From the NCBI GenBank assembly GCA_965202785.1, contig OZ241855.1:160001-224000 (forward strand): a DNA stretch of 64,000 nt, read 5' to 3'. The notes under the pieces are model-generated. The model was not told the DNA's origin, did no database searches, and saw nothing but the letters and a program-made list of their open reading frames with translations. The position numbers and the translations under genes are program-made. This document shows, piece after piece, positions 1 through 64,000 of this stretch (position 1 is the stretch's first letter; the number at the start of each line of letters is the position of its first letter). The DNA is from Thermodesulfobacteriota bacterium (GTDB lineage: Bacteria > Desulfobacterota_D > UBA1144 > Nemesobacterales > Nemesobacteraceae).

Positions 1-995
<995 letters not shown>

Positions 996-1061
996 GCGAG
1001 GCGTGAAAATCCTCGATAATACTAACAACACGATCAATTCTGTTTCTCAGCGTTATATTCA

Positions 1062-1075
1062 ATTGTCAAAGATCA
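1062..1075 (-). promoter_or_regulatory. rRNA spacer boxA antitermination element
   Basis: Minus strand TGATCTTTGACAAT between tRNA-Ala and 23S; a near-identical copy lies upstream of 16S. Confidence 0.7.
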
Positions 1076-1104
1076 AAAAAGCATTCGAAATTCTTTTTTT
1101 TATA

Positions 1105-1177
1105 TGGAGGTGAACGGGCTCGAACCGTCGACCTCCTGCTTGCAAAGCAGGCGCTCTCCCAACTGAGCTACACCCCC
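1105..1177 (-). tRNA. tRNA-Ala(TGC), CCA not encoded
   Basis: GGGGGTGTAGCTCAGTTGGGAGAGCGCCTGCTTTGCAAGCAGG...GGTTCGAGCCCGTTCACCTCCA; cloverleaf with anticodon TGC. Confidence 0.97.
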
Positions 1178-1180
1178 TAT

Positions 1181-1257
<77 letters not shown>

Positions 1258-1337
1258 CCTGTTGCTTTTTAAGCGCAGGAATTACTTTTTCGTAAAAAAG
1301 CAGACGACGAGCGAAAAAAAGACAGATATCTCCGTGA

Positions 1338-2877
<1,540 letters not shown>

Positions 2878-2933
2878 AATTTAAAAGAATTTACGGATAC
2901 TGCTCTAGTTCGCCCGCTATCGTCTGCTATTAA

Positions 2934-2947
2934 ATTTTCAAAGATCA
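2934..2947 (-). promoter_or_regulatory. rRNA leader boxA
   Basis: Minus strand TGATCTTTGAAAAT upstream of 16S. Confidence 0.7.
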
Positions 2948-2964
2948 AGTTATCAAAATGGGTG

Positions 2965-3090
2965 GAATATAGTACTCACCCACCGGAAATTGTCAATTTA
3001 AAAAGAACAAGAAAAACAGAACAACTTCAAACAAAAAAATGAAAGTGAGCCATCATACTAACGGACGGTTTCGGTTTGGCAAGGGCTTAT
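2965..3090 (-). promoter_or_regulatory. Tandem sigma70-like rRNA promoters (P1/P2)
   Basis: Minus strand TTGCCA-N16-TAGTAT and TTGACA-N16-TACTAT, with AT-rich UP-like tracts upstream. Confidence 0.55.
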
Positions 3091-3149
3091 TTGAAATTTA
3101 TTTTTAAAAACCAGAAAGAGATGTTCCGGTTCTTTTTTGCAAATGATTA

Positions 3150-3419
3150 CTATTTGAAAAGACTGGAATGGGAACCTGTACGGGCCAAATACAACTCATT
3201 CCCCTCAATGCGGTAAATAAGAAGCCAATCCGGTTCAATATGAACCTCTCTATAATCTTTCCAATTCCCTTTCAATGAGTGGTCCTTATGTTTTTCAGGC
3301 AACGGCTCCTGCCGCTGGAGAGATTCTATCAATGCCTGCAGCTTAGCCAAGTCTTTCCCCTGCTTCTTTGTTCTCCGCACATCGCTTCTGAACTTCCTAG
3401 AGGGAACAAGTGCGAGCAT
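3150..3419 (-). CDS. yafQ: Type II toxin, YafQ/RelE family mRNA interferase
   Basis: DHSLKGNWKDYREVHIEPDWLLIY...LARTGSHSSLF is the YafQ signature. Confidence 0.92.
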   Translation of the reverse strand: MLALVPSRKFRSDVRRTKKQGKDLAKLQALIESLQRQEPLPEKHKDHSLKGNWKDYREVHIEPDWLLIYRIEGNELYLARTGSHSSLFK

Positions 3420-3421
3420 GA

Positions 3422-3679
3422 CTAAATGCCGAAATCTTCAAACATTTCCTCAACACTGCTATAGCGCGTCCCTCCGCCAGCCTCTAATTCCTTCATGGCT
3501 TTGGCCGTGGCAGCATTAGGCACTTTGACAATAAATGGCAACTGCTTTTCCTCTGCAACCCGCAATAACAACAGACGAATCGCATCGGAAATTGTCAAAC
3601 CCATAGCTTCAAGCACTTCCATAGCTTCTGTTTTGACATCGCTGTTAATTCTAGCACGTACAACAGTATTGTTGCTCAT
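3422..3679 (-). CDS. dinJ: Type II antitoxin, DinJ/RelB family
   Basis: VRARI...K.EA..VL..MGLTISDAIRLLL.RVA.EK.LPF...VPNA.T..AM.E; directly upstream of yafQ. Confidence 0.92.
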   Translation of the reverse strand: MSNNTVVRARINSDVKTEAMEVLEAMGLTISDAIRLLLLRVAEEKQLPFIVKVPNAATAKAMKELEAGGGTRYSSVEEMFEDFGI

Positions 3680-3696
3680 ATCGAACCTCCCAAATC

Positions 3697-3733
3697 TGTA
3701 GCATTATTGTAGCTACAACCGCCGCCATGTCAA
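3697..3733 (-). promoter_or_regulatory. dinJ-yafQ promoter with palindromic operator
   Basis: -35 TTGACA (3733-3728), 16-nt spacer, -10 TACAAT (3711-3706); perfect palindrome TTGTAGCTACAA at 3707-3718 overlaps the -10. Confidence 0.75.
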
Positions 3734-3906
3734 ATTCTCATCCGCAGTCTTTAAAAACTTCCTCGACATCGCCATATATAACACACAATCCCGATTCAGA
3801 GTTCCCGAGGCCAACTCATCTCTTGAATTTAGGGAATGAATACGTACAATTTTCCCTTCGAAAATACCGCGGGACAAGGAAACCCCGCCGCGACCTCCCC
3901 GAAAAC

Positions 3907-5352
3907 ATGCGAAAAGAACTTCCCAAGATAAAAATCTATAATTCTCTCTCGCAGAAAAAAGAAGATCTCGTTCCCTTTGAGGGAGACAAGATCCGTATGT
4001 ACGTGTGCGGCCCCACGGTATATGATTCAGCCCACCTGGGACACGCCCGCTCCGCCGTGTCTTTTGACATAATACAGAGATTCCTTAGATACGCCGGCTA
4101 CGACGTGCTGTTCGCAAGGAACTACACCGACATAGACGATAAGATAATAACTCGTGCAAACCAGGAAGGGGTAAGCTGCGATGAGATATCCGAGAAATAC
4201 ATAAAGGAATACAGAGAGGACATGGCCTCAATAGGGGTTGAGACTCCTGACGTCGAGCCCCGGGTAACCGAGCATCTGGAGCAGATAATAGCTCTTATAG
4301 AGAAGATAATAGAAAAAGGCTTCGCTTACCGCTCGGGCAACAACGTATTTTTCTCCGTGAGAAAATTCCCGGACTACGGAAAGCTCTCCTGCAGGTCGCT
4401 TGATCACATGCTTGAAGGCGTGAGGATAGACATTAACGAAGAAAAGGAAGACCCTCTTGATTTCGCGCTCTGGAAGGAGTCAAAACCCGGCGAGCCCGCA
4501 TGGAAGAGCCCGTGGGGGGACGGAAGGCCCGGATGGCACATAGAGTGCTCCGTTATGAGCATGGAGTACCTGGGAACGAACTTCGAGATACATGGAGGGG
4601 GAAAGGACCTCATTTTCCCGCATCACGAAAACGAAATAGCCCAGTCAGAGGCCGCCTCTGGAGAGCCGTTCGCAAAGTACTGGCTTCATAACGGCCTCAT
4701 AAGAATAAACAAGGAAAAGATGTCAAAGTCCCTGGGAAACTTCTTCACGCTGTCTGAGGCAACGAAGAGATGGTCCCCCGAGGCCATAAGGCTTTTCTTT
4801 CTCTCGCACCACTACCAGAACCCCGCAGACTTTTCAGAAAAAAGCATGCACGACAGCGAGGCGGCGCTTGAGAGGATATACCTCACCCTGCTGAGAGCCG
4901 CCGAGGCGCGGGAGGCAAAGGGTTCCGATCCCGCACTCGAGGGTTCGATCAAAAAATTCGAGGAGGATTTTCACTCCTCGATGAGCGATAACTTTAACAC
5001 CGCTGACGTGGTGGGAAATCTCTTTGACCTGATACGCTCGATTAACAGGTCGCTTGACTCCGTGGGAAAGACTCAAAGCGCAACCCTTGCGCTTGAGAAG
5101 ATAAAGGAGATATGCGGAGTGCTCGGAGTGCTCTCAGAGGAACCGGCCGAGTACATGGAGAGAAGAAAGTCCGCCGCGAATCTCTCGGACATAGACCCCC
5201 TTGAGATAGAGAAACTGATAGAAGAGAGGAACTCGGCCAGAAAGGAAAAGAACTGGAAAAAGGCCGATGAAATAAGGGACTACCTAAGCTCCAAGGGAAT
5301 CGTGCTTGAAGACCGCCCGGGCGGAACCGACTGGAAAGCGCAGAGGTCCTGA
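3907..5352 (+). CDS. cysS: Cysteine--tRNA ligase
   Basis: MYVCGPTVYD.AHLGH, GRPGWHIEC and KMSKS motifs. Start moved to ATG 3907 because the longer ORF extension overlaps the TA promoter. Confidence 0.97.
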   Translation: MRKELPKIKIYNSLSQKKEDLVPFEGDKIRMYVCGPTVYDSAHLGHARSAVSFDIIQRFLRYAGYDVLFARNYTDIDDKIITRANQEGVSCDEISEKYIKEYREDMASIGVETPDVEPRVTEHLEQIIALIEKIIEKGFAYRSGNNVFFSVRKFPDYGKLSCRSLDHMLEGVRIDINEEKEDPLDFALWKESKPGEPAWKSPWGDGRPGWHIECSVMSMEYLGTNFEIHGGGKDLIFPHHENEIAQSEAASGEPFAKYWLHNGLIRINKEKMSKSLGNFFTLSEATKRWSPEAIRLFFLSHHYQNPADFSEKSMHDSEAALERIYLTLLRAAEAREAKGSDPALEGSIKKFEEDFHSSMSDNFNTADVVGNLFDLIRSINRSLDSVGKTQSATLALEKIKEICGVLGVLSEEPAEYMERRKSAANLSDIDPLEIEKLIEERNSARKEKNWKKADEIRDYLSSKGIVLEDRPGGTDWKAQRS

Positions 5353-5450
5353 CGCTGCTCCATGAAGAAATATCGTCTTTTCTTGCTTCGTGAAAGCTCC
5401 TAGCACACAGTCGGACGAAGCGGGAAAAACACGTACAGGAGGCAACAACT

Positions 5451-6230
5451 ATCTGGGGAGCAATTATTGGAGACATCGCAGGTTCCATCTATGAATGGAA
5501 CCCTATCAAGACGAAGGAGTTTCAGTTCCTCGCAGACCACTGCTTCTACACCGACGACTCGGTGTGTACAGCAGCGGTCGCTGAGATCCTGCTTGACAAC
5601 CTGCCCGCCGCGCCCACTCTGCAGCAATGGTGCCGGGATCATCCGGACCGCGGCTACGGCGGCATGTTCAGAAACTGGATCATGCTCCCTGATCCCGAGC
5701 CATATCACAGCTATGGAAACGGAGCGGCAATGCGAGTGTCGCCATCTGCCCTCCTTAACCGAAGCCGTCCGCTTGAAGAGGCTCTTAAGGCCGCCGACCG
5801 GGTAACCGAAATCACCCACAACCACCCCGAGGGAATAAAGGGAGCTAGGGCCGCCACGCACGCCATCTGGCTCGCCTTTCAGGAATATGGACCGGAGCAC
5901 ATACGCCGGACCATCGAACGCGAATACGGATACGATCTCTTCAGGACAGTCGACCAGGTCCGACCTGGATACTCCTTCAATGAGACCTGCCAAGGAACCG
6001 TTCCCGAAGCTATCACGTGCGCGCTTGAATCGACGAGTTTCGAAGACGCCATTCGAAACGCAATCTCACTTGGAGGGGACTCCGACACGCTTGCGGCGAT
6101 TGCGGGACCGATTGCCGAAGCTATGCACGGGATTCCCCATGACTTGGTGGCAATAGCGATGGACCGGCATCTCACCAACGACCCGGACATTGTCAACGTG
6201 ATGACAAGAATGTACGAGGCGGGGGTCTGA
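5451..6230 (+). CDS. ADP-ribosylglycohydrolase family protein; apparent start codon ATC
   Basis: In-frame GAIIGDIAGSIYE, TDD, SYGNGAAMR, THNHPEG and GGDSDT motifs. AGGAGG lies 8 nt before ATC 5451; in-frame stop at 5391. Confidence 0.85.
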   Translation: MWGAIIGDIAGSIYEWNPIKTKEFQFLADHCFYTDDSVCTAAVAEILLDNLPAAPTLQQWCRDHPDRGYGGMFRNWIMLPDPEPYHSYGNGAAMRVSPSALLNRSRPLEEALKAADRVTEITHNHPEGIKGARAATHAIWLAFQEYGPEHIRRTIEREYGYDLFRTVDQVRPGYSFNETCQGTVPEAITCALESTSFEDAIRNAISLGGDSDTLAAIAGPIAEAMHGIPHDLVAIAMDRHLTNDPDIVNVMTRMYEAGV

Positions 6231-6313
6231 GCTGGAAAACAGCTGGAATTTTCTCTTGGAAAACCATTTCCGGGCTTGCGGCAAAATGTCTCAAACGGCA
6301 TGTTCTTTACTTT

Positions 6314-6346
6314 TTGCCATAAGGTAAAGAATATGCTATCCTTACC
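6314..6346 (+). promoter_or_regulatory. abrB-vapC promoter/operator
   Basis: TTGCCA-N17-TATCCT with extended TG; inverted repeat GGTAAAGA (6323-6330) / TCCTTACC (6339-6346). Confidence 0.6.
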
Positions 6347-6373
6347 ATTACCGACTTTGTAAAGAGGTGCAAA

Positions 6374-6592
6374 ATGCCAAAAGTCAGCGGTAAAAGACAA
6401 ATCACGCTCCCGGCCAGCCAGTGCAATCAACTTGGCATTAAGCCTGGTGACGATATTGAAACCTTTGTTGCTGATGGCCGCTTAACCATAGTTAAAAAGG
6501 TAAAAGGGTCCGCCCGGAACCTGCTGCAACACGTTAAGGGTGATCCTTCAATAACAGATCAGGAATCTCTGGAAGACTCCCTGGGTTCATGA
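6374..6592 (+). CDS. AbrB/MazE/SpoVT-type antitoxin (VapB-like)
   Basis: KVSGKRQITLP...LGIKPGDDI; ATGA overlap with the PIN gene. Confidence 0.88.
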   Translation: MPKVSGKRQITLPASQCNQLGIKPGDDIETFVADGRLTIVKKVKGSARNLLQHVKGDPSITDQESLEDSLGS

Positions 6593-6996
6593 TCGCGGTC
6601 GATACCAATGTGCTGTTGCGTTATCTGCTGAATGATGATGCGGCGCAGGCCGATACAGCGGCCAGTCTGATCAAAGGCGCAGATACGGTTTTGATAACTG
6701 ATGTGGTGCTGGTAGAAACCCTCTGGACCTTAAGCGGGAAGAAGTACCGGCTTAACAGAAATCAGCTGGCCGCGGTGGTTCACGCATTATTTGAGGAACC
6801 GAACATACGCTTTGAAGACGGGCCGGCCGTGTGGATGGCTTTAAATGACTATCGAGAATCTGACGGAACTGATTTTGCGGATTCTCTGATCATAAATAAG
6901 GCCCGCGCGGTAGCCAAAGCGCAGGGCGGTTCATTTTCCGGTTCCTATACTTTTGATAAAGCCGCCCAGAAGCTGCAAGGGGCAAAAAAACCATAG
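6589..6996 (+). CDS. vapC: PIN-domain toxin, VapC family
   Basis: MIAVDTNVLLRYL, LVETLW.L, DFAD.LI and TFDK acidic PIN motifs. Confidence 0.9.
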   Translation: MIAVDTNVLLRYLLNDDAAQADTAASLIKGADTVLITDVVLVETLWTLSGKKYRLNRNQLAAVVHALFEEPNIRFEDGPAVWMALNDYRESDGTDFADSLIINKARAVAKAQGGSFSGSYTFDKAAQKLQGAKKP

Positions 6997-7100
6997 AACG
7001 GTTGTTGATCACGCATCCTTCCCTGCAACTCAACCAAGTCCGACAAAGACGGGTTCAGATTAAACACACAGAGTATTGAAAAAGACCCCAAACGTCCGGG

Positions 7101-8072
7101 CTAAATATAGATTCCCATGTATTCCATGGCCCTTTTGACGTTCGCCGGGCTCTGGGTCTCCCCCCTGCAGCTGTACCAGCAGGAAGTGCACTTGGTTTTT
7201 TCGTAAAGGTCCGGTTTGTATTCGCTGTAGTGGGCGGCGACGGGCATCTCGGAGCAGCGTTTCAGGTGCCCGCTCGGGGTAACGTGTATCTGGTTGAGGC
7301 CGGCCAGGCAGTCGGGAACGCTTCCCCTCTCGAAATAGCCCGGGATTTCCCTCAGGTAGTACTCGGTTGAGAGTATCGTTCCCTTCCACTCCTTTCGAAG
7401 CGCGATCAGTTCCTCTACAAGGTCGCTTACCTTCGAGAGGGCTTCTTTTTTCACGAAGTGGTCTTCGTTGTTGGTTTTCATGACCGAGTAGGAACTGAAG
7501 GATATGGCTATTCCCCACTCCCTGGCCTTCTTCGCTATCTCGACCACCTCGTCGAGGTTGTCTTCCATTATTATGGTGTTGAGCACGAGGCTTTTGTCAG
7601 GAAACCGCTCCGCCAGTTCGGGCAGGGTTTCCGACAGTTTTTTCCAGAGACCCGGAATGCCCCTGTATGTGTCGTGCTTTTCGCCCGGAAAATCAAGGGA
7701 AACGGCGATCTGGTCCATCCCCGCGTCGAAAAGCTCTTCGGTTTTCTCTTCGTTAAGAAAATCTCCCTTGGTAACCATGGAAGTGAAAATGAATATCGAG
7801 CATCCCTTTATCTGTCTCACGATATCGGGAAGGTCCTTTCTGATCATGGGTTCCCCGCCCGTGATAACAGTAACGAGGGGGTTTATCTTCTTTATTACCG
7901 GAGTGTAGTCGGAAAGACGCTCCTCGTGCTTTGTCTGCCAGTAGTCGCAGAAATCGCAGCGGGCGTTGCAAAGCTTTGTTATCTCAAGATTGAGGAGTTT
8001 CGGCCTTCCTGTGGCCTTGATGTAGAAATATTTTAATGTGCCGCTTAGGGCCTGTCTTGGATGTATCATCAA
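7101..8072 (-). CDS. Radical SAM protein with C-terminal twitch/SPASM-like Cys cluster
   Basis: CNARCDFC, ITGGEP, and C-terminal CLAG...KRC...CTSCWYSC. Confidence 0.9.
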   Translation of the reverse strand: MMIHPRQALSGTLKYFYIKATGRPKLLNLEITKLCNARCDFCDYWQTKHEERLSDYTPVIKKINPLVTVITGGEPMIRKDLPDIVRQIKGCSIFIFTSMVTKGDFLNEEKTEELFDAGMDQIAVSLDFPGEKHDTYRGIPGLWKKLSETLPELAERFPDKSLVLNTIIMEDNLDEVVEIAKKAREWGIAISFSSYSVMKTNNEDHFVKKEALSKVSDLVEELIALRKEWKGTILSTEYYLREIPGYFERGSVPDCLAGLNQIHVTPSGHLKRCSEMPVAAHYSEYKPDLYEKTKCTSCWYSCRGETQSPANVKRAMEYMGIYI

Positions 8073-8170
8073 CTCTATCCTTCCCGTCTATTATAAATTA
8101 TCCGCGTGATTTACCAAACGCCTACGTAAAACTGTATAATTAATGAAGAAACCAAGGGGAGGTAAAGCAC

Positions 8171-8452
8171 TTGTCGGTAAAAACAATAGAAGTTGAAATC
8201 TACCAGTGTGATCACGTAAGTCCCGGAGGGGAGCGATGCGAACTTTCGGGAGAAAGAAACCAGATCAAGCAGTGCGTCAGGTGCGGAATGGATATCTGCA
8301 GTCGCCACTACCAGCTGATCACGGTTAACCGAAGCGGCGGCACCCTTCTTTCCTACTACTTCTGCTTCGATCACGCAGAGGAATTCATCAACTCGCATAT
8401 AGAGGACCTCGGAGACACAAGACCCACCGGAGCGGGCGGTATGGGGAAATAG
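8171..8452 (+). CDS. Small Cys/His-rich putative zinc-finger protein
   Basis: GGAGGT RBS before a TTG start; TATAAT upstream; CDH...C, CxxC, CxxH and CxxH pattern. Confidence 0.7.
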   Translation: MSVKTIEVEIYQCDHVSPGGERCELSGERNQIKQCVRCGMDICSRHYQLITVNRSGGTLLSYYFCFDHAEEFINSHIEDLGDTRPTGAGGMGK

Positions 8453-8482
8453 GCAAACCCTGGGAACCAGCCCCAGAGAACC

Positions 8483-10039
8483 ATGAAACTCTCGACCAAG
8501 CAGATCTCAAGGGAAATAGACCGAAGGACGATTGAGGAATTCGGAGTTCCGGGCGTCGTGCTGATGGAGAACGCCGGAAGAGCGGTGGCGTCGGCCATCC
8601 TCGCCGAGTGCCCCTCCGCAAAGAAGATGGCGGTTGTCTGCGGCGCCGGAAACAACGCCGGGGACGGTTTTGTAATCGCGCGCCATCTTATTTCCTCGGG
8701 AAAAGAGGTAAGCGTCCACATCACGGAGAAAAAGGAACGCTACAGGGGTGACGCGAAAACAAACCTCGACTCGCTTCTCGAGATCGAAGCCGACGTAAGG
8801 GAACTCGGCGGAAAACTCCCCAGAATAAAAGACACTGAAGTCATAGTCGACGCCATCTTCGGTACCGGGCTCGACAGGGATGTGGAAGGATTTTACGAGA
8901 AACTTATAAAATTCATAAACCGCCAGAGCGCCCGGCGTATTTCCGTGGACATACCCTCGGGACTTGACGCCGACACGGGGCGGCCTCTCGGGGCGGCGGT
9001 GCAGGCAGACGTCACGGTCACCTTCGCCCCGGCCAAGCTCGGGATGTGCGTTCACCCGGGAGTGGATTACACAGGAAAGCTCTGCGTAACGGACATAACA
9101 ATCCCCAGGACGCTTTGGGAGAATCTTCCCTTTGAACTTCTCACGTTTCAAAAATGCCGGGGACTCATTAAAAAAAGGGCCTCCGATTCACACAAGGGAA
9201 CCTACGGACATCTTCTCGTGCTCGCCGGCTCTCCGGGAAAAAGCGGGGCCGCTGTCCTCTCCGCCGAGGCGGCGCTTCGCGCCGGAAGCGGACTCGTAAC
9301 CTTGGGGGTTCCGGAAAGCATATCCTCGGCTGTCGAGGAAAAGACAACAGAAGTGATGTCCGTTTCGCTTAAAGACTCAAAGGACGGGACTTTCCATCCC
9401 GACGCCCACGAAGAGGTGCTCAGGGAACTTGAAGGGAAAAAGACGGCGCTTGCCGTCGGCCCGGGGATATCGACCTCAAAAGGCACGGGAAAGTTTCTTG
9501 AAAAAGTGATAACCCGGTGCGAAGTGCCGGTTGTGCTTGATGCCGACGCCCTTAACATAATTTCAAAGAACCCCGATATGCTCAGGAAAACAAAAATCCC
9601 CGCGGTAATAACTCCGCACCCCGGGGAAATGGCAAGGCTCTGCGGCGTAAGAACAAAACAGGTGCAGGATGACCGCGTCGGGATCTCGACCCGGTTTTCC
9701 GAAAAATACGGATGCTACGTTGTTCTTAAGGGAGCGAGAACGGTCGTCTCCACCCCCGACGGGAAAGTGTTCATAAACCCGACCGGAAATTCCGCCATGG
9801 CCACGGCCGGAACCGGAGACGTGCTTACGGGAATAATCGGGGGACTTGCGGCCCAGGGATACGACCCCCTTCAGTCCTGCCTGCTCGGCGTTTTTCTCCA
9901 CGGCCACGCGGCCGACCTTCTTTTAGAAGAGACGGGCACCGCGGGCTTTACCGCCTCTGAAATATCGCGTAAAATCCCCGCTTCAAGAAATTCCGTCATC
10001 TCATCCACGAAAGAAAGGCACTTCGCCACGGTAAGATAG
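8483..10039 (+). CDS. nnr: Bifunctional NAD(P)H-hydrate epimerase/dehydratase
   Basis: LMENAG, GNNAGDG, DAIFGTG, HKGTYG, TPHPGEM and ATAGTGDVL motifs. Confidence 0.95.
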   Translation: MKLSTKQISREIDRRTIEEFGVPGVVLMENAGRAVASAILAECPSAKKMAVVCGAGNNAGDGFVIARHLISSGKEVSVHITEKKERYRGDAKTNLDSLLEIEADVRELGGKLPRIKDTEVIVDAIFGTGLDRDVEGFYEKLIKFINRQSARRISVDIPSGLDADTGRPLGAAVQADVTVTFAPAKLGMCVHPGVDYTGKLCVTDITIPRTLWENLPFELLTFQKCRGLIKKRASDSHKGTYGHLLVLAGSPGKSGAAVLSAEAALRAGSGLVTLGVPESISSAVEEKTTEVMSVSLKDSKDGTFHPDAHEEVLRELEGKKTALAVGPGISTSKGTGKFLEKVITRCEVPVVLDADALNIISKNPDMLRKTKIPAVITPHPGEMARLCGVRTKQVQDDRVGISTRFSEKYGCYVVLKGARTVVSTPDGKVFINPTGNSAMATAGTGDVLTGIIGGLAAQGYDPLQSCLLGVFLHGHAADLLLEETGTAGFTASEISRKIPASRNSVISSTKERHFATVR

Positions 10040-10044
10040 TTCCC

Positions 10045-10539
10045 ATGGACCCCGCATTCCTACTAGAAGTAAGCAAACCCGAGCAGACTATGCTTTGCGG
10101 CGAGATAATGGGGAAACTCATACCCCCGGGCTCGGTTGTGGGACTCACGGGAGATCTCGGCGCGGGAAAAACGGTTTTCGCCAAGGGTCTTGCCCGCGGC
10201 CTGGGAATAGAGGAGGAACCCAACAGCCCCACATTCGTCATAATGAACTGCTACGAGGGCAGCGTGCCTCTTTTTCACTTCGATGTCTACAGGCTGTCGG
10301 GCGGCGCGGAGTTCGAGGATACGGGCTATGAGGAATTTTTCTACGGAGACGGAGTTTCCGTCGTGGAATGGGCGGACAAGGTACGGGATGTATTACCGGG
10401 AAACGCTGTTATAATTGATATCCAATTCCCGTCCCAAGGGGACGAGGAATCGAGAACAATAAAGGTTGCAGGTAAGGGAAAATGGCTCTTGTCGTTCAGA
10501 AATACGGCGGAACAAGCGTTGCTAGCATCGAAAAAATAA
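10045..10539 (+). CDS. tsaE: tRNA t6A biosynthesis ATPase
   Basis: GDLGAGKT, SPTF, HFDVYRL and VEW motifs. Confidence 0.95.
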   Translation: MDPAFLLEVSKPEQTMLCGEIMGKLIPPGSVVGLTGDLGAGKTVFAKGLARGLGIEEEPNSPTFVIMNCYEGSVPLFHFDVYRLSGGAEFEDTGYEEFFYGDGVSVVEWADKVRDVLPGNAVIIDIQFPSQGDEESRTIKVAGKGKWLLSFRNTAEQALLASKK

Positions 10540-11720
10540 GGCGCGTAGCCGAGCACATAGTAGCAACGAAAAAGAAGAAAAACGACGTGATCGCGGTGGT
10601 CTCCGCCATGGCGGGGGAAACCGACAGGCTGGTCGGCCTCGCAAAAGAGGTGATGGATCCCCCCGATGAAAGGGAGTTTGACGTGATAACCTCAAGCGGG
10701 GAGCAGGTATCTTCCGGCCTTGTGGCCATGACGGTAAAATCGCTCGGGCAGGACGCGATATCTTTCCAGGGACACCAGATAAGGATCACCACCGACAACA
10801 TTTACTCCAAGGCGAAGATAAAATCGATTGACGACAGAAACATCCGTATTGCCCTGGGTGAAAAAAAGGCGGTCGTAGTAGCGGGATTCCAAGGAGTCGA
10901 CGAGAACGGGAATCTCACCACGCTCGGGCGGGGAGGCTCCGACCTGACCGCGGTGGCGCTCGCGGCCGTGATGGGGGCCGACGCGTGCGAGCTCTACAAG
11001 GACGACGTGGACGGGGTTTACACCACGGATCCCGGGATCTGTCCCGACGCAAGAAAACTCAGCCGGATTTCCTATGACGAGATGCTCGAAATGGCGTCTT
11101 TGGGCTCCAGGGTGCTTCAGGCCCGCGCGGTGGAATTTGCAAAAAAATTTAAAGTGCCTATACATGTTAAGTCAACTCCAAGGCCCGGGGAAGAGGGGAC
11201 GTGGGTTGTGGATGAGGAAAAAGTTATGAAATCCATGGAAGAAGTTCTGGTATCGGGAGTCTCCTACGACAGGGATCAGGCCAAGATCACCGTGACGCAG
11301 GTGCCCGACCAGCCCGGCATAGCGGCAAGGCTTTTCTCGTCGCTTGCCGACGAGAACATAGTGGTCGACATGATCGTTCAGAACGTGAGCACGGAAGGGT
11401 TTACCGACCTCACGTTTACCGTGCCCAAGTCGGATTTCAAAAAATCAATAGAACTCTCGGAGAAGATGGCCCGGGAGCTAGGGGCAAAGCAGGTGCTCTC
11501 TGACAACCTCATCTCCAAGATATCCCTTGTGGGAGTGGGGATGAAGACCCACTCCGGAGTGGCTTCGCGCATGTTCAGGACGCTTGCAAACGAGGGAATT
11601 AACATTATGATGATAAGCACTTCGGAAATAAAAATCTCCTGCGTGCTTGAGGAAAAAGACACGGAGACTGCCGTAAGGACTCTTCACAACGCTTTTAATC
11701 TTGGAAAAACCGATGAGTAA
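10482..11720 (+). CDS. lysC: Aspartate kinase
   Basis: VQKYGGTSV, TTLGRGGSD and two ACT domains (STSEIKIS). Confidence 0.96.
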   Translation: MALVVQKYGGTSVASIEKIRRVAEHIVATKKKKNDVIAVVSAMAGETDRLVGLAKEVMDPPDEREFDVITSSGEQVSSGLVAMTVKSLGQDAISFQGHQIRITTDNIYSKAKIKSIDDRNIRIALGEKKAVVVAGFQGVDENGNLTTLGRGGSDLTAVALAAVMGADACELYKDDVDGVYTTDPGICPDARKLSRISYDEMLEMASLGSRVLQARAVEFAKKFKVPIHVKSTPRPGEEGTWVVDEEKVMKSMEEVLVSGVSYDRDQAKITVTQVPDQPGIAARLFSSLADENIVVDMIVQNVSTEGFTDLTFTVPKSDFKKSIELSEKMARELGAKQVLSDNLISKISLVGVGMKTHSGVASRMFRTLANEGINIMMISTSEIKISCVLEEKDTETAVRTLHNAFNLGKTDE

Positions 11721-13305
11721 CTCTAGAACCGTTGAGATATACGACGTGACCCTGCGCGATGGAACCCAGGGGGAAAACATATCCTTTTCCATACACGACA
11801 AGATCCGGATAACGCAGAGACTGGACGACCTCGGGGTGCATTACATCGAGGGCGGATGGCCCGGCTCCAACGAGAGGGACAAGGGGTATTTTGAGGAAGC
11901 TAAGAAACTGGGGCTTAAAAACGCGAGCGTCGCGGCTTTCGGAAGCACAAGACGCGCGAGGAAAAGCTGCGAGGAAGACGCGAGCATACAGGCGCTTTTG
12001 CAGGCTGAAACCCCGGTCGTGACGATTGTCGGGAAAAGCTGGGACTTCCAGGTCACAGAAGCTCTCAAAATAGAGCTTGAAGAGAACCTCGAGCTAGTAC
12101 ACGACTCGATCGAGTACCTGAAACGCCACGTGGACAAGGTGTTTTTCGACGCCGAGCATTTCTTTGACGGCTGGAAGAGAAATTCCGAGTACTCGGCGAA
12201 GGTTCTTGAAACCGCCTACGGAGCGGGGGTCGACACGGTCGTTCTCTGCGACACAAACGGCGGCTCCATGCCCTGGGACGTCGAGGGCGCCGTAAGGGAA
12301 GTTAACGGCATGTTTGATAACCCGAGCCTCGGAATACACACCCATAACGACAGTGAAGTCGGAGTCGCTAACACGCTTTACGCGGTAAGGGGAGGAGCGT
12401 CCCAGGTCCAGGGAACCATGAACGGCTACGGGGAGCGGTGCGGAAACGCCAATCTCTGCGCCATAATACCGAATATCGCCTTAAAGCTCGGGATGGATTC
12501 CATTTCCCAAGAAAACCTGAAAAAACTTTATTCGGTGTCCCATTTCATTCACGAGCTCACAAACCTTCCGCCTCTCAAGAAACAGGCCTTTGTCGGCGAG
12601 AGCGCCTTCGCCCACAAAGGGGGAATTCACGTAAGCGCCGTAATGAAGAATTCAGACACCTACGAGCACGTAGAGCCCCGCAGCGTCGGCAACAGGAGGC
12701 GGGTGCTGGTGTCTGACCTCTCCGGCCGGGCCAACATAGCCTACAAGGCCCAGGAACTGGGAGTGGAAATAGACCCCAAGGACGAAAGAATCCTGGACAT
12801 ACTGAACGAGCTAAAGGTTCTCGAGAACCAGGGTTACGAATTCGAGGGGGCGGACGCGTCCTTTGAACTGCTGGTGAGAAAAACCCTGGGCACCTATAAA
12901 AAGCGGTTTTATCTCAAGAACACCCGGACGCTGGTGGAAAAGCGGGAAGGAGACGAGGAGCCGCTCTCGGAGGCCACCGCGGAGGTCCAGGTAAACGGCG
13001 TCACGGACTACACGGTGTCAAGGGGGAACGGTCCCGTAAACGCGATAGACGGGGCGCTTCGGAAATCGCTTGAGAAATTCTTCCCGAGTCTTAAGACCCT
13101 GCGGCTGCTGGATTACAGGGTAAGAGTGGTGTCAAGGTCGGGCGGCACCGATTCCGTGGTAAGGGTGCTTGTGGAATCGGGAGACGGCGAGAAGACGTGG
13201 AGCACGGTGGGGGTTTCCGACAACATAGTGGAAGCGAGCTGGAAGGCTCTTGTCGACAGCATAGACTACAAGATATTAAAGGACGAGCTCGACGCCCGAG
13301 ATTAG
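11713..13305 (+). CDS. cimA: Citramalate synthase (LeuA-like)
   Basis: YDVTLRDG.QGE, IEGGWPGSN, FDAEHFFDG, GYGERCGNANL, AFAHKGGIH; conserved position after lysC. Confidence 0.9.
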   Translation: MSNSRTVEIYDVTLRDGTQGENISFSIHDKIRITQRLDDLGVHYIEGGWPGSNERDKGYFEEAKKLGLKNASVAAFGSTRRARKSCEEDASIQALLQAETPVVTIVGKSWDFQVTEALKIELEENLELVHDSIEYLKRHVDKVFFDAEHFFDGWKRNSEYSAKVLETAYGAGVDTVVLCDTNGGSMPWDVEGAVREVNGMFDNPSLGIHTHNDSEVGVANTLYAVRGGASQVQGTMNGYGERCGNANLCAIIPNIALKLGMDSISQENLKKLYSVSHFIHELTNLPPLKKQAFVGESAFAHKGGIHVSAVMKNSDTYEHVEPRSVGNRRRVLVSDLSGRANIAYKAQELGVEIDPKDERILDILNELKVLENQGYEFEGADASFELLVRKTLGTYKKRFYLKNTRTLVEKREGDEEPLSEATAEVQVNGVTDYTVSRGNGPVNAIDGALRKSLEKFFPSLKTLRLLDYRVRVVSRSGGTDSVVRVLVESGDGEKTWSTVGVSDNIVEASWKALVDSIDYKILKDELDARD

Positions 13306-14264
13306 CCCTGCGCCCGTTTAGCGCTCCCTCTTTTTATTACAGCCCCAAGATGTTTGCGGTTTCTTTCCCTGGCAAGTCTCATCTGCTTCTGCCTTTCCTC
13401 AAGCGATGAAATCCTCTCGGGAGTAAGCTTTGCGTGGCAGCGGGGACAAGATATCCCCTCGCGGAATCCCTCGGATTCCCTGTCCTCCGGAGATACGGGC
13501 GCCCTGCAGTTCCTGCACGTACTCCATATTCCCCTAGAAAGGTCGTGGCCGACAGAGGTGCGGTCATCGAACACGAAACACTCCCCTTCCCAGAGGCTCT
13601 GCTCGCGCGGAACCCGCTCGAGGTAGGAAAGCACCCCTCCTTCAAGCTGATACACGCGCTGAAACCCCCTCTCAAGAAGATAGGATGTCGCTTTCTCGCA
13701 CCTTATCCCGCCCGTACAGAACATCGCAACTTCCTTGTGCTCCGCGGGGTCGAGGTTTTCTCTCACGTATTCGGGAAACTCCCTGAAGTGCCCCGTCTCG
13801 GGATTCACTGCGCCCCTGAAGGTTCCAACACGGTTCTCATAATCGTTCCTCGTGTCTATAACAAGCACGTCGGGGCGGCTTATAAGCTCGTTCCACTGCT
13901 CGGGCGGTACGCGCTGCCCCGAGAGGCGCTGCGGCTTTATGCCGCTTACACCCATGGGGACCAGCTCCTTTTTAAATTTCACCTTGAGCCTGTGAAAGGG
14001 GCTTTTCTCGTTGTAACTGAGCTTGTACTGCGCGCCCGAGAGCCTCGCGTCGCTCTCAAGACAGGCAATGAGCCCCTCTACGCCCTCACGGGGACCCGCC
14101 ACGGTGGCGTTTATTCCCTCAGAAGCGAGAATGAAGGTGCCGTTTATGCCGTTTTCCCCGCAAAACGAGAGCAGGGAGTTCTTTATTTCCAAGAGGTCGT
14201 CAAGATCAACGAACTTGTAGAAGGAGAGTACCGCGACGCCTTGGCTTTCGGGCCGCTTACTCAT
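13302..14264 (-). CDS. trhO: Rhodanese-related tRNA uridine(34) hydroxylase (UPF0176)
   Basis: EGINAT, DTRNDYE..GTF, MFCTGGIRCEKA and GECFVFDDR motifs. Confidence 0.88.
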   Translation of the reverse strand: MSKRPESQGVAVLSFYKFVDLDDLLEIKNSLLSFCGENGINGTFILASEGINATVAGPREGVEGLIACLESDARLSGAQYKLSYNEKSPFHRLKVKFKKELVPMGVSGIKPQRLSGQRVPPEQWNELISRPDVLVIDTRNDYENRVGTFRGAVNPETGHFREFPEYVRENLDPAEHKEVAMFCTGGIRCEKATSYLLERGFQRVYQLEGGVLSYLERVPREQSLWEGECFVFDDRTSVGHDLSRGIWSTCRNCRAPVSPEDRESEGFREGISCPRCHAKLTPERISSLEERQKQMRLARERNRKHLGAVIKRGSAKRAQG

Positions 14265-15120
14265 CCGCCCCTACCCCGCTCAGGCTCTCCCACATTGAGA
14301 GGTAAGCCAGAAGATGCCGGCGCCTTTCGGGACTCTCGGCCTCTTGTTTTATCATATCGCGAAGCAGGCGCTGTTCCTCTGTGTAGCGCTCCGAATCGAG
14401 GTGTCCTATCGAGCGGGCCATCCTGAGCCACAGAAGATAGGTAGTGAGAGCGTCGCACTCGTTATAAGCGACTATCTCGTCAAGTCTTCCTTCAAGCCAC
14501 ATTGGAGCGACCTGCTTCCCGTCTACTCCCTCCATCTTGCCCGGGATTCCGCTTACGACCGATATTTCGTGAAGAGACGGGGTGCCCTTCCCCCAGGCAC
14601 TCACGCAGCGCATCAGATCGACGTTCCAGTCGCTTCCGCGGGCGAAAAAATCGGCTCCTTCCCAAGGCCTGTTGGGCCTCTGGGTGAAAAAACCGCCCCC
14701 GAGCCCGTGCTTGATCATTCTCTGGGCAAGAATCGGTATGTCGGAACCCGAGGAGTTGTACCCCACAAGCTGCGGGCGGTGCTTGTCGAGAATCCTGAAA
14801 AACTCTTCTATGATTCTTCTCTCCGAGCAATCCTCTTCAGAAGTCGGAATCGACGGAATCGAGTGAAGCTTGAGTCTTGAGACCGTTCCGCCTTTTTCTT
14901 CCTCCCGGAATACCATCGAGATGGAAACTATTTTCGAGAGGACCGTCTTGAGAAACGGCATCGGCTCTTCCTCGGTCGCCCCGCCCTGCTGCCACATGAA
15001 CTCGATCACCTCGCGATCGGGCATATCCCCCGGAAGTCCGTACGCGGCCTTTCCCGACTCGGGGTCGGGAACCCATTCTATGTCGAAGGCAAGAACCCGG
15101 GATTTTACTTCTCTGAACAT
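14257..15120 (-). CDS. PolB-like 3'-5' exonuclease family protein
   Basis: ExoI FDIE, ExoII GYNS.G.DIP and ExoIII YNECD motifs; GIPGK..VDG.QV. Confidence 0.85.
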   Translation of the reverse strand: MFREVKSRVLAFDIEWVPDPESGKAAYGLPGDMPDREVIEFMWQQGGATEEEPMPFLKTVLSKIVSISMVFREEEKGGTVSRLKLHSIPSIPTSEEDCSERRIIEEFFRILDKHRPQLVGYNSSGSDIPILAQRMIKHGLGGGFFTQRPNRPWEGADFFARGSDWNVDLMRCVSAWGKGTPSLHEISVVSGIPGKMEGVDGKQVAPMWLEGRLDEIVAYNECDALTTYLLWLRMARSIGHLDSERYTEEQRLLRDMIKQEAESPERRRHLLAYLSMWESLSGVGADE

Positions 15121-15129
15121 CCGCCGCGG

Positions 15130-15684
15130 TCAGCTCCTTATGTAGGTGCGCATGAAAAGTATTATCGCGAAAAGGGTCGGGACAAGCAAAAACGCCTGGG
15201 AGACAAGTATTCCCCTAAGCCTTGTTATCTCGAACCCCCGTTCAACAACCAGGGTGTAGCGGGGTGTCTGCGAAGCGGCGCTTGAGAAAGACTCGATCAC
15301 GTAACCTGTCGGCCCGGGGTTTTCAAACTCGAATATCTTCACTCCCCTCCTTCCCATGTAGCTGTATCTTTTCTGAGAATCAGGCACCTTGAGTTCCACG
15401 TTTTGCGCATTGGAAGCTTTTCTCAGGTAAACAACTATCGAGCCCTGCTCAGCGGAGTCCCCGCCTGTCTTTCCTTCGTCGAAAGCGCTTTCATACTGGT
15501 GGTAGATTGAATAAAGCCCCTTTTTCTCAAGCCGGATTGAGTGGCTTCCCGGAAAAGCGTATTCGCTAAGCGTCGCGCCGAGACCGGTAAAGCTTTTCAC
15601 TACGTTATAAAAGAAAAGTCCCCCTCCGAGCAGAAACAGCACTATGCAGAAAATGTAGATTCTCTTTCTTTTCCTGTCTTCCAT
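15130..15684 (-). CDS. Hypothetical membrane protein (N- and C-terminal TM helices)
   Basis: 184-aa ORF co-oriented with downstream genes; two hydrophobic segments. Confidence 0.65.
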   Translation of the reverse strand: MEDRKRKRIYIFCIVLFLLGGGLFFYNVVKSFTGLGATLSEYAFPGSHSIRLEKKGLYSIYHQYESAFDEGKTGGDSAEQGSIVVYLRKASNAQNVELKVPDSQKRYSYMGRRGVKIFEFENPGPTGYVIESFSSAASQTPRYTLVVERGFEITRLRGILVSQAFLLVPTLFAIILFMRTYIRS

Positions 15685-15872
15685 TTATTTTATACCTGCT
15701 TAAGAATCCGCTTCGCGCGGATTTGAGATGCACGTAATTATACTGCGAAAAATCCTGAGAACCACTACTCCTAACCCAGAATTTTCCTTCTCCGGGAAAA
15801 ATTCTGTTTGACAAAGCAATATAGTTCCGGGATAATCCCGCGGATATTAAATTTCTAGAGGTAGGTATTATA

Positions 15873-16073
15873 ATGCAGGGAACTGTAAAATGGTTTAATA
15901 GCTCCAAAGGCTATGGATTTATAACATCCAACGAAGTGCAGGATGATATTTTTGTTCATTACACCGCTATTGAGGGCGAGGGTTACAAGACTCTCAATGA
16001 GGGTGACGAAGTAAGCTTTGAGATCACTCAAGGCAAGAAAGGACCCACCGCAACAAACGTTGTGCCTGTCTAA
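15873..16073 (+). CDS. csp: Cold-shock protein (copy 1)
   Basis: GTVKWFN..KGYGFI and FVHY RNP motifs. Confidence 0.96.
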
Positions 16074-16249
16074 GAATTCGCTTTGCGCGGATTTGAGATC
16101 CACGCAGGTATACAGCGAAACACTTTGAGAACTACTGTATGTTTTCCTCCGCATCCAGAATTTTCTGGAAACGGGGGAAATACAGTTTGACAAAGCAATA
16201 CAGGTGTGGAATAATCCCGCAAATATTAATTTAGAGGTAGGTATTATAA

Positions 16250-16453
16250 ATGCAGGGAACTGTAAAATGGTTTAATAGCTCCAAAGGCTATGGATTTATA
16301 ACATCCGACGAAGTGCAGGATGATGTTTTTGTTCATTACACCGCTATTGAGGGCGAGGGTTACAAGACTCTCAATGAGGGTGACGAAGTAAGCTTTGAGA
16401 TCGTTCAAGGTAAAAAAGGACCCACCGCAACAAACGTAATAAAGACTTCCTAA
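16250..16453 (+). CDS. csp: Cold-shock protein (copy 2)
   Basis: Near-identical to copy 1. Confidence 0.96.
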
Positions 16454-16600
16454 GGGAATTCAGAATCCGGTTATTTTGGTTCCCAGGGAAATTCCCGCTC
16501 CTCAAACTGACGGGAAAGTTGCGTTTGCGGTTTGAAAATACGCAAATCATGTACTAACTTTAGTGTCTGAACATTTTAGATCGCAAGGAAGGTATTTAAG

Positions 16601-17749
16601 ATGGATTTGAGCAACCAGGAGATAACAAGGTACAGCAGGCACCTCATAATGCCCGAAGTCGGCATTGAGGGACAGAAGAAACTCAAGAACTCAAGGGTCC
16701 TCTGTATCGGCGCCGGAGGGCTCGGGTCTCCGCTTGCTCTCTACCTCGCGGCCGCGGGGGTAGGCACCCTGGGAATACTGGACTTCGACGTTGTGGATTT
16801 CAGCAACCTGCAAAGGCAGGTGATCCACAGCGAGAAAACCGTTGGCACTCCCAAGGTGGAATCCGCAAGGGACCGTCTCCTGGAGCTTAACTCCGATACC
16901 AATATCGTTACCTATAACGAGATGCTGAATTCGGACAACGCCATGGACATAATGAAAGACTACGACGTTGTCGTTGACGGAACGGACAATTTCGCCACGA
17001 GGTATCTCACAAACGACGCCTGCGTTTTCCTGGGAATTCCTAACGTCTACGGAAGCATCTTCAGGTTTGAAGGCCAGGTAAGCGTGTTCGACGCTAAAAG
17101 AGGCCCCTGCTACAGGTGTCTCTATCCGGAGCCCCCTCCCCCGGGACTCGTGCCTAGTTGCGCCGAAGGAGGAGTGCTGGGAATACTGCCCGGAGTTGTG
17201 GGAACCATACAGGCGTCCGAGGTCGTAAAGCTCATAATCGGCGAAGGAACGCCGCTTATAGGAAGGCTTCTTTTCATTGACGTCCTCGAAATGGAGCCGA
17301 GGATACTCAAGCTCAGAAAAGATCCCGACTGCCCCGTCTGCGGCGAGAACGCAACCGTGACCGAACTCATAGACTACCAGGAGTTCTGCGGCATCGGCCG
17401 AGGCGAAGAGCCTGAAGAGGAAAAACCCAAGGTCGAGGAGATAACCGTTGAGGAATTCAGCACTATCAAGGAAAACAAGGCCGACTTCGTTCTGATCGAC
17501 GTGAGGGAGCCCCATGAGTACGAAATATGCAGCCTAGAAGGATCAAGGCTCATTCCCCTGGGCGAACTCAAGGACAGAACGGACGAACTTGACCCCAAGG
17601 ACGACATAGTCGTTCACTGCCACCACGGCGGGAGAAGCATGAAGGCTGCGACTTTCCTTGTCGAGCAGGGTTTCAGCAAGGTTAAGAACCTCAAGGGCGG
17701 CATAGACGAGTGGGCTGAGAAGTACGACTCGGAAATGGCCAGGTACTGA
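16601..17749 (+). CDS. moeB: Molybdopterin-synthase adenylyltransferase with C-terminal rhodanese (MoeB/MoeZ)
   Basis: RYSRHL, GAGGLGS, SNLQRQ, PCYRCL and SCAEGGVLG motifs; rhodanese CHHGGRS. Confidence 0.93.
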   Translation: MDLSNQEITRYSRHLIMPEVGIEGQKKLKNSRVLCIGAGGLGSPLALYLAAAGVGTLGILDFDVVDFSNLQRQVIHSEKTVGTPKVESARDRLLELNSDTNIVTYNEMLNSDNAMDIMKDYDVVVDGTDNFATRYLTNDACVFLGIPNVYGSIFRFEGQVSVFDAKRGPCYRCLYPEPPPPGLVPSCAEGGVLGILPGVVGTIQASEVVKLIIGEGTPLIGRLLFIDVLEMEPRILKLRKDPDCPVCGENATVTELIDYQEFCGIGRGEEPEEEKPKVEEITVEEFSTIKENKADFVLIDVREPHEYEICSLEGSRLIPLGELKDRTDELDPKDDIVVHCHHGGRSMKAATFLVEQGFSKVKNLKGGIDEWAEKYDSEMARY

Positions 17750-17790
17750 GAATCAGGGGTTTCAGGGAGAGGGAGAAAAACTCTTTTTCC

Positions 17791-17874
17791 TGGGCGGAGA
17801 GGGAATCGAACCCTCACGGGCCAAAGCCCAACGGCTTTTGAGGCCGTCGCGTCTACCTATTCCGCCACCCGCCC
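17791..17874 (-). tRNA. tRNA-Leu(CAA), CCA not encoded
   Basis: GGGCGGGTGGCGGAATAGGTAGACGCG-ACGGC CTCAAAA GCCGT; long variable arm; GGTTCGATTCC. Confidence 0.93.
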
Positions 17875-17923
17875 TTAAGATAGGGGACTATTATTCTCGC
17901 TAAACCCGGAGAAATCAACAGGA

Positions 17924-18460
17924 TCACTCCCCGAGAAAATAAAACCCGAACGCCGCTATCACTATGCAGTGATCTATGGTGCCTTTCCTTATGTATCGTT
18001 TTATTTCCTGCGGAGAGACAAGCAGGGTTTCTATGTCTTCTGTAGTGTCAAAAGACGGTTCCGACGTCCGCTCACAGTCAGATGCGAGGAAGGTATAGCA
18101 GGAGTTTGACATGAATGCAGGGTTCGGCCTGACGCACCCTATCTGCTCCCACCTAGTGGAGCTAAATCCCGTTTCCTCAAGCAGTTCCCTTCGCGCGCAC
18201 TGAACGGGACTTTCTCCCGGGTCGATCATTCCGCCCGGAATCTCAAGCGTGATCTCCCCGGTGCCGTGTCGGAACTGTTTTATCAAAATGATTTCACCAG
18301 AGGTCGTAACGGGGATAATGTTAACCCAGTCGGGAGCGTCCATCACGTAGAAGTCGTGGACGGCGCCGTCTTCGGGCGAGACGGCGCTTTTCTTTCTCGT
18401 CGAGAAAATCCTGTAGTCGTTAAGCGGAGTGCTTTTTTTAAGCTTCCATTTTTTCGGCAT
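17924..18460 (-). CDS. NUDIX hydrolase (ADP-ribose pyrophosphatase-like)
   Basis: Nudix box GMIDPGESPVQCARRELLEETG. Confidence 0.92.
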   Translation of the reverse strand: MPKKWKLKKSTPLNDYRIFSTRKKSAVSPEDGAVHDFYVMDAPDWVNIIPVTTSGEIILIKQFRHGTGEITLEIPGGMIDPGESPVQCARRELLEETGFSSTRWEQIGCVRPNPAFMSNSCYTFLASDCERTSEPSFDTTEDIETLLVSPQEIKRYIRKGTIDHCIVIAAFGFYFLGE

Positions 18461-18585
18461 TTCTGTATTTTAATAAACCCGATTCTCTTGTTAAACTAGA
18501 AAGAGTTTCTCACAAACTGCGGGAAATTGTTTATAGAACTCCTGAAAAAACAACAGTTTCGCAACGTCGTCAGAATAAAATACAC

Positions 18586-18677
18586 GGAGAGATGACCGAG
18601 TGGCCGAAGGTGCACGCCTGGAAAGCGTGTAGGGGGTTTACGCTCCCTCGTGGGTTCGAATCCCACTCTCTCCGCCA
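18586..18677 (+). tRNA. tRNA-Ser(GGA)
   Basis: GGAGAGATGACCGAGTGGCCGAAGGTG-CACGC CTGGAAA GCGTG...GGTTCGAATCCCACTCTCTCCGCCA. Confidence 0.96.
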
Positions 18678-18862
18678 TTCTTTATTTATAACTCCCTGAA
18701 AATAAAACATTTCTGAAGAGTTCAAGAACAATACTCTTTATGTGTTCATACGCCGCAGCTTCGGATTCTTGGTGAAGCTGGCTCTCTCTTGTACGCTTTA
18801 CCACATTACAAGTATAAAAACACCAAAAATTACTAGGTTTCGCAGGTTGGAGAGATAAAACA

Positions 18863-19585
18863 ATGAGTACACGCAAAAAAACAACGGATGAGATTAAATG
18901 GGTAGAAAAGACTTTTGAAGAAATAAAGGATGTGGTACGGCTACTGATGAATGCCGCGCAAACCCACAAACGTGCGTCAGTTTTGTGTATGGAGAAAGCT
19001 CGCGCCAATCGTTTTACTAATCCCGAGCGTTTTAATGTTGTAGATTACTTACTTCTTTCCGCTGTTTCTTTCGAACTGATTTTTGTATCGGTGGAACAAT
19101 CTCTACGTCTTCTTTTTCTTCTTCTCTTTCGCATTTTTCCCAGAAACCCTGATCATGACCTGCACACCCTTTACAAAGAATTGCAGGACAGGGATACAGG
19201 TGAGGAAGGGATATCTAGAGATATAATTCAAGAAATCAACGGTTTTGGTCAAACCAAAAACATAAGACCAGTTTCTGAGGATGAGTTAATAGCTTGTCTC
19301 AAAAGACACGGTTCCTCGTATATGGACTTTAAATACTTCCACGTGGACACAAAAGGAAAGTCGAATCGGAATAAGAGTTCCGTACTTTCAGACCGCGATC
19401 TAGATATTTTCCTTTGCTTTGCGTCGGCGTTGATTTGCCTGAATATAGAGGAGATGGAAAAGCGCGGCTTCGGTTTTCCGTTTATATGGCCAGTACCTGA
19501 ATCGGAAATGACAGAACGGTTGAAAGCCTTAAAAGAACGTGCCGATAATGCGTACTATATCTCAGCCATTTTTCACGATAAATAA
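18863..19585 (+). CDS. Hypothetical protein, HEPN-like helical domain suspected
   Basis: AT-rich ORF with RBS; SVEQSLRLL...HDLHTLYKEL...F(K)Y pattern resembles HEPN families. Not verified. Confidence 0.55.
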   Translation: MSTRKKTTDEIKWVEKTFEEIKDVVRLLMNAAQTHKRASVLCMEKARANRFTNPERFNVVDYLLLSAVSFELIFVSVEQSLRLLFLLLFRIFPRNPDHDLHTLYKELQDRDTGEEGISRDIIQEINGFGQTKNIRPVSEDELIACLKRHGSSYMDFKYFHVDTKGKSNRNKSSVLSDRDLDIFLCFASALICLNIEEMEKRGFGFPFIWPVPESEMTERLKALKERADNAYYISAIFHDK

Positions 19586-19646
19586 AAACCGTGCTATGTC
19601 AACGGGGACTTTCTCCACCAAGGATGCTTTAGGAAACAAAATCATG

Positions 19647-20711
19647 TTATAAATCGTCTTGCGAAACAGGAGCCCAGATCTGCCTAAGTGGGAGTTTAGC
19701 ACGTATGTACTCAGGTAATTCAGCGTAGTTTTTGAAAAGCGCTTTCAGCAGATCATCCATCTGCCACAGGCGGAGTTTGAAAAAATCGTCGTCAAGGTCC
19801 TTCCGTGCGGCCTTGTTCACGCCACCAATACTTACAAGCAATCCCGTCTGTGCCCCACTTTGAGAAACAGAACCTATAAGCTTGAGCACCACGTCACGAT
19901 TGGCTTCACCATCACTTGATTTGACTTGAACACAGATACGATCCTCACCAAGGCCGAGAGTGCCTCCAGCGGCAAGGATATCGACTCCTCCGTCTGGTCC
20001 CGGAGGTGAAACTTTTGTCGTGTAGCCCTCAGTTTCGAGTATTTCCGCTACCAATTTGGCCAAGTCATGACCGGCAAATTGAGATTTGATCAACGAGACA
20101 ATCTGCTGATTAGCTACTTCTTCAATATCAACTTCGTAGTCTTCAACATCTGATTCATCATCTACAATCTGAGTAGGAATAAGTCCTGGTTTGTTAAGAA
20201 GCGGACCTGGATCTTTTCCAGTTTCAAGAACCGCTAGTACGCGGTCAATAGCCCTGTTTCGTTTGATTTCGCAGACCGTCATAAATGCCCCGAATGAGTG
20301 ACGCAAGTCCTGCTTGAAATTATCGCGAGGTACGGATTCCTTATGCCATTTGATGGAACGCGAGTTGGGAAAAATATCATTAGGGTCATCAATATAGTTG
20401 TAATCTCCGGTCACCTCACCAATTGCAATACCATCGGTAAGCTTGCGGGGCATAACTACTAAGTCACCTATCTGAATAATATTCACAAACCGGTGAAGTT
20501 GCGAAGCGTAATTTGCAATCCGATTCTTACTACTACCGGGAAATATCTCTTCAAGTCGCCTAACAATCTCACTGCGATCTTTATTACTTAGGTCTCCGAT
20601 TTCACTCCAGCCGATTAGTGCTTTGTTTTGCTCAAGAGCATCTAATTCACGTTCTCCTCGACTCCCAGAGCGAATAAGCCAAAGCCTTGGTTCTTTCTGC
20701 TCTATAGCCAC
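19647..20711 (-). CDS. Mrr-family (type IV) restriction endonuclease with N-terminal recognition domain
   Basis: GPDGGVDILA...ICVQVK PD-(D/E)xK variant; N-terminal WLIRSG...IGW...GDLVVMP. Start set at GTG 20711 after GGAGG. Confidence 0.85.
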   Translation of the reverse strand: MAIEQKEPRLWLIRSGSRGERELDALEQNKALIGWSEIGDLSNKDRSEIVRRLEEIFPGSSKNRIANYASQLHRFVNIIQIGDLVVMPRKLTDGIAIGEVTGDYNYIDDPNDIFPNSRSIKWHKESVPRDNFKQDLRHSFGAFMTVCEIKRNRAIDRVLAVLETGKDPGPLLNKPGLIPTQIVDDESDVEDYEVDIEEVANQQIVSLIKSQFAGHDLAKLVAEILETEGYTTKVSPPGPDGGVDILAAGGTLGLGEDRICVQVKSSDGEANRDVVLKLIGSVSQSGAQTGLLVSIGGVNKAARKDLDDDFFKLRLWQMDDLLKALFKNYAELPEYIRAKLPLRQIWAPVSQDDL

Positions 20712-20966
20712 TTTATTTTCTCCAACCTCCTCTGTTGATCTCATACAAGCTTTGACAAAACTGTATCTGGGTAAACGATTATTCCAGACTTTGTAAAGCT
20801 TCCGTGTCCTACGTACCAATTACAAACTCAGGAAACGTATAGCAATCAATCTCAATTACTAATTATAGGGATAATGTATAGTTCTAGTTATACGGAGTAG
20901 ACGTAAACGGCACCACCCCGAAGGTTTACATCAGTCAAGATAGCAATACTAACCAAAATTCTAAGC

Positions 20967-21323
20967 TTACTTATTTATAAGTTCTATCTTGTCTTCAAGA
21001 TTCGGCACAAGACACAGGAACTCAAAAGGTTCGTCACCCTCAACTTCATACCAGTGAGGAATCCCGGCAGGAATAAAGACTACATCATCCTTCTCGACGT
21101 TATACACATCATCTCCGATTCCAATTTTTGCCCTGCCACCAAGAACATACTGCTCATGCTCAACGGCGTTGGTATGAGCGGGGATATCGCCTCCAGGCTG
21201 CATAACAAACTTTCTCATCGCGAAGTTCGGACCTTCCTCCGGACTGATGAGAACCTGCCTTGAAGTACCCTGACCTGCTCCGATAATCGTACTCTCTACG
21301 TCTTTAACCTTTTTTACGTACAT
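20967..21323 (-). CDS. Cupin domain protein (paralog 1)
   Basis: PAHTN.VEHEQYVL.G and FIPAG.PHWY metal-binding cupin motifs. Confidence 0.9.
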   Translation of the reverse strand: MYVKKVKDVESTIIGAGQGTSRQVLISPEEGPNFAMRKFVMQPGGDIPAHTNAVEHEQYVLGGRAKIGIGDDVYNVEKDDVVFIPAGIPHWYEVEGDEPFEFLCLVPNLEDKIELINK

Positions 21324-21529
21324 ATTTAAAATGTAACACAGAAAAGATGGATTGTTCTATAGATATTTAAGGGGACTATATACAATGTTACCCAGAACCT
21401 CTTGACTTCTTTTGTATGGGATAAAGGGTCTTGACCAACCGGGGCACAAGGCTTTGTGCTTTTCAGAGTAAGAACTTTCTTCCGAATCCTTGACCTTTTC
21501 TCTTGATTGTTCATGGGAGGTGAGATCTG

Positions 21530-21559
21530 TTGAAGTTCTGTCCGCAATCGTGCTATAAT
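21530..21559 (+). promoter_or_regulatory. Sigma70-like promoter
   Basis: TTGAAG-N18-TATAAT with extended -10 TGC; GAGGAG RBS downstream. Confidence 0.6.
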
Positions 21560-21592
21560 AAGGCTCGCTTGAGAACTGAGGAGGAGAGAATT

Positions 21593-23035
21593 ATGAAGGT
21601 GTTTTTCCATCTGTTTTTTTCGATTGCCGCTGGTCTTGGGCTTCACACGCAAGCGTTCGCCCACGAGTACAGGGGTTTTTCCCATAATCCGGATCTGGAC
21701 ATAAGTGCGGAGAGCGTTGGGGTTGCGGATGAGGCTTCCATAACAAAGATGGCCGTTCACCTGGCAAAGCATATTGAGCTGATCCAGGCTTCGGACCTGA
21801 GCCAGCCGGAGCAGGCAAAGGAGCTCGTGATACTTGGGCAGAGGACCAGGGAGCGGGGAATCTTCAACAATGGCGAGGTTTACTTCGTGCTTGTAAACCC
21901 CGAGGGATACATAGCGAACCACGGGATTTATCCCGACCTGCATTTCAAGAAGTATTTCCCTTCCTTCGAGTTCAAGGACCGCGATGGCATGACAACCGGG
22001 ACCATGGAAACCCTGCTTGCGAGCGAGGCTCCGACATGCGTGAATTACCACTACGGCGGAGAAGACAGGGTGGCGTGCGCGATGGGCGTGAGGGTTTTTT
22101 CCGCGGGTGGCGCCGTAATCAACCTGATGGGGTTTCACCACGCGAGGGATGACTACGACCTGATCGAAGAAGACAACCCCAACTGCGATGTTCCCCTCTA
22201 TAGCCTTCCCGTCACCGCGGGGCAGGTTGACGGTGAGCAGGACCCGCAGAGGAAAGAAGAGCTCCTTGTCGAGTATGTAAAGGCCGTTGCCGAGAAGTTC
22301 AAGCAGCGTAGCGGCGCGACGGCACTGCAGCTGTTCCAGCAGGATCCCGCGCTTGTCGCCCTTGGCGGAGGGCTTGTTCCGGACAGCACGCCGGAACAGG
22401 TGGAAGCGGCCGCGAAAGAGCTTGGGGAGAGGTCCGTCCGAATATCTCTCGGGACGACGAGCTGTCTCGGTAGTGGAGACTACAAAGAGGGCTCCATATA
22501 TGCCTTCATGTTCGCTCCCGAGGATGGCACCGCGGTCATAAACGGGCTTGACTTTCACCGCTACGGAGTAAGCGTTTCACTAACCGACCCGGATCCGATT
22601 CAGTGCGATGGAGCGAATCTCCTCGAGGCTTTTCGCAACGCGGCGACGAATGGAAGCGGAAATCTCATGGATCTGGCGGAGGGAAACAGCGGCTTCGTCA
22701 CATATCACTGGAAGAATCCGACGCTCACCGATGACGGCAACCAGAACTACCTTGAGAAAGGCGAGATTCCCGGCTTCTCCATAAAGAAAAGCTATTTTGA
22801 AGTGGTAGACATAACGCCGCCCGAGCTTGCCACCCTCGGCACTCCTCCGCTCTGGCGCATAGTCGGCTCGGGAATCTATCTTGACGACGCCGAGTATTGC
22901 GAAGAAGGTGACGAAGGGTGTGCAATAGCTTCTACGGCCCCTGTGTCCGGAAGCGCTTTGCTCAACCTGCTTGTGATAGCGGCTGTCGTTTTATCCGTCG
23001 TTGCGGGGAGGCAGAGGAAAAAACTCGATATTTAA
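21593..23035 (+). CDS. Secreted tandem Cache-like domain protein with C-terminal GC-TM-basic anchor
   Basis: Signal peptide ending AFA. Cache_2-like motifs: YFVLVNPEG.IANHG..PDL; GSIYAF, GFVTYHWKNP, KKSYF and IVGSGIY. C-terminus GCAIAS...hydrophobic helix...RQRKK. Confidence 0.75.
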   Translation: MKVFFHLFFSIAAGLGLHTQAFAHEYRGFSHNPDLDISAESVGVADEASITKMAVHLAKHIELIQASDLSQPEQAKELVILGQRTRERGIFNNGEVYFVLVNPEGYIANHGIYPDLHFKKYFPSFEFKDRDGMTTGTMETLLASEAPTCVNYHYGGEDRVACAMGVRVFSAGGAVINLMGFHHARDDYDLIEEDNPNCDVPLYSLPVTAGQVDGEQDPQRKEELLVEYVKAVAEKFKQRSGATALQLFQQDPALVALGGGLVPDSTPEQVEAAAKELGERSVRISLGTTSCLGSGDYKEGSIYAFMFAPEDGTAVINGLDFHRYGVSVSLTDPDPIQCDGANLLEAFRNAATNGSGNLMDLAEGNSGFVTYHWKNPTLTDDGNQNYLEKGEIPGFSIKKSYFEVVDITPPELATLGTPPLWRIVGSGIYLDDAEYCEEGDEGCAIASTAPVSGSALLNLLVIAAVVLSVVAGRQRKKLDI

Positions 23036-23301
23036 GGGGATGAAATACGATTCCAGCTAACCTTAACGGGTGGTATTATCCCCCTCTTCCTGTCTTTTTC
23101 TGCAGGGTTCTTAGGGCCAGGGTTTTTGATAAAAAATGACTTGACCGCATTGCCCATTGCTATGTCTATCAACTTTATGAATTTCGGTTTCTTTGGCATT
23201 CTTCCTTACTCGGTTCACCGTACTTAGTCTTTATTGGGAAGCCCGCTAAGTTGAAAATTATTACAAACTTTGTGGTATAATCGGGCAAAAAAGGAGGAGC
23301 C

Positions 23302-25767
23302 ATGAACCTAAAAAACCTAAAGAAAAATACCAATAGTCACAAGATTCTCCCTGTCGTTGGGGCGGTAATGGCCCTATTGTTTCTTTGCGTATTACCCGGC
23401 AACGTGCAGGCGCAGAGTGAGTCAGAAGCAACTTTGCTTCCATATATCTACGTGATAGGTTCGCGACGGCCCGTTCGCTCAACCACTGACACCGCTTCTC
23501 CCGTAGACGTCATATCAGGCGAAGATTTTACAGATCAGGGAACTGGAGACATGTCTAACCTCCTTCGTACCCTCGTTCCCTCGTACAATGTCGGGCCGAA
23601 TCCAATCAGCGATGCCGCCACGTTCATTCGTCCCGCCAACCTGCGGGGTCTTGCGTCCGATCAGTCTCTGGTTTTTGTAAACGGAAAACGTCGCCACAGG
23701 GCTGCTGTCATCACCTTTCTTGGAAACGGTGTTTCTGAGGGAGCGCAGGGTCCGGACGTAAGCGTCATTCCGGCAATTGCGCTTGATCGCGTCGAGGTTC
23801 TTCGCGACAGCGCCTCCGCACAGTACGGTTCCGACGCCATCGCCGGCGTAATCAACTTCGTGCTCAAGGACAGTCCGGACGGTGGAACTATAGAAACCCA
23901 ATGGGGACAAACGTACGAGGGTGACGGAACCGAGTATCGAGGCGCCTTCAACATCGGCGTACCCGTTACTGAAAGCGGTTTTGCCAATCTCAGCGCCGAA
24001 TGGCGCGAATCCGGACCCACGGTTCGCAGCGTGCAAAGAGACGACGCGGCTCATCTGGTCGCTGCCGGAAACACCCACGTCCGTCAGCCCTACGCCCAGA
24101 TATGGGGAGACCCCGACATAGACGGCGACATAAAAGTTTTCCTTAACTCAGGCATTGAGATAAGTGAACATTTAGAATTCTATGCGTTTGGAAACATAGC
24201 CAGACGGGAAACCGAAGGTGGTTTCTTTTTCCGAAACCCCGAGACACGCAAGGGAGTAAATGTGGACGGAGACGGCAATCCTCTGGAATACACGCTGCCC
24301 TCAGGCGAGATTTTCCGGTGGAGCCAGAGATTTCCGGGCGGTTTTACGCCCCAGTTCAAGGGAGAAGTAAATGACAAGGCTGCAACGCTTGGTTTTCGCG
24401 GCTCTTTGGCCTCAGGTCTAACATACGACACAAGCTACACAATTGGACGAAGCCGGGTGGATTTTTTCATCAGAGATACCATAAACTCCAGTTTGGGACC
24501 GGAATCGCCTACGCAGTTCGAGCTCGGTTCCTATATACAGACCGATCAGACCGCAAATGCGGACCTGACTTACAAATTCGGCGTTCCGATGTTTCATTCG
24601 CCGCTTCACGTCGCCACCGGTGTTGAATGGCGTAGTGAGAATTTCGAGGTCCTCGCGGGCGAAAGAGCCTCATGGGTCGCAGGTCCCCTGGCGCAGGCCG
24701 GCTTCGGTATCGGCGCCAACGGTTTTTCCGGTTTTTCCGATCGGGTAGCCGGTGAGTGGGACCGGTCCAACATTGCCGCCTACGTTGATCTCGAAGCAGA
24801 TGTCTTTTCAAATCTAACCCTCGGGGCAATGGGAAGATGGGAGAAGTTCGACGATTTCGGTTCGACAACGGACGGCAAGCTTGCCGCATTGTTTCGGGTG
24901 GTCCCCGGGTTGAGCCTGCGCGGTTCCGCAAGCACGGGCTTCAGGGTACCCACCGTGGGTCAGGAGAATATTCAGAACGTTACAACGGAGTTTCAATCCG
25001 GAGGATTGCGGCAGATAGGAACCATCCCCGCTACCTGCCCGGAAGCGAAACTGGCCGGCGCAGAACCTCTCGAGCCCGAAGAGTCGCTGACGTTCACTCT
25101 GGGTCTCGTGGCGGAGTCAGGTCCTGTTTCGCTCACGGCGGATTATTTCAACATCAGGGTAAATGACCGCTTGGGGAAATCAAAAGACATCAGAATCAAC
25201 CGGCGAATTCAAGGCAGCTGCCTTGAAGCTCAGGATGTACTTGAGTTCAGTTACTATGGAAACGGGTTTGATACGCGCACTAAGGGTATCGACATCGTCG
25301 CAACGGTCGATGTTTCTCCGCTGCTTGGACACGGTGAGACAAAATTTGTAGTAGTAGGCAACTGGACCGATACGCAGGTAGTCAAGCATGATCCGAACTT
25401 TCTTGATGAAAAGCGTATTCTCCAGCTTGAAAAAGTCCTTCCCGACTACAGGTTCAACGCTACGCTTCATCACGGCCGCAACGCATTGAGCGGCCTTGTG
25501 CGCCTTAATTACTTCGGTTCCTACTCAGAAACCCACGTTGACGATTTAGAGCTTCTTATCCATCCAGGCGATGAGATCACGCTTGATGCCGAGATAAGCT
25601 ACCTGCTGATGAACAGTGTTGAAGTGAGCGTTGGCGCGGAAAATATCTTCAACAACTTCCCCGATAGAAATCCCTACGCCGGGGAAGTAGGGGCGAAGTA
25701 TCCGGAATCTTCACCGATGGGCCTAGCCGGCGGTTTCTACTACGGAAGACTCCGTTACCTGTTCTGA
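23302..25767 (+). CDS. TonB-dependent outer membrane receptor
   Basis: Signal peptide; plug motifs LRGL..DQ.LV.VNGKRRH and RVEVLRD.ASAQYGSDAIAGVINF; C-terminal F. Extended -10 TGGTATAAT upstream. Confidence 0.95.
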   Translation: MNLKNLKKNTNSHKILPVVGAVMALLFLCVLPGNVQAQSESEATLLPYIYVIGSRRPVRSTTDTASPVDVISGEDFTDQGTGDMSNLLRTLVPSYNVGPNPISDAATFIRPANLRGLASDQSLVFVNGKRRHRAAVITFLGNGVSEGAQGPDVSVIPAIALDRVEVLRDSASAQYGSDAIAGVINFVLKDSPDGGTIETQWGQTYEGDGTEYRGAFNIGVPVTESGFANLSAEWRESGPTVRSVQRDDAAHLVAAGNTHVRQPYAQIWGDPDIDGDIKVFLNSGIEISEHLEFYAFGNIARRETEGGFFFRNPETRKGVNVDGDGNPLEYTLPSGEIFRWSQRFPGGFTPQFKGEVNDKAATLGFRGSLASGLTYDTSYTIGRSRVDFFIRDTINSSLGPESPTQFELGSYIQTDQTANADLTYKFGVPMFHSPLHVATGVEWRSENFEVLAGERASWVAGPLAQAGFGIGANGFSGFSDRVAGEWDRSNIAAYVDLEADVFSNLTLGAMGRWEKFDDFGSTTDGKLAALFRVVPGLSLRGSASTGFRVPTVGQENIQNVTTEFQSGGLRQIGTIPATCPEAKLAGAEPLEPEESLTFTLGLVAESGPVSLTADYFNIRVNDRLGKSKDIRINRRIQGSCLEAQDVLEFSYYGNGFDTRTKGIDIVATVDVSPLLGHGETKFVVVGNWTDTQVVKHDPNFLDEKRILQLEKVLPDYRFNATLHHGRNALSGLVRLNYFGSYSETHVDDLELLIHPGDEITLDAEISYLLMNSVEVSVGAENIFNNFPDRNPYAGEVGAKYPESSPMGLAGGFYYGRLRYLF

Positions 25768-25858
25768 GTGAAGAGGCCACAGAAGGGTTATGAACCCGAT
25801 AATCTGCCAATGATGACGGCAACAAACGCAACAATACCGCTCGTTGTTTCCGGAGCGG

Positions 25859-26212
25859 CTATTTTATGAAAACCATCTCGCTGTCTTTATTCGGCAGAAC
25901 CGACAGAATCTCAAAAGGTTCTTCTCCGTAAGCTTCATACCAGTGCGGCTCTCCGGCGGGGATGAAGACAACGTCACCCCTTGCCACTTCATAAACCTGA
26001 TCCCCGATTCCGACCCTTGCCGTGCCGCCAAGGACATACTGCTCATGCTCGGCGCCGCTTGTATGAGCGGGAATGCCGCCCCCGGGTTCAATGACAAGCT
26101 TCCTCATAGAAAAATTAGGACCCTCCTCGGGACCTATGAGCATTTGTCTTGAAACGCCGCTTCCCGACTCCAAGACCTCGCTCTCTATATCGTCAATTCT
26201 TTTTACATGCAT
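25859..26212 (-). CDS. Cupin domain protein (paralog 2)
   Basis: Same motifs as 20967-21323; about 60% identical by manual alignment. Confidence 0.9.
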   Translation of the reverse strand: MHVKRIDDIESEVLESGSGVSRQMLIGPEEGPNFSMRKLVIEPGGGIPAHTSGAEHEQYVLGGTARVGIGDQVYEVARGDVVFIPAGEPHWYEAYGEEPFEILSVLPNKDSEMVFIK

Positions 26213-26506
26213 GCGCTTTTACCTCCAAACTGAATTCTGACTTTTACTTATAGTATCCCATGATTTTATATACAGATAATTTATTAAAATCTTATTTATC
26301 TTTCGTTCAATGCAGGTGAAGCATCGCCGGGAAATAAGCAAAGTGGATGAGAAAAGACGTCCAGGGGGAAAATCCGCCAACCGGCATATCGCATCATTTT
26401 CCCCTGATATAAAACGAAATTCACAACCGCGCATTTCTAAAAAACCCGTTTTTGTGTAGATTGATTAGCTACGGAACCGCGACGGTTCATCTCTTTGGAG
26501 AACAAT

Positions 26507-26609
<103 letters not shown>

Positions 26610-26622
26610 TTTTAAAAAAAAT

Positions 26623-28320
26623 ATGGCTTATAGAGTACTCGCCCGCAAGTGGCGCCCCCAGACTTTCGAAGACCTCGTCGGTCAGGAATTCCCCGCCGTA
26701 ACCCTCAGAAACTCAATCGAGTCCGGGAAGATAGCCCACGCGCTGCTTTTCGCCGGCCCGAGAGGCACGGGCAAGACATCCACGGCGAGAATTGTCGCCA
26801 AGGCCGTAAACTGCGAGAAAAAAGACGGGAGTAAGTACCCCTGCTCAACCGATCAGTGCTCAATCTGTGAGGGAATATCGGAGGGAAAATCGCTTGACGT
26901 GCAGGAGATTGACGCCGCGTCACACACGGGCGTGGCCGACGTTCGCGAGATCATAGAGAGCGTTAAATACTCCCCGGCTTCGGCAAGAAAGAAAGTCTAC
27001 ATAATCGACGAAGTGCACATGCTCTCCCAGTCGGCCTTCAACGCGCTTCTTAAAATAATGGAAGAACCCCCCGAGCACGCGATTTTCATACTGGCGACCA
27101 CCGAGGCCCACAAGGTTCCCCCGACCATCATGTCCCGCTGCCAGAGATACGACTTCAAGAAGATACCGGTCGAGAAAATAAAGGAATCCCTCGACAAGAT
27201 AACAAAGGCGGAGGGAATAAAGATCGACACGGAAACCCTCTACCTGATCGCGAGGGAATCGGAGGGAAGCATGAGGGACTCGCTGAGCCTGCTTGACCAG
27301 CTGACGGTGTCCTTCGAAGACAAAATAACCCACACAGACGTGATAAGCCTGCTCGGCATACCGGATAACGAGTCGCTTAAAAACATCCTTAGAGCCGTTT
27401 TCGCCAAGGAGCCGGCAAAATGCGTGGAGCTTGTGCGAAACGCCGCGTCGAAGGGGATAAGCCCGAGGAGAATGGCCCAGGACATCATCTACATGATGAG
27501 GAACCTGCTCTACCTTAAGATCTGCGGCAAGGATTTTGTTTCCGACCTGTCCCCGGATGAAAAAGACGAACTTTCAGAACTTGTAAAGAACGAATCCACG
27601 GAAACCGTGGAACTCCTTTTTAACGTAATAATCGACGGGGGAGAGAAAATACGCGGCTCCTTTTACCCGGAAATCGTTCTTGAACTTGCGCTTGTAAAGA
27701 TGAGCACGGTCGGCAAAGTCGAAAAGATAGACGATATTCTGAAAAGGCTTGAGAGACTGTCTCCGCAGGATTCCGGCACGGGGAAAACACCGAGTCCCCC
27801 GGGAGGGCAGAGGGAAACCGCGGCGCGCGGTCCCGAGAAACGGCAAAATAAACCCGCAGAGAAAAAGAGCAGGCACGTTGAAGAAAAAGACGCGGGCGAA
27901 AACGAAAAAACGGCAAAGCAAACACCCGCGGCCGCGGCCGGGGAGCAAACCTCGGGCGGCGGTCCCGCAAAACAGGAAATCGTTGACTTTGTGCACGGCA
28001 AAGACAAGTTTTTAGCAAGAAAGCTTGCCCAGGCACACCTCCTTGAAGTAAGCGGGGACCGGGTGAGCGTGAAATTTCTTAAAAACGGCATAAATCATGA
28101 AAAAGAGCTTAAAAAATCGAGAAAACTAAGAGATATACTAAGGGAAATGCTCGGCGTTGAGAAAATAAGGCTCGATATCGACACCGTAAACGAAGAGGGA
28201 ATTAACGGGACCGGTGGTACTAAGAAAAAGCCTGATCCCGCGGAAGATGAGATAGTTAACTACGCAATCCGGCAGTTTGACGCCAGCGTGATAAAAAGAA
28301 AAAATTTAAGCCAGGGGTGA
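26623..28320 (+). CDS. dnaX: DNA polymerase III subunit gamma/tau
   Basis: YRVLARKWRPQTF, GPRGTGKT, IIDEVHML and SRCQ motifs. Start set at ATG 26623, after ffs. Confidence 0.96.
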   Translation: MAYRVLARKWRPQTFEDLVGQEFPAVTLRNSIESGKIAHALLFAGPRGTGKTSTARIVAKAVNCEKKDGSKYPCSTDQCSICEGISEGKSLDVQEIDAASHTGVADVREIIESVKYSPASARKKVYIIDEVHMLSQSAFNALLKIMEEPPEHAIFILATTEAHKVPPTIMSRCQRYDFKKIPVEKIKESLDKITKAEGIKIDTETLYLIARESEGSMRDSLSLLDQLTVSFEDKITHTDVISLLGIPDNESLKNILRAVFAKEPAKCVELVRNAASKGISPRRMAQDIIYMMRNLLYLKICGKDFVSDLSPDEKDELSELVKNESTETVELLFNVIIDGGEKIRGSFYPEIVLELALVKMSTVGKVEKIDDILKRLERLSPQDSGTGKTPSPPGGQRETAARGPEKRQNKPAEKKSRHVEEKDAGENEKTAKQTPAAAAGEQTSGGGPAKQEIVDFVHGKDKFLARKLAQAHLLEVSGDRVSVKFLKNGINHEKELKKSRKLRDILREMLGVEKIRLDIDTVNEEGINGTGGTKKKPDPAEDEIVNYAIRQFDASVIKRKNLSQG

Positions 28321-28324
28321 AAAG

Positions 28325-28648
28325 ATGAAATTAGGCGGAAACATGAAGAACATCATGAAGCAGATGGGGAAGATGAAGGAGCAGATGGAACGCCTTCAGA
28401 ACGAGGCAGGGGAAAAAACCGTGGAAGCTTCTTCCGGGGGCGGAATGGTCACGGTTATCGCAAAAGCAAAGGGGGAAATAGTATCAATAGTAGTAGAACC
28501 CGAAATAATAAGCGAAACCGACGTTGAGATGCTCCAGGACCTTGTGACCGCCGCCGTAAACGAGGCCCTTTACAAGGGACAGGAGCTTATGAAAGACGAA
28601 GTCTCGCGCTTCACCGCCGGCATGGGACTTCCGCCGGGGCTTATCTGA
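28325..28648 (+). CDS. ybaB: YbaB/EbfC nucleoid-associated protein
   Basis: SGGGMVTV and D.EMLQDLV.AAVNEA; lies between dnaX and recR. Confidence 0.95.
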   Translation: MKLGGNMKNIMKQMGKMKEQMERLQNEAGEKTVEASSGGGMVTVIAKAKGEIVSIVVEPEIISETDVEMLQDLVTAAVNEALYKGQELMKDEVSRFTAGMGLPPGLI

Positions 28649-28649
28649 G

Positions 28650-29255
28650 ATGCAAAGAACCGGCCTTCCCGAGCCGATCTCAAGACTGATAGAAGAGCTT
28701 TCCAAGCTTCCGGGAATCGGCGAGAAAAACGCAACACGCCTTGCATTTCACATATTTCGATCATCAGAAGGCTACGCGCGCAGTCTCTCAAGCGCGATAA
28801 TCAGGACCAAATCCGACGTCAGCACGTGCAGCACATGCTTTAACTTCACGGAGAAGGATCCGTGCGCGATTTGCACTGACCCATCAAGAGACAACCACAT
28901 TCTCTGCGTCGTTGAAGAACCACTTGACCTGCTGGCAATTGAGAGAAGCGGGGAGTTCCGGGGAAAATACCATGTCCTCCACGGAGTAATCTCTCCCCTT
29001 GAGGGCGTGGGTCCAGAGGATCTTCGTATAAAAGAACTTCTGGCAAGAGCGGAACGCGAGGATATAAGGGAAATAATAGTCGCGACCGGCACTAACGTCG
29101 AAGGCGAGGCTACCGCTGTTTATCTTTCAAGAACAATAAAACCCCTCGGGATCAGAACCTCTAGAATAGCCTACGGAATACCCGTCGGCGGAGATATAGA
29201 GTTCATAGACGAACTCACGCTCGGCAAGGCACTTCGGGACAGAAAGGAAATGTAA
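28650..29255 (+). CDS. recR: Recombination mediator RecR
   Basis: LPGIG.K.A.RLA, C4 zinc finger, YHVLHG.ISP and EGEATA motifs. Confidence 0.97.
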   Translation: MQRTGLPEPISRLIEELSKLPGIGEKNATRLAFHIFRSSEGYARSLSSAIIRTKSDVSTCSTCFNFTEKDPCAICTDPSRDNHILCVVEEPLDLLAIERSGEFRGKYHVLHGVISPLEGVGPEDLRIKELLARAEREDIREIIVATGTNVEGEATAVYLSRTIKPLGIRTSRIAYGIPVGGDIEFIDELTLGKALRDRKEM

Positions 29256-29264
29256 CCCAGCGTC

Positions 29265-30920
29265 TCACCCGTCGCCCGTGGTTTTCCTCGATACGAACGC
29301 AGCTTCAAGAATCAGCCAGACGGCAAGAATGAGCATTATCGCCGAGAGGCTGAAAAGAAGCGTGTTATGCAGAAAATACTTAAGGTTGAAAAATATGGAG
29401 GCCGTTGTCATGGCCACCAGGAAAATCATCGGCACGAGCGTGTAGATAAACGGTTTTTTCAATCTTCTCAGGTAAAGGGTAATCAGAAGCAGCGTGATTC
29501 CGGCTATCAGCTGGTTCGTAGCGCCGAAAAGAGGCCAGAGCAGAAATCCTCCCGAGCCCGGCCCCTTGCCGGGGACCTGAGCGAAAAGCGCTAGGGCAAG
29601 CGGAGGCACGATGGCGAAAAACGCCCCGATGTACCTGTTCTTAAGAGACTTGATTCCGTAGGCCTCCCCGAGTTCGCCTATAACGATCCTCTGTATCCTG
29701 GCCCCGGTATCAAGGGAAGTCGCCGCGAAACTTATCACTATCACGCTTATAAGGGTGGTCCCCAGCACCTCGGGGATATGTATTGAGGTAAGAAAGGTCG
29801 AACTTCCCATGACAAAATTCGCTATGCCGCCGCTTGATGCCGCTTCCCACGAATGATAGTGCTTGAGCCATGAACTGCGCTCTATCCCTGCCGCGACCGC
29901 GAGAGTCGCTATCATGGCTAGCGTGCCCTCCCCCAGCATGCCCCCGTAACCCACGAACCTTGAGTGCGACATCTTGTCAAGCTGCTTTGAGGTGGTTCCG
30001 CTCGCGACAAGACCGTGGAATCCGCTTACCGCTCCGCACGCAACGGTTATGAAAAGAAACGGAAACACGGGAAGCCCGTCGGCGGCAAAGTTAATGGCTG
30101 GGGCCTGCATCTCGGGATGCGCGACCATTATCCCCGTTATAAGTATCGAGAGACCCACGAAAAGATGGATTCCGTTTATGTAGTCCCTGGGCTGAAGAAG
30201 CATCCACACGGGAAGAACCGAGGCCACGAAGGAGTAGACCATTAGGATGATTACCCACGTCACCACCTGGCTTCCCATCACCTCGGGGATGGTCAGGGGA
30301 AATTTGGTGCCCGCCCAGATCATGAAGTAAAGAAGCGCAAGCGCGATTATTGACGGCCAGAGTATGGGAACGTTCTTCCTGTAGAAGAGAAATCCGATAA
30401 CAAGCGCCACAAGTATCTGGAAATTCACCGGAAGCACGCTCGCGGGAAAGTTTACGAAAAGAACCGCGATTGCGTAGGCAAAAACTGCTATCACGAAAAA
30501 GACCAGAAAGCAGACTATGAGAAGAAAAAGGGTTCTTCCCCTCGGGCTTATGAATATGCCGGCCAGGTCCCCGACGGATCTTCCCCTGTTTCTTGCCGAG
30601 ATAACCAGAGCGCCGAAATCATGAACGGCCCCGATGAAAATCGTTCCGAACACGACCCAGATAATCGCCGGAACCCAGCCCCAGAACACGGCTATGGCCG
30701 GCCCTATTATAGGAGCGGCACCCGCTATGGAGGCGAAATGATGGCCGAAAAGAATATGTCTGCCGGCAGGAACGTAATCCACGCCGTCTCGCAACTGGTG
30801 GGCAGGAGTAGGCTCCCCGTCTTTTACTCCGTAGACTTTCTCGGAGATGAACTTCGAGTAATATCTGTACCCGACCAGGTAAAAAGCTATTACGACTATC
30901 GCTATTACGGCTGCGTTCAT
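29265..30920 (-). CDS. cstA: Carbon starvation protein A family transporter
   Basis: DGVDYVP, GHHFASIAGAAPIIGP, ACGAVSGFH and WPLFGATNQL motifs. Confidence 0.93.
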   Translation of the reverse strand: MNAAVIAIVVIAFYLVGYRYYSKFISEKVYGVKDGEPTPAHQLRDGVDYVPAGRHILFGHHFASIAGAAPIIGPAIAVFWGWVPAIIWVVFGTIFIGAVHDFGALVISARNRGRSVGDLAGIFISPRGRTLFLLIVCFLVFFVIAVFAYAIAVLFVNFPASVLPVNFQILVALVIGFLFYRKNVPILWPSIIALALLYFMIWAGTKFPLTIPEVMGSQVVTWVIILMVYSFVASVLPVWMLLQPRDYINGIHLFVGLSILITGIMVAHPEMQAPAINFAADGLPVFPFLFITVACGAVSGFHGLVASGTTSKQLDKMSHSRFVGYGGMLGEGTLAMIATLAVAAGIERSSWLKHYHSWEAASSGGIANFVMGSSTFLTSIHIPEVLGTTLISVIVISFAATSLDTGARIQRIVIGELGEAYGIKSLKNRYIGAFFAIVPPLALALFAQVPGKGPGSGGFLLWPLFGATNQLIAGITLLLITLYLRRLKKPFIYTLVPMIFLVAMTTASIFFNLKYFLHNTLLFSLSAIMLILAVWLILEAAFVSRKTTGDG

Positions 30921-30998
30921 CCGGAGTTCCCTTAAATCAGATAATCGGGGGTTTCATCATTATAAAGAAAAAACCGCAGGACTGAAACTGGGCTGCGC

Positions 30999-32885
30999 TC
31001 AACTGAAATTCTCGCGCATGTGCTCGCTTATCTCATCCCACCTGCCGTAAAGAGCAGAGAGCTTCGCCTCGAGTTCGCCCAGCTGTCTTGTTTTTTCTTC
31101 CCAGTTGGTGCCTTGGGGGGAAGTCTCGGGGTTCGCAAGAAACCTCTCCATCTCCTCTTTCTCAGTCTCGCATTCCGATATCCTGCTCTCAAGGTCCGAA
31201 AGGGCGTTTTCCATCTGTTTTTTCGAAAGAAGCGTCCAGTTCTCCATGTTCTCTATGCCCTTTTCGCGAAGCTCCCTGTAAAGCCTGTTGCGCCGCTCAG
31301 CCTCAAGGGCTTTTGCGGTTTTTTTCCTGGGCTCGTCGTTTTGCACCTCGGCGGGCATCTGCTGGTCATCTGAGTCGCGGGCTTTTTTCTCGAGAAATTC
31401 CGAGTAATTGCCTATAAAGGTCTCGACCCCTCCCCCTTCCACGTACCATGTCCTGTTCACAAGGCTGTCAATGAAATACCTGTCGTGGCTTATGAGCAAA
31501 AAGGTGCCGGAGTACTCCCCGAGGGCGTGGCGAAGCACTTCCCTCGACGCCATGTCAAGATGATTTGTAGGCTCGTCGAGAACCAGAAAATTGGAGCGGG
31601 AAACCAGAATCTTGAGAAGAGAGAGACGGCTTTTCTCGCCGCCCGAGAGAACCGAGACCTTCTTGGTTATATCGGAAGCACCGAAAAGAAAAGAGCCCAG
31701 AAGCGTTCTTGCCTCGGTCTGGGAAAAAAGAGGATAAGCTCCAATGAATTCTTCGTAAACCGTGTTCTGCGGATTAAGCATCTCGTCCTGGTTCTGCGCG
31801 TAGTAGCCCAGAGTTACGTTGTGGCCTAAGCGGCTTTGGCCGGAGAAGCCCTCCACACCGGCAACCATCTTGCAGAGAGTAGTTTTCCCCTCACCGTTTT
31901 TCCCGGTAACGGCTATCCTGTCTCCTCTTTCCACGCGAAGCGCGGGGGAGTTTTGAAAAACGACATTTCTCGCACCGCCGGGAGTTTCATACTCCTTTGA
32001 GAAATCGCTTATCTCGTAAACCACGCGTCCCGCGCGCTCGGGGGCGGGAAAATCAAACTCAAGGGTTCTTCGGGTCTCCGGGGACGGGGCTTCGGGCTCC
32101 ATCTTTTCAAGCATTTTTATCCTGCTCTGCACCTGTCTTGCCTTTGAAGCCTTGTACCTGAACCGTTCTATGAAACGGCGCTGCGCCCGGAGTTTTCTCT
32201 CCTGGTTTTTGGCAGTCGCCTCGGTGACCGCGGCGATCTGCTCTTTTCTCTCAAGGTAAGAGGAATAATCGCCCCGAAACTCCCTTATCAACCCGCCTTC
32301 AAGCTCCGCTATCGTGTCAACCATGCGGTCAAGGAGATATTTGTCGTGAGATACCAGGACCACGGTTCCGCGGTAGTCCCCAAGGTAACCCTCGAGCCAC
32401 TCTATGCTTTTTATGTCAAGATGGTTGGTCGGCTCGTCGAGAAGAAGAACCTGAGGTTCCAGAAGAAGTATTCTCGCAAGCTCAACCCGCATTTTCCAGC
32501 CGCCCGAAAGAGAAGAGACCTTATGGGAGAGATGTTCCCCCGTAAAACCCAGTCCGAAAAGGATTTTCTCGGCTTCGTGAACAGGTTTTTCTGAACCGTC
32601 CTCGCCTTCGCCGCGGTCGCCCGCGCGGGCCGCCGAGAGCACCGTAAGATCACCCGTTCCCAGATCCATTATCTGCGGCAGATAGCCCACAGTCAGCGCG
32701 GAGGGGACGGAGGCCTGCCCTTTTTCCGGTTCCATGAGTCCCATTACGATCTCAAGCAGCGTGGTTTTACCCGAGCCGTTCGGACCCACAAGACCGTATT
32801 TTCTTCCCTTTTTTATGCTCCACTCAAGGTTTCGGAAAAGTTCCTTGCCAGCGAAGGAATGACATATGCCTGACAGACTGATCAT
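30999..32885 (-). CDS. ABC-F family ATPase
   Basis: Two NBDs (GPNGSGKT, LSGG, LDEPTNHLD twice), no TM segments, C-terminal coiled coil. Confidence 0.93.
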   Translation of the reverse strand: MISLSGICHSFAGKELFRNLEWSIKKGRKYGLVGPNGSGKTTLLEIVMGLMEPEKGQASVPSALTVGYLPQIMDLGTGDLTVLSAARAGDRGEGEDGSEKPVHEAEKILFGLGFTGEHLSHKVSSLSGGWKMRVELARILLLEPQVLLLDEPTNHLDIKSIEWLEGYLGDYRGTVVLVSHDKYLLDRMVDTIAELEGGLIREFRGDYSSYLERKEQIAAVTEATAKNQERKLRAQRRFIERFRYKASKARQVQSRIKMLEKMEPEAPSPETRRTLEFDFPAPERAGRVVYEISDFSKEYETPGGARNVVFQNSPALRVERGDRIAVTGKNGEGKTTLCKMVAGVEGFSGQSRLGHNVTLGYYAQNQDEMLNPQNTVYEEFIGAYPLFSQTEARTLLGSFLFGASDITKKVSVLSGGEKSRLSLLKILVSRSNFLVLDEPTNHLDMASREVLRHALGEYSGTFLLISHDRYFIDSLVNRTWYVEGGGVETFIGNYSEFLEKKARDSDDQQMPAEVQNDEPRKKTAKALEAERRNRLYRELREKGIENMENWTLLSKKQMENALSDLESRISECETEKEEMERFLANPETSPQGTNWEEKTRQLGELEAKLSALYGRWDEISEHMRENFS

Positions 32886-32886
32886 C

Positions 32887-33012
32887 TCAACAGAAATAAA
32901 AAAAACTGATGCTATTTTTCAGCGATATCAACCCTGTTCCCCGGTTGCAAGTATGGAGAAAACCTGAGTCAGAATCCAGCAATTTAATTGCGGATATGTC
33001 AGCAAGAATCAT
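32887..33012 (-). pseudogene. Truncated VapC/PIN toxin remnant
   Basis: ATGA overlap with the antitoxin stop; translates MILADISAI (cf. the VapC start MIxDTSAI), then unrelated sequence with a stop after 41 codons. Confidence 0.55.
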
Positions 33013-33269
33013 GAAGGCAATCCGGTATCATCATCGTATAGGAAGTTATCGGCTTCTGCCGCGGCAACACCGTCTAGACGCTTGGTCTTGGACCCTGCTG
33101 CTATCCTTTGAATTGCGGACAGTTTTTCGGCGGGGCTCTTTTTGGCAGCAAAGGGTCTTATTTCAGCCACGGGCCTGCCGTGCTTCGTAAGGATTACCTG
33201 TTCGCCCGCCAAGGCCGCATTTACTAGTGCGGACAATTTCGCCTTCGCTTCACTAATAGATATTTTCAT
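33009..33269 (-). CDS. Phd/YefM family antitoxin
   Basis: ISEAKAKLSALV..A.AGE.V.LTKHGRPVA; C-terminal DFLYDD.TGLP-like tail typical of VapB. Confidence 0.88.
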   Translation of the reverse strand: MKISISEAKAKLSALVNAALAGEQVILTKHGRPVAEIRPFAAKKSPAEKLSAIQRIAAGSKTKRLDGVAAAEADNFLYDDDTGLPS

Positions 33270-33459
33270 TATGTCCCCCTCTCATACAGGCTATCATTAT
33301 AGCTCATAACGACTGAAATCAGATACTACAACAGTTAAATGCATCTTCCCGACCACAGGCAATCACACGGTATGACAACAACAAGTCCATGAGGTAGTTT
33401 TCTAACCGGAGACCACTGTTTAGAAGTAGGATGAGATTTCACTTGCCGGTTGCAAACGA

Positions 33460-34653
33460 ATGAAGGCACAAAAAAAGCTATCCAAAAAATCAATCGCATT
33501 CCAGATATTTCATTCGATAACGGAAGTCGAAAAAAAAGAATACGACTCCATCCAGCCCGATAACAACCCCTTTTTCGAGTTTGATTTTCTCTTCGCTCTC
33601 GAGAAATCCGGATGCGTGGGTCCCGGCACCGGATGGGAGCCGCGCCATCTTCTGCTGCGCGAGGGGAAAGAGCTTGTGGGGGCGGTTACGTTCTATCTGA
33701 AAACCGATTCCTACGGCGAGTACATATTCGACTGGCAGTGGGCGCGGGCCTATCAGGACGCGGGACTGAGATACTATCCCAAGGCGGTCGCAGGGGTGCC
33801 GTTTACCCCGGCAACCGGCCCGAGAATAATCGTTCGCGAAGACTACGATTACGAAACGTGCGCGCGAGAACTTGCAAAGAAACTGGTTGAGATATGTTCC
33901 CTTAAGAGCCTCTCTTCAATACATTTTCTGTTCGTAACAGAAGATGAGCAGGAACTGCTCTCTGACTGCGGATTCCTCTCAAGACTCACCCACCAGTACC
34001 ACTGGCACAACTCGGGCTATCTCTGTTTCGATGACTTTCTCGCAGACCTCCGCTCCGGAAGAAGAAAGCAGATAAGGAAGGAAAAACGCCGCCTCGGCGA
34101 CCTGGGCGTTGAGATCTCGGTGCTCGAGAAAGAACAGATACGCCGCGAGCACATAGACTTAATCTGGGAATTCTATGTGAATACTAATTCAAGAAAATGG
34201 GGGAACGCCTATCTTAACAGGGAGTTTTTCGACCTGATGTTCGAGACGTACAGGGAGAAAACCGTGCTTGTGATCGCGCGAATGGATGGCCGCCCTATCG
34301 GCGGCACAATCAACTTCAGAAAAGGCGACAAGCTCTACGGCAGGTACTGGGGATGCAGCATCGAGGTGCCGTACCTTCATTTTGAGTGCTGTTACTACAG
34401 ACCGATAGAGTTTGCCATAGACAACGGAATAAATGTCTTTGAGGCCGGGGCGCAGGGCGAGCACAAGTTCCTCCGCGGTTTTGAAGCGGTACCGGTCTAC
34501 AGTTCCCACCTGTTTTTCAATCCCGGGGCGCAGAGATCCATAGACAACTTCCTTCGGGAAGAAAAACCCTACATGCGCTCGCTTATCTCGGAGTACAACA
34601 CACACTCCCCGCTTAAGCGGGTCCGCGGTGGCAAACCGGAAAAAATCGTATAG
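33460..34653 (+). CDS. FemAB-like GNAT-fold protein (DUF482 type)
   Basis: SYGEYIFDW.WA.AY...G..YYPK...PFTPATGPR, LYGRYWG, LHFE.CYY and FEAGAQGEHK..RGF motifs. Confidence 0.88.
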   Translation: MKAQKKLSKKSIAFQIFHSITEVEKKEYDSIQPDNNPFFEFDFLFALEKSGCVGPGTGWEPRHLLLREGKELVGAVTFYLKTDSYGEYIFDWQWARAYQDAGLRYYPKAVAGVPFTPATGPRIIVREDYDYETCARELAKKLVEICSLKSLSSIHFLFVTEDEQELLSDCGFLSRLTHQYHWHNSGYLCFDDFLADLRSGRRKQIRKEKRRLGDLGVEISVLEKEQIRREHIDLIWEFYVNTNSRKWGNAYLNREFFDLMFETYREKTVLVIARMDGRPIGGTINFRKGDKLYGRYWGCSIEVPYLHFECCYYRPIEFAIDNGINVFEAGAQGEHKFLRGFEAVPVYSSHLFFNPGAQRSIDNFLREEKPYMRSLISEYNTHSPLKRVRGGKPEKIV

Positions 34654-34663
34654 AATACTGCTT

Positions 34664-34999
34664 ATGTCTGAGCGTGAGAATCCGACACATACAAAGGATC
34701 CTCAGCAGGTCGTCAGGGAGGATATCCGGGTAAAAAGGCCGGACATGTATATGATAGTCCTGCTGAACGACGATTACACCCCGAGGGATTTCGTAGTCTG
34801 GGTTCTCATGAAGGTGTTCTTCAAAAATGAAAACGACAGTAGAACAATAATGCTCGAAGCTCACACCAAGGGAAAAAGCGTTGTCGACTGCTATACCTAC
34901 GACATAGCTACCACGAAGATAAGACAGGTAAAAGACCTGGCGGAGAAATACGAACATCCGCTGAAATGCATACTTGAAGTTCAAAAGGCGGGGAGCTGA
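34664..34999 (+). CDS. clpS: ATP-dependent Clp protease adaptor
   Basis: LLNDDYTP.DFVV, IMLEAH..G and A...EHPL motifs. Confidence 0.93.
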   Translation: MSERENPTHTKDPQQVVREDIRVKRPDMYMIVLLNDDYTPRDFVVWVLMKVFFKNENDSRTIMLEAHTKGKSVVDCYTYDIATTKIRQVKDLAEKYEHPLKCILEVQKAGS

Positions 35000-35000
35000 C

Positions 35001-37256
35001 ATGGTAGCATCGGAAGAACTTGAAAAAACCCTTTACCGCGCCTACCAGCAGGCAAAAGACCGCAAGCACGAGTTCATCACCCCGGAGCATATACTCCTTG
35101 AGCTCACAAGGGACAAAGTCGCCGTGGAAGTGCTGATAGAATGCGACGTCGACACCGGGCTTCTCGCGAACGATCTTGAGGAGCACCTCACCAAGAACGT
35201 ATCCTCGATCGATTCTCCCCATCTTCCCGAACCGACCTACTCCGAGGGAAGCAAGTACATCTTCAGAGTGGCTTCGATGCACGCCGAAAGCGCGGAAAAA
35301 AAAGAAATAACGGGGGCTAACATACTGGTCGCCATGTTCAGGGTCCCCGAATCGCACGCCGTGTACTTCCTCAATCGCCAGGGACTTACCCGGTTTGCCG
35401 TTATAAAGCATATATCCCATGGAAAAGGCGAGAGGACCGAGGAACATCAGGAAAAACCCGCAACCACCAAGGAGCAGCAGAGGGAAACAAAAAAGGCCGA
35501 GACCAAAAGCCCCCTTGAGCTTTACTGCACGGACCTGATCGAAAAAGCCCAAAACGGAAGCATCGACCCCCTCATAGGAAGAGAAAAAGAGGTCCAGAGG
35601 ATAGTCCACATTCTCGGCAAGAGAAAGAAGAACAACCCTGTGCTCGTCGGGGACGCGGGGGTGGGAAAAACGGCGATCGTTGAAGGGGTGGCTCACCGCG
35701 TGGTTTCCGGAGAAGTCCCCGAAGCGATGAAAAACCTCAAGATACACCTTCTGAACATAGGGACCCTTACGGCCGGAACGAAATACAGGGGAGACTTCGA
35801 GGAAAGGCTTAACGCCGTCATAGACGAAACCAAGAAGGACCCGGACAACGTGCTTTTCATTGACGAGATTCACACAGTAATAGGCGCCGGAGCGGTTTCC
35901 GGCGGAAGCCTTGACGCGTCCAACATGCTTAAGCCCGCCCTTGCCGGAGGAGACATAAAATGCATAGGAACGACGACGCTTAAGGAATACAGGATCATCT
36001 TCGAGAAAGACCACGCGCTCTCAAGAAGATTCCAGAGAGTAACCGTGGATGAGCCGTCGGTTGAGGACTGCGGAAAAATCCTGTTCGGACTTAAACGCCA
36101 TTACGAAAAGTACCATAACGTGAAATACTCCCGGGGAGCGATAAAGGCGTGCATAGAACTCTCAGACAAGTACATAATGGACAGGAAGCTTCCGGACAAG
36201 GCGATTGACATCATGGACGAGGCCGGAGCCGCCGTGAAGCTCCGCAACCCTGATCCCGAGATAACGAGACAGGTAAAAGTATCCGACATGGAGAAGCTGG
36301 TGGCGAAGATCGCGAAAATACCAACCAAGTCGGTAAAGGTCGAGGACCGGAATCTCCTCCACGACCTCGGGGACAACCTAAAAGAATTCATCTACGCCCA
36401 GGACGAAGCCATAGACAAGCTCGTAAACGCCATACAGATGTCGCGCGCCGGCATAAGCGAGCCGGAAAAGCCCGTGGGCTCCTTCATGTTTTCGGGACCT
36501 ACGGGGGTCGGCAAAACGGAGCTCGCGAAAAAACTCGCGGAGATACTTGGAGTCGAATTCATACGCTTCGACATGAGCGAATACATGGAAAAACACACCG
36601 TCTCCCGCCTCATAGGCTCACCGCCTGGATACGTCGGCTACGACCAGGGAGGACAGCTTACTGAAGCCATATACAAATCTCCTCACTGCGTCCTTCTGCT
36701 CGATGAGATAGAGAAAGCGCACGAGGACATATACAACATCCTGCTTCAGGTAATGGATCACGCGACGCTCACGGATTCAAACGGAAGAAAGGTGGATTTC
36801 CGCCAGGTAATTCTGATTCTGACAACGAACACCGGATCGAGGGAAAGCATGAACAGGAACGTCGGGTTCGCGAAAAAAGAGTTTGAGGACAGGAGTCCGG
36901 AAGCCATAGACAGGTACTTCTCTCCGGAATTCAGAAACAGGCTGAATGAAATCATCAGGTTTAACCCTCTTGATATAAAGATAGTGGAGAGAATAGTTGA
37001 CAAGATGATCGGAGAGCTTCAGCAGAGGCTCGTTCCGAAAAAAGTGACGATCAGTCTTACGCCGGAAGCGAGGCTTTTTCTCGCACGCAAGGGCTACGAT
37101 CCCCAGCTCGGCGCAAGACCCGTGCAGAGAGTAATAAACTCCGAGGTGGCGGAGCGGCTTTCAAAGGAAATCCTCTTCGGCGAACTCTCAGGCGGCGGCA
37201 AGGCGATTCTCTCCCTTGAAGATGAACAGATAGTTCTTCGGGCGGAAACTGACTGA
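35001..37256 (+). CDS. clpA: ATP-dependent Clp protease ATPase subunit
   Basis: Two AAA modules (GDAGVGKT; GPTGVGKT), RFDMSEYME and SRLIG.PPGYVG; follows clpS. Confidence 0.95.
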   Translation: MVASEELEKTLYRAYQQAKDRKHEFITPEHILLELTRDKVAVEVLIECDVDTGLLANDLEEHLTKNVSSIDSPHLPEPTYSEGSKYIFRVASMHAESAEKKEITGANILVAMFRVPESHAVYFLNRQGLTRFAVIKHISHGKGERTEEHQEKPATTKEQQRETKKAETKSPLELYCTDLIEKAQNGSIDPLIGREKEVQRIVHILGKRKKNNPVLVGDAGVGKTAIVEGVAHRVVSGEVPEAMKNLKIHLLNIGTLTAGTKYRGDFEERLNAVIDETKKDPDNVLFIDEIHTVIGAGAVSGGSLDASNMLKPALAGGDIKCIGTTTLKEYRIIFEKDHALSRRFQRVTVDEPSVEDCGKILFGLKRHYEKYHNVKYSRGAIKACIELSDKYIMDRKLPDKAIDIMDEAGAAVKLRNPDPEITRQVKVSDMEKLVAKIAKIPTKSVKVEDRNLLHDLGDNLKEFIYAQDEAIDKLVNAIQMSRAGISEPEKPVGSFMFSGPTGVGKTELAKKLAEILGVEFIRFDMSEYMEKHTVSRLIGSPPGYVGYDQGGQLTEAIYKSPHCVLLLDEIEKAHEDIYNILLQVMDHATLTDSNGRKVDFRQVILILTTNTGSRESMNRNVGFAKKEFEDRSPEAIDRYFSPEFRNRLNEIIRFNPLDIKIVERIVDKMIGELQQRLVPKKVTISLTPEARLFLARKGYDPQLGARPVQRVINSEVAERLSKEILFGELSGGGKAILSLEDEQIVLRAETD

Positions 37257-37302
37257 ACTTCTCCCGGAGCGTACCCCGCGGCGGCGCGCGGCAACGAAAC
37301 CC

Positions 37303-38325
37303 ATGATCTCCATACGCGAAACTGCTAACAAAATGGTCCAGTACGTGCTTCCCGAACACTCCAACAACCACGGGACCCTGCACGGCGGAATACTTATGGA
37401 CTGGATTATGCTCACGGGCAGCATCACGTCTTTTAAGTTCACAAACGGGCCTGCGGTCCTGGGAGCCACAGACAGCATAGATTTTCTTAACCCCGTAAAG
37501 ATCGGGGAGATAGTAGTCCTTGAAAGCTGGGTTGAGTATGCCGGGAACTCGTCCATTGAAGTCGCGGTACGCGTGCACTCAGAAGACGGGGAGACCGACG
37601 AAAAAAAGCTCATAACCCTCTCCTACATGGCCTTTGTCGCCGTGGACGAAAACGTAAAGCCGAGAAAGATAGAAGCAAGCCTAAGCGCGTCCAGCACGGT
37701 TGAACGGGAGCTCATAGACCGGGCGGAGGAAAGGAAGACGCAAAGGCTTCCGGAAATAAAAAAAAGGCAAAGAAACGTCTCCAACGTAGCGGATGAGACG
37801 GAAAATTCGAGGCTCATCTTCAATACCACCAAGATGGTACTCCCGGAAGACGCCTTCTACGGGAAATTCATGTCCGTAGGAAAGCTCATGAAGTACATTG
37901 ACGAGAGCGCCGCCATTCTGGCGAAAAGGTTTTCCAAGGGGGTTCTGGTTACGGGGTCCCTTGACGATCTTTTTTTCTATTCGCCGCTTAATGTCGGAAA
38001 TCTGATTGAATTCAAGGCGGGCATCACCCATGTGGGAACAAGGTCGCTCGAACTGGCGATCAAGGTTGATTCCTATGATACACGGACCGGAGAGTCATCC
38101 CACGCGTGCACGGCCTTTCTAACCTACGTGAAAGTCGACGAAGAAGGAAACCCCGTCCCGGTTCCCGAGTTCACTCCCGAGACTCCCTACGAAATCCGCC
38201 TCTGGAAAGAAGCGGAAAAAAGGAAAGCAAGGAGAAGAGCGCGGGTGGAGAGAGCCAGGAGTCTTGCCGATGACTACCTGAACGAATACAAAAAAGTAAG
38301 CTCGAGATCAAACAAAAAGAGTTGA
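37303..38325 (+). CDS. Acyl-CoA thioesterase, tandem hotdog domains
   Basis: VLPEHSN.HGTLHGG.LM.W; second hotdog repeat VLPEDA..G. Confidence 0.85.
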   Translation: MISIRETANKMVQYVLPEHSNNHGTLHGGILMDWIMLTGSITSFKFTNGPAVLGATDSIDFLNPVKIGEIVVLESWVEYAGNSSIEVAVRVHSEDGETDEKKLITLSYMAFVAVDENVKPRKIEASLSASSTVERELIDRAEERKTQRLPEIKKRQRNVSNVADETENSRLIFNTTKMVLPEDAFYGKFMSVGKLMKYIDESAAILAKRFSKGVLVTGSLDDLFFYSPLNVGNLIEFKAGITHVGTRSLELAIKVDSYDTRTGESSHACTAFLTYVKVDEEGNPVPVPEFTPETPYEIRLWKEAEKRKARRRARVERARSLADDYLNEYKKVSSRSNKKS

Positions 38326-38399
38326 TTGCCTTCTCCGGCGGACCTTAAGACCTGTCTTTTCTCACCCCGGAGCAAGCATACAAACACGACGGCAGAGCT

Positions 38400-39212
38400 A
38401 TGGAAGAGAGAAAAAACCAGGCAATAGGAATTTTTGATTCGGGAATAGGAGGACTTACGGTCTCAAAGGAGATAATGAATCTTCTTTGCGGGGAGAATAT
38501 CGTATATCTCGGCGACACGGCCAGAGTCCCTTATGGAACGAAATCCCAAAGAACCGTAAGAAAATACGTTGAGAGCACCACTAATTTCCTCCTGTCAAAA
38601 AACATAAAGCTTCTGGTCGTGGCGTGTAACACCGCGTCTGCCTACGCAATAGAAATGCTGAAAGAAAATCTTGAAATCCCCGTTGTGGGAGTAGTGGAAC
38701 CGGGAGCGAAAAGAGCCTCGGAACTCACCGTCAACGGGAAAATAGGAGTCATAGGGACCCAGGCGACAATAAAAAGCGGTTCCTACGAGAAAAAACTGCG
38801 GGAATTCTGCTCCTCCCAGGTCGAGATACACTCAAAACCCTGCCCGCTTTTCGTTCCGCTTGCCGAAGAAGGATGGGAGAATGATGAAACCGCCGTCCTT
38901 ATAGCCGAGAAATATCTTGGAGACCTCAGGGAATCAGGAATAGACGTGCTGATACTCGGCTGCACGCACTACCCCATTCTTAAAAACACGATCGCCGGGG
39001 TTATGGGAGAAGGAATAAATCTCGTTGACTCGGCCGAAGAAACCGCGAAGCAGACCGAAAACATACTAAAGTCCCAGGGGCTGCTAAGAGAAGACGGCAA
39101 GACGCGGGAGATGTCTTTTTACCTTACCGATGATTCGGAAACCTTTACCTCAATCGCGTCCAGGTTCCTCGGAAGACCCATGGAAAAAACGGAAGTCGTC
39201 GATATAGTGTGA
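38400..39212 (+). CDS. murI: Glutamate racemase
   Basis: FDSGIGGLTV, PYGTKS, ACNTAS and LGCTHYP motifs. Confidence 0.97.
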   Translation: MEERKNQAIGIFDSGIGGLTVSKEIMNLLCGENIVYLGDTARVPYGTKSQRTVRKYVESTTNFLLSKNIKLLVVACNTASAYAIEMLKENLEIPVVGVVEPGAKRASELTVNGKIGVIGTQATIKSGSYEKKLREFCSSQVEIHSKPCPLFVPLAEEGWENDETAVLIAEKYLGDLRESGIDVLILGCTHYPILKNTIAGVMGEGINLVDSAEETAKQTENILKSQGLLREDGKTREMSFYLTDDSETFTSIASRFLGRPMEKTEVVDIV

Positions 39213-39221
39213 CGGGCTCCG

Positions 39222-40205
39222 TTACTCGGACAAGGCTTTTTTGAGTTCCTCGGTAAGCGGGGGAAGAACCTGGAAAAGGTCTCCGCAAATTCCATAATCG
39301 GATTTCGCGAAAATCGGGGCTTCCGGATCCTTGTTTATGGAAACTATAACTTTCGATGAACCCATGCCGGAGAAATGCTGTACCGAACCGGATATGGCGA
39401 CCGCGACGTAGAGTACGGGAGACACCGCCTTTCCAGTCTGGCCGACCTGCATGTCATATGGACAGTATCCCGCGTCGACTGCGGCTCTTGTCGCTCCCGC
39501 GGCCGCGCCAAGCAGATCCGCGAGATCGTATATGTGATTGAAATTCTCCTCGCTCCCAAGACCCCTGCCGCCGGAAACCACCCTCTCGGCCTCGGTAAGC
39601 TCGGGCCGGTCGGATTCCTTGGTTTTCATTTCAATGACCTTGATTCTTATGTCGGCATCCGTGATCCCGGCATCTTCGTTCACCACCTGCCCCGCGCCGG
39701 CCGACTCTTCCTCCTTAAAGGAATTGGGCCTTACGGTGGCGATCATCGCGCTTCCGTCTCCGTTGAACTCCTGAGTGGATATCGCCCTGCTTGAGTGTGA
39801 ATACCTTTTTATCCTAAGCCTTCCGTCGTCGGTCATGCCTATGTCAACGCAGTCCATGGCAAGCCCCGAACCCACTCCCGAAGCCACCCTGGGAATGTAA
39901 TCCTCCGCAAAGGCCGTGTTGCCTGAAAGCACAACCGCGGGAGAGTGCTTCTTTATAAGTTCGCAAAGGGCCTTCACGTAACCGTCGGGATTAAAATCCC
40001 TGAGGTTGGGATTGTCAACCACGTAGATTTTCTCAGCTCCGTAGCCCGCAAGCTCAGAAGCTCTGTCCGAAACGCCGCTTCCGAGCAGCACCGCGCAGAC
40101 GGGACCTCCAAGTTTTCTTCTGGCCTCGGAAAGAACCTCGAACGTCACCTTTCTTATCTGTCCGTCAGCCTTTATATCAGCAACAACCCAGATTTCACTA
40201 CTCAT
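39222..40205 (-). CDS. etfA: Electron transfer flavoprotein alpha subunit
   Basis: VVSGGRG, RAAVDAG, QVGQTGK, ISG..QH and INKDPEAPIF motifs. Confidence 0.95.
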   Translation of the reverse strand: MSSEIWVVADIKADGQIRKVTFEVLSEARRKLGGPVCAVLLGSGVSDRASELAGYGAEKIYVVDNPNLRDFNPDGYVKALCELIKKHSPAVVLSGNTAFAEDYIPRVASGVGSGLAMDCVDIGMTDDGRLRIKRYSHSSRAISTQEFNGDGSAMIATVRPNSFKEEESAGAGQVVNEDAGITDADIRIKVIEMKTKESDRPELTEAERVVSGGRGLGSEENFNHIYDLADLLGAAAGATRAAVDAGYCPYDMQVGQTGKAVSPVLYVAVAISGSVQHFSGMGSSKVIVSINKDPEAPIFAKSDYGICGDLFQVLPPLTEELKKALSE

Positions 40206-40260
40206 TTAATTCAAGCCTCCTAGCGATACTTTCTGATAAAGCAATCCCGGATATCCCGGA

Positions 40261-41103
40261 TTATATGATCTTCGCGTCATCTCTCAAAAGCTTAACGAGT
40301 TCCCTTGCGGACTCGGCAATCTCGTCTCCCTTGACCGTAGTCTCGTCGCTTCCCTTTATGATCCTCAGTTTTCTCTCCACTTCGGGAACCTCAAGACTCA
40401 CTGTTTTTATCTTCGCCCCTGATTTGCCCACTGCATCCCTGCTGATGCCGAGAGAACCGAAATCCACATCGTCTAGGGAAACTGTTTTCATCGGTTTTCT
40501 CTTCGCTTTCATTATATTGGGAACAGACGCGTAGCGGGGTTCGTTCATAGCGTCGGGACAGGTTATAAGGGCCGGGAGAGAAACCTCGACGGAAACGCTT
40601 CCGCCGTCGATCTCTTTCTGGCAGACAAGCTTTTTCTCGTCCGGCTTTACGTCAATCACCTTGCTTACAAGCGCAAGGTGCGCAATTCCCAGTTCCTCGG
40701 CTATCTGTATGCCGACCTGTACGGATTCTTCGTCGATGATCTTCATCCCCGTGAAAATAAGATCCACCCCCTCAATATTTCCGAGTTCCGACGCGACAAG
40801 CTTCGAGAGGACAAGGGAATCCACGGTTTCCCCGAGAGCTTCATCCGAAACATGCACCGCGGAATCCGCGCCCATTGCAAGCCCCTGAAGCAACGCCTGT
40901 GAAGCGCGTTGCGGGCCCGCCGTAATCAGAACAACTTCGCCCCCGTATGCTTCCTTGGTCCTGATGGCTTCCTCAACGGCGAATTCATCATAAGGATTCA
41001 TGATCCATTTCATGCCTTCTGTGTCTATGGAATCTCCAGAGGAACCGACCTTTATCCTTGCTTCGGTGTCCTGCGTCTGTGTTATAAAAACCACTATCTT
41101 CAC
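40261..41103 (-). CDS. etfB: Electron transfer flavoprotein beta subunit
   Basis: MNPYDEFAVEEA, LAMGAD and NEPRYAS...IMKAK.KP motifs. Confidence 0.95.
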   Translation of the reverse strand: MKIVVFITQTQDTEARIKVGSSGDSIDTEGMKWIMNPYDEFAVEEAIRTKEAYGGEVVLITAGPQRASQALLQGLAMGADSAVHVSDEALGETVDSLVLSKLVASELGNIEGVDLIFTGMKIIDEESVQVGIQIAEELGIAHLALVSKVIDVKPDEKKLVCQKEIDGGSVSVEVSLPALITCPDAMNEPRYASVPNIMKAKRKPMKTVSLDDVDFGSLGISRDAVGKSGAKIKTVSLEVPEVERKLRIIKGSDETTVKGDEIAESARELVKLLRDDAKII

Positions 41104-41332
41104 CTGATACTACCTCCATGCTGGACTGATTTAATAGAGATGAAATTTAAGGAAAAAGCAGCAGAAAAGCTGACTCTAACTCCTTGCTAAGCGTATGATT
41201 ATAAATACTGGGGAGTTGCTGTCAAGGACAGGAAACCCTCTTGCAGATAGTCATCTCCCAGACAAAAGCGGGAGCTCTCTTCACATTGCAGACGCCCGGA
41301 ATCACTCTTGCTCTTAAAACGCAGGATCTCCG

Positions 41333-43245
41333 CTATAAATCAGTTCGATAGAGATAGCGGATATCCCAAAGCCCGTACAACGTGGGCGTCGTGTTGCCGA
41401 AGACTTTTCGGACCGCACTCATCCGTTCCTCACGTGTTGTGTAGATGAGCGGCATGTTCTCGGAAGCGATTTCCTGGGCGCGGTGATAGAGCGCTACGCG
41501 TTCATCGCGATCCAGTTCCTGGCTCCCCCTCACGTAAAGGCGATCTATTTCGGCTTCCCAGTCCGTCGCCGGCTGCGGCTGATTCGGATACCAGAGGTGC
41601 AAGTTCTCACTGCTGTGCCAGAGAACAATTCCGGAATACGGGTCCGTTCCGCCTCCGAAACCCATGACCATGGCTTCCCAATCGTAGGAACGTGTCAACT
41701 GGGAGACGAGTTCGGCGAACTCGACCAGCCTGAAATCCGCCTTGATGCCGATCTCCTCGAGGCCCTGCTTGATGATCATCCCGACCCTTTCACGAAGGCT
41801 GTTTTTGGTATTGGTTACCATTGAGAACGCAATCGTATTGCCTGCATCGTCTTCGCGAATCCCGTCCCCGTCGGTATCGACCCAGCCGAGGCTATCCAGG
41901 ATGCGGTTGGCTTCAGCGATGTCGTACTCGTACCGTCGCACGTCGGGATTGTGGAAGTCGCCCGCGGATGGGCTGATGGAGGACCACTGCGGATAGCCGA
42001 GTCCGTGATGCACGTCGCGTATGATCGCCTCTTTATCAACGATGTGCGCGACAGCCTGGCGGAACTGAGTATTCCGGAACCACTTAAGCTTGTCAGCCGC
42101 TACATAGGGCTCCATTGTATCCGGGTTTTCGCCAGGGTTCATGTTAAAAGTCAGAAACGTCGACCCCAAGCCCGGACCCCTCCTGTAGATCGTGAAATTC
42201 CCCTCCGCCTGCAGCGGTTCGAGTTCCGCAAACTCCCTGCCCAGCACGCCATGAGTGTCTGAGTCCCCGTCCTTGAACCTGACAAGTTCGGTCTCTAGAT
42301 CCGGGACGATAAGGTGAACGATTTTGTCCAGGTACGGCAGACTGTTGCCCGCATCATCGTTTAGCCAGTAGTTCGGGTTGCGGCTCAGGACCACGCGATC
42401 GTCGGGGACATAGCGCTCGATGGTAAAGGGACCGGTGCCGATGACTTCGGCCGGGTCCGTGTCTATGTCCCATACCTCGTTGAAAGTGCCATTGTCTACG
42501 TACGGCTCCAGAATGTGCTTGGGATAGATAGCGGTACCCATGGAGCGCAGGAACGGTGCAAATGACACCGGTAAAACGCATTGTATCGTATAGTCGTCAA
42601 GCGCCTTAACGGCCATTTCGGCTTCCGTCCAAGTTCCGGTAGCCTCGTCCAGAAACCGGAAGTTGAATGTTGCCCGGTCGCTGGAGTTTATGTCCTCGTT
42701 GTAGATGATGCGGTTGAATGTGAATCCACGTCATGCGCCGTAAAAGGTGTTCCGTCATGCCACGTTACGTCCTTGCGCAGGGAGAAGGTCCAGGTCAGGC
42801 CGTCATCCGAATGGGTCCAGGACTCAGCCAGTGACGGTTCGACTTCGTCAGTGAGCCAAGAGATCTCGGTCAGGCCCTCAAAAAGATACCCCAGAACTCC
42901 TGTCGATCCGGAATCATCCGCAAGAGCCAGGTTGAGGGTAAGCGGCTTTGAGATTGTCGCAATCGTCAGCAACCCGCCGGTGCTGCCAATGGTGTACTCA
43001 AATTCCTCGGCATTTTTTCTGAGCTGGTCGGCAATGCTGCCCGGACTGTCGCCGTCGTCCAAGCAGGCAAGCAATGTCAGCGTTGCGAAAACAGCAAAAG
43101 CGGCAAAAAGAACACCAGTCTGAGCGCATGACCGCAGCAATCGCCTTCCTCGGTGGGGTACACCGCCCCAAGCAAGCTTACTATACCAAGAACCACTGGG
43201 GCAAACATAACTTTTTAACTCTCGCTGTTGAAACATATCTTTCAC
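41333..43245 (-). pseudogene. Family 5 (peptide/nickel) ABC substrate-binding lipoprotein, frameshifted
   Basis: Two ORFs (42688-43245 and 41333-42616) join if one T is restored near 42723 (GAT T[T]C ACA TTC), giving WHDG.PFTA.DVDFTFNRIIYN. Lipobox LLAC; GTGPF motif. Confidence 0.85.
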
Positions 43246-43603
43246 TCCATATTTAAGCTGCTGATCTTGTCCTAACGATAGATCATTCTACAATATCATA
43301 CGTTTTAGAGTATTTCGAAATTAAGCCGCCCTGTGAGTACCAACCAAAAGCTAAGCGTTATATTAATCTTATCAAACGTCCTGTAGACAGAAGCCGGTTC
43401 TTTAAGGCGATAACCGCAGCAGGTTGTTTGGCCCGTGATGTTGCCGCCATATTATGGTATAGATTTATATCAAAACGAATCGATATCTTTTTCGGCTCGG
43501 AACATTTAGAATTCCGGCCCTTTTTAAAAGGGAACCAAGACTTGAATTCCCCTTTTAGAGGGGTTTGAAACAACGGATAATTCCGATAAAGGAGACCCTG
43601 AAA

Positions 43604-44056
43604 ATGAAGATCGCTATCGGAAGTGATGAAAAAAACGCCCTCACCGACGAGGTAATAGAGGAGCTTCGCAAAAGAGACATGGAAGTTGAGCTCTTCGGGC
43701 CCCTTGCGGACAAAAATGAGGAATGGGCTGAAGTCGCCGAGCAGGTGGCCGAGAGGGTTTCTGAGAAAGAGTGCGACCAGGGAATACTGTTCTGCTCTAC
43801 GGGAACCGGGGTAAGCATTGCCGCGAACAAGGTCCCCGGAATAAGGGCGGCCTTGTGTACGGATTCCAAAACGGCCGCGGGAGCGCGCAAGTGGAACGAC
43901 GCGAACATACTTGCCATGAGTTTGCGTCTTGTATCCCCCGACGTAGCCAAGGAGATCCTCGACGCCTGGTTCCAGAGCGAACCGGATCCCTCGGAGAGAG
44001 AAAATATAGAAAAAGTGGCCGGAATCGAATCGAAGTACCGCAACCGGACGGACTGA
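43604..44056 (+). CDS. rpiB: RpiB/LacA/LacB family sugar-phosphate isomerase
   Basis: MKIAIGSD, GILFC.TG.G.SIAANKVPGIRAA and NDANIL motifs. Confidence 0.85.
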   Translation: MKIAIGSDEKNALTDEVIEELRKRDMEVELFGPLADKNEEWAEVAEQVAERVSEKECDQGILFCSTGTGVSIAANKVPGIRAALCTDSKTAAGARKWNDANILAMSLRLVSPDVAKEILDAWFQSEPDPSERENIEKVAGIESKYRNRTD

Positions 44057-44063
44057 AAGAAAA

Positions 44064-45095
44064 ATGGAAAGAAAAGAAAAATACAATGTGGCGATAGCAG
44101 GAGCCACGGGGGCCGTGGGACAGGAGATGATGCAGATACTCGAGGAGAGAAATTTCCCCGTGGGAGAACTGCGCCTTCTCGCTTCTGAGCGGTCCCGAGG
44201 GAGAAAATACAGTTTCTGCGGAAGGGAGATAACCGTTTCGGTGCTGGGCGAGGACTCTTTTCGCGACATAGACATAGCTCTTTTTTCCGCCGGCTCCGAG
44301 AGAAGCAGGAGATACGCGGACCGCGCCGTCGCAAGCGGAGCGGTGGTTATCGACAACAGTTCGGCGTTTCGGATGGACCCAGAAATTCCCCTGGTAATAC
44401 CCGAGATAAACGCCCAGACGGCCGCGCTTCACGAAAAAAAAGGAATAGTTGCCAATCCCAACTGCACAACCGCGGTAGCCGTCATGGCGCTTAAGCCCAT
44501 TCATGACGTATCAAGAATAAAAAGGGTGGTAGCGACGAGCTTTCAGGCAGTCTCAGGAGCGGGGGCCGGCGGGATAGCGGAACTCGAAAGCCAAGTGCGA
44601 AGCTGGTCTGAGAGCGGAGAGCCCCCTAGGGAAACAAACACGTTTCCCCACCAGATAGCCTTTAACGTGATCCCGCACATAGACTCCTTTACAGAGAGCG
44701 GCTACACGAAGGAAGAAATGAAGCTTCACAACGAAACGCGCAAGATACTTGGGGATGATTCCATAGTCCTCACGGCGACGACCGTGAGGGTTCCGGTTTT
44801 CCGGTCCCACTCGGTTTCACTTAATCTGGAGACGGAAAGAAAAGTGACAATCGAGGAGGCGAGGGAGGCTATCAGGAATTTCCCCGGGGTCTCTCTCGTT
44901 GACGACCCGGAGAATTCCGACTACCCGATGCCGGTTGAAAGTTCCGGGAAGGACGACTGCTTTGTCGGAAGAATCAGGGAGGACTACACGGTCAAAAACG
45001 GTCTTTCCCTGTGGGTGAGCGGAGACCAGTTAAGGAAGGGTGCGGCTCTTAACGCAGTGCAGATAGCGGAGCTTCTGGTCAGAAATCATGTCTGA
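44064..45095 (+). CDS. asd: Aspartate-semialdehyde dehydrogenase
   Basis: GATGAVG, ANPNCTT, QAVSGAG and LRKGAALNAVQIAE motifs. Confidence 0.97.
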   Translation: MERKEKYNVAIAGATGAVGQEMMQILEERNFPVGELRLLASERSRGRKYSFCGREITVSVLGEDSFRDIDIALFSAGSERSRRYADRAVASGAVVIDNSSAFRMDPEIPLVIPEINAQTAALHEKKGIVANPNCTTAVAVMALKPIHDVSRIKRVVATSFQAVSGAGAGGIAELESQVRSWSESGEPPRETNTFPHQIAFNVIPHIDSFTESGYTKEEMKLHNETRKILGDDSIVLTATTVRVPVFRSHSVSLNLETERKVTIEEAREAIRNFPGVSLVDDPENSDYPMPVESSGKDDCFVGRIREDYTVKNGLSLWVSGDQLRKGAALNAVQIAELLVRNHV

Positions 45096-45615
45096 AACAG
45101 GTATTTTCAAAAAGCTTTCGGATTTTTTTCTTGCGCCGCCGAAGATCGATTCCGACGAACTAAGGGAGTTGCTCGGGGAGGACGATTCTGTGCTGCTCAC
45201 GGTTCAGACCCTCAGCTGCACTTACAAGCCGAGGGCGTGGGTAGACAGAAACACTTTTTTCAGAAGCATTCTGATGCTTACGGAAAAAAGGATCTTGCTA
45301 CTTAAAAACAGTTCCAAAGTGAACGTTCTAAGGGACATAGAATTTGACACCATAACGCATCACAAGTTTGGTTCCACCAGAAGCAAGGGACTCAAGCTTG
45401 AAATAAAAACAGTTGACGCGGAAGACTCGATAATGTTTCACCAGCAGTACAGAAATGAGTTTGAGGAGCTTTCGGAAAAATTCGAAGAAGTGATGTCCCA
45501 GGCCATTGAACTCTCCACGGGGACTGGAGAGACTTTTTTCTGCATGCACTGCGGAGCAAAAATTCCCGCCGCGAGCGTCTTCTGTTCTTCCTGCGGGAAG
45601 AAAGTTAAGGTATAG
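45088..45615 (+). CDS. Hypothetical protein, PH-like domain plus C-terminal double zinc ribbon
   Basis: LMLTEKRILL (bacterial PH-like) and FCMHCG...FCSSCG; overlaps the asd stop. Confidence 0.7.
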   Translation: MSETGIFKKLSDFFLAPPKIDSDELRELLGEDDSVLLTVQTLSCTYKPRAWVDRNTFFRSILMLTEKRILLLKNSSKVNVLRDIEFDTITHHKFGSTRSKGLKLEIKTVDAEDSIMFHQQYRNEFEELSEKFEEVMSQAIELSTGTGETFFCMHCGAKIPAASVFCSSCGKKVKV

Positions 45616-45636
45616 CCTCTTGGGACGGAGAAAAAA

Positions 45637-46512
45637 TTGATACACGGTTCAATAGTAGCGATAGTAACGCCGTTTAAAGACGGCGCCGTTGACTACGGAA
45701 AGCTAGAAGAGTTAATAAAGTTCCAGATAGAGAGCGGAACCCACGGCATAGTTCCGGTCGGAACCACGGGAGAATCCCCCACCCTTTCTCACGCTGAGCA
45801 TGAAGAAGTAATAAAATTCACCGTGGAAACAGTAAAGGAGAGGATTCCAGTGGTTGCGGGCACGGGATCAAACAGCACAGAGGAAGCCCTGCGCCTCACG
45901 AAATTCGCGGAGCGGGCCGGCGCGGACGCGGCTCTTTTGGTAACTCCTTACTACAACAAGCCGACTCAGGAAGGAATCTACCGGCATTTCCGCACGATTG
46001 CAGACGAGACATCCATTCCACTGGTACTCTACAACGTGCCCGGGCGCACGGTCGTAAACATAGAGCCGGAGACCGTGGAGAGACTTTTTTGCGACTGCGA
46101 GAGCATAATCGGCATCAAGGAAGCCTCGGGCTCGCTTGAGCAGGCAAGCAGAATCATTTCTCTGTGTGGAGAGGATCTGATCCTTCTCTCGGGGGACGAC
46201 GCGGTTAACTATCCCCTTCTAGCAGCCGGGGGCAAGGGTTTTATAAGCGTAACGGCGAACATAGCTCCCCAAGACGTATCGGAAATGTACAACTCCTTTG
46301 CAAGGGGGGAGCTTGAGAGGGCCAAGGAGCTTCACTACCACCTTCTCCCGCTCAGCAGAGTTCTCTTCGTGGAATCAAACCCGATACCCGTAAAGGCCGC
46401 TTTGGCCGTGATGGGGAAAATAAGCCCCGAGATAAGAGCCCCTCTTTATGAGCTTTCGGGAGAAAACCTCGAGAGACTGAAAAGGGAGCTTGAGAACTAC
46501 GGGCTCACGTAA
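45637..46512 (+). CDS. dapA: 4-hydroxy-tetrahydrodipicolinate synthase
   Basis: GTTGES, PYYNKP, YNVPGRT, GIKEASG and NPIPVK motifs. Confidence 0.97.
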   Translation: MIHGSIVAIVTPFKDGAVDYGKLEELIKFQIESGTHGIVPVGTTGESPTLSHAEHEEVIKFTVETVKERIPVVAGTGSNSTEEALRLTKFAERAGADAALLVTPYYNKPTQEGIYRHFRTIADETSIPLVLYNVPGRTVVNIEPETVERLFCDCESIIGIKEASGSLEQASRIISLCGEDLILLSGDDAVNYPLLAAGGKGFISVTANIAPQDVSEMYNSFARGELERAKELHYHLLPLSRVLFVESNPIPVKAALAVMGKISPEIRAPLYELSGENLERLKRELENYGLT

Positions 46513-46520
46513 CACGGAAA

Positions 46521-47123
46521 TTGTCTGAATCCGACTGCTTTTTACACACTGAAGATAGAATCCCAGTATCCGGGAGAATCGTGGCCGGCGTTGACGAAGC
46601 CGGGAGAGGATGTCTGGCCGGGCCGGTCGTGGCAGGGGCCGTAATACTTGATGAGAACCGGCCTATTCACGGACTCAGGGATTCAAAGGCGCTTTCCGAA
46701 AAAAGGCGCAATGAGCTTTTCGAGCAAATCCAGCAAAAGGCCCTCGCCTACTCGGTCGGCATGACCGCGGCCGATGAGATTGACCGCATAAACATCCTGC
46801 AGGCAGCGCTTTTGGCAATGGAAAAAGCCGTTCTGGCCTTGGGTGAAAAACCGGACTGCATTCTCATAGACGGCAACTCGAAGACTTCTCTCCCCATCCG
46901 GCAAAAAGCGATAATAAAGGGTGACTCAAAGTGCGCGTCAATAGCAGCCGCTTCAATTGTCGCGAAGGTGACAAGGGACCGTATCATGACCGAGATTGAA
47001 AGTGAATATCCCGGATACGGCTTCTCCCGCCACAAAGGTTATCCCACAAAAGAACACCTCGGTGCCCTGCGAAATCTGGGGCCCTGTCCGATACATAGAA
47101 AATCCTTTAAAGGTGTCTTATAA
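46521..47123 (+). CDS. rnhB: Ribonuclease HII
   Basis: GVDEAGRG.LAGPV, DSK, DGN, AASIVAKV.RD and HKGYPT motifs. Confidence 0.96.
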   Translation: MSESDCFLHTEDRIPVSGRIVAGVDEAGRGCLAGPVVAGAVILDENRPIHGLRDSKALSEKRRNELFEQIQQKALAYSVGMTAADEIDRINILQAALLAMEKAVLALGEKPDCILIDGNSKTSLPIRQKAIIKGDSKCASIAAASIVAKVTRDRIMTEIESEYPGYGFSRHKGYPTKEHLGALRNLGPCPIHRKSFKGVL

Positions 47124-47179
47124 CTGATTGACATAATTATATCTTGACTTTTTCCCGCTATTGAAATGATAATATAAGT

Positions 47180-47530
47180 ATGTCTGGAATGCTTTCAGAT
47201 CTGTCTCTGCCGGACAAGCTTTATTTCAAGATAGGAGAAGTAAGCGAGATCATAGGAGTGAAACCCTATGTTCTCAGATACTGGGAAACCGAGTTCAAAG
47301 AGGTAAGGCCTATCAGGAGGAAGTCCCAGAGACTTTACGACAAGGACACGATTTATCTCTTCCACAAGATAAAGCACCTGCTCCACGATCAGAAGTTCAC
47401 CATAGCGGGGGTTCAGAAAAGACTCAAGGATGAGAAAAGCGGAAGCGGAAATATATCCCCCCTCTATTCGGACAAAGTGCTGTTGCGCGAAATTCTAGAT
47501 GAGTTAAAATCCCTGAAGCAGGATCTCTGA
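47180..47530 (+). CDS. MerR-family HTH regulator (type usually found after ihfA)
   Basis: PDKLYFKIGEV......YVLRYWETEF and FTIAG motifs. Confidence 0.9.
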   Translation: MSGMLSDLSLPDKLYFKIGEVSEIIGVKPYVLRYWETEFKEVRPIRRKSQRLYDKDTIYLFHKIKHLLHDQKFTIAGVQKRLKDEKSGSGNISPLYSDKVLLREILDELKSLKQDL

Positions 47531-47580
47531 ACGGGCCACTTCGCGTCCTGTTCGCCTCTGATCCGGTTTCTTGTTAAATA

Positions 47581-47656
47581 CGGGGTGTGGCGCAGTTGGT
47601 AGCGCACCGGTCTGGGGGACCGGGGGTCACCGGTTCAAGTCCGGTCACCCCGACCA
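47581..47656 (+). tRNA. tRNA-Pro(GGG)
   Basis: CGGGGTGTGGCGCAG...CCGGT CTGGGGG ACCGG...CACCCCGACCA. Confidence 0.95.
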
Positions 47657-47778
47657 AATCAAACCCGCAAGTCAGTTTCCAAGGCAAGTTTCGTTGTCTA
47701 TGCGACTCTCTCCGTGCGCAGGGATTGGCTGTTGCGAGAAATCCCTGATGGGTTAAAATCTAGCCGGAACTTTTTGTT

Positions 47779-47855
47779 CGGGGTGTAGCGCAGCTTGGTA
47801 GCGCACCGGCTTCGGGAGCCGGGGGTCACCGGTTCAAATCCGGTCACCCCGACCA
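47779..47855 (+). tRNA. tRNA-Pro(CGG)
   Basis: CGGGGTGTAGCGCAG...CCGGC TTCGGGA GCCGG...CACCCCGACCA. Confidence 0.95.
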
Positions 47856-47864
47856 TTCCCAGAC

Positions 47865-48623
47865 ATGAAATCTAAAATACTGCTCTCAAATGATGACGGG
47901 GTGAATTCAGAAGGCCTAAAAGCGCTTGGAGCGGCCCTCTCTCACCTGGGAGAAGTCTACACCGTGGCTCCGGACCGCGACCAGAGCGCCTCAAGTCACT
48001 CGCTCAACCTCATGAGACCTCTTAGAATCGAGGAAATTTCAGAAAGAGTGTTCTCCGTGGACGGAACCCCCACCGACTGCGTGAATCTCGCAGTGAACGG
48101 AATTCTGGGTGACAGGAAACCCGATCTCCTGGTCTCGGGAATAAACATGGCCGCCAACCTAGGAGATGACATAACGTATTCGGGGACCGTAAGCGCCGCG
48201 ATAGAGGCAACCCTTATGAAAATCCCCGCAATAGCGGTATCGCTCGCGGCGAAAAAAGACTTTCTGTTCCAAACCGCCGCCCACTACTCAAGGGTGGCCG
48301 CGGAATTTGTTCTTAAAGCCGGTCTTCCCGAAAACACTCTGCTCAACGTGAACGTGCCTAATCTTCCCCTAAAAGAAGTAAAGGGAATACGGGTTACGCG
48401 TCAGGGCAAGAGGGTTTATCAGGCACCAATAGTGGAAAAGACCGATCCCCGGGGGAAGAAGTATTACTGGATAGGCGGAAACGAGCTCAATTCCCTTAGA
48501 ATTGAAAACTCAGACATAGTGTCCGTTCTTGAAGGCTACGTCTCCATAACCCCGATAAAGCTTGATATGACGGATTACGGGTACCTCGAAGAACTCAGGG
48601 AACAACTAGAGAACCATGCTTAA
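47865..48623 (+). CDS. surE: 5'/3'-nucleotidase SurE
   Basis: ILLSNDDG, GTPTDCV and SGIN...NLG.D..YSGTV motifs. Confidence 0.96.
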   Translation: MKSKILLSNDDGVNSEGLKALGAALSHLGEVYTVAPDRDQSASSHSLNLMRPLRIEEISERVFSVDGTPTDCVNLAVNGILGDRKPDLLVSGINMAANLGDDITYSGTVSAAIEATLMKIPAIAVSLAAKKDFLFQTAAHYSRVAAEFVLKAGLPENTLLNVNVPNLPLKEVKGIRVTRQGKRVYQAPIVEKTDPRGKKYYWIGGNELNSLRIENSDIVSVLEGYVSITPIKLDMTDYGYLEELREQLENHA

Positions 48624-49197
48624 AAGCCTCTACGAATGGGTTCTGGGCTGGGCGGACAGAAAACATGGTCCCTTCGCGCTTTCCCTGGTTTCCTTCACGG
48701 AAGCATCTTTTTTCCCAATCCCCCCAGATCCGCTTCTCATGGCTCTCTGTCTCGGAAACCCTCGGAAATCATACCGTTTCGCTCTTTACTGCTCCGTTTT
48801 TTCCGTACTGGGAGCGGCGGCGGGGTATCTCATAGGGTACTGGGTGTGGGAACTGGTCGGCGGTTTTTTTCTCTCGCACATCATAACCGCAGAGACGTTC
48901 ACGATTGTAGGCGACAAGTATTCGGAGAACGCGTTTGAAGCCGTTTTGGCCGCAGCCTTTACCCCCATACCTTTTAAGGCGTTTACGGTGACGGCGGGAG
49001 TCTTTAAGGTCGACTTCCTCGCCTTCATCGCCGCCTGCGCCGTGGGAAGAACGGCCAGATTTGCGATAATTGCAGGCCTTCTTTCGGTTTTCGGAGAAAG
49101 AGTAAAATTGCTTATCGACAAATACTTCAACATATTTACGGTTATATTTTTCACACTGCTTTTGGTTGGAGTATTGCTTCTAAAGAAGCTGGGCTGA
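48616..49197 (+). CDS. YqaA/DedA family membrane protein
   Basis: SF.EASFFPIPPD and FTPIPFK motifs. Confidence 0.88.
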   Translation: MLKSLYEWVLGWADRKHGPFALSLVSFTEASFFPIPPDPLLMALCLGNPRKSYRFALYCSVFSVLGAAAGYLIGYWVWELVGGFFLSHIITAETFTIVGDKYSENAFEAVLAAAFTPIPFKAFTVTAGVFKVDFLAFIAACAVGRTARFAIIAGLLSVFGERVKLLIDKYFNIFTVIFFTLLLVGVLLLKKLG

Positions 49198-49322
49198 AGT
49201 GTCTGGAAAAAGCTTCGCGGACATGCGGGCACGGAAAGTGATTTGTTGGCACGTAACTTGCCACATAAAAACATATATGTTTCATAGAAACCCGGTTTCA
49301 AACCGTATCACACGTACAGATT

Positions 49323-50351
49323 ATGAGCGCTAGAAAAGTCGTTTTAATCCCGGGAGACGGCATCGGCCCGGAAATCGCCGAAGCGACAAAGAACGTCATT
49401 GCCGCTTCAGGAGCCAAGATCGAATGGGTCATAAGAGGGGCCGGCGTATCGGCTCTAGAAAAGTACCGGGAAGTCCTGCCGGAAGTCACTCTGGACGCCA
49501 TAAGGGAACATAAAGTCGCGCTCAAGGGGCCGTGCACGACCCCCATAGGAGAGGGATTTTCATCGGTAAACGTGGAACTGAGGAAGAAACTTGACCTCTA
49601 CGCGGCCGTAAGGCCGGTACGAAACATTGAGGGCGTGAGAACCAGATTCTCCGACGTTAACATAGTCATCGTGCGCGAGAACACCGAAGGTCTTTACAGC
49701 GGTGTTGAAAACACGGTTTCCCCCGGGGTAGTGATGAGCATGAAGGTCGCGACCGAGAGATCGTGCGAGCGAATCGCCAGATGGGGTTTTGAGTACGCGA
49801 GAAAAAGGGACAGAAAGAAAGTAACCGTGTTTCACAAGGCCAATATAATGAAGATTACCGACGGGCTTTTTATCAGCAAGGCAAGGGAGGTAAGCGAACA
49901 GTACCCGAATATAGAGTATGAAGAATACATCATAGACGCGGGATGCATGAGGCTGGTTCAGGATCCGGGCATGTTTGATACGCTACTGCTTGAGAATCTC
50001 TACGGCGACGTGATGAGTGACCTCTGCGCCGGCCTTGTCGGAGGACTAGGCGTTGTTCCCGGCGCCAATATAGGGGACGAGTACTCGGTCTTTGAAGCGG
50101 TGCACGGGTCCGCGCCGGACATAGCGGGACTCGAAATAGCAAATCCGCTTGCCCTAATAATGTCAGCGGTAATGATGCTGAGGTATCTGGCCGATTCAGA
50201 AGGAAGAGAGGATATGAGAGAAGCGGCTGACAAGATAAAAACGGCTTACAACATAGCCCTTTCAAACGGCGACAAGACCCGGGACCTGGGAGGCGACCTC
50301 AAAACGGCCGATTTTGCCAGGGTTCTCATACAGAATATACTCAAGATATAG
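49323..50351 (+). CDS. Isocitrate/isopropylmalate dehydrogenase family (NAD-dependent IDH-like)
   Basis: [30 protein letters not shown] and [13 protein letters not shown] motifs. Confidence 0.9.
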
Positions 50352-50393
50352 ACAGGCCCCGCCTCGCGCGCGCCGAAATGCTGGTAAACCCCG

Positions 50394-51290
50394 ATGAACA
50401 GGAACAGAAAAGTCCCCTTTCCGGTTTTTCTTCTGATCTCAACCGTGCTGAATCTCCTGCTGATTCAGCTTCTTTTCTCAGAAATACTGCCAGACCCCGA
50501 AAGTCTTAAGGACCCGCTTGAAAGGACATACATAGAACTTATCGAGATACCGGTCAAAGAAACCGAGCCTCCTGACAAGCCCTCAAGACTCGCCGACAAG
50601 TCTCACAGGGCGGAAAAAGAGACTACGATAGATGACACGACGAAACTCTCAAGGTCCGTGCCCCAACCGACAAAGAAAAGCACTGTGCAGAGAAAACCCG
50701 CGGGAGCCATTCAACCCGGAGAACAGGAAAAAAGCGCGGAGAGGTTCTCTCCCGAAAAAGACCGGGTCGCCATTATACCCGAGGGGGAAAGAAATAAACC
50801 CGAAAAAAGAAAAACCAGTCCCGACCAACCGCCCGGAAGCAACCCGAGTGCCTCCGCCTCGCAGATGGTCAATCCCAGGATAGCGGACGTTCCCTTTGAC
50901 TACAACACAGAAGAGCAGCTCCTTGGAACCAAGGACGTCGAGAAGGAAATTACCGTTGATCTCAACACGACGGAATACAAGTACATATCCTATTTCACGA
51001 AACTGAAAGAGAGAATTTACCAGGTCTGGAAATACCCCAAGGAATCGCAGATAAGAAGGGAACAGGGAAACGTGCAGATCGTCTTCACCCTCAGAAAAGA
51101 CGGATATCTTGAAAACGTGAGGATAATCCACCCCTCCGGTTTCGAGAACCTGGACAGGGAAGTGCTGCGCACAATAAGAGTGGCTTCCCCCTACAACCCA
51201 TTTCCCGAGAGCTGGGATGAAGAAAAACTCAAAATACCCGCCACCTTCGATTACAAGCTTCCGAAATGGGTAAGGAGATACTACAACTGA
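50394..51290 (+). CDS. TonB family energy transducer
   Basis: N-terminal TM, Pro/Lys-rich linker, C-terminal WKYP.......G.V...F.L..DG...SG...LD. Confidence 0.85.
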   Translation: MNRNRKVPFPVFLLISTVLNLLLIQLLFSEILPDPESLKDPLERTYIELIEIPVKETEPPDKPSRLADKSHRAEKETTIDDTTKLSRSVPQPTKKSTVQRKPAGAIQPGEQEKSAERFSPEKDRVAIIPEGERNKPEKRKTSPDQPPGSNPSASASQMVNPRIADVPFDYNTEEQLLGTKDVEKEITVDLNTTEYKYISYFTKLKERIYQVWKYPKESQIRREQGNVQIVFTLRKDGYLENVRIIHPSGFENLDREVLRTIRVASPYNPFPESWDEEKLKIPATFDYKLPKWVRRYYN

Positions 51291-51300
51291 GTCTGTGTTC

Positions 51301-52344
51301 TCAGAGAATGCGGACCTTGGTGTCGGTGGTGCCAGCTTCTTTTATCTCGCCGATAAGGTAAGCCGGTTCCGACAGGTTCCGCGCGAAGGACAAAGCTTCT
51401 TCGGCCTGCTCCCGCGGCAGCACCGCTATCATTCCCACCCCGCAGTTAAACGTCGAGTACATCTCGTCGCGGCTTATGTTCCCGGTTTTCATTATCAGGT
51501 CAAAAATGGGAGCAGCCTGCCAGCTTTTGCTATCAATTGCCGCAAAAAGTCCGTCAGGAATCACCCTTGAGAGGTTTCCCGGAATCCCCCCGCCCGTCAC
51601 GTGGGCAAGGGCTTTTACGTCAAATTCCGCACAGAGCCCGAGAATGGCTTTCGAGTATATGACCGTGGGTGTGAGAAGTTCCTCTCCAATGGTTTTTGAG
51701 AGACTTCGGAGCTTTGAATCAATGGAGTAGCCTCCGACATCGAAAAGCACTTTTCTCGCAAGAGAGTAGCCGTTTGAGTGAAGACCGCTTGAAGCAAGCC
51801 CGATTACCGCGTCGCCGGGAACTACCCCGGCGCCGTCAATATAAAGATCTTTCTCCACCACCCCGACACAGAAACCTGCGAGATCAAACTCCCCTTCGGC
51901 GTAAAATCCGGGCATCTCAGCCGTCTCGCCCCCGATAAGCACGCACCCCGCCTGGACACATCCCTCGCAGATACCTTTTACCACCGCAGCTGCTTGCTCG
52001 GAGTCAAGCTTCGAAGTAGCCAGGTAATCAAGGAAGAACAGAGGTTTTGCGCCGCACGTAATCACGTCGTTAACGCTCATGGCGACCAAGTCTATTCCTA
52101 TCGTATCAAACTTGCGTGCGGAAAAAGCCGTTTTGAGTTTTGTGCCGACGCCGTCTGTGGCCGATACAAGCAGGGGCTCGCGGAAAGCATCCGTATCAAG
52201 CGGAAAAGCGCCCGCAAAACCCCCGAGCGGGCTTACTTTGCTTTCGCCGTAGGTCGACTCGACTAGAGGCTTTATAAGCCGCACGAACCTCTCGCCTTCT
52301 TCCACGTCAACACCGGCGCTTTTGTAAGTAACCTTTTCCGACAC
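51301..52344 (-). CDS. purM: Phosphoribosylformylglycinamidine cyclo-ligase
   Basis: TYKSAGVD, TDGVGTK, GGETAEMPG and SSGLHSNGYSL motifs. Confidence 0.97.
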   Translation of the reverse strand: MSEKVTYKSAGVDVEEGERFVRLIKPLVESTYGESKVSPLGGFAGAFPLDTDAFREPLLVSATDGVGTKLKTAFSARKFDTIGIDLVAMSVNDVITCGAKPLFFLDYLATSKLDSEQAAAVVKGICEGCVQAGCVLIGGETAEMPGFYAEGEFDLAGFCVGVVEKDLYIDGAGVVPGDAVIGLASSGLHSNGYSLARKVLFDVGGYSIDSKLRSLSKTIGEELLTPTVIYSKAILGLCAEFDVKALAHVTGGGIPGNLSRVIPDGLFAAIDSKSWQAAPIFDLIMKTGNISRDEMYSTFNCGVGMIAVLPREQAEEALSFARNLSEPAYLIGEIKEAGTTDTKVRIL

Positions 52345-52362
52345 GAAAAAAGAGACCGTCTG

Positions 52363-52977
52363 TTAATTGACGACCTTCATGGACAAAATAGACACCGTCT
52401 CGACGGGAACATCTCCCGGTCTGGTCTGAACAGCGGCGATTTTGTCAACAACTTCGATTCCCTCAACCACTTTTCCGAACACCGCATAACCGAAATCACG
52501 GACACCATGATCAAGAAAAGAATTGTCTCTGTGATTTATAAAAAACTGTGACGTCGCGGAGTCAACATCGGCGGTCCTGGCCATTGCTATGGTGCCGCGT
52601 TCATTTTTAAGACCGTTATCGGCCTCGTTTTTTATCGGGGCTTTAGTCGGCTTTTGTTTCATGTCCGCGGTTATACCGCCACCCTGTACCATGAAATTAT
52701 TTATCACCCTGTGAAATATGGTGTTGTCGTAAAAACCCTCTTCCACGTAGGAAAGAAAATTCGCCACGGTAATCGGCGCCTTTTCTTCATAAAGCTCAAG
52801 TTTTATGTCGCCCAGCGAAGTTGAAATAAGAACCATTGGTTTTCTCCTTTCTTTCTTGCCGCTCGATTTAGCGGACGTATTTTTGTTATTACTGGAATCG
52901 GAATTAGAGTACCCGTCACCGGGAAAAGCAATCAAAGCGAAAATAAAGCATAGAGCGAAAACAACTGCGTTTTTCAT
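52363..52977 (-). CDS. ppiA: Cyclophilin-type peptidyl-prolyl isomerase with signal peptide
   Basis: [29 protein letters not shown] and GYAVFGKV motifs. Confidence 0.9.
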
Positions 52978-53237
52978 TGGAGACCTCTGGATCGTAGATT
53001 TAAGAAGAAATGGAATTCGTTCTATCTAAAACGGGCGGTAAAAAGTTCCTCAGACACCGCTGGCTTTCTTCTTCCCGTCGCCCGTAATGATAGCACAAAG
53101 AAGTGAAACAGTGAACTTTTATTTCCCTGCCCAAGCAAGCAAAAGAGGCAGCACCGTGTTTACAGTGTCCCCGGCTAAAGGGATAATTACCCGTGCGCTT
53201 TACACCCCGCGCGAACACAAAAAAACGGAGACAGACA

Positions 53238-54170
53238 ATGGGCAGACCCGAATTCGGAGTAATGCTGAGACAGCAGAAAATAGATTTTGAGGATATAAAG
53301 GCCGCGGCGCAGTTATGCGACTCGACCGGATACGATTCCGTTTGGTTCTACGATCATGTTCTAGGTCAGGGAATAATAGGGATAGACATCTATGAACCTT
53401 GGACTTTAATGTCCGCACTCTCGACAGTAACGGAGAACGTTAAGCTCGGAACGATGGTGCTCTGCAACCCATTCAGGTACCCTCCCCTGCTTGCCAAGAT
53501 GGCTTCAACGCTTGACGTGATAAGCAACGGACGCCTGGAATTCGCAATAGGGGCCGGATGGTTTGAAGAGGAATTTCGCGCTTACGGATATCCCTTTCCT
53601 TCAACGAAAGAAAGAATAGAGATGCTGAGAGAAGCGGTCACGATACTCAAACTGATGTGGGCTGATGAAACCGCCTCTTTTGCCGGCAAACATTACAAAG
53701 TGGAAAACGCGTTTTGTAACCCCAAGCCCGTTCAGCGTCCCCACATTCCAGTATGCATCGGAGGTTCCGGAGAAAAATTCCTCTTAAGGGCAGTGGCGGA
53801 ACTCGCCGATGAATGGAACTGTCCCGCGACAAGCGCAATTGAATTTGACCGCAAGCACTCGATACTCCGCAAGCACTGCGAGGAAGTCGGGAGAGAGATA
53901 AAAGATATAACGATATCTCAGCAGACCGTCTGCGTTCTGGTTGAGGACAGAAAAGATCTCCCCGAAAAACTCGAAAAGGCCCAGAGACGCTATGGATTCT
54001 TCGGAGACATAGAAAAACTCGGGATCGTGGGAACCCCGGAAGACTGCGTAGGAAAGATCAACGCGGATCTGGAAAAGGGAATATCCAAGTACACGATTTT
54101 CTTCTCCGACGTGATGAATCCCAAGACCATAGAGCTTTTCGCAAAGGAAGTAATACCCGAATTCAGATAA
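53238..54170 (+). CDS. Luciferase-like monooxygenase (LLM) class oxidoreductase, possibly F420-dependent
   Basis: W..DH, EPWT..SAL, LAKMA.TLDVISNGRL..GAGW.E.E..AYG and PKPVQ.PH.P..IGG.GEK motifs. Confidence 0.88.
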   Translation: MGRPEFGVMLRQQKIDFEDIKAAAQLCDSTGYDSVWFYDHVLGQGIIGIDIYEPWTLMSALSTVTENVKLGTMVLCNPFRYPPLLAKMASTLDVISNGRLEFAIGAGWFEEEFRAYGYPFPSTKERIEMLREAVTILKLMWADETASFAGKHYKVENAFCNPKPVQRPHIPVCIGGSGEKFLLRAVAELADEWNCPATSAIEFDRKHSILRKHCEEVGREIKDITISQQTVCVLVEDRKDLPEKLEKAQRRYGFFGDIEKLGIVGTPEDCVGKINADLEKGISKYTIFFSDVMNPKTIELFAKEVIPEFR

Positions 54171-54292
54171 AGATTAGGCTGTTGGAGTTCTTCACTGATT
54201 TGCAATCTCTTCTGCGCAATCTGCTTCTTTCGAACCTCTGCTATTGAAGTTTGAACTAATAGTGAATAGTTTATAATTAGGATGTGGACACT

Positions 54293-54634
54293 ATGAAAAC
54301 AGCATTGCTACTGGCAACATGCTTCGCATTGTTTCTTACCGGCGGTGTGGCGAATGCTTTCTCCACATGTCCAATGAACATGGAGAAGGCTTCCGCCGAA
54401 ATGCAGATGGACGCCAACATGGACATGCCTTGCCATGAAACAAAAGATTCGGAAGATCGAAGCTCCGAACAATGCGATGGCTGTGACTGCCAGCATTGTG
54501 TCCAGATAAACGCATTGCCGCTTGAAGAATTAAAAGATCATCACGGGGGATCTGCTGTCGGAATTCTTGCCGATCAGCTTCTGTCCTCCCGCCAGATCGA
54601 AACCCATTTCCGACCTCCAAAACACCTCTCCTGA
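54293..54634 (+). CDS. Cys-rich secreted leader protein ending RPP (CopL/CutF/DUF2946-like)
   Basis: Signal peptide ending ANA; CPM, Met-rich stretch, PCH, CDGCDCQHC; C-terminal HFRPPKHLS. Confidence 0.7.
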   Translation: MKTALLLATCFALFLTGGVANAFSTCPMNMEKASAEMQMDANMDMPCHETKDSEDRSSEQCDGCDCQHCVQINALPLEELKDHHGGSAVGILADQLLSSRQIETHFRPPKHLS

Positions 54635-54707
54635 GCAAATCGCGCGCGTCCGCGCGCTATAAACGGCTTCGCCTCGGCGTCGTCAAGCCATAATCGATAC
54701 TCAGGAG
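54628..54707 (+). promoter_or_regulatory. RBS-sequestering RNA structure
   Basis: CTCCTGAG (54628-54635, spanning the leader stop) is the exact reverse complement of CTCAGGAG (54700-54707, SD of the next gene). Internal hairpins GCGCGCG/CGCGCGC and GGCTT/AAGCC. Confidence 0.7.
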
Positions 54708-54712
54708 GAAAC

Positions 54713-55360
54713 ATGAAATTAACAGTTTTCACTTTATGCTGCGTGATCCTGATGGGATACGCCCCTCAGTCTTTGTCTCGTCCGGTTTCATATCCGGGCG
54801 GCTGGACGATCATGCAGAAAAACGACAAGAACGCGCATTCTCTTCACGTTCATTATTCACCGACGGCCAAGTATTCGATAGGATACAGAACCGAATACTG
54901 GCGCGAGGAGGAGTGGCAGTTCCACGGCGCACAGCTTAACTATCTGGTGAAGCGCCATAATGCGGCGACCTCACAGGCAAACTTTTATCTTAAAGGCGGT
55001 CTTGGCATGGCCTACGGTGATCTCGGAGTGCCCGACGGCGAACCCCAGCCCGCCGCCTTTGCCGATATCGCCCTTGACTGGGAAACCCGGCGGTACTTTA
55101 CGAGTTATGAGAACCGCGTCTACTACGCCGAAGACATAGCGAAGTTCTTCAGGCAGAAAGCGCGGGTGGGAATCGCCCCTTATATCGGGGACTACGGCGA
55201 TATCCACACTTGGCTGATGCTGCAAGTTGACCACATCACGGGGGAGAGAGATAACATCTCGTTTACGCCTTTTGTCCGGTTTTTTAAGAACGAGTATCTC
55301 GCTGAGGTCGGAATCAGCGACAAAGGTGGGATTTTGTTCAATTTAATAATAAGATTTTAA
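54713..55360 (+). CDS. Exported protein, probable outer-membrane beta-barrel
   Basis: Signal peptide, RPVSYPGG start of mature part, alternating aromatic beta-strand pattern, terminal F. Confidence 0.6.
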   Translation: MKLTVFTLCCVILMGYAPQSLSRPVSYPGGWTIMQKNDKNAHSLHVHYSPTAKYSIGYRTEYWREEEWQFHGAQLNYLVKRHNAATSQANFYLKGGLGMAYGDLGVPDGEPQPAAFADIALDWETRRYFTSYENRVYYAEDIAKFFRQKARVGIAPYIGDYGDIHTWLMLQVDHITGERDNISFTPFVRFFKNEYLAEVGISDKGGILFNLIIRF

Positions 55361-55370
55361 GGAGAAAACT

Positions 55371-55760
55371 ATGAAAATATCAATCACAGTGATTCTTTTT
55401 ATGACGTTTTTCTTTGTGTTCCCAATCCTTGCACAACATGGAGAACACGAACATAACCATAGCCATGAAGGTCAGGTGGTGGAGCCCTCTGCCGCTTCAA
55501 ACAATATGGAAAACGCCGCCTGTGAAGACACCGTCAATATCAAGGTCAGCGGGCTTGTATGCGATTTCTGCGCCCGTTCCCTGGAAAAAGTCTTCCTGAA
55601 ACGCGGCGATGTTGCGGGAATCAAGGTTGATCTCGGCAAAGGCTCCGTAGCGGTCGCTATGAAGCCCGGATTAACCATTGATGATGCAACGCTTACGAAG
55701 CTTATCACGGACTCAGGGTACAAAGTGAGCGCAATTCACAGGGGGTGCGAGCATGGATAA
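55371..55760 (+). CDS. Periplasmic heavy-metal-associated (HMA) domain protein
   Basis: Signal peptide, His-rich HGEHEHNHSHE, and V.GLVCDFCA (GMxCxxC-like)...I.DSGY. Confidence 0.85.
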   Translation: MKISITVILFMTFFFVFPILAQHGEHEHNHSHEGQVVEPSAASNNMENAACEDTVNIKVSGLVCDFCARSLEKVFLKRGDVAGIKVDLGKGSVAVAMKPGLTIDDATLTKLITDSGYKVSAIHRGCEHG

Positions 55761-56148
55761 CGCAAATCCCGGCTATGGAGTGAAGCAAACGCTTCTCCCC
55801 TCGCTTAGCCTGCTTACATCCGCTGGAACACTTGTGTGCTGCGCCCTTCCCGCATTATTAGTGACGATCGGCGCCGGCGCGGTTCTGGCGGGAATCGTAG
55901 GCACCGCACCCTGGCTGATCGCGTTGTCAAAATACAAGATCTGGACGTTTGGAATCTCAGGCGCAATGCTTCTAATCGCCGGAGTCGCGCTCTGGAGGGC
56001 AAGAAACGCCCCCTGCCCGATTGACCCGGCTCAGGCAATGGCGTGTGCCAGATTACGAAAGACAAGCAACTGGATATACCTGTTATCCGTGCTCCTGTGG
56101 TGCGTGGGGTTTTTCTTCGCTTTTATCGCCGTGAGAGTTTTTTACTGA
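55753..56148 (+). CDS. MerT-like three-TM metal transporter
   Basis: CCALP Cys pair in TM1, cytoplasmic CP......C, three hydrophobic segments; overlaps the HMA gene stop. Confidence 0.7.
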   Translation: MDNANPGYGVKQTLLPSLSLLTSAGTLVCCALPALLVTIGAGAVLAGIVGTAPWLIALSKYKIWTFGISGAMLLIAGVALWRARNAPCPIDPAQAMACARLRKTSNWIYLLSVLLWCVGFFFAFIAVRVFY

Positions 56149-56196
56149 CATCTTTCGGGTCAAAAGATTAGGGAAATGTCCGGGAAAACCGGCGTT

Positions 56197-56221
56197 TCCC
56201 TAGCCTGCAGGGGACTAGGGA
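56197..56221. terminator. Hairpin between convergent genes
   Basis: TCCCTAG...CTAGGGA inverted repeat; weak U tracts. Confidence 0.4.
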
Positions 56222-56227
56222 TGTTGG

Positions 56228-56578
56228 TCAGGAATTTTTCTGGCCTCCGAAAGACTCTAGGACCATCTCGGCGAACTCGCCCGCGAATTCTCTTATTCTG
56301 TTCGATATCTGCTTCTCGGAAGTAGCCCTTTCGTAAGTATCGGCCATTCTCATCATCGTATAGTAGAAATGGTAGTTCATTTCGCCCACTTCCATTTTCT
56401 TGGTCCAGAGATCTATTACCAGAGATTCCTTCTTCTCGGCATCCCACATGGAGAGGAAAGCCGCCTCGCAGCGTTTTTCTCCCGGTTCCTCAGACTGAGA
56501 AGCCTCCCAGAAAAGCTCTTCGGGAACATTGTCGTCCCCCAGTATTACCTTCAGTTTTATTTCAGCGTCTTTGGACAT
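56228..56578 (-). CDS. gldC: GldC family protein
   Basis: I...V.L..NVPE.L.W.A, LS.WD...KE.L.IDLWTK.M.V.EM and MADTYERAT pattern. Confidence 0.75.
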   Translation of the reverse strand: MSKDAEIKLKVILGDDNVPEELFWEASQSEEPGEKRCEAAFLSMWDAEKKESLVIDLWTKKMEVGEMNYHFYYTMMRMADTYERATSEKQISNRIREFAGEFAEMVLESFGGQKNS

Positions 56579-56717
56579 GGAAGACTCCTTAACAGATGGT
56601 TTTATGAAAAAAGCGGAAGAAAACCCGCACGGAAATTATATCCGGTTTCGATTAAAGCGTTTCAAGATGGTCAATGAACTGGGCTAGTGCGAATTCGTTC
56701 ATTAAACAAAGACAGAT

Positions 56718-57968
56718 TTATGCTTTCATTAGTTTTTGGGGATTGCGTAAACTGCGCCATGCATTAGTCTCTTTTTCGATATTGGGAATCCAAGTTTTCA
56801 ACGCATTGATCCTTTCCATTGTGTAGTCCTTAGCAAATGCGTAGTTCTCGTCCTTCATATTCTTTTCAAGCAGAACAGCAATCGTAACTGCGGCTGTTAC
56901 TTGCAATAAAAACGCCCCAGGAAGCAGAACAAGCGCCCCGGAAATAATCGAACTTTTTACAATCCCTTCAGTTGAGGCTTTGACGCTAAGATCGGTTCCA
57001 GTCGCAATTGCATATGCAATGGAAGAGATCATGACCAAGGCCAGAAGCGGGTTGGCGGAAACAATGCTCACAATCCCCATTGCTCCAAGTGCTTCAGACA
57101 ATTCTTCAATCTGTTCCGTTTTCAGAAAATACACTACTGCCGCTGCTGATATTCCGGCCCCGAGTATCTCCAAGGCATCATAAGATAAAGCGTCGTAAGT
57201 CCAATTTCTGCTGACTCCGTAATTGCTCAACTTGTTAGCCAAAGAATCATAGGTCTGCTTTTCCATAGTCATAAAGGGCAACCCTTTTGGTGTGGTAGCG
57301 TCCTTCCACAAGGCCCCGAAATACCCGTTCACCTGCTCCCTAGTCGAACATCCGGTTTTGGCACACATGTCGGCAATATTCGACCAAGCTCCTCCGAGGG
57401 TGTGTCTTCCGTCAAACAGCCTGTGGTTAGGACCGCCCGCATAGGTCTTTAGGTATTCTGCGTCTAGTACTTTATCGAAGTTTGTAGGTACGGATTTTGT
57501 TAATGTCTCAAGATAGTTAAGCCATTGGCTTTGAGAGATTATAGGCAGAACGGTCGAAAGGTCGGCAACGCCTCCAGGGTAATCTTTTGCATAATAAAGA
57601 GCCGGAAGCGTGCGTTCTTTCGCAATCTTTACATAATACAGCCCGTCTTTTCTTTTCTCGTAACTGTGTCCAATCCCGCGCAAAGAGTAGGAATACCCCG
57701 ACTTTGCGAGTTCCCTGCTTTCTTCCAGTCCCCGTTTTGCGTATTCCGCATACGGAGACACTCCGCCCCTCAGGTTCTGGACAGCTACTTTGCTCCCTTG
57801 GGTAAAAACCGAGTACAAACCCGCAATCATCTCTTTCGTTACTCTCTCTTTTGAAAACTCCCACGCATACGCTTGGGAGTAAGGAGCCGAGACCAGAATT
57901 GCCGCCAGCAGGAAAGAACAGGTGATATTCAGCCGAATCTTGGTCACACGCAAAACCGGGAAGGTCAA
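56718..57968 (-). CDS. Hypothetical exported/membrane protein
   Basis: Long AT-richer ORF; N-terminal hydrophobic segment ending AYA; HRLFDGRHT motif; several C-terminal hydrophobic helices. Start uncertain. Confidence 0.6.
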   Translation of the reverse strand: MTFPVLRVTKIRLNITCSFLLAAILVSAPYSQAYAWEFSKERVTKEMIAGLYSVFTQGSKVAVQNLRGGVSPYAEYAKRGLEESRELAKSGYSYSLRGIGHSYEKRKDGLYYVKIAKERTLPALYYAKDYPGGVADLSTVLPIISQSQWLNYLETLTKSVPTNFDKVLDAEYLKTYAGGPNHRLFDGRHTLGGAWSNIADMCAKTGCSTREQVNGYFGALWKDATTPKGLPFMTMEKQTYDSLANKLSNYGVSRNWTYDALSYDALEILGAGISAAAVVYFLKTEQIEELSEALGAMGIVSIVSANPLLALVMISSIAYAIATGTDLSVKASTEGIVKSSIISGALVLLPGAFLLQVTAAVTIAVLLEKNMKDENYAFAKDYTMERINALKTWIPNIEKETNAWRSLRNPQKLMKA

Positions 57969-57970
57969 GG

Positions 57971-58120
57971 TTACCAGGGGAGTTTGCCCATCAATGGAGC
58001 TATCTTGGTGCCGAAAAGTGCTACGGTGGCCACTATACCTATAAAAGCCGCGATACCGATAGCCACTTTCACAGTGAAAAGCAGAACTATTTTGTCGAGC
58101 TGTTCAGGAGTAAGTTTCAT
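57971..58120 (-). CDS. 49-aa single-TM protein directly after actF
   Basis: ATG lies 1 nt after the actF stop; GGAGGAGG RBS inside the actF 3' end; long hydrophobic helix. Confidence 0.6.
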   Translation of the reverse strand: MKLTPEQLDKIVLLFTVKVAIGIAAFIGIVATVALFGTKIAPLMGKLPW

Positions 58121-58121
58121 C

Positions 58122-59300
58122 TCAATGCCCTCCTCCTTTCGATTTGCCGTCAAAGTACGGGTCGCCAAAAGGTATTACTGGAAACCTGTTTACAAACAGA
58201 AGGAACGTTGCTACAAATCCCGCAAGAAAACCGAGAGTGATCAGGAAGTGATTGATACTGAAAACCAGTTCGTTGGTAAGCGAGGGGATGACCAGCAGGA
58301 ACTTGTCCATCCAGAGTCCCGAGAAAGAAACCGTAGCGATAAAGACGGCTATCGGGGTAACTATCTTGTGTGAGCGGGGCAGCAGGGAGACAAAAGGAAA
58401 TATGAAGCAGCATGTGAGGATAGCCCACGCAAGCGAGCGGAAGGGCTCATCCACTACCCTTTTTATCACAAACCCGGTCTCTTCAGGCATGTTCGCATAC
58501 CAGATCGTAAGAAGCTGGGAAAACATTAGGTAAACCCAGAAAAGAGAAAAACCCTGAAGTATCTTTCCCATATCCCAGTAATGATGAAGGGAAAGGTAGT
58601 CGTCAAGCCCCAGATAACGCTTTAGGGGAACCGAAAGTATTATCGTCGCCCCTATGGCCGCTATGAGGCTTCCAATAAAGTAGTAGGGACCGAAAAGCGT
58701 GCTGAACCAGTGAGGATCAAGCGACATCATGAAATCCCAGGCGAAAAGGGAAAAAACAAGGGCGTAGACAATAACTATGGCGGGGGCCAGCTTCTTTAAC
58801 CTGACGATTCTCTCCTTGCCGTTTAGATCCTGTTCAATGGATGTTTTAAGGTAGAAGTAGTTCAGAACGAGAAGGATCGCGAAACCTATCACGTTTCTCG
58901 CCATCACGAAATTCATATTAAGCCATATGTCCTTGGGGCTGTGATAGTGATGATGGGCGTAAGGAAGCACAAACTCCTGTCCGATGAAAAGAACCAGCAG
59001 GAGCACTAAAGAGACTAAAGTGAAACTCGCAAAGCCCTCGCTTATGCGAAGAAGTCCCCTGCCCCACCTGGCGTTGGTTATCCTCAGTATGCAGGAGAAC
59101 ACGAGCCCGCCCTGGGCCACTCCCGTCCAGAAAAGAAAATTCACCAGGAAAAGCTGCCAGACCTCCTCGGCCCTCTCTCCCCTGGCGTTAACTACGAAAG
59201 CCACCACACCCACAGCCGCCAGAGCAAGGAAAACCTTGAATACCCAGCCGGGTATCTGGTTTCTTTTCGCGAGTATCTCCTGGTTTATGGACTGATCCAT
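58122..59300 (-). CDS. actF: Alternative complex III membrane subunit F
   Basis: Polytopic; WD..MSLDPHWFST.FG, D.GK and WYAN.PEET motifs. Confidence 0.9.
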   Translation of the reverse strand: MDQSINQEILAKRNQIPGWVFKVFLALAAVGVVAFVVNARGERAEEVWQLFLVNFLFWTGVAQGGLVFSCILRITNARWGRGLLRISEGFASFTLVSLVLLLVLFIGQEFVLPYAHHHYHSPKDIWLNMNFVMARNVIGFAILLVLNYFYLKTSIEQDLNGKERIVRLKKLAPAIVIVYALVFSLFAWDFMMSLDPHWFSTLFGPYYFIGSLIAAIGATIILSVPLKRYLGLDDYLSLHHYWDMGKILQGFSLFWVYLMFSQLLTIWYANMPEETGFVIKRVVDEPFRSLAWAILTCCFIFPFVSLLPRSHKIVTPIAVFIATVSFSGLWMDKFLLVIPSLTNELVFSINHFLITLGFLAGFVATFLLFVNRFPVIPFGDPYFDGKSKGGGH

Positions 59301-59304
59301 CGTT

Positions 59305-59886
59305 CTACTGACTCTCCTTGACAGAACCCGGGTTCTGAAGTTTTCTCACGTAATTGACCACGTGCCAAGCGTCCTGCTCCGATATGTTCTCGCTGTAAGA
59401 AGGCATCATCACCTTGCCCCCGTAGCGTATATAGGCATAGATGTAACCGTCGGTTCTCTGCGCCACGGCAGGCGTGGTAAGGTTAACCGGGTAAAAACCG
59501 AGCCCTTTCTTTATTATGATTCCGTCCCCCAATCCTCCGGGGCCGTGACACACGGCGCATTGCTCTTTGTAAACCTTCGCTCCTCTGGCAACCGACTCAC
59601 CACTTCTGGGAACCGGTCCCTTTTTTATCTGCTCGATCTTGTTTCTGTCTTCAGGCCTCGTTTTGCTGCCGTCGGTGGAGATCGAGTTGCGAGGAAAAAG
59701 CACGGGCTCTTCGTAGGGCTGAATCGAGTCCTGAGACCACATGTCCCAAGACCAGGGAAGCGAATGGGCGGAAGAAGACGAGAGCGCAACCGCAAAAATA
59801 ACCGCCGCGCACACTTTCAGTCCCAAAGAGAGACTGGGAATCCGGGCTTTCCCCGGAACTGTCCGAAAGAACTCTCTATGCTTCAT
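59305..59886 (-). CDS. actE: Alternative complex III monoheme cytochrome c subunit E
   Basis: DMW.Q.SI.PYE, CAVCHG..G.GDG, MPSY and W.VVNYVR.LQ motifs. Confidence 0.88.
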   Translation of the reverse strand: MKHREFFRTVPGKARIPSLSLGLKVCAAVIFAVALSSSSAHSLPWSWDMWSQDSIQPYEEPVLFPRNSISTDGSKTRPEDRNKIEQIKKGPVPRSGESVARGAKVYKEQCAVCHGPGGLGDGIIIKKGLGFYPVNLTTPAVAQRTDGYIYAYIRYGGKVMMPSYSENISEQDAWHVVNYVRKLQNPGSVKESQ

Positions 59887-60382
59887 CGAACTTTATTTCT
59901 TCAGCTCCCGTAGAATTTAATATCGCTTCAACCGCGCCTATTTTTTCCTTCTCACATATAACGGCGACGCCGAACTTGTCATCCGAAAAACGCTCGTCAT
60001 AAAGCCTCACCGGGGTTCTTTGTCTTATAAGGGAATTTATTATCAGCCCCAAAAAAGTTGAGAGCGCGCCGAAAAGCACCGTAAGTTCAAAAACGATAAC
60101 CATGTAGGGAAGTATCGAAACTATGGGCTTGGCACTCACCGCTATCGGCCAGGAGCTTGAAGTAAGAACCGTAAACCCGATTCCGCAGGTGGCCCCCAGC
60201 AGGCCTCCGAAGAGGGTGAAAAACCGCACGGGGCTCTCAGGCAGATCAACCGCCGCCTCAATTTCGTGGTCCGGAAACGGGGAGAACACCCTCATGTTGC
60301 GGTAACCCGCTTCCTTGAGTTTCTCCACGGCCGAAAGAACCGAATCCTGATACGAGTAAATTCCGACTACGCCCTGATCCAT
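59876..60382 (-). CDS. actD: Alternative complex III subunit D (DUF3341)
   Basis: FSPFPDH, two TMs, FELTVLF and RFSDDKF motifs. Confidence 0.9.
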   Translation of the reverse strand: MDQGVVGIYSYQDSVLSAVEKLKEAGYRNMRVFSPFPDHEIEAAVDLPESPVRFFTLFGGLLGATCGIGFTVLTSSSWPIAVSAKPIVSILPYMVIVFELTVLFGALSTFLGLIINSLIRQRTPVRLYDERFSDDKFGVAVICEKEKIGAVEAILNSTGAEEIKFDEA

Positions 60383-60388
60383 TTCCTG

Positions 60389-61720
60389 CTAACCTCCCTT
60401 CTTCGGCACCGGAAGTATTTCCTTCATCTCCGCTATGGAAACTGCCGGAAGGGTCTTCACGAACAGCAAGAAGAACATGAAGAACCACGCGAAACTTCCG
60501 ATTGTTATGCCGGCTTCGACGAATGATATCTTGTATATGCCCCAAGCGCCGGGCTCAAAATCTCTTGAAAGCGATATGACGATGATATTGAACCGCTCGA
60601 ACCACATTCCTATGTTTATCAGTATGGATATGACGAAAAGGGCCTTTATGTTCTTTCTCACGCTCTCCCACCAGAGCACTATGGGAACGAAGCAGTTGCA
60701 TATCACCATAGTCCAGTAGAAAGGCGCGTACTCTCCAGTCGCCCTGTAAACGAACTGTCCCCACTCATAAGGACTTCCGCTGTACCACGCCATGAAGAAT
60801 TCCGCAGCGTACGCGTAGCCGACTATGCAGGAAGTAAGAATTATGAGCTTCGCCATGCCATCGTAGTTATCAAGCGTTATGTAGTCCTCGAGATGGAAAA
60901 TCTTCCTTATCGGTATGGTAAGAGTGATAACCATCGCGAGACCCGAGAAAATAGCTCCCGCAACGAAGTACGGCGGGAATATTGTAGTGTGCCATCCGGG
61001 AACGTTACCCATTGCGAAGTCCCAGGACACGACGCTGTGAACCGAGAGGACAAGTGGCGTGGCGAGAGCCGCGAAGTAAAGATAGGCCCTCGTGTAGTGA
61101 AGCCATTCCTTGTTTGAACCCTTCCATCCGAAGGAAAGAATCGAGTATATGATTTTTCTCGGGGTTTCCTTGACCTTGTCCCTTATCGCCGCTATATCGG
61201 GAATCATTCCGACCACGAAAAACACCGAACTCACCGTAAGATAGGTGCCTACCGCAAACACGTCCCACACAAGCGGGGATTTGAAGTTTATCCACAGCTC
61301 CCTTGAATTGGGATAAGGGATCAGCCACAGGAAGTTCCAAGGTCTTCCAAGGTGGATTATGGGGAAAAGTCCCGCCGTGAGAACCGCGAAGACCGTCATG
61401 GCCTCGGCGATTCTGTATATGGACATCCTGAACCTGGCGCGGAAAAGATAAAGTATGGCCGAGATAAGGGTCCCGGAGTGCGCTATTCCAACCCAGAAAA
61501 CGAAATCGGTTATGTAAACTCCCCAGAAAACCGGGTGACGGTAGCCGGCGACTCCAAGTCCCGTGGCCACCTGATAGAAAAAACACGTGACGCCGAGTCC
61601 CACGAGCGCCACCGTGGGAAGAAAAAGCGCCCACCATTTCGCGGACGGCTTGTCGACCATCCTGACTACATCTTCAGTTATTCTCGCGTACGTTAAAGGT
61701 GTCTGCTGCGTCTGGCTCAT
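60389..61720 (-). CDS. actC: Alternative complex III NrfD-family subunit C
   Basis: FVFWVGIAHSGTLISAIL, HLGRPW, SPLVWDVFA, SVHSVVS.DFA and WHTTIFPPYFVAGAIFSG motifs. Confidence 0.95.
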   Translation of the reverse strand: MSQTQQTPLTYARITEDVVRMVDKPSAKWWALFLPTVALVGLGVTCFFYQVATGLGVAGYRHPVFWGVYITDFVFWVGIAHSGTLISAILYLFRARFRMSIYRIAEAMTVFAVLTAGLFPIIHLGRPWNFLWLIPYPNSRELWINFKSPLVWDVFAVGTYLTVSSVFFVVGMIPDIAAIRDKVKETPRKIIYSILSFGWKGSNKEWLHYTRAYLYFAALATPLVLSVHSVVSWDFAMGNVPGWHTTIFPPYFVAGAIFSGLAMVITLTIPIRKIFHLEDYITLDNYDGMAKLIILTSCIVGYAYAAEFFMAWYSGSPYEWGQFVYRATGEYAPFYWTMVICNCFVPIVLWWESVRKNIKALFVISILINIGMWFERFNIIVISLSRDFEPGAWGIYKISFVEAGITIGSFAWFFMFFLLFVKTLPAVSIAEMKEILPVPKKGG

Positions 61721-64000
61721 TAGACTCTTTCCTGTTTGACTTTCTTAAGATAGGTAATCGCGGGCTTAGTGTTTACCACTTCGAGAACCTTGTAACCCCT
61801 ATCGTCCCCAGAGAGCACCGACGCCCTGCTCTTGTCGTCAAGCAGGTTGCCGAACACTATGGCGTCGCTCGGGCAAGCCTGCTCGCAGGCCGTGAGAACC
61901 TCTCTGTCGCGAAGGAGCCTTCCTTCATCCTTCGCGAGGTCCTTGCCGTAGCTTATTCTCTGAACGCAGAAGGTGCATTTTTCCATGATCCCTTTCGACC
62001 TGACGGTCACGTCGGGATTAAGCTGCCAGTTAAGCGGCTCGGGGAACTTGTAGGTATACCAGTTAAACCTTCTTACCTTGTAGGTGCAGTTGTTCGCGCA
62101 GTACCTGGTTCCAACGCAGCGGTTGTATATCATGCCGTTTAGGCCCTCGTGGTTGTGGTAAGTCGCGAAAACCGGACACACGGGCTCGCAAGGAGCGTTT
62201 CCGCACTGCTGGCAGAGCATGGGCAGAAATCTTACGTCAAGGCTCCCATCGCTGTTTTTCTCAAAAAATCTCTCTATGCGAATCCAGTTCATCTCGCGAC
62301 GTTTCGCCATCTGCTTCTTTCCGACAAAGGGAATATTGTTCTCCGCGGAACACGCAGTCACGCAGGCTCCGCAGCCGGTGCACTTGTTAAGGTCTATTGC
62401 CATTCCCCATCTGTATTTCGAGTATTCTTTTTCCGGATAGAAATCAGGGTGCTCCGAGTGGTGCGCCCCATGGGCGCCGTTATGATGACCAATCTGGTCA
62501 AGAGCTACAGTCTTGGCGACATGCCTGTCTCCCTGGGTTTTCGTGTACTGCGTTCTTACGAGCAGATCCCTTTTTCTAAGAGATGAAACGTTTGCCTTGG
62601 TTGAAAGGAGCGAGAATCCCCCTGAGAGCGCGTCGGTCGCAGCCGGCAGCAGGGCAAAAGGATTCACCCCCCTTCCCTTCGCGTACCTTCCGTAGGAAGT
62701 GTGCCCCTGCCCCAGTGGAACGGCTATCGTATCGGGCCTTATTCCCTCATAGACGAAAACCTGGACCTCAAAGCTTCCCCCGGGGACATCCACCTTCACG
62801 TAGGAACCGTCCTCGAGGCCCATTTTCGCCGCAACCGCGGGATTTATCTCAAGCCACGAATCCCAGACCGAAGTGGTAAGAGCTTCGGGAAGTTCCTGAA
62901 GCCACGGCTTGTTTGCCCCCCTTCCGTCCAAAAACCTGTATGACGGATAAGCGATCAGGTGAAAATCTCCCTCTCCGCTAAACTGCGGGTCCTTGAACGA
63001 AACAGAACTTATCTTCGGTGAAAGAGCGACGCTGACGGGGGCAGGAGTGGTCGTGACGAACCCTTTTACGACAAGATTCTTCCAGAACTTCTCAAAGCCC
63101 GTTCCAGGGGAGATTGTCGCGGCTTTTTCCTTCCAGGCGTTTCTCAGATAGTCATAATATTTTTTCTCGGCAAAGGCATTTTTAAGCCCCTCGACATTCT
63201 TTGAAACCGATATCAGGGTATCACCCGCGGATTTGGTATTGAAAACGGGTCTCATAACGGGCTGAACGATACCGGTTACGCTTTTTTTCGGGCTGTAGTC
63301 ACCCCAGCTTTCAAAATTGGTGCTTTCCGGAAGTACGAGATGGGCTTTCTCGGAAGTTTCATCAAGGAACGCGGAAAGACTCAAGACAAACGGCACTTTT
63401 TCAAGCGCCTCGGCGACTTTCAGCTCTCCGGGAAGCGTGAAAACGGGGTTCACGTTATGAACGATGAGAATTTCCACCTTGCCCGACCTCATCTCCTCCA
63501 CAAGATTGCTTATATCGCCGAAAGTGTTCGCTCCCGAGATTGAGAGCGGATCTGAGAAATCAACCGTCTTGCCTATGTTTCCCGCAAGGTAGTTCAGCAT
63601 GTTCACGGCAACCATGGTTTCGGTAGCGTTCGATCCGGTGTTGGCGGCACCGCCGCCTATTGCGAGACTCTTGGAAGCCGCGAAGTCGCGCGCGATTTTC
63701 TGTATCGTGTCCGCGGACACTTCGGTAAGCCCCGCGACTTTTTCGGGCGTATAGCCTGAAACCATTGCGGCTATCGGCCCCGGGGCAACCTTGTTAAGCC
63801 CCTTTGAGATCATAACGTTAGCTATTCCCAAAGCGAGGTACTGTTCGGTACCCGGTTTCGCCGCGATCCATGTATCGGCATTTGAAGCGGTCATTCCGGA
63901 GCGCGGCTCTATATGCACAATCTGGCCGGTTTTCCCGTGATCTATATCCCTCAGCTTTGAATGCCCTATGGAATTTGAAACCGTGGATAGCCACGTCTCA
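61720..64000 (-). CDS. actB: Alternative complex III subunit B (molybdopterin-oxidoreductase-like plus Fe-S domain), 5' end beyond window
   Basis: Frame stays open to the window edge (ETWLS...HIEPR). DGRGAN.PWLQELP, CTGCGAC..AC, CQQC..APCE.VCP, RCVGTRYCANNC and MEKCTFC motifs. Confidence 0.95.
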   Translation of the reverse strand, partial: ETWLSTVSNSIGHSKLRDIDHGKTGQIVHIEPRSGMTASNADTWIAAKPGTEQYLALGIANVMISKGLNKVAPGPIAAMVSGYTPEKVAGLTEVSADTIQKIARDFAASKSLAIGGGAANTGSNATETMVAVNMLNYLAGNIGKTVDFSDPLSISGANTFGDISNLVEEMRSGKVEILIVHNVNPVFTLPGELKVAEALEKVPFVLSLSAFLDETSEKAHLVLPESTNFESWGDYSPKKSVTGIVQPVMRPVFNTKSAGDTLISVSKNVEGLKNAFAEKKYYDYLRNAWKEKAATISPGTGFEKFWKNLVVKGFVTTTPAPVSVALSPKISSVSFKDPQFSGEGDFHLIAYPSYRFLDGRGANKPWLQELPEALTTSVWDSWLEINPAVAAKMGLEDGSYVKVDVPGGSFEVQVFVYEGIRPDTIAVPLGQGHTSYGRYAKGRGVNPFALLPAATDALSGGFSLLSTKANVSSLRKRDLLVRTQYTKTQGDRHVAKTVALDQIGHHNGAHGAHHSEHPDFYPEKEYSKYRWGMAIDLNKCTGCGACVTACSAENNIPFVGKKQMAKRREMNWIRIERFFEKNSDGSLDVRFLPMLCQQCGNAPCEPVCPVFATYHNHEGLNGMIYNRCVGTRYCANNCTYKVRRFNWYTYKFPEPLNWQLNPDVTVRSKGIMEKCTFCVQRISYGKDLAKDEGRLLRDREVLTACEQACPSDAIVFGNLLDDKSRASVLSGDDRGYKVLEVVNTKPAITYLKKVKQERV

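Follow-up and report, generated by a model that had tools for sequence, protein, structure and literature searches.

The window, the whole 64,000-nucleotide stretch of DNA that was analysed, carries a short leader ORF that is followed by a spacer and a cassette of three genes encoding a predicted outer-membrane β-barrel, a predicted periplasmic HMA protein and a MerT-like inner-membrane protein. The locus contains the following features:

54251..54277, + strand: possible promoter, weak and judged by eye, with TTGAAC (54251–54256), a 15-nt spacer and TATAAT (54272–54277).
54293..54634, + strand: leader ORF of 113 amino acids, from the sequence and its translation; ATG at 54293, TGA at 54632–54634, C-terminus FRPPKHLS.
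54293..54358, + strand: putative Sec signal peptide (residues 1–22, ..VANA/FS), judged by eye from the translation.
54368..54499, + strand: candidate metal-binding region from C26 to C69, with CPM, a Met-rich stretch, MPCH and CDGCDCQHC.
54585..54589, + strand: upstream anti-SD copy CCTCC, 49 nt from the ORF end, which pairs with the SD once 54602–54635 is blocked.
54614..54619, + strand: Pro108-Pro109 codons CCT CCA, candidate arrest site; CCTCC at 54614–54618 doubles as an anti-SD copy.
54627..54635, + strand: anti-SD strand of helix P1, from the fold; the last Leu and Ser codons, the TGA stop and one further base.
54642..54657, + strand: hairpin P2, GCGCGCG TC CGCGCGC, from the MFE fold.
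54665..54689, + strand: hairpin P3, GGC..CGC-loop-GCG..GCC (GGCTT..AAGCC), from the MFE fold.
54700..54708, + strand: SD strand of helix P1, CTCAGGAGG; the SD core GGAGG (54704–54708) lies 4 nt 5′ of ATG 54713.
54713..55360, + strand: predicted outer-membrane β-barrel of 215 amino acids, from an AlphaFold2 model, without a Pfam or NCBIfam family.
55371..55760, + strand: predicted periplasmic HMA protein of 129 amino acids with a signal peptide, the His-rich stretch HGEHEHNHSHEG and a CDFC motif.
55753..56148, + strand: MerT-like inner-membrane protein of 131 amino acids, whose gene overlaps the HMA gene by 8 nt.

The leader reads as a CopL/CutF-like, exported, Cys/Met-rich peptide. Its translation displays C26-P-M, P46-C47-H48 and C61DGCDCQHC69, and the 113-residue ORF, the three Cys motifs and the FRPPKHLS end all lie where the preliminary description had placed them. 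The signal peptide was recognized by eye from K2, a hydrophobic core and the boundary MKTALLLATCFALFLTGGVANA / FST, and the aligned leader relatives all have a hydrophobic stretch near the N-terminus. A consensus promoter scan of the locus reported no + strand promoter; the possible promoter at 54251..54277 was missed because its 15-nt spacer falls outside the 16–18 nt range of the scan.

The leader is a single-copy gene in the genome, and its orthologues are present in 24 of the 25 loci of relatives. A profile search identified 206 relatives (clusters at 50% identity) at E ≤ 1e-3. The preliminary description had proposed an HMM comparison of the leader with DUF2946 and CopL. The leader matches no Pfam family, including DUF2946 (PF11162), at E ≤ 1. 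NCBIfam CopL_fam (NF033807) aligns with residues 10–109, nearly the full length, at E 0.0076 and 16.9 bits, below its 40-bit cut-off, and the same model matches 50 of 130 leader relatives (E ≤ 0.01; best E 2.3e-10). CzcI matches five of the 130 relatives, and DUF2946 matches two (E ≤ 0.01). These CopL_fam, CzcI and DUF2946 matches of the relatives served as a proxy for the iterative search from CutF/CopL seeds by which PMC9973294 collects CutF-like proteins. A word-indexed protein search with the leader profile returned only Dadabacteria-type hypothetical proteins, none of them annotated by Pfam. The sequence comparisons support the leader as a putative distant relative of copper-sensing leader peptides, with the link to the CopL/CutF-like superfamily running via its relatives.

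Conservation in the leader family is concentrated in the Cys region and at the C-terminus. C47 is invariant across 130 leader relatives, and C27, H48, C61, C64 and C66 are each found in at least 90%. Between the first two Cys positions, Met makes up a median of 13.6% of the residues, versus 0% in the linker. The RPP motif to which the preliminary description had drawn attention is conserved only in its prolines: PP is invariant among the 130 relatives, and the preceding residue varies (R in 55, Q in 27, P in 15, plus others). The PP codons also differ among relatives (CCA CCC, CCG CCT or CCG CCG), and the constancy of PP despite this variation indicates selection at the peptide level. PP is separated from the stop codon by exactly four residues in 116 of 127 relatives, and the conserved C-terminal unit is [R/Q/H]PP[K/I/R]xxS-stop. 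The distance from the Cys cluster to PP is 40–46 residues in 127 of 130 relatives and 41 in the window. The linker between them is otherwise unconserved, and the N-terminal spacing ranges from 12 to 31.

The end of the leader is complementary to the SD region of the barrel gene. As had been proposed, CTCCTGAG (54628–54635) and CTCAGGAG (54700–54707) are exact 8-nt reverse complements. The R-P-P codons (54611–54619) end 8 nt 5′ of the anti-SD, close to the earlier estimate of about 10 nt. The MFE fold of 54600–54730 is a three-way junction in which the stop region and the SD are paired and P2 and P3 are enclosed, in agreement with the two internal hairpins described previously. Its energy is −36.7 kcal/mol, compared with −25.4 ± 3.5 kcal/mol for 200 shuffles, none of which is as good (z −3.29). 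The pairing between the stop window and the SD window (−17.8 kcal/mol) is equalled by none of 488 other windows of the locus. In the unconstrained ensemble, 54700–54707 has an unpaired probability of 0.00–0.01, and the 78-nt spacer between the leader stop and the barrel ATG at 54713 is almost fully base-paired. An Rfam search over 54100–56400 at E ≤ 10 returned just four chance-level snoRNA/sRNA rows.

The secondary structure is maintained in relatives. In 15 same-genus sequences, P2 is 95.9% paired, with one-sided changes only, and P3 is 95.6% paired and has a UUCG loop in most relatives. The ATCG/CGAT extension of the helix that had been described is present in the window and is not conserved in relatives, where 62% of cells are paired and the U-A pair is found in 4 of 15. 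The anti-SD/SD pairing itself was found in 24 loci of the order, even with wholly different sequences (for example, L023, L025 and L020), and in 25 proteobacterial, Bdellovibrionota and other loci. Among 39 non-redundant representatives, defined as leaders less than 80% similar to each other, the stop window outperforms at least 95% of control windows in pairing with the SD in 31, and the SD is paired in the free fold (unpaired probability < 0.2) in 35. Of the 39 leaders, 23 have TCC as their final sense codon. The identity of the stop codon follows the base directly 5′ of AGGA: TGA occurs with C in 15 cases and TAA with T in 12, and two are discordant. The expected conservation and co-variation of the helix were thus observed across phyla, with the compensatory change located at the stop codon.

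One alternative is chance complementarity next to an ordinary small secreted protein gene. The one observation in its favour comes from within the genus, where the helix shows no compensatory change: one pair changed on both sides, a count that 439 of 500 shuffles reach. Co-variation is absent there because the helix is invariant in the genus. The pairing energy unmatched by the 488 control windows, the retention of pairing in 31 of 39 divergent loci and the co-variation of the stop codon with the SD flank make chance a scarcely credible explanation.

The SD was predicted to be freed when a ribosome occupies the stall site, and this expectation failed for the window. When the nucleotides that a ribosome at PP or at the stop would cover were blocked in silico in the window and its genus, the SD stayed paired by switching to CCTCC 54585–54589 (unpaired probability 0.00). 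The CTCC at −49 is present in seven of nine same-genus representatives. Up to three in-register anti-SD copies are concentrated in the last 78 nt of the leader (2.10 versus 0.25 CTCC per 100 nt). Across the 39 representatives, blocking the PP footprint raised the median SD accessibility from 0.01 to 0.23, with values above 0.5 in only seven. Three sister-family leaders end in LLTKHIL(I/V) or LLTLRILV, without PP, and retain the anti-SD just 3′ of the stop codon; the helix is therefore possible without the proline motif.

These observations bear on plain translational coupling, in which the leader would be a real periplasmic CopL-like metal-binding protein and barrel translation would be tied to leader translation without a metal-dependent pause. 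Because the stop codon is part of the anti-SD, the latter would be melted by every ribosome that terminates there. The helix of the PP-less leaders fits this explanation, as do the HMA and MerT-like genes, which are themselves coupled through their 8-nt overlap. In the available text of PMC9973294, moreover, the proline motif of CutF alone gave no arrest in a LepB reporter, which favours coupling and counts against a pause-dependent switch. However, a role as a mature protein leaves the fixed four-residue PP-stop distance (116/127) and the 40–46-residue Cys-PP distance unexplained, and coupling does not account for as many as three anti-SD copies that lie in register within the final 78 nt. 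CutF and CruR, as far as the available texts of PMC9973294 and PMC9426467 report, are also undetectable as mature proteins and act in cis only. Overall, coupling is a possible but rather unlikely account of the locus.

A second alternative places the control at transcription, as in CruR, whose own mode this is (PMC9426467, available text). The ribosome at the leader end would govern Rho-dependent or other premature termination in the spacer, and the helix would act mainly in mRNA stability or processing. RNA-library data consist of assembled contigs of relatives, 88–99% alike, in which depth differences and uncovered parts are unusable. The leader contigs of three libraries (X2, X3 and X5) end at 54599–54621, a weak hint of such termination, whereas other contigs cross the spacer and connect the leader with the barrel gene (X1 record 1 and X3 record 8), as co-transcription of the two would predict. 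No intrinsic terminator was found by a scan of the leader-barrel spacer, and no T-run follows P2. The 78-nt spacer is structured and G+C-paired; that of cruR, in the accessible parts of PMC9973294 and PMC9426467, is a long unstructured C-rich rut region of 162 nt. Furthermore, the helix engages the SD specifically and with co-variation. Transcriptional control is accordingly considered improbable.

The products of the downstream cassette agree with the output proposed in the preliminary description, namely a barrel, an HMA protein and a MerT-like permease. The AlphaFold2 model of the barrel protein (pLDDT 81.9) consists of a signal helix followed by 12 strands. In the PDB, it matches the porins KdgM and NanC best (E 4.8e-5, TM 0.47–0.64 (0.53/0.64), 6–8% identity). 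The species genomes contain 241 barrel relatives, and an Atlas search with the barrel returned unnamed clusters only. The HMA protein scores 23.7 bits against Pfam HMA (PF00403) in hmmscan, where the cut-off is 24.8 bits, and 25.2 bits in a six-frame genome search. CopZ-type NCBIfam models match it at E 2.6e-7, and the CDFC motif is kept in its orthologues.

An AlphaFold2 model of the MerT-like protein has three helices, with a confidence (pLDDT 63.7) that is too low to support a structural search. All 11 orthologues retain C29-C30 of helix 1 as well as C88 and C98, which lie in the loop that leads into helix 3. In the Atlas, the closest clusters carry the name MerT family (score 0.97), and Pfam MerT (PF02411) weakly matches 4 of the 11 orthologues (best E 2.7e-4). 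The protein of the window has no Pfam MerT match at E ≤ 5, and a PDB sequence search with its profile yielded only bacteriorhodopsin (E 0.28). Sequence comparison thus supports 55753..56148 as the gene of a putative distant MerT relative.

The genome context of the cassette is sparse in other metal genes. No MerA was found above the family cut-off genome-wide (best match 329.9 bits versus 454.45), and no regulator gene adjoins the cassette, whose neighbours are an LLM oxidoreductase gene and a GldC-like gene; this agrees with the earlier remark that neither merA nor merR lies adjacent. The HMA protein is the only HMA match of the genome, which contains no P-type ATPase. With a sole HMA domain and no P-type ATPase in 1.64 Mb, the cassette is the main recognizable soft-metal handling system of the cell. 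Three same-genus genomes (98–99% complete) contain COX1 and lack both the cassette and a P-type ATPase, which shows that the cassette is not indispensable for the oxidase. COX1 was uninformative as a correlate of the cassette, being present in 40 of 41 genomes.

The module is widespread rather than restricted to this organism. The leader-barrel-HMA-MerT set is found repeatedly in Dadabacteria, Alpha- and Gammaproteobacteria and Bdellovibrionota. The leader is missing from 25 of 102 cassette loci. A strong SD accompanies the leader: an SD score of at least 4 was obtained for 73 of 75 loci with a leader versus 4 of 25 without one.

Most of the computational checks suggested in the preliminary description turned out in favour of its reading. 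The sequence evidence supports a CutF/CruR-type interpretation of the locus, and a cis-acting leader-peptide switch of this type is its probable function. The leader would be translated and then exported via Sec, and its Met/Cys/His region would sense a soft metal, most likely Cu(I). The invariant C-terminal PP, four codons ahead of the stop, would constitute a programmed pause site. When the leader end is free of ribosomes, 54627–54635 (the last two sense codons and the stop) would pair with the barrel SD at 54700–54708, and the PP codons and the upstream CCTCC would serve as back-up anti-SD copies. With the SD hidden, the barrel/HMA/MerT-like operon would go untranslated. Pausing at PP or at the stop would place a ribosome over the anti-SD and so free the SD for translation of the cassette, and the dwell time of this ribosome would be set by the metal state of the nascent chain. 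As to the sign of regulation, we lean slightly toward an uptake route that runs from the outer-membrane channel through the periplasmic HMA protein to the MerT-type importer and is on when the metal is scarce. Metal binding would then relieve the pause and turn the cassette off, as in CruR.

The three anti-SD copies raise the further idea of a time filter, which we put forward as speculative. A single paused ribosome would cover the stop and PP copies, and a second, queued ribosome would be needed for the third copy, ∼29 nt upstream. The SD would not open until a prolonged, metal-dependent arrest had let a ribosome queue form. The output would be a previously undescribed, P-type-ATPase-independent pathway in which a soft metal, probably Cu(I), would pass through a 12-strand outer-membrane channel to the periplasmic HMA protein and on to a MerT-type permease. 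Such a route, if real, would serve streamlined marine and symbiotic bacteria that are stripped of all P-type ATPases and other HMA proteins.

To our knowledge, CutF and CruR are the only proteins for which experiments have demonstrated metal sensing by a nascent chain, and both belong to Pfam DUF2946 and come from Proteobacteria. A leader-peptide switch at this locus would extend the principle to a subfamily not recognized by Pfam (206 clusters at 50% identity) and to the phylum Dadabacteria. It would also extend it to an output on which the main texts of PMC9973294 and PMC9426467 are silent, in which an unannotated barrel family (241 relatives in species genomes) precedes an HMA protein and a MerT-like permease. 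The explicit geometry, with PP, four codons, a stop within the anti-SD and a stop base that co-varies with the SD flank, gives clean mutational predictions. Literature searches on MerT-like proteins, DUF2946 with MerT and Dadabacteria with copper found nothing relevant, and none of the titles of the 16 papers listed for DUF2946 concerns a leader-barrel-HMA-MerT cassette. HMA, MerT, porin and barrel are absent from the main texts of PMC9973294 and PMC9426467, whose supplementary neighbour tables may list the cassette.

Among known systems, CutF of Rhodobacter capsulatus (cutFOG; DUF2946), whose mechanism is already established (PMC9973294; bioRxiv 10.1101/2025.02.05.636593), resembles the window leader in its small size, its Sec signal for export (putative in the window), its Cys motif and the proline motif near its C-terminus. 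In both cases, a stem-loop shields the SD of the next gene, here in silico. The CutF mechanism also involves metal-dependent stalling of ribosomes at the proline motif, to which the proposed pause at PP would correspond. The filters for CutF-like proteins given in the accessible text of PMC9973294 are a length below 150 aa, PP in the last 15 residues and a same-strand next gene within 1000 nt; the window leader has 113 aa, P108-P109 of 113 and 78 nt to ATG 54713. A further filter is an N-terminal Sec (SPI) signal peptide called by SignalP, for which the leader offers the features recognized by eye. CutF differs in having CxxxC rather than a multi-Cys/Met/His sensor region, a PPP repeat (bioRxiv 10.1101/2025.02.05.636593, available part) rather than PP and a multicopper oxidase rather than a barrel/HMA/MerT-like set as its output, and the window leader lacks a Pfam DUF2946 match. 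In the window, the anti-SD overlaps the stop codon and has back-up copies, which may be a further difference from CutF.

CruR of Bordetella pertussis (bp2923) is also an upstream ORF at the head of a metal-acquisition operon, with an outer-membrane uptake protein among its outputs. It combines a Cys motif with a C-terminal R-x-PP-type motif at a spacing of 45, compared with 40–46 here (PMC9426467, available text). CruR relies on Rho-dependent termination over a long unstructured spacer, whereas the 78-nt spacer of the window is structured and sequesters the SD. Furthermore, CruR needs no signal peptide and contains RAPP in place of [R/Q]PPK (FRPPK in the window). CopL of Xanthomonas and Stenotrophomonas (NF033807 CopL_fam), the nearest curated model to the window leader, is required in cis for copper-regulated expression of the next gene (PMC9973294, available text). 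The leader scores 16.9 bits on this model, far under 40, and the gene downstream of CopL encodes the copper oxidase CopA. SecM, MifM and VemP share the logic of an exported or inserted nascent chain whose externally tuned arrest opens the SD hairpin of the next gene (PMC9973294, available text). Unlike the proposed switch, they monitor the export machinery rather than metal, and they have no sequence relation to the leader.

The MerT/MerP pair of mer operons resembles the downstream cassette in placing a periplasmic CxxC HMA protein beside a small three-helix membrane protein. MerT carries two adjacent cysteines in helix 1 and another Cys pair in the loop after it, and in its model the MerT-like protein of the window would likewise place C29-C30 in helix 1 and C88/C98 in the loop. 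The MerT-like protein misses the Pfam MerT model, and the HMA protein scores 16.8 bits on the MerP model, where the cut-off is 92.55. In contrast to mer operons, the cassette has no MerA above the cut-off in its genome and no adjacent regulator gene, and its HMA and MerT-like genes are preceded by a dedicated outer-membrane barrel and the putative leader switch.

The locus is a real, conserved and well-defined leader-peptide switch, predicted from sequence, of the kind represented by the copper-sensing leader peptides CutF and CruR. The switch heads a widespread, previously uncharacterised cassette with a predicted role in soft-metal transport. Sequence and ORF reading place four closely packed genes on the + strand at 54293-56148.

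Genes of the locus (window coordinates)
54293-54634, + strand, leader, 113 aa
54713-55360, + strand, barrel, 215 aa
55371-55760, + strand, HMA protein, 129 aa
55753-56148, + strand, MerT-like protein, 131 aa; 8-nt overlap with the HMA gene

The leader reads MKTALLLATCFALFLTGGVANA/FSTCPMNMEKASAEMQMDANMDMPCHE...CDGCDCQHC...FRPPKHLS, and its close homologues carry the source name Candidatus Dadabacteria. The window's genome forms one contig of 1.64 Mb. In family scans, the locus is flanked upstream by an F420-type LLM oxidoreductase gene and downstream by a convergent GldC-like gene. The latter (56228-56578, - strand) scores 102.5 bits against TIGR03515, barely passing the cut-off of 102.15, and is unexpected outside Bacteroidota.

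At the leader stop, CTCCTGAG (54628-54635) is the exact reverse complement of CTCAGGAG (54700-54707) in the ribosome-binding site (SD) region of the barrel gene. The leader ORF, its motifs and this complementarity had been reported in a preliminary description and are confirmed in the sequence. The minimum free energy (MFE) fold of 54600-54730 pairs CTCCTGAG with CTCAGGAG around two enclosed hairpins, bearing out the fold proposed there, with an energy of -36.7 kcal/mol (z -3.29) that is equalled by 0 of 200 shuffles. In the ensemble, the window's SD bases are unpaired with a probability of 0.00-0.01. An Rfam search returned no family at the locus.

The barrel gene is found in 25 of the 41 genomes searched: the window's own, 20 of another 24 in the genus, 3/3 of one sister family and 1/3 of another. 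The barrel, HMA and MerT-like genes occur in identical order in all 25 loci fetched, and 24 of these contain a leader ORF. The exception, L021 (from the same genome as L051, and representing one species of the genus), lacks the leader at ∼1645-1715, where 69 nt separate the end of the LLM oxidoreductase gene from the barrel start; its barrel SD is weak (score 3). In a Dadabacteria relative (L045:1270-2924), the leader ORF is broken, after the codons for CNG and before those for CDCQHC, by a ∼1.2-kb insert containing a 315-aa ORF, transposase-like by eye, which constitutes a natural leader disruption ahead of an intact barrel gene.

A stretch at or just after the leader stop is complementary to the SD region in 24/24 loci, even where the sequences are wholly different: ACCTCCTCTTG pairs with CAAGAGGAGGT in L023, TTCCCCGCTTT with AAAGCGGAGGAA in L025 and TTCTGAGTA with TACTCAGGA in L020 (stop region and SD region, respectively). 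At the genus level, 92.4% of helix cells are paired versus 34-53% in slid controls. These helices are nearly invariant and therefore yield no co-variation signal within the genus. The ATCG/CGAT extension of the preliminary description is not kept in the genus (62% paired). The leader C-terminus is F(R/Q/H)PP(K/R)(H/Y)xS in the genus and PPKPPPKHIS in one sister lineage. Three leaders of another sister family, f7 (L023, L024 and L025), end in LLTKHIL(I/V) or LLTLRILV without PP. They retain CPM and the Cys/His motifs, and their anti-SD, the stretch complementary to the SD, sits just past the stop. These leaders may be a form of the switch that dispenses with proline, or they may reflect coupling alone.

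Scanning the barrel profile against one genome per species identified 241 relatives, the best 80 of which were retained. By record title, these 80 loci include Alphaproteobacteria (Rickettsiales, Micavibrio and Rhodospirillales), Gammaproteobacteria (Cellvibrionaceae, Legionellales, Pseudomonadales and Marinicella), Bdellovibrionales and one Omnitrophota. The barrel start was assignable in 102 of 105 loci, a set in which some genomes occur twice. A leader-like upstream ORF is observed in 77 of the 102, or 75 once L079 and L099, false on inspection, are removed, and 73 loci combine the leader with HMA and MerT-like genes. Outside Dadabacteria, the leader is present in 26 of 50 loci, with PP within its last 8 residues in 25 of the 26. 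A strong SD (score at least 4) precedes the barrel in 73/75 leader loci versus 4/25 leaderless loci with enough upstream sequence. The absence of any SD-like motif before the start in 13 of these 25 leaderless loci (e.g. L061, L070, L072, L077 and L085-L089) points to joint evolution of the strong SD and the anti-SD.

The helix was examined in 39 representatives, no two of which have leaders reaching 80% similarity. Duplex energies with the 24 nt preceding the barrel start were calculated for the stop window, which runs from 12 nt upstream to 10 nt downstream of the stop, and for all other windows of the same locus as controls. The helix is kept in 31 of the 39 divergent loci, where ≤5% of control windows equal the stop window. 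Overall, 1654 of 28035 control windows do so, the majority contributed by five loci in which the helix test fails (L068, L100, L024, L041 and L093). The co-variation sought in the preliminary description is observed between the middle base of the stop codon and the base immediately 5′ of AGGA: TGA+C occurs in 15 representatives, TAA+T in 12 and TAG+T in 1, with 2 discordant (TGA+T, TAA+C), 5 with other bases and 4 lacking an AGGA core. TGA and TAA states both occur among closely similar alphaproteobacterial leaders, and the co-variation is therefore not one inherited event, the counts being of loci rather than tree events. TCC is the last sense codon in 23/39.

Free folding leaves the SD core paired (P unpaired <0.2) in 35 of the 39 representatives, the median being 0.01. 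A 31-nt block centred on the second Pro codon lifts the median SD accessibility to 0.23 (>0.5 in 7/39), and a block at the terminating position lifts it to 0.20 (>0.5 in 8/39). In the fold with a blocked stall site that the preliminary description had proposed, the window's SD remains paired, switching to CCTCC at 54585-54589. A simple model with a single ribosome is therefore not the full account for the genus. SD opening may be decided by kinetics, not equilibrium, or a second ribosome may be needed over the third anti-SD copy. In leader ORFs, the final 78 nt contain CTCC tetramers at eight times the density of the remainder (2.10 versus 0.25 per 100 nt). These tetramers recur at -7 (Ser codon and stop), at -20 (CCT CCN Pro codons) and, in the window's genus, at -49. 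PP is retained under other codon choices and is therefore selected as peptide.

Searching 1.84 billion representative proteins with a profile built from 14 leaders (A1) gave 206 matches at E≤1e-3, of which 35 reach E≤1e-10. Alignment A3 (n=130) comprises the window's leader and 129 of the 150 matches listed, leaving out 8 rows belonging or close to the Dadabacteria sequences that A1 already contains, as well as 13 that by eye are truncated or N-terminally extended. C47, P108 and P109 are invariant in A3; of the RPP motif first described, PP thus stands and R, which alternates with Q or H within the genus, does not. At least 90% of A3 sequences retain C27, H48, C61, C64 and C66. The Cys cluster lies 40-46 residues from PP in 127/130 (modes 41 and 44), the tail after PP is exactly 4 residues long in 116/127, and the C-terminal residue is Ser in 113/127. 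The two N-terminal Cys positions are spaced by 12 to 31, and the median Met content between the first two Cys positions is 13.6% versus 0% in the linker.

In the HMM comparison with DUF2946/CopL suggested there, the NCBIfam model CopL_fam (NF033807) matches 50/130 of A3 (best E 2.3e-10), CzcI 5/130 and Pfam DUF2946 only 2/130. The window's leader itself has no Pfam match and lies below the CopL_fam cut-off (16.9 bits, E 0.0076; cut-off 40). The published list of CutF-like proteins includes CutF, CruR, CopL and CzcI (PMC9973294). Because leader relatives match both CopL and CzcI, the link to this superfamily is real but transitive. The Met/Cys/His motifs, together with the CopL link, favour Cu(I) as the candidate sensed metal.

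The cassette is covered by contigs that were assembled from four metatranscriptomic libraries, labelled coral, sponge and 'organism A', and are 88-99% similar to the window; transcript ends and levels are not readable from such contigs, and DNA is possible in such libraries. Two contigs bridge the leader-barrel junction (X1 record 1, 54200-54934; X3 record 8, 54581-54885). Leader contigs of three RNA libraries from three studies (X2, X3 and X5) end in 54599-54621, just before the helix, and the X3 end is an adapter junction. These ends, which may mark a fragment or transcript boundary or assembly breaking at GC-rich hairpins, are at most a weak hint.

The barrel matches no Pfam or NCBIfam family. 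Its AlphaFold2 model, built on 12 orthologues, contains 12 strands (pLDDT 81.9) and, among solved folds, comes closest to the 12-strand porins KdgM and NanC (E 4.8e-5, TM 0.53/0.64, 8% identity). The HMA protein, the sole HMA match in the window's genome, combines a signal peptide with a His-rich stretch and the motif CDFC. In the MerT-like protein, a CC pair in helix 1 and two Cys in the loop preceding helix 3 are all invariant. The Atlas clusters closest to this protein bear the name MerT family, and Pfam MerT weakly matches 4/11 orthologues. The absence of merA noted previously extends to the whole genome, where no MerA scores above cut-off. The genome also contains no second leader.

The search for P-type ATPases of any kind came up empty in the window's genome and in the 24 other members of the genus covered, although each of the 14 control genomes scores. 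Among the 41 genomes, 25 have the cassette without a P-type ATPase, 9 a P-type ATPase without the cassette and 7 neither. The two never occur together, a pattern rather than a test because the genomes are kin. The window's genome encodes one heme-copper oxidase subunit I, and COX1 is present in 40/41 genomes. Three near-complete genomes of the genus contain COX1 and lack both cassette and P-type ATPase, and the cassette is therefore not indispensable for the oxidase.

Neighbours vary among the 13 proteobacterial cassette loci examined. A gene for a MauE-domain membrane protein follows the MerT-like gene in three (L050:5050-5787, L063:4933-5670 and L104:4455-5024), and another lies on the other strand at L083:1951-2334. 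In L050, this gene is fused to a glutaredoxin domain. The arrangement hints at a thiol-redox partner without counterpart in the Dadabacteria locus. The only metal- or oxidase-related neighbours are a P-type ATPase, an RND pump (ACR_tran) and COX15/CtaA, each adjoining a single locus (L060:16-1482, L104:5096-6622 and L102:5673-6623).

In CutF, copper on the exported nascent chain is described as lengthening a pause at the C-terminal proline motif, which melts a stem-loop shielding the SD of cutO (PMC9973294; bioRxiv 10.1101/2025.02.05.636593). In CruR, copper is described as relieving arrest at RAPP, leading to Rho-dependent termination before a TonB-dependent transporter gene, and the CXXC-RAPP spacing is conserved (PMC9426467). 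The window's leader falls within the operational CutF-like filters for length, C-terminal PP and position of the next gene (PMC9973294) and shares the SD-sequestering output with CutF; its family shares with CruR a rule for the spacing between Cys and proline motifs. Unlike CutF and CruR as these accounts present them, the window's leader belongs to a different HMM family and phylum and has a richer metal-binding region, its locus has an anti-SD overlapping the stop and extra anti-SD copies, and the output cassette differs. HMA, MerT, porin and barrel are not mentioned in the main texts of PMC9973294 or PMC9426467 (supplements aside). The regulatory principle is already known; the subfamily, geometry and output are new details.
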